From: a virus | Lineage: Duplodnaviria; Caudoviricetes | IMG/VR virus record: IMGVR_UViG_3300037424_003005 | Span: 1 to 24,046 of that record | Strand: one strand, 5' to 3' | DNA: 24,046 bases | Shown here: positions 1-24,046 of the stretch, piece after piece | Numbering within the stretch: position 1 is the first letter of the stretch | Layout of the letters: each line of letters opens with the position of its first letter | Translations under genes and position numbers: made by a program | Notes under the pieces: generated by a model | The model's database searches: none | Told to the model about the DNA's origin: nothing | Seen by the model: only the letters and a program-made list of their open reading frames with translations

Positions 1-570
1 TCATAACTCCACCAGTCCGGCAACGTAGAGTTGATAGACGGTGTAGGGCTTCGGGCCAAAGGCGGAGAAGTCGCAGAGGGACGCAAAGTCGCCATCGTCG
101 GCCATCCCTGCCGCGACCATACTCTTGTTAACCTCCGCCTGCATATAAATCGATTTCCCCCAGTTGATAATCTCAACAATCATCAGGTGCGGAGTGGCTG
201 ACACGTAGTTGCGTTCCATCTGGATTTGCAGGGCGGCGTTGGCTTCGTCTTCAACAGCATCCTTGGCGGCGCGGCTGATTTGACGGATAGCCTCTTTGCG
301 GAGTGTCGCAATTGCAGCGGCAATCTCCTCTACCGGGATCGCCACGGTCAGTAACAGCCCTGTGACCGGATCAAAATCATCTACCAGCCGGTGTGTGGCA
401 GGGTCATAAATCGGCGTAATCACCGCTGTCTCCCGCCAGTCCTCGCCAGGGTGCAGCTCTTGCCAGCGTGACAGCGTTTGCACGGCGTGGGAGGTGTTGG
501 CGATGATGCAGGCGGTCGGCAGGGTGCGGGTTGCGGTGACAGTGTTGTCGATGATCTGGATGATTGTCAT
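1..570 (-). CDS. Hypothetical tail-associated protein (possible fibre assembly/chaperone-like)
   Basis: 189-aa ORF, RBS GAGGAA upstream, last gene of the tail block; product inferred from position only. Confidence 0.5.
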   Translation of the reverse strand: MTIIQIIDNTVTATRTLPTACIIANTSHAVQTLSRWQELHPGEDWRETAVITPIYDPATHRLVDDFDPVTGLLLTVAIPVEEIAAAIATLRKEAIRQISRAAKDAVEDEANAALQIQMERNYVSATPHLMIVEIINWGKSIYMQAEVNKSMVAAGMADDGDFASLCDFSAFGPKPYTVYQLYVAGLVEL

Positions 571-604
571 AGCGTTTCCTCGGTTATTCCGGTGTGACGA
601 TCAG

Positions 605-1261
605 CTACCTATCGGATTCCGTATATATTGCGTTAAATATTGCACCAGTATTTCCGTTCCCGGAGCTGTCCACGGCAACCAACCCGCTCCCTTCGTCCAT
701 TTTCCACCAGCCGACTAAACCTTCTGAAGAAACTGCGCCGCCCGCATGTAGTTGACCTATTTCTGTTAACGTTAGTGCTCGGCTGTATATACGCACATCG
801 TCCATTTCACCGTCGAAACCATTGCCTGTTTCCTGTTGTTTCCCCAAGCGCACGGTTTTAGAAGATGTCCCCGCAGGTAATAGCCCTGTTTTTAGAACAG
901 CCCCTATCAAATCATTATTGATGTAGAGGCGCAAATAGCTTCCATCATAAGTCCCCGTGACTAAATACCAATCGCCCATAGTTGGCGTAAATGCAGGGGT
1001 GTCTGTGTTAGCGTGAAACACAAAGCTTCCGGTGGTTCCGGCAAAAAAAAGCCACCGATCCTCTAAAGTTAGTTGGTGCCAATCGCTCAAAAAACGTACC
1101 CCAGTAGCTAAGGTATTGAATTTTACCCAGGCACAAATGGATATAGCAGTCCTTGGTTTTATTGATACGGCACCACCGCAGTCCACGTAGCTATTCCCAC
1201 CAACAAAACTTAAAGCAAATTTCTTTAGGTTCTGTTTCATCAACATCATCCGCGCCAGCAT
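605..1261 (-). CDS. LamG/concanavalin-A-like jellyroll protein, candidate receptor-binding protein
   Basis: Motifs WYLVTGTYDG..LRLYIN, FDGEMDDVRIYSRALT and LVGWWKMDEGSG..AVDSSGNGNTG. Start reassigned to ATG 1261 (TGATG overlap with the upstream stop). AT-richer than its neighbours. Confidence 0.8.
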   Translation of the reverse strand: MLARMMLMKQNLKKFALSFVGGNSYVDCGGAVSIKPRTAISICAWVKFNTLATGVRFLSDWHQLTLEDRWLFFAGTTGSFVFHANTDTPAFTPTMGDWYLVTGTYDGSYLRLYINNDLIGAVLKTGLLPAGTSSKTVRLGKQQETGNGFDGEMDDVRIYSRALTLTEIGQLHAGGAVSSEGLVGWWKMDEGSGLVAVDSSGNGNTGAIFNAIYTESDR

Positions 1262-2007
1262 CAGTACGCCTCCACAATCGACATACGCGGCGCAGCGGCC
1301 CCGACACTGCGAATGGTAAACTCGCTGGTCTTGCTGGCAGCAATGGTCAAGAAGAGCGTTAACACTACCCACCCTGCCGGGGCGGTGATCGAGGGGATCT
1401 CAGCCCCACATTTGACCGTCAGGCTGTAGGCGGCGTAATCCGCGGAGGTAGCGGGCCAGTTCGCCATGGTGATGGTGAGTACTTTCGCTCCGGTCATGGC
1501 TGAAGCGTCGATGTAACCGGCGTTGCCGAGGGCGTAATCGAGAGCAGCGGTGGTGGTGGCGTCGGGGGCGGTTATGATTTGGAGGGCGTCGATTTGCCCG
1601 AGGATCGTCTTCCATGCACCGAGGGCGGCGGCGATTAACGTGCTAACAGCAACCTTGATATTGCTCCACGACACATGCGCCAACAGCCCGCTCACCGAAT
1701 CGCGCAGGGGGATCTTGTCGGCATCGGCGGGGACTGTAATCGCGCCGGAGGACTCGACCAGCGCGGCGAGGGTGAGAAGGGTTTCGGCGGGGGAGGATTC
1801 CGGCAGATCCGCCACCGTCGCTATCGGGTTCTCGGCGCTTGGAGCGTTGGCGGCTAGCAGCGCCGCCTCAACATCAGCATCCAGCCCGGCACTGGCTGGC
1901 CCCGGCGGGCCGGGCGGGCCTTGTTCGGCGAGCTCCACGACTTCGACCACGTCATCAATGATTTCCAGATCGGCAGAGAGGTCTTCGATTTCGATCAGTA
2001 CCGTCAT
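1261..2007 (-). CDS. Tail fibre-like/adaptor protein with short collagen-like motif
   Basis: 248 aa; acidic N-terminus followed by QGPPGPPGP; Ala-rich; overlapping start/stop coupling with both neighbours. Confidence 0.6.
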   Translation of the reverse strand: MTVLIEIEDLSADLEIIDDVVEVVELAEQGPPGPPGPASAGLDADVEAALLAANAPSAENPIATVADLPESSPAETLLTLAALVESSGAITVPADADKIPLRDSVSGLLAHVSWSNIKVAVSTLIAAALGAWKTILGQIDALQIITAPDATTTAALDYALGNAGYIDASAMTGAKVLTITMANWPATSADYAAYSLTVKCGAEIPSITAPAGWVVLTLFLTIAASKTSEFTIRSVGAAAPRMSIVEAY

Positions 2008-2375
2008 TCGGCGGCCTCCTTGAGACCGAGGACGCCGCCGAAATAGCAGGTGGTGACGCCGAGGGAGTCGGTGAGATAGATATCATAATTCCCGAGGCCG
2101 GCGGGCCAGGGGGTGGCGGCCTCGGTGACGCTGACCGGGATGATAATCCGATAGCGGCCGCCGGGGAGATCGGTCACCAGGTAAGGGGCGAGATCAAGGG
2201 CCGTGCCGTCGGCCAGGGTGGCGGGGACGGCGAGGATGCAGCCGGTGAGATCGAGCAGCGCCTGCGTCACCGGGTCGCGGTGGCGGTAGAGCGGGCTGCG
2301 CAGGGTGGCGCCACGCCGACAGATGAGCGGGATACTGATCGGCAGATCGCGCTTGCGGTAGATTTTCGTTGCCAT
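2004..2375 (-). CDS. Hypothetical tail protein (BppU N-terminal-like beta-sandwich)
   Basis: RRGAT...LDLTG...G.YDI.L......YFGG pattern typical of small fibre-anchor proteins; position in tail block. Confidence 0.5.
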   Translation of the reverse strand: MATKIYRKRDLPISIPLICRRGATLRSPLYRHRDPVTQALLDLTGCILAVPATLADGTALDLAPYLVTDLPGGRYRIIIPVSVTEAATPWPAGLGNYDIYLTDSLGVTTCYFGGVLGLKEAAE

Positions 2376-2641
2376 TAGATCACCTCGGGCCAGGACGGAT
2401 TGGTGGGGTCACAGTTCTGCGGAAAATCCCGCAACTGCTGCAAGTAGACCAATAGCGACTGATACTGGGTTGCGGTATCGGAGGTGGGCAAGCCCGCCTC
2501 CAGTTGGGTGCGGTAACGTTCTACTCGCCAGAGGCCGGCGGCGAGATTTGCATCGCGCTGGCGGCGGATGTCTGCCATGGCTGCGGCGGCTTGATGTTCC
2601 GACTTCATGGCGGCGGTGATGATCTGCGTGGCGTCGATCAT
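2375..2641 (-). CDS. Phage tail fibre assembly chaperone
   Basis: IRRQRDANL...YLQQLRDFPQ...WP C-terminal signature. Confidence 0.75.
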   Translation of the reverse strand: MIDATQIITAAMKSEHQAAAAMADIRRQRDANLAAGLWRVERYRTQLEAGLPTSDTATQYQSLLVYLQQLRDFPQNCDPTNPSWPEVI

Positions 2642-2937
2642 GCTGCACCTCCTGGGAGAACCAGAAGTCCGTCCGGCGGGTCAACAATCGCCAAGGGGAA
2701 AGCTTGTGCTGCGGTTGGATTGGCGCCGATCGGCAAGATCAGTGTGAGCTGGAGATGACCGTCGATGCGCGCGACATCGCCGCTGATAAAGGAGCAGTTG
2801 GTAGCAGTAGCCGGCAGGGTGGCGCCTTCTGGAATTACAGAGAAGTTGTAAGGAACACCGTTAATAGTCAGGGTGTCACCTGCCTTGATGACTTGCAGGG
2901 TAGTGTCACTGCGTTGCGGGGATAACTTGATAATCAT
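2638..2937 (-). CDS. Tail fibre accessory protein
   Basis: MIIKLSPQRSD..L.V.KAGD.LTING..Y.FS.IPEGATLP family normally found right after tail fibre genes; RBS AAGGAG. Confidence 0.7.
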   Translation of the reverse strand: MIIKLSPQRSDTTLQVIKAGDTLTINGVPYNFSVIPEGATLPATATNCSFISGDVARIDGHLQLTLILPIGANPTAAQAFPLAIVDPPDGLLVLPGGAA

Positions 2938-2946
2938 AATTCCTCC

Positions 2947-3465
2947 TTAGTACCAGCGGCCGATGGCGGATAGCCCGACAAATGAAACGCTCCCAACCGT
3001 TGATTTAAACATGGAAAATGAAGTAGATGTTGTTGTCGTCCCATTATCTCCAAGCCCGCCCCAACAAATACCATTACCTGAGAGTTCTAATACACTTACA
3101 ATGGGCGGATCTGAAAATGCGGCAGGGAAAGACCAGTTAGTGTTTCCAGTCGTATACACCGCACCAGTACTAATGTTAAGTGCAGCGGCCGTGTTCTTTT
3201 TATGTGTACAAATCTGCGTGCCATCGGCCCAGCGCACATACTCGCCGTTGGCATTGCTACCGCGTTCGATGACCGCCCCGGTTGGGACGCCGGCAGCTTG
3301 GCTGACCGTGCCGAGGAGATTGCCGCGCTCGTACAAAGGCAATGCTAACTTGGTCTTCTCACTATCACTAAACTCATTGGTATCGGCATTGCTCTCATAC
3401 GCCGCCTTGATCTCGGCAGCGACGGCGGCATCGTTCAGCGGTTTGGTCTGGGTCGGTATCGGCAT
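2947..3465 (-). CDS. Short tail fibre protein with gp53-like C-terminal domain
   Basis: GTVSQAAGVPTGAVIERGSNANGEYVRWADGTQIC...WSFPAAF...AIGRWY, a characteristic fibre C-terminal module. Confidence 0.75.
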   Translation of the reverse strand: MPIPTQTKPLNDAAVAAEIKAAYESNADTNEFSDSEKTKLALPLYERGNLLGTVSQAAGVPTGAVIERGSNANGEYVRWADGTQICTHKKNTAAALNISTGAVYTTGNTNWSFPAAFSDPPIVSVLELSGNGICWGGLGDNGTTTTSTSFSMFKSTVGSVSFVGLSAIGRWY

Positions 3466-3467
3466 GG

Positions 3468-5954
3468 TTAACTCCTTGTCGTCAATGCGACGGTGCCGTC
3501 GGCAGTGGTGAGGATGTAGCCTCCGGCATTATCGGTGAGGTATTTCATGGCGAAAGCGGCATCGCCGGCACCCTGGCTGCGACAGGTGAGGCGGATGACA
3601 TCGGCGCGGCTGATATCGCCGGGGGAGAAGCCCGCCGACTGGATCTCGGCAACCAGCCCGCCAAGAAAATCGAGGGTGACAGGGTCAGCGAATTCGAGTT
3701 CGCTGTGGTTGAGGAAGATCTCGAAATCATGCAGCCAGTAGCGGCGGGCATATTCGCCGAGGTAGAAGGAGAGGAGATCGGCGGCCATAGTGGCGTCGCG
3801 CACCAGGTCAAAACGGAAGAGTTCGGGGCGTTCGTTTTCGCCGTAGTCGGTGATCGACTGGCTGTCGCTGTCGACCAGGGCGGCGCGGTAAGCGCTGTCG
3901 TCACTGCCGGCGGATGAGGGGTCGCGATCATAAAGGAGATTGATCTTGTTGATGATCTCGCTCATCGCCGCCTTGCGGCGCGAGAGGGTGAGGCGGCCGC
4001 CGCTCAGGCGGATGGCGGGGATGGCCTTGACCGGGGTGAGGGTGTCGGGGCGGACGATGAGTTGACCAGTGCCGAGGCGCAGGCGGAAATAAGCGCGGCA
4101 CTGGAAGGCGAGGCTGTCGAGCAGATCGATGCCGCGTTGGTAGTCGGTGATGGCGCCGTCGATACGGTAGCTGGCGGGGAAGCTGCCGATCTGAGTGAGG
4201 GTGTAAGGGCCGCTGCGGCTGAGGAGATCGGCGCAGACGGCGGCAGGGGTGGAAAGGGTGCCGGTGACATCGACGAGGACGACATCACTGACCAGGGTAT
4301 TGGCGCCGGAGTTACCGGAGATGGTGACGGTGCCGCTCTTGCTGACGCTGCCGGAGCGGCTGGCGGATCCGGACTTGGCGGCGCTGCCGGACTTGCTGGC
4401 ACTGCCGGACTTCGTAGCGCTGCCGGACTTGCTGCTCGCCTGAGCAACCGAGGTGGTGCCGGCATCATAAACAACTTGCCGGGAGGCGGAGTTGATCGTC
4501 AGTTGGGCGGTCCCGCCCGAGGCCGGAGTGACGCGAAACTCAGGAACATAGGTGCCTGAGACCGTTACCACATGGCTGCCACCGGTACCAACCGAGACCT
4601 CACTACTCCCGTCAAAAATCTTGACCAGCGGCGCACTGCCGGTATAGGACATCCCCCAGGTATAGGTGTAAGTGGCGACGCTGACGCCCGACAACGAGCC
4701 GAAGGTCGGTGCCACGGAGAAATAGCTGCCGGTGGAGGCGCTGGTCCAGGGGACGCCGGTGGCGAACTGCACCAGGGTCGAGGAGACGGTATGCCCATGG
4801 GTCGGGTTACTGATGCCGATGGTATCACTGACGCCGATGGTATCGGCAACGCTGATGGTGTCGTTAACGGCGATACTGTCAACGATGCTAAGGGCGTCAT
4901 TAACGGCAATGCCGTCATTAACGAGGAGATCGACGGCCTGCGAGGCGGTGATATAGCTGGGCAGGGTAATGCAGGCGCGGCCGGGATAATCGGGATGCTG
5001 GCCGCCGAGAGCACCGACGGCGACCACGGCACTGGTGCCGCTGCCGAGATAGCGGCTGGCAATGGCGGAAATCTCAACTTCCGCTGCGCCGACGACGCCG
5101 TAAACTTTTGGAATGCTGCTCACCGCATGATCGGCGAGCAGGTAGACATATTCGCCCAACACCTGCCAGGCGATCGCCCCCTTGGTGTGGATCGTCGCCA
5201 GGGTGGTATTGACACCGCGGGTCACGGTCAAGGTGTCGCCGCTCACAGCGCTGATCGTCATCTCTTCATCGTCAACAGTCAGGGTCATGCCGGCGCTCAG
5301 GCCGGTGGCATCAGAGACAATGACGCTGGTAGTGCTGGCATTGATGGCGCTGGGAAGGCTGGTCATAATTCCCGACGCCACGGCCAAGGCCGGCAAGCGG
5401 CGGACGCTGCCATAAACGAGGGGAATGACCTTGCCGACATCGTCGGGGTCAGCAGTCGGGAAGTCAGCGCGGGTGATTTTAGTACCGAGATACTTTTGCA
5501 GGCGGATGGCTTCGTCTTCGAGGCCGATGCGCACAATCGTTTCGTCGGGGATCTCGACCGGATCACGGACAAAGAAGCGCGCCATCTCCTGGGGCGGATC
5601 GCTGGCGGGGTCGAGATCGCGGAACCAAAGATAAAGGCTGACGGCGGTGCGCTCGAAATCGCTGGCGACGGCGAGATCGGCCATGTTCGGCGCGCTATCC
5701 GGATCAATCAGGCAATCGATGGCGAGGTCGCTGAGGCGGATTTCACTCAGTTCGCCGCTGATCCCTTCGGTGACTTGTCCCCAGGAAGAGATCCAGGCCT
5801 TGGTGGTGATGCCGCCCAGCCAGCTGGCGATGCTGAGGGCGAGGTCGCTGAGGTAATAGTCGACGCCGCCGACGGTCATTTTGATGATCCACAGCGGGCG
5901 GGCGCCGGTCAGTTTGTTTTTTTCTGCGGTGAAACCGGCAGGGAAGGTCTTCAT
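3468..5954 (-). CDS. Tail tip/baseplate hub protein with inserted repeat-flanked domain
   Basis: 828 aa; DVGKVIPLVYG hub motif, DDEEM..S..SG.TLTVTRG..T.A..H..GA module, internal hexad repeats; position after distal tail genes. Confidence 0.7.
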   Translation of the reverse strand: MKTFPAGFTAEKNKLTGARPLWIIKMTVGGVDYYLSDLALSIASWLGGITTKAWISSWGQVTEGISGELSEIRLSDLAIDCLIDPDSAPNMADLAVASDFERTAVSLYLWFRDLDPASDPPQEMARFFVRDPVEIPDETIVRIGLEDEAIRLQKYLGTKITRADFPTADPDDVGKVIPLVYGSVRRLPALAVASGIMTSLPSAINASTTSVIVSDATGLSAGMTLTVDDEEMTISAVSGDTLTVTRGVNTTLATIHTKGAIAWQVLGEYVYLLADHAVSSIPKVYGVVGAAEVEISAIASRYLGSGTSAVVAVGALGGQHPDYPGRACITLPSYITASQAVDLLVNDGIAVNDALSIVDSIAVNDTISVADTIGVSDTIGISNPTHGHTVSSTLVQFATGVPWTSASTGSYFSVAPTFGSLSGVSVATYTYTWGMSYTGSAPLVKIFDGSSEVSVGTGGSHVVTVSGTYVPEFRVTPASGGTAQLTINSASRQVVYDAGTTSVAQASSKSGSATKSGSASKSGSAAKSGSASRSGSVSKSGTVTISGNSGANTLVSDVVLVDVTGTLSTPAAVCADLLSRSGPYTLTQIGSFPASYRIDGAITDYQRGIDLLDSLAFQCRAYFRLRLGTGQLIVRPDTLTPVKAIPAIRLSGGRLTLSRRKAAMSEIINKINLLYDRDPSSAGSDDSAYRAALVDSDSQSITDYGENERPELFRFDLVRDATMAADLLSFYLGEYARRYWLHDFEIFLNHSELEFADPVTLDFLGGLVAEIQSAGFSPGDISRADVIRLTCRSQGAGDAAFAMKYLTDNAGGYILTTADGTVALTTRS
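4330..4437 (-). repeat. 18-bp period coding repeat (xxKSGS, six units)
   Basis: Recurrent gctgccggactt units encoding SSKSGS-ATKSGS-ASKSGS-AAKSGS-ASRSGS-VSKSGT. Confidence 0.85.
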
Positions 5955-6310
5955 ACCATCACCTCCAGATCGATCTGCAGGCGATGATGCGCGCCGACCG
6001 GGGTATGACGCAGGCGCGGGGCGGTGAGTTTAACCGTGCGGGAGACCTCGGCATGATCGACCCAGGTGAAGGGATAACGGACACCGAGAATCGCCGTAGC
6101 GACAAAGGCGCGCAGATCGGCGAGGACGCTAGCCGAGACCCGCGGGAAGGTGAGGCTGTGACTGGTGAGCACCTCACCTTTGCCGTAAACGATGACATTG
6201 CCGGCGCTGTCGGTCTCGCGCAGTTGCCGCGAGTCAATGCTTTTGGCAGCGGGCCGGATCGGATCGCAGTTGAATTGTACGGTCACGCCGTCAAAGACAA
6301 AACGGGTCAT
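5951..6310 (-). CDS. Distal/minor tail protein (gpM-like), paralog 2
   Basis: 119 aa; L.F......L.AF....G....FTW.D..R.V pattern; similar to the adjacent ORF. Confidence 0.6.
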   Translation of the reverse strand: MTRFVFDGVTVQFNCDPIRPAAKSIDSRQLRETDSAGNVIVYGKGEVLTSHSLTFPRVSASVLADLRAFVATAILGVRYPFTWVDHAEVSRTVKLTAPRLRHTPVGAHHRLQIDLEVMV

Positions 6311-6672
6311 GCGCTCTCCAACAGGTCAAGGGTGACGTTGTGCCGACCAAAGGCAATCTCAGTACTATTCAGTTGCGCCGTGGCGCAGCGGACGGTGTGC
6401 ACGACTCCGGCAAAATCGGTGTAGGTGAAGAGTTCGGCCATGCCCTTGACGACCTGCGCGAGGAAGATTTCGAGGGCGGCGAGATCGGCGCTGGCCATGC
6501 CCGACCATTGCAGGGTCAAGGGGCGCTCGATCGCATGCGGATCATAGCCGTAACGGGTACCGCCGGTGGCGCGGGCTTCGGCCTGCAACAGGTCAATTCC
6601 CCCGGCGGGGCGCAGCGGGTGGCGGCCAAAGAGCACCGAACCGCCAGCATGATCGAAGCGCGCCGCGGGCAT
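6307..6672 (-). CDS. Distal/minor tail protein (gpM-like), paralog 1
   Basis: 121 aa; L.W..M...DL..L..F.....KG....FTYTD..G..H.VR pattern; follows tape measure region. Confidence 0.6.
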   Translation of the reverse strand: MPAARFDHAGGSVLFGRHPLRPAGGIDLLQAEARATGGTRYGYDPHAIERPLTLQWSGMASADLAALEIFLAQVVKGMAELFTYTDFAGVVHTVRCATAQLNSTEIAFGRHNVTLDLLESA

Positions 6673-6876
6673 CTAGGCGACCGCGAAATCTTTGCAGGCG
6701 ACGATGAGGATGCCGTCGCCGGGGGTGTCCTCAAAGGGCGCGGCGTTGAGGGTGGTAGTCAGGGCTTGCAGGCCACGGACAATCTCGACGCGATCCGCGC
6801 AGGGGGTGGCGGGTGTCGGGTTCTGCGGCGATTGACGGTGGGTGCAGCGGCTGCATCCCATATCGATGGTCCACAT
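6673..6876 (-). CDS. Small Cys-containing hypothetical protein
   Basis: 67 aa; RBS AAGGAG at 6885-6890; CxxC..C..C; abuts the next gene. Confidence 0.6.
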   Translation of the reverse strand: MWTIDMGCSRCTHRQSPQNPTPATPCADRVEIVRGLQALTTTLNAAPFEDTPGDGILIVACKDFAVA

Positions 6877-6898
6877 GGTTGGGGCTCCTTTTTAAGGG

Positions 6899-6958
6899 CC
6901 GTGACGCGTGACGCGTGACGGGGTGACAAGGGCTTTTGTTACGCGTTACGCGTCACGG
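6899..6958. repeat. Hairpin built from heptamer repeats (GTGACGC)n / (GTTACGC)n
   Basis: 21-bp arms at 6899-6919 and 6938-6958 with two G:T wobbles, directly after the tape measure stop. Confidence 0.8.
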
Positions 6959-6959
6959 C

Positions 6960-9176
6960 TTACCGATAACGTCCGGCTAATTTGCGCAGCTCGGGTTCAA
7001 TCTCGCGGGCCAGTTCACGGGCGGTTTTTTCGGCGCCGCTGGCGGAGACGCCGGAGATATGAATGCCGCCGAGGTTGACTGTTTGACTCCCCCCCTGGGC
7101 GGCGCGGGCTTCGTTGCGGTTCAAGACCTGCTCACCTCTGGCCAAAGGATAGAGGCCACTGCGGGGGACATAACCGGTGCCGGTGTGAAAGCCGGCGCCG
7201 AAGGGAGTGGAGATGTCGCTGGTCGGCAGGCCACTGACCGAGCGCGTGGGGCCGATGAAGTTGGGGCTGGATTCATCGGTGACATAATTCTTGGCGCTTC
7301 CCATGCCGCCGGCAGCGAGGATCTGCGCGGCATCGGTTGCCTTGAAGATGATATTGACCTCTTTGTTGTTCATGCGGTCGAGGATGGTTTCGAGGTTTTC
7401 AACCTCCGACTTGAAGGCGCTGACCCGCTCTTCGGCGGCGATCATCTGGCTGGCGAAGTCTTCGGCGGTGGCGGTGCGCTTGGCGGCCTCGGTATCGAGG
7501 AGGTCGGTGATCCGCTGCGTTAAGGTCTCTTTGGTGGCGAGATAGTCGGCTTCGGTCTGATAGGTCGAGATGATTTCAACGCCGTTGTCGATGACCGCCT
7601 GGTTGTAGGTGGCGGCGCTGTCGATGAGGTCGGCGTAGGCCTTGGCCTTGGCTTCGGCACTCAGGCCGAAAGAGTTGGCGATCTTCTCTTCGGCGGTCTT
7701 GATGGCGTCTTGCTGATCAAGGTAAGTGTTGAGAGCGTCTTTCGGTGTCTGTCCCTTGGCCAGGTCGGCAGCGTTGCGGCTGGCGAGTTGATCGCGTACC
7801 GCGGCCCGCGCATCGATGAGGCTGTCCATAGCCTTGACGGCGGACTCGTAGTTACTGACTATCTTTTGCAGATGGCCGCTTTCAAGGTTAAGGCTTTGGC
7901 TGATGCGCTTCTTTTCGACATCAAGGATCTTGTCGTTGTGCTTGCGGATGGCGATCAGTTCTTTTTCGCGGGCGGCACTGGCCTCGACCAGCGCCTTGGC
8001 GGTGGCTTCTTTTTTGGTCTTGGCTTCGAGTTCAGCGGCTTCGCGGGCGGCGGTTTCGATGCGGCGCTGCGCCAGGGCTTTGCCTTCCGGGGTGACGCTG
8101 GCGTCAAAGGCGGTCTTGCGCAGGGTCTTGAGCTTTTCGGCGGCAGCTTCGGCGCCGGTGGTGGCCCATTCCCAAAAGCCGACCTGCCCGGATTTGTAGG
8201 CTTCGAGCCAGCCGACGGTGGCGGACATCTCCGCCGCCAAGCTGGCCATGGGGCCAGAGAGGAGGATGCCGACACTCTTGCCGATGTCGTCGATGGAGGC
8301 GGAGAATTTGGCCATTTTATCGGCGTCGGTCTCGGCGGCGGATCCCGTATCGTCGATAATTTTCTGACCAGCAAGGAGGGTTGCGTTGAAAAATGCCTGC
8401 TTCTTCTCGGCTTCGGTCAGGGCCGAGGCGACAAGGTTATGGGCCTCGGCATAGGCCTTATTGGCTTTTTCGACATCAACGAGGATGCCGAGGTCGTCAA
8501 GTTTTAGTTTCGACATGCGCGCCAAACCGATGGAGATACTATCAAACGCCGCGGTAACGGTCTGGCCAGTGATACGGCTGGAGGCCTTGGCAATCTCCAT
8601 GAGCTTGGGGAGCATATCGGCGTTTATGCCGGTGAGCATGGCGGTGCCGGATTTCTCGACGAGCTGCTGCACCGAGACGGTTTCGCCGCTGACGCGACGG
8701 AGATCGGCAATCAGTTTGTCGGCACTGACCCCATTGGCGGCGGCGAGGTTGGCGAAGGATTGACCCTGCTGTTGAAAGGCGGCGCCTTCTTGCGCCAAGG
8801 TCATGGCCTTGTTGGCAATCGCCCAGGCCGCGGCAATGCCGGCAGTGACGGCCAGCCAGTTGGCCTTGAACTTGTCGAGCATGGCGATGCGCTTGCCGTG
8901 CTGCTCTTCGTCGATGCGCAGGATGGCGCTGGCGTGGTTTTTTTGCGCCCGCTCCAGTTCGCCAGCGGTGGCGAGGCCGCTACTCTTGATGCGTGCATAG
9001 GCTTTGTCGGCCGCCAAGCGCTGGTTGTCAAAAGCCAGTGCGCTCTTCATGCCGAGCTGGTTAAACTCGCGCTCGAGAATCGAGGCGGCCTGCTTGCCGC
9101 TGTTCTCCAGGGACTTAATGGCGGCATCGGCGCGGCTGCTGTCGCCGCTGAAGATAATTTTAATGTCCTTCGCCAT
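6960..9176 (-). CDS. Tail tape measure protein
   Basis: About 738 aa, Ala-rich helical; N-terminal MAKDIKIIFSGD; C-terminal FHTGTGYVP...RGEQVL; follows gpG/GT. Confidence 0.9.
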   Translation of the reverse strand: MAKDIKIIFSGDSSRADAAIKSLENSGKQAASILEREFNQLGMKSALAFDNQRLAADKAYARIKSSGLATAGELERAQKNHASAILRIDEEQHGKRIAMLDKFKANWLAVTAGIAAAWAIANKAMTLAQEGAAFQQQGQSFANLAAANGVSADKLIADLRRVSGETVSVQQLVEKSGTAMLTGINADMLPKLMEIAKASSRITGQTVTAAFDSISIGLARMSKLKLDDLGILVDVEKANKAYAEAHNLVASALTEAEKKQAFFNATLLAGQKIIDDTGSAAETDADKMAKFSASIDDIGKSVGILLSGPMASLAAEMSATVGWLEAYKSGQVGFWEWATTGAEAAAEKLKTLRKTAFDASVTPEGKALAQRRIETAAREAAELEAKTKKEATAKALVEASAAREKELIAIRKHNDKILDVEKKRISQSLNLESGHLQKIVSNYESAVKAMDSLIDARAAVRDQLASRNAADLAKGQTPKDALNTYLDQQDAIKTAEEKIANSFGLSAEAKAKAYADLIDSAATYNQAVIDNGVEIISTYQTEADYLATKETLTQRITDLLDTEAAKRTATAEDFASQMIAAEERVSAFKSEVENLETILDRMNNKEVNIIFKATDAAQILAAGGMGSAKNYVTDESSPNFIGPTRSVSGLPTSDISTPFGAGFHTGTGYVPRSGLYPLARGEQVLNRNEARAAQGGSQTVNLGGIHISGVSASGAEKTARELAREIEPELRKLAGRYR

Positions 9177-9462
9177 GTGCTGTCCCTTCTTTGAGTTCTT
9201 CTTCGACAATCGCCAAGAGTTGCAGATCGATCAAATCAACGTCGCAGATCCGGCAGATGGTGCCGGCGTCAATGACGTTATGGAGCCTGTTTAGCAGGCC
9301 GCGAATCTCTAAAACCCGCTTACCCTCGACCGGCAAAGCCGGGATCAGGCAACCGAGGGCGGTGCGACAATCCGGAGTCAAGCCATCCACCTGCTCGGCT
9401 TCCCGGCAGGCCTCGCACGAGACGCCGGGATAATCGAGGCGCGCCCGCAGGTGGTCGACTAG
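9160..9462 (-). CDS. gpT-like C-terminal part of the gpGT tail chaperone (-1 frameshift product)
   Basis: The -1 frame after the slippery site is open: LVDHLRARLDYPGVSCEACREAEQVDGLTPDC..., continuous with track ORF 9160..9390. Confidence 0.75.
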   Translation of the reverse strand, partial: LVDHLRARLDYPGVSCEACREAEQVDGLTPDCRTALGCLIPALPVEGKRVLEIRGLLNRLHNVIDAGTICRICDVDLIDLQLLAIVEEELKEGTAHGEGH

Positions 9463-9806
9463 TTTTTTTCCACCCCTCCGCGCAGGGACGAGGCGGCTTG
9501 CAGAACGACGCTGCGGATCTCGGCGGAGCCGAGCATGAGCAGGTCGACGTTCTCCTGGCTAAAGGGCAGGGGCTTGTCGTTGTCGGTGAGGCCCGACCAG
9601 CCGCGCAACGCCACTCGGCCAAAGGCGAGATTATAGGCATCGTCGGCAGGAGTGCCGCTGCCGGTCAATTCGGCGGCGATGGTGCGGATCTGTTTCATTT
9701 CTTCGGCACCGCAAAAGAGCACCTCGGCAGTCTCGGCGGGGGTGCCGAAGAGATTGACGGTGCGGATGCGATCGGCCGGGGCCTTGCGGAGCAGGGAGAT
9801 ATCCAT
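9459..9806 (-). CDS. Tail assembly chaperone (gpG-like)
   Basis: 115 aa; LRGWSGL.D....LPFS.EN motif; between tube and tape measure; ends in a slippery heptamer. Confidence 0.8.
   Translation of the reverse strand: MDISLLRKAPADRIRTVNLFGTPAETAEVLFCGAEEMKQIRTIAAELTGSGTPADDAYNLAFGRVALRGWSGLTDNDKPLPFSQENVDLLMLGSAEIRSVVLQAASSLRGGVEKN
9462..9468 (-). other. Programmed -1 ribosomal frameshift site A AAA AAC
   Basis: GTG GAA AAA AAC TAG at the 3' end of gpG; X XXY YYZ heptamer in the correct phase. Confidence 0.8.
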
Positions 9807-9840
9807 AAATAGAGCCTCTTGAGTGGGGTGTCTGGTTTAT

Positions 9841-9947
9841 CCCCCTCATCCGCCCCTTCGGGGCACCTTCTCCCTCAGGGAGAAGGGCTGCTTGTGGTGC
9901 CCCTCTCCCGCCGTGGGGAGAGGGTGGCCGCAGGCCGGGTGAGGGGG
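9841..9947. repeat. REP-like composite palindrome (CCCTCTCCC...GGGAGAGGG family)
   Basis: Outer IR CCCCCTCATCCG/CGGGTGAGGGGG; inner hairpins at 9866-9886 and 9901-9924; intergenic. Confidence 0.75.
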
Positions 9948-9953
9948 GTCTGT

Positions 9954-11021
9954 TTACGCCAGCGGATCGCTATCGCGCTGGTTGGTGCCGCTGATGCGCA
10001 GCGGCTGGGTCAGGGTTGCCATGCCGGTGGGAGCGGCGGTGCAGCCGTGGCAGAGGAACTCCACCGGCTCTTTGATGATGCCGGCTTCGTCGACGATATC
10101 GACGCTTTTGTATTGCAGGTGCGGCAGCTCCAGCTTGAAAGTGCGGGGGATGGCCCCTTCGATGAGGGCGCCGGTAAAGGTCATATCCATCTTCAAGCGG
10201 CTGTCGCTGCCGAGATCGGTGAGGCGGGTCTTAGCAGTGTGGCGCGGGAAAGTGAGCTTAAGGGTAATCTCCGGCATGCCGTCATTGCTCGGCTCGTCGA
10301 TGACGTCGCGGGCGGCGTTGCCGCTGCCGAGGGTGAGACCGTTGTAGACGCCGCCGATCTTGCGGGTGGCGGTCAGCTCGAAAGAGTTGGGGGTGATGAC
10401 ATCGCCGGCCCCGAGCGCCGCGCCGGCCTGGGCATTACTACGGAAAACCCCTTGGCTGAACATGATGCGGTTGGCGGTCTCGGTGAGGGTGACGCTGGCG
10501 TAGGTGGTGGCGTCGTTCTCGCCATCCTGGACGCTGGCGTCGCCGATGCACTTGGGGATGAGCTGCAGCGGCTTGCCACGCTCGCCCTTGATGGTGAGGG
10601 CGGCGATCTTGAGGGAGCGGATCTCTTCGACGTAGTTCTTCCAGTGACGGACGAAGGTGGCGAAGAGGCCGTCGGTGTTGTCGGCCATCGGGTAAACGAA
10701 ATCATGCGACAGGGTGCCAGCAGCGTGCAGGGTCGGGACGCCGGCGGTGCCCATGAAGAGGGCGAGGAGGAGATCGCAGCCGTCATAACGGAGATAGCCG
10801 GGAAGATCGCCATCGGCCTTGATGGCGCCGAGGCTGGCATCGACCGAGAAGTAGAGCCCCTGGCTGTCATCGACTTCGAGAGCGGCATCGCCCTGCTTGA
10901 GGCCGGTGGGGAGGAGGAGCAGGCCGTCACCGGCCCCGGCGACGGCGGCGGTGCCCCAGGTGGCGCCCAACTTAAGGGCGTACTTCATTTCGACTCCGGC
11001 GACTCCGGCGAGTGGCGGCAT
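9954..11021 (-). CDS. Major tail tube protein
   Basis: 355 aa; position before gpG; beta-rich, C-terminal LELPHLQY...IKEPVEF; no sheath gene present. Confidence 0.8.
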   Translation of the reverse strand: MPPLAGVAGVEMKYALKLGATWGTAAVAGAGDGLLLLPTGLKQGDAALEVDDSQGLYFSVDASLGAIKADGDLPGYLRYDGCDLLLALFMGTAGVPTLHAAGTLSHDFVYPMADNTDGLFATFVRHWKNYVEEIRSLKIAALTIKGERGKPLQLIPKCIGDASVQDGENDATTYASVTLTETANRIMFSQGVFRSNAQAGAALGAGDVITPNSFELTATRKIGGVYNGLTLGSGNAARDVIDEPSNDGMPEITLKLTFPRHTAKTRLTDLGSDSRLKMDMTFTGALIEGAIPRTFKLELPHLQYKSVDIVDEAGIIKEPVEFLCHGCTAAPTGMATLTQPLRISGTNQRDSDPLA

Positions 11022-11024
11022 AGC

Positions 11025-11240
11025 TTACCTTCCTTTCTTTCCGGGCTTGGCCGGGGTGACAGCGGGCGGAAGATTTTCCGCCCCTACGGTTTGACGGGGT
11101 AGGGGCGAATCATTATTCGCCCGTTCAAAGAGGACCGGCGAAAAGTCGGATTCTTCGATGCAATAGCTTTGGCCTTGGATGATGGCGCCGAGCCGGGGGT
11201 GGATGCCGGCGTTTATCTTCGCGGTGACGGTGATGGTCAT
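11025..11240 (-). CDS. Small hypothetical protein preceding the tail tube
   Basis: 71 aa; RBS GAGGA; C-terminal part encoded by two REP palindromes. Confidence 0.6.
   Translation of the reverse strand: MTITVTAKINAGIHPRLGAIIQGQSYCIEESDFSPVLFERANNDSPLPRQTVGAENLPPAVTPAKPGKKGR
11064..11122. repeat. Inverted pair of GTAG-family REP elements
   Basis: GGGCGGAAGATTTTCCGCCCCTAC (11064-11087) and GTAGGGGCGAATCATTATTCGCCC (11099-11122). Confidence 0.8.
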
Positions 11241-11255
11241 GGTTGCAGTCCTCAG

Positions 11256-11741
11256 TTATTTAACCCGCGCCACACTTCCGTGCTTTTCGATGGTGCGGAG
11301 GGTGGCCATGCCGAGCATTGCCAGGACCAACTGCAGCAGGTCAACGCCATCGACCGGATAGGCGACAAGAACTTGAGCGGCCCAACTGGCACGAATCCAG
11401 AAGATAGCGGCGAGCAGATATTTCGGAATGAAGTAACAGGCCAGCGAGACCCCGCAGACCCAACCGATAAACGGCCGCCAGCCCGAGACAAACAGATTCG
11501 GGTTCTGCGCCTCCAACTTGTTGACGTCGACCTGGGCCAAGGCGAGATCCTTTTCGCGCTGCTCCAGGCGATCGGCAATCTCTGCCAGCTTGATCTTGGT
11601 CTCTTCGCTGATCACTTCCTGACCGGTAAAAGCCGCCCGCAGATCTCTGGCCAGACCGCCAATCGCCGAACCAACCCCCTTGACGGTTTCACCTACAGCG
11701 GCGCCGCCAGCTTCTCCGATCATCTTGGCAAAGACGCTCAT
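11256..11741 (-). CDS. Holin, 3TM GTA-type family
   Basis: QVDVNKLEAQ...FVSGWRPFIGWVCG...LLQLVLAMLGMATLRTIEK; ATGA overlap with the amidase stop. Confidence 0.85.
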   Translation of the reverse strand: MSVFAKMIGEAGGAAVGETVKGVGSAIGGLARDLRAAFTGQEVISEETKIKLAEIADRLEQREKDLALAQVDVNKLEAQNPNLFVSGWRPFIGWVCGVSLACYFIPKYLLAAIFWIRASWAAQVLVAYPVDGVDLLQLVLAMLGMATLRTIEKHGSVARVK

Positions 11742-12193
11742 GGTCGCACCTCGTCGGCGCAGGCTAACAGAAAGCCGGCGCGGGGGAAGAGTTTGCCGGG
11801 GCAACTTTTGGTCGAAAAGTCACTGTGAAAATGGACGCCCGCCACCGGGATGTCGTAGAATTCCATGAGCTCGCGCACCAGTTGGGCGAGAGCATCAAGC
11901 ATCTCTTTATCAGGCGGTGCCAGGTCGTAATTGCCGACCAGACAGATACCGATGGAGGTGGCGTTGATCGCCGGACAGTGGGCGCCTTCAAAGGAGATGG
12001 GGCGGCCGATCTCGACTTTGACCCCGCGCTTGACCCGTTCGACCAGGTAGTGATAGCCGATGTCATCCCAGCCATTGGTCTCGACGTGGTAACGGCGGAT
12101 GGCGGCGGTATCACTGAGCACGCCATGATCGGCAGTGAGGCTGTGGTGGATGCAGATCTTGGTTGGGGCGACGCTGCGACGTTTCATGCTCAA
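11738..12193 (-). CDS. Endolysin, N-acetylmuramoyl-L-alanine amidase (Amidase_2, T7-lysozyme-like)
   Basis: IHHS, IRRYH..NGW.DIGYHY, GAHC...N..SIGICLVG, HSD...KSCPG zinc/catalytic motifs. Confidence 0.92.
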   Translation of the reverse strand: MSMKRRSVAPTKICIHHSLTADHGVLSDTAAIRRYHVETNGWDDIGYHYLVERVKRGVKVEIGRPISFEGAHCPAINATSIGICLVGNYDLAPPDKEMLDALAQLVRELMEFYDIPVAGVHFHSDFSTKSCPGKLFPRAGFLLACADEVRP

Positions 12194-12477
12194 CCCTTCC
12201 AGTGGGTGAAGGCGTAAAGAATCAGCCCCGCCGAGACGGTGGTGCCGACCCCGGCCATCATGTAGATGACCTTGCCGGCAATGAGGCCGGGTTGCAGCTT
12301 GAGGACCTGAATCGAATCCTCGTGGCTACGCACCCAGCGGCGCAGCGCTTCCTGGTCGGTCTTGATGTGATCGATCTCTACCTTCTGCACCGCGAGGATC
12401 TGCAGAGAGTCAACCACATCGTCGAGCTTCCCTTCGATGCGCAGCATGGCGGAGGATTGGATGCAGGGTTCAGTCAT
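12190..12477 (-). CDS. Coiled-coil protein with C-terminal TM helix (holin/antiholin or XhlA-like)
   Basis: 95 aa from ATG 12477 (overlaps the upstream stop); hydrophobic C-terminus; directly before the endolysin. Confidence 0.55.
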   Translation of the reverse strand: MTEPCIQSSAMLRIEGKLDDVVDSLQILAVQKVEIDHIKTDQEALRRWVRSHEDSIQVLKLQPGLIAGKVIYMMAGVGTTVSAGLILYAFTHWKG

Positions 12478-12965
12478 CAGGTCTCTCCATAAGGGGTGAC
12501 GTAAAAGAGGGTGACATTGACCTTGCACATGCCGAGGTATTGTTCAACGCCGGCGGTGTACTCCGGAGCGGCTTCATCGAGGATGCGCGGCTCAGCGGTC
12601 GAGGCGCTGGTGATCGTCCCTTCGAAGCCTTCGCTCAAGCCGTCGAAGTATTCATCGGAGCGCAGGGCGCGGAGGATATCTTGCCGTAAATTATCGGCCG
12701 CTTCGCCGAGGACGCTATCGGCGACGTAACCGTTGATTTCGATGGGAAGGAGGTGATTCTCTTCGCCCTGGCTCGGCGGGGTGGAGCCGGCGCCGTCGAT
12801 TGTCTCGCCAACGAAATAGGCGAGGCAGGGGAGGACGGGCGGTTCGGTCTGGTATTCGAGACCGCGAAAGACGTTGTCGCCGGCATTGCAGCTGTAGCCG
12901 GCGGCTTCGGTGATAGTGGCGAGGCGGGCAGCGAGGGCGATGAGAAGGTCGTTGTGTTTACTCAT
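12477..12965 (-). CDS. Tail terminator (gpU-like)
   Basis: 162 aa, acidic; L..RL..I....GY....G..V.RG...LP.L pattern; C-terminal V.L.Y. Confidence 0.7.
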   Translation of the reverse strand: MSKHNDLLIALAARLATITEAAGYSCNAGDNVFRGLEYQTEPPVLPCLAYFVGETIDGAGSTPPSQGEENHLLPIEINGYVADSVLGEAADNLRQDILRALRSDEYFDGLSEGFEGTITSASTAEPRILDEAAPEYTAGVEQYLGMCKVNVTLFYVTPYGET

Positions 12966-13279
12966 GCGCCGGTCAACTCCCAGGTGGTCCAGTGAAAGGC
13001 GTTGATCTTGGGCTTGCCGTAAAATTTACGCTCACCGACGTTCGGGATAACGACGGTATCGGTGACGAGGAGGCCGTCGGCTTCGGCCGGGGTGAACAGG
13101 GTGATACTGGCGCGCTGCACGGTGTTTTCCATGCTGTAGTTGCTGACCACTTCGGGGCGTGGGGCGTAGCAGCCAGTGACGGTACGGAGCAGGACGCCGT
13201 TGCGATAAATCGCCATCTCGACGCCGATTTCCGGGGCGAGGTTAATGGCATCGGCAAGGGCTTGGGCGCGCACGGTCAT
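12962..13279 (-). CDS. Head-tail joining protein (gpFII-like)
   Basis: 105 aa from ATG 13279 with RBS AAGGAA; beta-rich; immediately after the capsid gene. Confidence 0.6.
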   Translation of the reverse strand: MTVRAQALADAINLAPEIGVEMAIYRNGVLLRTVTGCYAPRPEVVSNYSMENTVQRASITLFTPAEADGLLVTDTVVIPNVGERKFYGKPKINAFHWTTWELTGA

Positions 13280-13301
13280 GGGGTTCCTTTGGGTCAAGGG
13301 C

Positions 13302-13325
13302 GGGCACGGCATGCCGTGCCCCTAC
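13302..13325. repeat. GTAG-family REP
   Basis: GGGCACGGCATGCCGTGCCCCTAC. Confidence 0.8.
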
Positions 13326-13350
13326 GGTTCAAAATGGTTTTACTCCTGTC

Positions 13351-13384
13351 CGCTCCGCCAGGGGGAGGGAGCCCTGGCGGAGCG
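13351..13384. other. GC-rich hairpin downstream of the capsid gene
   Basis: CGCTCCGCCAGGG-loop-CCCTGGCGGAGCG; no long U tract, so it may be an mRNA stabiliser or attenuator. Confidence 0.5.
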
Positions 13385-13434
13385 CGGAGTCGGCAGCAAC
13401 GGGGAGAGAGGTCCGCGCCGCCTTTGCGTTGGAA

Positions 13435-14484
13435 TTAGGTACGCTTGGCCTGCATCAACACTTTGGGGCGGGTGCAGATCGGCAGCGGGTTGGACTGGGC
13501 CTCGAGATCGACGTACTTGTTGTATTTGGTGTCCGGCGCGATCTTGGCGTACTTGGGCAGACCGATGGTATTGACGGTCTCCATGTAGTTGGCCGGGGCG
13601 AAGAAGGTTTTAAAGAGGCCTTGTGCGCCGACCGGGAAGAAGTGCGCCTTGTCGGTGTGGATGTAATCGACGGTGCCGACCTTGCCGCGATAGTTCTCAA
13701 AGACGATGCCGCCGAACTCGAAGGCGCCGGAGATCTTGGTGCCGTCGCTGTTCGGGTAGACGTAGCCTTCGCGCAGGACCATCGCCATCGGCGTGCCCTT
13801 GTACGATTCGACGACTTCGGGGTGAGCGAGCAGGTCGTCGAAGAAGGCGTCGCCGCAAAGGCAGTGAACACCGGCAAAGGGGACGGCGCCGAGGTTGTCG
13901 CCGATTTTGCGGACGATGGCGGCGCAAGCTTTACGCAGGACGCCGCTGGCGGGGGTGGCGTTGTCGAGATCGAAATCGACTTCAGCTTCCTTGGTGACGC
14001 CGAACTCGGTGAAGAGGTTGTAGATCACCGTCGAGCCGTCGGCATCGAGGATGACGCCCTTGACGGCGCCGACGCGCAGATGTTCGAGGGTGGCGTCGAG
14101 GCTGTTGGAGAGGCCGGCGAATTTCTTGGCGACGACGTTCTCGGCGGTCTTGGCCTGGTCGGTGGTGCCGAACTCACGGACGCCCTGAATGGAGTCGGCC
14201 ATGATGCGCCCTTCGGCGGGGAGATGGGTGGTTTGCAGGGTGCGGGCCTTGCGCTTGGCATTGGCCGACTGCTTACCGGGGCCGCCGCGCTTGGTGTTGT
14301 CGACGAGGAAGAGGACGCCCTCTTCTTCTTCGATCATGACGGCGGTATTGGTGACGCCCTCTTCTTCGAAGATGCCGAGCTGACCGAGACGGCCGGGAAT
14401 GAAGGGAACATTGTTGATCCCTTCGGTGAGGGAGACGAGGGTAAAGGCGTCACCGTTGAAGACATCGAAAACAGAACCGGGCAT
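13435..14484 (-). CDS. Major capsid protein E (lambda-type)
   Basis: F..DAF...SLT..IN..P..PGRLG.LG.F.E.G, TLEHLR.GA.KG.ILDADG, QSNPLPICTRP. Confidence 0.95.
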   Translation of the reverse strand: MPGSVFDVFNGDAFTLVSLTEGINNVPFIPGRLGQLGIFEEEGVTNTAVMIEEEEGVLFLVDNTKRGGPGKQSANAKRKARTLQTTHLPAEGRIMADSIQGVREFGTTDQAKTAENVVAKKFAGLSNSLDATLEHLRVGAVKGVILDADGSTVIYNLFTEFGVTKEAEVDFDLDNATPASGVLRKACAAIVRKIGDNLGAVPFAGVHCLCGDAFFDDLLAHPEVVESYKGTPMAMVLREGYVYPNSDGTKISGAFEFGGIVFENYRGKVGTVDYIHTDKAHFFPVGAQGLFKTFFAPANYMETVNTIGLPKYAKIAPDTKYNKYVDLEAQSNPLPICTRPKVLMQAKRT

Positions 14485-14514
14485 GATATTTATCTCCTGT
14501 AAATGGGGCGTTGA

Positions 14515-15162
14515 TTAACGGACGATGATGCCGAGGCTGGCGAGCTGGGTCTCGGCGGTGATCTGCTCCCCGGCTTCGATGTCGCTCGGCCAGGAGAGTT
14601 CGGCACTGTTGACTTCGGCATCGCGGGCGATGATGACCCCTTCGACATCGGCGGAACTGGCATCGTAGTTGTCAAAGGCGATGCCGGCGGCGATCTGGCT
14701 GCCGTCGGTTCCGTCCTGATCGTAGGCGACATACTTGCCGGAACCGGCGGCGACGGTGATGGTGAAGGCATCGCCACTGGCAAAGTCGGTGGAGCCATCG
14801 GCGATGGTGAAGGTCAGACCGCCACCAACAAATTCAGCGGCGACAACGGCGACGCCGACGGTGATGCCGTCAGGATCTTCGACGATAAACTCGCCGACGT
14901 TGGTCCCGGGCTCGACACAGGTGGCGCGATAGACGCCGACCTTGACCCCGGCAGCAGTGGCCGGGGCAGCGGTGATGATGCCGTTGCCGGTGTTACCGGC
15001 GACAGCGGCGGCAGCGGCCACGCCGCTGAGGACCTGGCCGAGGACTTCACCGGCGACGACGTTCTGGCCGGAGAGGATGGTGACGACTTTCCGCGAACGG
15101 GAGCCGTTAGCTTCGCTGGCGATGAATTCACCGGCATACTTTCCTTCAACGATTTCGGGCAT
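14515..15162 (-). CDS. Head decoration protein (gpD-like) with internal insertion
   Basis: GEFI.SEANG.RSR..VTI.SG...GEVLG and Y.....DGSQ.AAGI...RDAEVN..L.W...L..LGIIVR, separated by an extra Ala/Gly/Thr-rich beta domain. Confidence 0.88.
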   Translation of the reverse strand: MPEIVEGKYAGEFIASEANGSRSRKVVTILSGQNVVAGEVLGQVLSGVAAAAAVAGNTGNGIITAAPATAAGVKVGVYRATCVEPGTNVGEFIVEDPDGITVGVAVVAAEFVGGGLTFTIADGSTDFASGDAFTITVAAGSGKYVAYDQDGTDGSQIAAGIAFDNYDASSADVEGVIIARDAEVNSAELSWPSDIEAGEQITAETQLASLGIIVR

Positions 15163-15209
15163 GAGCTTTCTCCTTACGGGTAAGAGGGGGGAACATTAAG
15201 CGCGACAAT

Positions 15210-15623
15210 TTATTTGCGGTGCATGACTTTCTGGCGGTTGGCGTAGATTCCGGAAGTATTGATGCTGCTCCCCTTGGCTTCCGGGGCAACAACGACCTTG
15301 GCCGGAGCAACGCCGTTCGGGGCAGCGCCGGTGATGGCGGCGAGCATCTTGGCCTGTTCGCCACTGGCAGCCGGGGCAACGGTGATGCCGAGGCTGGTGA
15401 TCTGCTCAGCGCTGAGGTTGGCGCCGGCAATGGCGCTGATCTTGTCGCCGGTCTCGGCGCCGAGGGTGGCGCTGACCAGAGACAGGATCCGGGTCGATTC
15501 GGCGCTGACGGCGGTGGCTTGGGCAGTGGCGGCGACAGTGGCGAGGACCATGCCGGCGCGGGCTTCGGTTTCGATCTGGGTGACGAGGTCGGGGTGTTCG
15601 GCTTTCAAGGTTTTCATATCCAT
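15210..15623 (-). CDS. Nested in-frame scaffolding protein (Nu3-like)
   Basis: Internal RBS AAAGGAG just before MDMKTLKAEHPDLV; same arrangement as lambda C/Nu3. Confidence 0.7.
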   Translation of the reverse strand: MDMKTLKAEHPDLVTQIETEARAGMVLATVAATAQATAVSAESTRILSLVSATLGAETGDKISAIAGANLSAEQITSLGITVAPAASGEQAKMLAAITGAAPNGVAPAKVVVAPEAKGSSINTSGIYANRQKVMHRK

Positions 15624-16496
15624 GGCTTTGGCTCCTTTACTGGGGACGGTGACGGAGACCGCGCCCTTGAGTTGACGTTTGACGAGGGCAAGGTATTCGT
15701 CTCGGCCCATAACGTGATCGATGAGATTAAGGCCTTTGGCCTGTTCGGCTTTGTAAACACGACTTTGCATGTCGTGGATGGCGGCAAGGCTGAGCTGGGG
15801 GCGGCCTTTGTTGACGGCTCCCTTGAAAAGGCTATAGGTCTGGTTCAGTCGTTCCATGATGTAGGCTTCCGCCTCTTTGGTGAGAGGGCCGGTGTCGTTT
15901 CCACTCGCCTTGAAATCACCGACCGCAAGGACAGTACGAACAACACCACTCTGCTTGTCGCGTCCGGAACGGTCATAGGCAACGGTCAAGACGCCGATCG
16001 AGCCGATATCGGCCCCGGCATGGGCGCCGATCATGCGCGTCTGTGCCATGAGCCAGTAGCCAGCCGAAGCGGCAAGATCATCGACCCAACCGAAGAGGGG
16101 CTTGCGCTGATTTAACTGCGCCAGAAAATCACCGGTCTCAACGACGCCGGCGACGGTTCCGCCCGGGGTATCACCATCGATGACGATGGCATCGATCCCC
16201 TTGGCCCGTTCCGCAGCGAGAAGGTCTTGCTTGAACGCGGCATAGGTGGCATCGCAGGAGAACCAGGAGTTGGCCTTGACCAGGGTGCCGACCAAAGGGA
16301 CGATGGCGATATTGCCGTCGCGGATAAAGGGCTCCTCCTGCTCTCCGGCTCTTTCTTTACCGATGGCGGCGGTGAACTCGGCGGGGATAGAGTGGCCGGA
16401 AAGTTTGGCGTCGAGAATCTGGCACCAGTTTTCAAGGACATCGGGCTGAATCGCCCACTGTTGGCTAATCAGGCGAACGAGATGATCGAGTCTCAT
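15210..16496 (-). CDS. Prohead protease, S49 (gpC-like), with C-terminal scaffold
   Basis: DTPGG, AASAGYW, GSIGV and FKASG motifs. Confidence 0.93.
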   Translation of the reverse strand: MRLDHLVRLISQQWAIQPDVLENWCQILDAKLSGHSIPAEFTAAIGKERAGEQEEPFIRDGNIAIVPLVGTLVKANSWFSCDATYAAFKQDLLAAERAKGIDAIVIDGDTPGGTVAGVVETGDFLAQLNQRKPLFGWVDDLAASAGYWLMAQTRMIGAHAGADIGSIGVLTVAYDRSGRDKQSGVVRTVLAVGDFKASGNDTGPLTKEAEAYIMERLNQTYSLFKGAVNKGRPQLSLAAIHDMQSRVYKAEQAKGLNLIDHVMGRDEYLALVKRQLKGAVSVTVPSKGAKAMDMKTLKAEHPDLVTQIETEARAGMVLATVAATAQATAVSAESTRILSLVSATLGAETGDKISAIAGANLSAEQITSLGITVAPAASGEQAKMLAAITGAAPNGVAPAKVVVAPEAKGSSINTSGIYANRQKVMHRK

Positions 16497-18094
16497 GCAG
16501 CAACCTCTTCCTTGTCTGAAAACGCATCTGAAATGGTCTTCTCAAAAATCGCATCTTCGGTCGTCTTCTCGAAGATCGGGTCTTTGGCTTCTTTGGAGGT
16601 CGGCGGCGTTGGATTGAGTCCGGCCTCTTTCAAGGTCTTGATCTCACGGCCGCGCTGCTTGACCTGCTGCTCCCAATCCTTGTTGCGCTTGGCGGCAATG
16701 TCAGCGAGGGTGGTGGTGCCGGCGTTGAGGCCCATGATGTCGGCGACCATCTCTTTGACCGGATCGACGTTGGTCTTCTCCGGGCCGACCCAGGTGGCGG
16801 CAGTGTATTCGGCGCGGGCGTCGTAAAAATTGGGGGCGCCTTTGGGCAGGACGATGCGGCCGGTCAAGACCGCCTCTTCAAAGAACATCTCCCAGATCAC
16901 CCGGCAATAACGGTTGACCAGCCAATCCTGATAAAGTTCGAAGACCCGCCAGGCCTCCTGAAAGGCGGCGCGGGCACTGGAGTAGTTGACCTTGCTGAAG
17001 TCTTTGCTGACGACTTCGTAGGGCATGCCGGTAGCGGCGCCGATGGAGCGCAGCGCGGTCTCGACGAAGATCTGGAAGGAGTTGCCGGGGCGATCGCCGG
17101 TGAGAGCGTGCGGTTTTTCGTTGGCGTTGCCGTAGAGGACCGAGCCCGGGGGGATCTCGCGGTAATGATGGACATCGGCGCTGGGGGCGCCGGGGACCTT
17201 GTGAACGCCGGGGAGGGCGGTGGCATCGTAGGGGGACGACTTTTCGATGAAGACCGGGAAGGAGGCGGCGACAATGGCGCCGATCAGCTCGTAGTCGAGA
17301 TAGTCGGCAAAGTTACGGAAGAAGCTCATCGCCGGGGCAAGGACGCCGCCGAGGCCGCGCACCTGTTCGGGGAGCTTGGCGTGGAAGCCGTGCAGCACCA
17401 CCGGGCGGTGACCGCGTTTGGGCGGGAGTTCGACAAAGCTGCTGGAGGCCATGCTAGTGAGGAGTTGTCCATCCGCCGGGTTGGCGATGAAGTAGCCGGT
17501 CGGCTCGCCCAAGGGGCCAAGGCGGATGCCGTCACGAATGGAGGAGGCGGCGGTGTAGTCTGACGGGGAGCGCAAGCGCATGGGGTCGAGGACCTGCAGG
17601 GCGAGGCGATAGCGGCGCGACGGATCGTCGAGCATCAACGGCAGATTGAGAAATTCGCCGTTGACCAGCTGGCTCCAAAGGTTCTGAAACTGGATACCGT
17701 AAAAGTCGGAGACGCCGCGGCAATCGGCTTCGATGTTCCAGAGTTCAAATTCCCACTCGGCCTGTTCGGCAATGGCGGTGGCTTCTTCTTCGCTGATCCC
17801 CAGGCGCTTGAAGTTGGGCTTGCTCTGCGGCCAGAGGCCGGGGCCGACGGCATTGACGCTGATCGCTTCGATGATCGAACAGGCATGGGGATCGTTGGCG
17901 ACCAGATCGGCGGAGCGCTTGGCGAGGAGCTCGCGCTGGCTCCCTTCTTCACGGTAATTGATGCGGCGTGGGTTCCAGTTGCCGAGGCTACCGGTATGTC
18001 CGCCGCCGCTGCGGGAGATAAGGGGCGCGCGGCCACCGGCGATGCTGGCGTTGGCGGCGCGGTTGGCGGCACGTTTGGCGGCGAAATCAGCCAC
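16493..18094 (-). CDS. Portal protein, lambda family
   Basis: RS.DLV.ND, QVRG, GMPYE...DFS.VNYSSARA, VDPVKE; start GTG 18094 with RBS GGAGGG. Confidence 0.95.
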   Translation of the reverse strand: MADFAAKRAANRAANASIAGGRAPLISRSGGGHTGSLGNWNPRRINYREEGSQRELLAKRSADLVANDPHACSIIEAISVNAVGPGLWPQSKPNFKRLGISEEEATAIAEQAEWEFELWNIEADCRGVSDFYGIQFQNLWSQLVNGEFLNLPLMLDDPSRRYRLALQVLDPMRLRSPSDYTAASSIRDGIRLGPLGEPTGYFIANPADGQLLTSMASSSFVELPPKRGHRPVVLHGFHAKLPEQVRGLGGVLAPAMSFFRNFADYLDYELIGAIVAASFPVFIEKSSPYDATALPGVHKVPGAPSADVHHYREIPPGSVLYGNANEKPHALTGDRPGNSFQIFVETALRSIGAATGMPYEVVSKDFSKVNYSSARAAFQEAWRVFELYQDWLVNRYCRVIWEMFFEEAVLTGRIVLPKGAPNFYDARAEYTAATWVGPEKTNVDPVKEMVADIMGLNAGTTTLADIAAKRNKDWEQQVKQRGREIKTLKEAGLNPTPPTSKEAKDPIFEKTTEDAIFEKTISDAFSDKEEVAA

Positions 18095-18335
18095 GGTAGA
18101 CCCTCCCTTGGATGGATTGGGGACCGTTGCCGACACTGGCCTGCACGCGCATGGCCTGCAACTTGTCGAGGCGGGCCTCGATCTGCGGCAGGGCTGGACG
18201 GCGCACGGTAGTGCGCGAGCCGTCGGGAAGGGCGACGGTGTACTCCTCGCTGATGGCGAGGGCACGGATGGCACTCTTCCAGAGTTCGATTTCGGTGGTG
18301 AGTTCGGCTGCGGTGTAGAGCGGCGTCGTTGTCAT
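18087..18335 (-). CDS. Head completion protein (gpW-like)
   Basis: 82 aa; helix-hairpin-helix pattern (EY......R...R..L..I); overlaps the portal start. Confidence 0.75.
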   Translation of the reverse strand: MTTTPLYTAAELTTEIELWKSAIRALAISEEYTVALPDGSRTTVRRPALPQIEARLDKLQAMRVQASVGNGPQSIQGRVYRG

Positions 18336-18342
18336 GGCGCCT

Positions 18343-18412
18343 AGGATGGGGGAGTTTTTTGCAAAAGTCGTGGACGTGGTGGACGTGCTGGACGTGGTGG
18401 ACGTGCTGGACG
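18343..18412 (-). promoter_or_regulatory. Putative activator-dependent late promoter with 9-bp tandem repeats
   Basis: TGGACGTG(G/C) x4 plus TGGACG at 18371-18412; weak -10-like CATCCT (18348-18343) 7 nt before the gpW ATG. Confidence 0.55.
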
Positions 18413-18443
18413 GTTTTTAATGTGGGGAGGGCGTTTTTTTTGC

Positions 18444-18473
18444 AAAAAAAGCCCCCGGCGGGGTGGCCGGGGC
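18444..18473 (-). terminator. Rho-independent terminator separating the early/integron block from late genes
   Basis: Minus strand GCCCCGGC-caccc-cGCCGGGGGC followed by T7. Confidence 0.75.
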
Positions 18474-18609
18474 GTTTAAGGATGAAGGATGAATTATGAG
18501 GGATGAAGGCGGCAGGATCAACATGTGCGGCTGATCCGACAGAGGGTTTGTGCTCTGCAAAACTCCCAAAACAGGGCGTCTTAAACGGGGCTTCCCGTCC
18601 ACATGTAGT

Positions 18610-18852
18610 CTAGCCTGCCACCTTCAACTCATGATGAATACAACCGAAGAGCGGCCCAGTACCGACGGCATCGTAACAATTCAGCGCGTCTAAATCCTGT
18701 CGCTCTGGGTCGGTGTATGATCCATAGCCAACTTTTGGATGCCCGCAACATTTATGACTTGGCCCTCCAGGAATATCCATCGACCGGTTGGCTTCGTCTT
18801 CTTCAACCTCGGGATCGAATCCCCACCATTGGCAGGAGCTACAGGTGTTCAT
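18610..18852 (-). CDS. Cys/His-rich small hypothetical protein
   Basis: 80 aa; TCSSCQWW...C.HP...TGPLFGCIHHE, a phage early-gene type; ATGA overlap. Confidence 0.7.
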   Translation of the reverse strand: MNTCSSCQWWGFDPEVEEDEANRSMDIPGGPSHKCCGHPKVGYGSYTDPERQDLDALNCYDAVGTGPLFGCIHHELKVAG

Positions 18853-19100
18853 TCGGTCTCCTCCGGTTCAAGCGGCGAACCGATGGGGCCGGCCCACTCA
18901 CCGCCAGCATAAGCCTCCCGAGCGACATCACCTGGCCAAGCATCTGGCTGTTCCCACAAATATAGAACATCTGAAGAATAGATACCTTCTTCAGTCACCA
19001 GCAAGACCTCCGGATCAACGCCTTTCTCCCACCGAAACCAATACCATCCAGGACGGTCCGGGGCAGGCAGAAAGGTCTTTGTCCATCTCAATTCCATCAC
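18849..19100 (-). CDS. Trp-rich hypothetical phage protein
   Basis: 83 aa; WT...P..PGWYW.R...EWAGPI..P pattern. Confidence 0.7.
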   Translation of the reverse strand: MMELRWTKTFLPAPDRPGWYWFRWEKGVDPEVLLVTEEGIYSSDVLYLWEQPDAWPGDVAREAYAGGEWAGPIGSPLEPEETE

Positions 19101-19107
19101 TCCGCCT

Positions 19108-19263
19108 CTATTTCTTCGCTTTCACCAACTGTTCATAGGCATCACGGATCATCATCCGCAGCCAGCCGCTGGCGGGGATGCCCCGGCTCGCGGCGACCTT
19201 CTTGAGCAGCTCCGCCTCTTCGTCCGAATATCTCAGCTGGAAAATCTTATCCTTGTTTCCCAC
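19108..19263 (-). CDS. Ribbon-helix-helix (CopG/Arc-like) regulator, 51 aa, absent from the ORF track
   Basis: GTG start with RBS AGGAGG; MGNKDKIFQLRYSDEEAELLKKVAASRGIPASGWLRMMIRDAYEQLVKAKK. Confidence 0.75.
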   Translation of the reverse strand: MGNKDKIFQLRYSDEEAELLKKVAASRGIPASGWLRMMIRDAYEQLVKAKK

Positions 19264-19324
19264 GGTCTCACCTCCTGGCAGATGTCATTACATTTACCAC
19301 CAGCCATTGACGGTGGTCAAGCAG

Positions 19325-20410
19325 TTACAGGCTTCCTCCGCAATGCGGACAGGTCTTAAAATCTCCGACACCATAGAGACGATCAACGGGCGACACCACC
19401 CGACGGAAGCGGGTCCTTGCCACATGGAGATAACCCATCGTCGTTTTCAGATCCTTGTGGCCCATCAGATCCTGGACCATCTTCACGTCCTCGCCGTTTT
19501 CCAGAAGATGCGTGGCGAACGAATGGCGCAGGGAGTGCGGCCCGGCGTGCTTGTAGACCTTGGCGCGAATCATCGCGGCGTGAAACGCTTTCTGCATAAG
19601 CGACACGTCAAGGTGCCATCGACCTTCCTGCCTGGCCTCTTTGTCAACCCATCGTGAGCCCGCAGGGAAAACCCACTGCCAAGCCCACGACTTTGCCGCA
19701 TTCGGGTATTTTTTGGCGAGAGCATCGGGCATGAAGACCGCGCCCCACCCTTCGGCCAGATCGCGCTCCCATAACCGCTTGGCATATTCGATCTGAGCGC
19801 GTAAGGGCTCGACATCGTGCTTCGGGAGCGGCAGCGTTCTGGCATTCAGGGCTTTGCTGGATTGCAGGATGATCATCTCTTGACCGAAATCGATATCCTT
19901 GATCCTGAGCGTCAGGCAGTCGACCTCAACCCGTAGGCCATCGCCATACATGAGATCCGCTGCCAACAGATAGGGATTCGACAACTCAGCCAGGACTCTC
20001 TTTACTTCGTCTTCAGATAAGACGACGGGGATATGCTTTGCCTTCTGTGCCCTCGGGGCATCGATCAAACCGACGTCATGATGCAGAATCTTGCCGTAAA
20101 AATACAAAAGCGCATTCAGCATGACATTCTGAGTGGATGCTGCTACGTGTTTTTCCATGGCGGCATAGGTTAAAAATTCACGGATCGCAGCTTCATCGGT
20201 CAGAAGCGAATGGCGCTTAATCTTAAAATCGAGGAACTCGGCCACATAGCCACAATAAGAATCTTCCGTGCTGGGGGCTAAATGCTCCAGGCGTATCTCC
20301 CGGTGCATCGCCTGCAATAGTGCGTCAAAATCGGTCAGCTTGCTTGATTTGATTGGTACGTTATCGGGCCTTTTTTCGGCATAACGCCTTTGACTCCAAC
20401 GACTTCCCAT
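19325..20410 (-). CDS. intI: Integron integrase (tyrosine recombinase with the integron-specific I2 insertion)
   Basis: [41 protein letters not shown]...[35 protein letters not shown]; RBS AGGAGG. Confidence 0.93.
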
Positions 20411-20446
20411 GACTGACCTCCTTTCGTGATAAGACGCAATCTTGCG

Positions 20447-20465
20447 GGATAATCAGTAGTTAGGG
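20447..20465 (+). other. attI-like simple site
   Basis: L box GGATAAT, 5-bp spacer CAGTA, R box G^TTAGGG; about 40-55 bp upstream of the intI start and divergent from it; same geometry as the attI1 core. Confidence 0.75.
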
Positions 20466-20654
20466 TGATTTTAGCCGTTTTAGCTGGGCGTAGAGTTCGA
20501 CCCATGCAAAAGCAATCGCCCTCGGCGGTCGGCCGTTTGGCCCGTCATCCTCCCAGCTCTGCCAGGTGCGGTACTTCTCCCCGGTCAGGCGGGCCGCTTC
20601 TGCCATTGAGAGGCCCGTTGCTTCACGGGCCTCCCTGAGATCCTTGGCGGTCAC
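20460..20654 (-). CDS. XRE-family HTH protein
   Basis: DLREAREATGLSMAEAARLTG..YRTWQSWE; its stop codon is the TTA of the R box. Confidence 0.85.
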   Translation of the reverse strand: MTAKDLREAREATGLSMAEAARLTGEKYRTWQSWEDDGPNGRPPRAIAFAWVELYAQLKRLKSP

Positions 20655-20867
20655 TTATGCCACCTCATCCACTTCGCCGGTCTCAATCAGTTCGTCAACC
20701 TCTTCGCGGCTGAGCTGCCAGCGCTCGATTGCATTTTTGCCGTCGTCGTTGATACTGCTTTCTTCGGTCGGCCAGAGAATGCAGTCGCCAGAGTCGTGCA
20801 GCCACAAAAAAGAATCTTCACCGGCTGCGGTTTTAGCTTCCAGAATTTCATTAACGGTCGTGGTCAT
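20655..20867 (-). CDS. Small acidic hypothetical protein (70 aa)
   Basis: ATG 20867 with RBS AGGAGA; abuts the HTH gene. Confidence 0.7.
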
Positions 20868-20910
20868 GTCTGATCTCCTTGGGTTATTTGTTCCGCTCTT
20901 CTTGATTTTA

Positions 20911-20959
20911 ATTATACGCACATTGTGAACGATTGCAAGTGAAATAATTCACTTTGTGC
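20911..20959 (-). promoter_or_regulatory. Sigma70-type promoter with paired operators inside cassette 1
   Basis: -35 TTGCAA (20938-20933), 16 bp, -10 TATAAT (20916-20911); inverted repeats GCACAttGTGAA (20918-20929) and TTCACttTGTGC (20948-20959). Confidence 0.7.
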
Positions 20960-20999
20960 ATTTTTATTTTAGAGCGGTGACAATCACCCTAATCAGTAG

Positions 21000-21173
21000 T
21001 TATGGCGCTCACCCCTTAATCACCGTTATCAAAAGTGCCAAGCATATCAGACCTATCCACCCTAGCGGAGTGCAAAACAGCAAAATAAGAAAAGCCCAAA
21101 ATCCATCCATTACTAACTCCTATCCGCGCCATAACAAGGCGCTCATGCGGACTAGCCGCATATCTGAAAATCG
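21000..21173 (+). mobile_element. Gene cassette 2
   Basis: GTTATGGCGC at 20999 is complementary to GCGCCATAAC at 21126. Confidence 0.8.
21009..21110 (-). CDS. 33-aa hydrophobic membrane micropeptide, absent from the ORF track
   Basis: RBS AGGAG; MDGFWAFLILLFCTPLGWIGLICLALLITVIKG; fills the cassette exactly. Confidence 0.7.
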   Translation of the reverse strand: MDGFWAFLILLFCTPLGWIGLICLALLITVIKG

Positions 21174-21179
21174 TTATGG
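21129..21179 (+). other. attC site (short, 51 bp)
   Basis: R'' CCATAAC, AAGGC, L'' GCTCATGC (extra base at position 4), GG-ACTAG-CC, L' GCATATC, R' GTTATGG. Confidence 0.75.
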
Positions 21180-21450
21180 CGCTAACTTTTCGGCAGACAT
21201 TCCGCCAAGTTCTGAACCCAGCAAGGCCCAAGACTTCTGTTGATCTGATAAATAAGTTCTTTTGCCTCTTCTCCTGACTGCAACTCCGACAGGATGTAGG
21301 ATATGGGCATTGGACTTCCATCTCGGAGAATTGCCGAACCATCGCCGCATATTCCTTCTGAAAACTCATGCTTCATCTGTCTACCTCCCGCGCCATAACA
21401 AGGCGCTGCAAGTCGGACCGGCAAAGAGCGCCGGCCCTTGAGCTTAGTGG
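21174..21450 (+). mobile_element. Gene cassette 3
   Basis: GTTATGGCGC at 21173 is complementary to GCGCCATAAC at 21390. Confidence 0.85.
21182..21376 (-). CDS. Small hypothetical protein (64 aa)
   Basis: ATG 21376 with RBS GGAGGT right next to R''; MKHEFSEGICGDGSAILRDG. Confidence 0.75.
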   Translation of the reverse strand: MKHEFSEGICGDGSAILRDGSPMPISYILSELQSGEEAKELIYQINRSLGPCWVQNLAECLPKS

Positions 21451-21456
21451 TTAGAT
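21393..21456 (+). other. attC site (64 bp)
   Basis: R'' CCATAAC, AAGGC, L'' GCTGCAAG, CCGGC/GCCGG stem, L' CTTGAGC, TTAGTG, R' GTTAGAT. Confidence 0.9.
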
Positions 21457-21669
21457 TGCTTCTTCCAGCGCTTTTTCAATATCTGCACTGACTCTATCCA
21501 GAATCATCCTGGCCGGGCTGCGACCTTCGATTTCCCGCGATCGCAATTCAAAAATTTTTGCAGCCGCGAGCATCCCCGCTTTAAATGCTTCACTGGCATC
21601 AACCCTGTAAAGCCTATAATGCGCAAATTTTACTTCAGGCGAATCAAACCATTCATCAAACACGCTCAT
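21451..21669 (-). CDS. Small hypothetical protein (72 aa)
   Basis: ATG 21669 with RBS GGAGGT; MSVFDEWF...EAFKAG; its stop TAA is the TTA of the R' box. Confidence 0.75.
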   Translation of the reverse strand: MSVFDEWFDSPEVKFAHYRLYRVDASEAFKAGMLAAAKIFELRSREIEGRSPARMILDRVSADIEKALEEAI

Positions 21670-21783
21670 TGCTCTACCTCCGCAATCTAACAAAATAATG
21701 CAGGCGGACCGAATGACCGTCTGCGGGTCTCGAAAATCTCTGCGGTTCGCGTCTATTTCGTCGCGGTCCGCTGATCAAATGCG
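21451..21783 (+). mobile_element. Gene cassette 4
   Basis: GTTAGATTGC at 21450 is complementary to GCAATCTAAC at 21682. Confidence 0.85.
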
Positions 21784-21789
21784 TTATGA
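21685..21789 (+). other. attC site (105 bp)
   Basis: R'' ATCTAAC, AAAAT, AAT(G)CAG(G)CGGACCG pairing with CGGTCCGCTGATC, AAATGC, R' GTTATGA. Confidence 0.88.
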
Positions 21790-21790
21790 C

Positions 21791-21979
21791 TCACCCGTTC
21801 TCCTGATAGGTCGGTTTGAGAGTGTAGCGCCCTTCGCCGTCTTTGATCAGCTTGGCGCCGACGGCTTTGGGGTTGGTGGAGGCCAGGGAGTCAACGAAGT
21901 CCTCGGCGGTGAAGCCGACCGGGACGTGGTGCTCGCGGCCCTGGAATTTGATGATGATGTCGGTTTGTTGTTGGGGCAT
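21791..21979 (-). CDS. Small protein ending in Gly, ubiquitin-like/PRTRC protein C-like candidate
   Basis: 62 aa from ATG 21979 (RBS AAGGAA); beta-beta-helix-beta-beta pattern ending YTLKPTYQENG. Confidence 0.5.
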   Translation of the reverse strand: MPQQQTDIIIKFQGREHHVPVGFTAEDFVDSLASTNPKAVGAKLIKDGEGRYTLKPTYQENG

Positions 21980-22046
21980 GGTTTGTTTCCTTTCTCTCAA
22001 ATCGGCAAATTGCGCAATTTGGCAAACTGAACATTTATGCTTGAGC

Positions 22047-22070
22047 GAACGCGGCATGCCGAGCCCCTAC
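22047..22070. repeat. Degenerate GTAG-family REP
   Basis: ...CGGCATGCCGAGCCCCTAC, similar to 13302-13325. Confidence 0.55.
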
Positions 22071-22074
22071 GTGG

Positions 22075-22221
22075 TCAAAGGTCTTTCTTCCTCAAGACCT
22101 GGTGGCACTTGCCGCAGACGAGGTCTGTTTCCGTAAAATATCTGTCGCATACCGGAAGATGATCGCACTCCGGAGGCTGCTGATCTTCCTGTTGTCGGGT
22201 GGCGTATTCGAAAAGATCCAT
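22075..22221 (-). CDS. 48-aa possible zinc-binding protein, absent from the ORF track
   Basis: MDLFEYATRQQEDQQPPECDHLPVCDRYFTETDLVCGKCHQVLRKKDL; starts 2 nt after the upstream stop. Confidence 0.55.
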   Translation of the reverse strand: MDLFEYATRQQEDQQPPECDHLPVCDRYFTETDLVCGKCHQVLRKKDL

Positions 22222-22223
22222 GC

Positions 22224-22997
22224 TCAGAATGCGCTCATCTCATCTTCGACAGGCGCCGGATCGGCGGCGGGCTCTCCGGCGGAACGGGCGGTGCGGGTGG
22301 CTTCACGCACCTGCTTTTCGATCTCGACCAGCAGGGCGGCGCGATCGGCGGGCGACAGGGCGGCGCTGGCGACTTTTTCGGGGATGACTGCGTCGCCGAC
22401 GGAGATGGTGCGGGTGATCATCGTTGGCAACTGGACGCGGCCGGGAGTGAGTTGGGCCGGGTCGATCTTGAAGTGGTAGGCGACTTGGACACGGGTCTCG
22501 GACATGGGGTTTCTCTCCTTTGGGTTGGTTTGTTTCTCGATACAGTGAAAATTTTTCGGCCGGCCGGGTTTTAAATCGATCCAACCTGCCACCATTCCCT
22601 GCTGCCGATCGTGACCGCGGGCATAAGTTCGGGCAAATCGTAACTTCCATGCGCCGAAATTCTCCGGAGACGGCAATAACCCACAGGGGAAGAGGGTCAT
22701 GAGGCTCAACGCCAGAGCATCACACTCCCGGATCCACCAGCGCTCGTTGATGGTGCGGATGTAGAGATGCCAGCCACCATAGATCCAGCCAGGTACGAAG
22801 AATATCCAAACGTGAGCGGCCCGGCGAGTCGGCCCGTCACACCGTAAAACGCGGGCCAGATGCTTCCGCTGCCTGGCGATTTTATTGGCCCGGATCTCCG
22901 CATAGGTGACAGGCTCTCCATTGACGATGCAGGCGGTCTCCGGGGGCCAGTTGAAACCCATGCTGCGGGCGAAGGATCGCATCATGAGGGTGGCCAT
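22224..22997 (-). CDS. Hypothetical protein, probably two genes in one frame (internal start at 22505)
   Basis: TAATG overlap with the ParB stop; Trp-rich N-terminal half; internal RBS AAGGAG and ATG 22505. Confidence 0.55.
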   Translation of the reverse strand: MATLMMRSFARSMGFNWPPETACIVNGEPVTYAEIRANKIARQRKHLARVLRCDGPTRRAAHVWIFFVPGWIYGGWHLYIRTINERWWIRECDALALSLMTLFPCGLLPSPENFGAWKLRFARTYARGHDRQQGMVAGWIDLKPGRPKNFHCIEKQTNPKERNPMSETRVQVAYHFKIDPAQLTPGRVQLPTMITRTISVGDAVIPEKVASAALSPADRAALLVEIEKQVREATRTARSAGEPAADPAPVEDEMSAF

Positions 22998-24046
22998 TAT
23001 TTGTCTCGCAGGCCTAAATCGACTTCGATGCGACGGGCTTCTTTTTCTTTTTCCGGATCGATCGGTTCCCAGGGGGCATCCCGTTTTCCTGGCCGCACAT
23101 ACGAATAGCGGGAGGTGAGGTTGATTTCGATCTCTCCGAGACAGCACCACGGCGCGGACGGCACCTTGACGCACTTTACCTCGATCAGGTCCCTTGTCTC
23201 GTTAATGTGGAGGATTTCCTGTTCGTCGCTGCCGTCGCGGCTGACAATGTCGCCGATCTGCCAGAAGTCGGCCTGATCGAAGAAGCCCTTGTCGAGATCG
23301 GTGGCGCTGGCGCCGATCCGCTCGGCGAGCTCACGGACGGTGAGCTTGCTGCGCAAGGTGGCGGCGAGGAGATCGAGGGCCAGAGTGGGATCATCGAGAC
23401 GGGTGAAGAGCTCGGCATGGGATTGAGTGATCGAGCCGTCACGCCACGCAGCGAGGATCGTCTCGGGCAGGGTGAGGAGGCGCACCTGACGACGGATGGC
23501 ATGGGGCGGGATGCCGGTGCGGGCGGAGAGTTCGGCGACGGCATCGGGGGTGTTGTGGTGTTTGTCGAGATAGGCCTTGAAGGCGGCGGCGGTCTCGGCG
23601 GGGCTGAGGTCTTCGCGTTGCAAGTTTTCGATGAGCATCAGGTCGAAGGCGGCATCGTCGTCGAGATCGTGGATCATGCAGGGGACCATATAGTCCACCG
23701 GCCGGGGCGGCAATGAGCCGGATCGTTTCGCCTCGGCGCTGAGGGCGAGTTCTTCGGAGACATGCTTGGCGGCGCGGTAGCGGCGCTCGCCGGCGATGAC
23801 TTCGAACATGACCTCGTCACCCGGTACCAGCCGCACCAGGAGCGGTTCGAGGATCCCCTTTTCCCGCACCGAGGCGACCAGCTCCCAGAAGCGCGCCTGG
23901 CGCTGCGGGGTCATGTTCTCTTTGAAGCGGCGGGCGTTGTAGGCGTTGGGCTGAAGCAGCTCCAACGACATGAGGCGGAAGAACGGGGCGGTTTTGGGGG
24001 TTGGCGGCGGGGTTGGTGTTTTGGCGGTTTTCGATTTCGGGGGCAT
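22997..24046 (-). CDS. ParB/RepB/Spo0J-family protein (PRTRC-ParB-like)
   Basis: L..SV.E.GILEPLLVR, IAGERRYRAA, IENLQREDLSP.E.A, then an HTH; atypical C-terminus. Confidence 0.88.
   Translation of the reverse strand: MPPKSKTAKTPTPPPTPKTAPFFRLMSLELLQPNAYNARRFKENMTPQRQARFWELVASVREKGILEPLLVRLVPGDEVMFEVIAGERRYRAAKHVSEELALSAEAKRSGSLPPRPVDYMVPCMIHDLDDDAAFDLMLIENLQREDLSPAETAAAFKAYLDKHHNTPDAVAELSARTGIPPHAIRRQVRLLTLPETILAAWRDGSITQSHAELFTRLDDPTLALDLLAATLRSKLTVRELAERIGASATDLDKGFFDQADFWQIGDIVSRDGSDEQEILHINETRDLIEVKCVKVPSAPWCCLGEIEINLTSRYSYVRPGKRDAPWEPIDPEKEKEARRIEVDLGLRDK

Follow-up and report, generated by a model that had tools for sequence, protein, structure and literature searches.

Phage integron arrays with cassette genes antisense to their attC sites

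In integron theory, attC strand choice serves to bring in genes that lack a promoter in the direction read from the cassette promoter Pc (PMC5027507; published sources are cited here to the extent of their available text). What, then, reads the genes of an array in which every cassette gene runs against its attC site, and where would such cassettes come from? We examined such an array in a stretch of 24,046 nt, hereafter the window, which is an entire virus record. All nameable genes of the window are on the minus strand: from the right end, a ParB-like gene and small genes lead to the array, intI, and three small genes, past which lie genes for a lambda-type portal, an S49 peptidase, head decoration, major capsid, an amidase, a holin, and a tail tube. 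The array is matched without differences by two overlapping contigs (18478-21409 and 21380-22566) of the likely source run, which is not independent support. A sediment metagenome, the best match among DNA runs, may be the source. Contigs of two DNA runs held no joints at cassette borders, a result that says nothing on excision.

The platform is that of an integron. The intact integrase gene (intI, 19325..20410, minus strand; 361 aa, TIGR02249 335 bits vs. a cutoff of 265) belongs to a phage-rich IntI group, and its product shares 84% identity with the integrase of phage contig L001. Residues R160, K186, H292, R295, H318, and Y327, which we take to be the catalytic ones, are invariant across 25 aligned relatives. 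The attI site (20447..20465, plus strand) is a simple one, with an L box, a 5-nt spacer, an R box, and no hairpin, and its crossover G at 20459 lies 48 nt from the start of intI. An identical attI site precedes different cassettes in L001 and L006; the antisense cassettes behind it in L001 differ wholly from those of the window.

We then asked on which strand the attC sites lie. A two-strand heuristic scan, used rather than the published covariance model, found three attC sites in the window, all on the plus strand and with no minus-strand parse: those of cassette 2 (21129..21179; score 19.6, with a 5-nt left spacer and an atypical right spacer of 8 nt), cassette 3 (21393..21456; score 18.0, spacers of 5 and 6 nt, and an extra base in the left arm), and cassette 4, the last site of the array (21685..21789; score 19.4, spacers of 5 and 6 nt, and a crossover G at 21783). 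Base-shuffled windows gave 1.6 attC matches per 24 kb at scores ≥17 and 0.2 at ≥19. A strand weight matrix, trained on 84 attC sites of bacterial sense cassettes with the R boxes excluded, favored the plus strand for the three sites by 17.8, 19.4, and 12.9 bits; it was correct in 83 of 84 leave-one-locus-out tests and favored the plus strand in 100 of 101 attC sites of viral antisense cassettes, a test that is partly circular because the sites were first chosen with a plus-strand model. Array topology agrees independently, as the hairpin-less attI adjoins intI and the far end of the array is a full hairpin, and the 3′ box of every cassette pairs with the cassette's own 5′ end at 10 of 11 nt. 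The polarity given in the earlier note, i.e., plus-strand attC sites with a 5-nt left spacer, is thus borne out by scan, matrix, and topology, and no site scored better on the minus strand. Folding of both strands, which that note had proposed as a check, did not contribute: the hairpins are near-palindromic and of similar energy on both strands, so that minimum energy does not separate them, and it is the heuristic scan and the weight matrix that point to the plus strand.

These ambiguous folds are also what a misread polarity would lean on, with the top strand being minus and the ORFs sense, as in an inverted-integrase integron (these exist; PMC4889954) or after top-strand mis-insertion. We regard this reading as extremely improbable given the strand scores above, the attI without a hairpin beside intI, and a start-side hairpin carried by cassettes common to several phages, since top-strand insertion would have turned the hairpin along with the gene (PMC5027507).

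With attC on the plus strand, the five cassette ORFs of the window are all antisense to it and run in the same direction as intI and the flanking phage genes. This agrees with the earlier note: the best ORF was on the minus strand in four of four cassettes (minus vs. plus scores of 25.2 vs. −0.8, 4.2 vs. none, 6.8 vs. 3.0, and 15.2 vs. 0.6). The fit between gene ends and recombination boxes that it had described was also seen again: RBS-like motifs adjoin R″ in cassettes 2–4, the stop codon TAA lies inside the GTTA box at 20460 and 21451, and the stops of cassettes 2 and 3 fall 9–10 nt from the crossover G. The least certain gene is that of cassette 2 (21009..21110, minus strand), a hydrophobic 33-aa ORF that is the only fitting one of at least 25 aa; it has an RBS-like motif upstream, a codon score of −1.8, and one weak match, to PHROG 37180 (E=0.0011). 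Cassette 3 encodes a 64-aa protein without a family (21182..21376, minus strand, with an RBS-like motif), for which one full-length homolog was found at 73% (P0031); a match to L004 was dropped as weak and spanning 18 residues. The cassette 4 ORF (21451..21669, minus strand; 72 aa, codon score 12.5) ends on a TAA within the GTTA box, and its protein had no homolog besides itself; the closest Atlas clusters are viral, at scores <0.9, and serve as a lead only.

To place the window among related arrays, we surveyed ORF/attC orientation across IntI loci, as had been proposed in the earlier note. Loci were drawn from viral, metagenome, and genome contigs and from two sampled genome groups, included at a score >250 on a profile of alignment A1, and merged at 95% identity, which left 96 viral (window included), 69 bacterial-genome, and 15 metagenome loci; 80 viral loci were selected by likeness to the window IntI, and 60 short loci (L346-L405) were excluded from every count. 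In first scans, a generic recombinase motif saturated the matches from metagenome and genome contigs, so that few IntI loci emerged. Genome controls were drawn with TIGR02249 (47/121 and 53/151 genomes matched), and 60 stretches with upstream room were taken. Strand calls came from a codon model, which in 548 held-out tests of 240 nt was right 503 times, wrong 17 times, and unsure 28 times. The codon model replaced an ORF-length caller, which had called the merged first segment of the window sense because the truncated attI junction there is not an attC site; the codon-model row for the window still fuses cassettes 1 and 2.

Overall, phage and bacterial arrays were oriented oppositely. Among the 57 of 96 viral loci with an upstream array, 49 were mostly antisense, four sense, and four tied, vs. 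0 antisense, 36 sense, and two tied among the 38 of 69 bacterial-genome loci with one, a sample that may miss the lineage of the phage host. Metagenome loci with an upstream array (6/15) split evenly into two antisense, two sense, and two tied. For arrays with at least two attC sites, the counts were 33 antisense, three sense, and two tied in viruses and 0, 25, and one in genomes (Fisher p=4e-14, a value that overstates the contrast because loci have common ancestry). Per cassette, viral loci yielded 111 antisense, 25 sense, and 25 unsure calls (n=161), and genomes 5, 96, and 17 (n=118). Mixed viral arrays occur (L042, L063), and two rows are doubtful (L018 and L302, counted on a single upstream site although their arrays lie downstream). 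No upstream array was called at 39 of the 96 viral loci, 16 of which have <300 nt upstream. Three of the four sense viral loci (L031, L053, and L074, whose ids are presumably of the isolate-derived type) have long intI–attI gaps, and the IntI of L053 and L074 group with bacterial IntI on the tree described next; these three look like host arrays beside prophages.

The tree, a quick version without bootstrap or root, covers the IntI of 97 loci with arrays and places the window in a 34-row group (SH-aLRT 95) with 30 antisense viral loci. Because the antisense label needs eight changes on this tree, five of them forced by strong branches (vs. 29 changes for shuffled labels), it spans several IntI groups, and the tree topology suggests that antisense arrays likely had more than one origin or were exchanged repeatedly.

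Next, we examined what these arrays carry and where they sit. For well-bounded viral cassettes, the longest antisense and the longest sense ORF were each compared with PHROG families, which gave matches for 38 of 134 antisense vs. 6 of 134 sense ORFs, four of the latter in two sense-type loci (L053 and L074). The 38 antisense matches include, as counted from the listing, eight DNA methyltransferases and four PAPS-reductase-family proteins, along with a Mom-like protein, ThyX, an HNH nuclease, and an exonuclease; the cargo is thus mostly phage accessory genes, with DNA methyltransferases as the largest named class. In antisense viral loci, intI shares its direction with the first gene past the array in 40 of 43 cases and with the gene that directly follows it in 43 of 48. 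Of 175 flanking genes listed, 142 were scanned, and matches include terminase, portal, primase, helicase, late activators, endolysin, and phage integrase. Cassette ends resemble those of the window: 25 of 104 viral cassettes (vs. 2/84) have a strong antisense-strand RBS directly inside R″, and in 46 of 111 antisense viral cassettes the GTTA box itself supplies the stop codon. Three cassettes are common to phages with different IntI and keep a start-codon-side hairpin at 77–90% identity between unrelated flanks (about 0.5 on both sides), so what moves is a gene together with the hairpin on its start side. Different arrays behind one attI, and cassettes common to differing neighbors, are an indirect sign of recombination that would be carried out by IntI.

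These patterns leave the phage-adapted cassette pool proposed in the earlier note well supported, through the array orientations (49/57 vs. 0/38), phage-family matches on the antisense strand, and co-directional flanks. The pool might instead be that of host islands or of a host lineage absent from the sample, the phage having taken its array from a chromosome. The genomes surveyed may not include the host lineage, known phage integrons include captured chromosomal segments (PMC9892861), and five of the 118 genome cassettes were called antisense, all of which would suit such an origin. Yet none of the 38 genome arrays was mostly antisense, cargo and neighbors are phage genes, the antisense label crosses several IntI groups, and the arrays that do look host-captured (M16-3, L053, L074, and L031) are sense, and we therefore hold a host source to be very improbable.

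If the pool is the phages' own, its expression has to be accounted for. Genes upstream of the array head toward it (21791..24046, minus strand): these include the ParB-like gene at the contig end and a 62-aa ORF that ends 8 nt from the last crossover, and their promoter lies outside the window. Since the genes of cassettes 2–4 are co-directional with intI and the surrounding phage genes, they are likely read from this upstream operon, and transcription by read-through is, on the evidence of gene arrangement, plausible. A terminator-like hairpin with a T run (18453..18472, minus strand; 7 G–C pairs) lies past intI and the three small genes and before the head genes; it is likely the end of the transcription unit, and is given as a lead, as the window's eight terminator-like sites are not above the shuffled mean of 6.3. 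Platforms of this kind are compact: the median intI–attI gap is 58 nt in viral antisense loci (n=47) vs. 136.5 nt in genomes (n=30; p=4e-8). A Pc-like site was found in one of 42 viral antisense vs. 4 of 27 bacterial arrays, by a scan too insensitive to give evidence of absence, and LexA boxes in 0 of 42 vs. 2 of 27 genome loci, with an E. coli-type pattern that is likewise too insensitive to show absence. In the window, a weak promoter-like site on the plus strand (20426-20453, 9/12 matches) overlaps attI; four such sites were found, which is not above the chance expectation of 2.5 (sd 1.5).

Cassette 1 is the exception to read-through, as a putatively self-promoted HTH unit (20460..20999, plus strand), whose ends pair at 10 of 11 nt. 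It holds two genes: a 64-aa HTH protein (20460..20654, minus strand), whose stop TAA coincides with the TTA of the attI R box, and a 70-aa partner ORF (20655..20867, minus strand; codon score 20.7). The HTH protein has weak Pfam matches to HTH_25 and HTH_31, below cutoffs, and relatives at 69–92% in four viral loci; the partner had no match in Pfam, PHROG, NCBIfam, or PADLOC and varies between phages that have the HTH gene and promoter in common. As regards a toxin–antitoxin pair, the unit offers two genes and a promoter-like site, an HTH protein that is weakly MqsA-like (E=0.005), and a partner without a family. The sigma-70-like site (20911..20938, minus strand; 10/12 matches, 16-nt spacer) lies in a region conserved in three other phage contigs (L466, L467, and L468), and because it precedes both ORFs, these would need no read-through. 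It is aimed at the partner ORF, the HTH gene, and intI, and may drive intI as well; the window scan found no terminator-like site between it and intI. Because this predicted promoter sits at the attI-proximal end, a simple reversed expression gradient is unlikely in the window array; such a gradient remains a prediction of read-through, blurred here by cassette 1.

Could each antisense cassette then use a promoter of its own, inside itself or in the preceding attC hairpin, with no read-through and no position gradient? Besides the conserved site of cassette 1, this would fit a Xanthomonas bacterial cassette that opposes Pc and escapes its control (10.1101/2025.06.18.660453), and a hairpin that moves together with the 5′ end of the gene. 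Across viral antisense cassettes, however, a 10/12 sigma-70 match occurred in 6 of 104 on the coding strand vs. 4 of 104 on the other strand, cassettes 2–4 have an RBS abutting R″ and no sigma-70-like site was found there, and self-promoted cassettes would not require flanks to be co-directional in 40 of 43 loci. We consider general self-promotion unlikely, and read-through into cassettes 2–4 remains the preferred reading.

A second phage layout bears on why genes and neighbors should run together. In 7 of 84 viral loci, and in the GenBank virus Rctr41k, sense cassettes lie downstream of a co-oriented intI, which supports co-direction as the constraint and shows antisense building to be one of two solutions to it. 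The main selective reason might alternatively be recombination rate, the bottom strand gaining from lying on the non-template strand and the lagging-strand template so that shuffling is faster during phage growth. Bottom strands on the lagging-strand template fold and are excised more often (PMC5371416), and the coding strand is the bottom strand in the window layout; this account, which is compatible with read-through, presumes genes that run with transcription and likely with replication as well, and the 7/84 downstream arrays have the opposite geometry. As the main reason, we think it quite unlikely.

The end of cassette 1 adds a second departure from a standard array. At the junction with cassette 2 (20982..21005, plus strand; crossover G at 20999), the R″ arm of the cassette is fused to the last 10 nt of attI, and the 10 nt at 20990-20999 are a direct repeat identical to the attI end. 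The earlier note had missed this junction, which is a copy of attI and not an attC site, as well as the promoter-like site of cassette 1; its three plus-strand attC sites stand. L466, L467, and L468 have the same HTH cassette with a true attC starting from the same R″ arm, and L001 holds a second junction of this type. This is the ΔattI type of cassette known from class 1 and 2 integrons, which has been shown to be excised and inserted and is proposed to arise by crossover between an L box and R″ (PMC12901181); attI is able to recombine at its L box too (PMC4792948). From this arrangement, a crossover of the L box with R″ likely exchanged the attC of cassette 1 for an attI tail. We rejected a new class of attI-type cassettes in favor of the known ΔattI type because attI duplicates are rare (4/57 viral and 2/38 genome arrays) and their arm pairing with the cassette start was found only in the window and L001.

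Taken together, we think it probable that the window holds an integron of regular attI/attC polarity with reversed genes, in which an upstream phage operon reads cassettes 2–4 and a backward-built pool has been selected. Insertion has a fixed direction because it is the bottom strand of attC that IntI recombines (PMC5027507). By this standard reaction, IntI would insert a new cassette through its attC bottom strand into attI, so that it becomes the 3′-most part of the phage operon directly before intI, often with its stop codon in the GTTA box. There, only a backward-built gene, or one with a promoter, would be expressed, and selection would keep a backward pool. That pool would consist of phage-specific accessory genes (DNA methyltransferases, PAPS-reductase-family, ThyX), and likely includes anti-restriction functions.

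Extending from the window to its relatives, we lean toward the broader view that tailed phages run an integron class of their own, with platforms rebuilt several times, without a cassette promoter, within phage operons, and fed by a separate backward-built pool of phage genes (methyltransferases and other DNA-modification genes). The strand rule thought to align genes with Pc serves oppositely built genes in dozens of phage contigs and several IntI groups. If this view is correct, phages hold their own gene-shuffling system, rich in DNA-modification genes, and own a shuffling library of counter-defense genes that mirrors the anti-phage cassette libraries of bacteria. Orientation would separate the phage and bacterial pools, a transferred cassette being silent unless it brings a promoter. 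The birth of cassettes would also be exposed, with a stop codon doubling as a recombination box; this genesis becomes open to test, since the GTTA box holds the stop of 46 of 111 antisense genes and the cassette 1 unit is known in both attC and attI-tail forms.

Integrons and CALINs in phages are already published (PMC9892861), and those examples are alike in phage location, working attC sites, and DNA methyltransferase cargo. The two compared here, Shewanella phage M16-3 (with a LexA site) and the TJE1 CALIN, are both sense, in contrast with the window; antisense arrays are not described in the available text of that study, whose other CALINs may be antisense. The antisense phage-array layout is likewise not described in the available text of PMC8618304, PMC11551772, or 10.1101/2022.09.11.507474, and the literature searched, largely from outside the subscription journals, gave no description of phage arrays built antisense. 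A cassette may singly oppose Pc, as is known from bacteria (10.1101/2025.06.18.660453). The junction of cassette 1 shares with ΔattI-type cassettes the replacement of attC by the last 10–11 nt of attI (PMC12901181); it differs in lying in a phage with a non-class-1 IntI, in an antisense cassette with its own predicted promoter, and in having its parent form, with attC intact, preserved in three further phage contigs.

For whole arrays, two layouts are recognized, regular and inverted-integrase (PMC13323075, PMC4889954). As in inverted-integrase (Treponema-type) integrons, intI and the cassette genes of the window run in the same direction; in those integrons, however, attC shares its strand with intI and the genes run in the sense direction of attC, whereas in the window attC (plus) is opposite intI (minus), the array is upstream of intI, and genes are antisense to attC (PMC4889954, PMC13323075). 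With regular-type bacterial integrons, the window has in common the IntI family, an attI beside the intI start, attC geometry, a polarity opposite to intI, and pairing of cassette 5′ and 3′ ends (PMC5027507, PMC11551772). It departs from them in ORFs that are antisense to attC and co-directional with intI, an intI–attI gap about half as long in phages and no clear Pc (by an insensitive scan), a platform within a phage operon, and a cargo of phage accessory genes. The window array is thus regular in its attC sites, and not in its genes.

Members of the IntI group to which the window's integrase belongs (intI, 19325-20410, minus strand; aligned relatives P0001-P0027) have in common an unusual sequence, GLRVEVDCL, that follows the first catalytic Arg; in addition, most of the close members terminate in a CPHCG motif. 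Between intI and the head genes of the window (18087-19325), no terminase was found, unlike at locus L001, where terminase genes lie immediately after intI (3802-6661), while a head-tail adaptor and a portal follow intI at loci L020 and L043, as in the window. Upstream of these head genes, the window carries a 9-nt tandem repeat of ~5 copies (18371-18415), placed between them and the terminator-like hairpin.

At the recombination sites, near-exact copies of the attI tail were also detected within or past the arrays of L406 (G044), L464 (G187), L020, and L047, and in these four loci the copies showed no arm pairing with a cassette start. Separately, many phage attI regions display a short inverted repeat directly 5′ of the L box, located within 30 nt before the attI crossover (L030, L040, L042, L046, L051, and others).

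For the first cassette (20460-20999), the HTH gene and its promoter block are retained in the window and the related phage contigs L466-L468, while the intervening gene or genes differ from phage to phage. Short inverted repeats inside this promoter block may constitute its operator. Other contigs of run X1, the likely source of the window, include a copy of the HTH gene ~90% alike (window 20459-20633), with the match ending at the attI crossover G, 20459. An antisense cassette of phage locus L027 (8391-8797), which holds a small gene and an HTH gene with free space upstream, resembles cassette 1, although no homology between the two was apparent at first sight.

At the far end of the array, the last attC (window 21698-21786) likewise has a closely similar version in other run X1 contigs, where the sequence past the crossover differs. 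Beyond it, the window encodes a 62-aa ORF with no family match (21791-21979), whose stop lies 8 nt from the last crossover, and a ParB-like gene (22997-24046), for which the match to PRTRC ParB was weak and below cutoff. Directly past its phage array, L026 carries an Avd-like gene, i.e., a diversity-generating retroelement component, and a tail gene (4135-4892).

A second phage integron layout, in which sense cassette genes and the attC array lie on the intI strand downstream of intI, was observed at 7 of the 84 viral loci with room for it. Loci recorded under this layout are L018, L276, L283, L302, L303, L305, L306, L470 (virus Rctr41k), and L090, with Rctr41k coming in addition to the seven. 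There, intI and the cassette genes are entirely co-directional, as in the main layout, in which the array lies upstream of intI and the cassette ORFs are antisense to attC.
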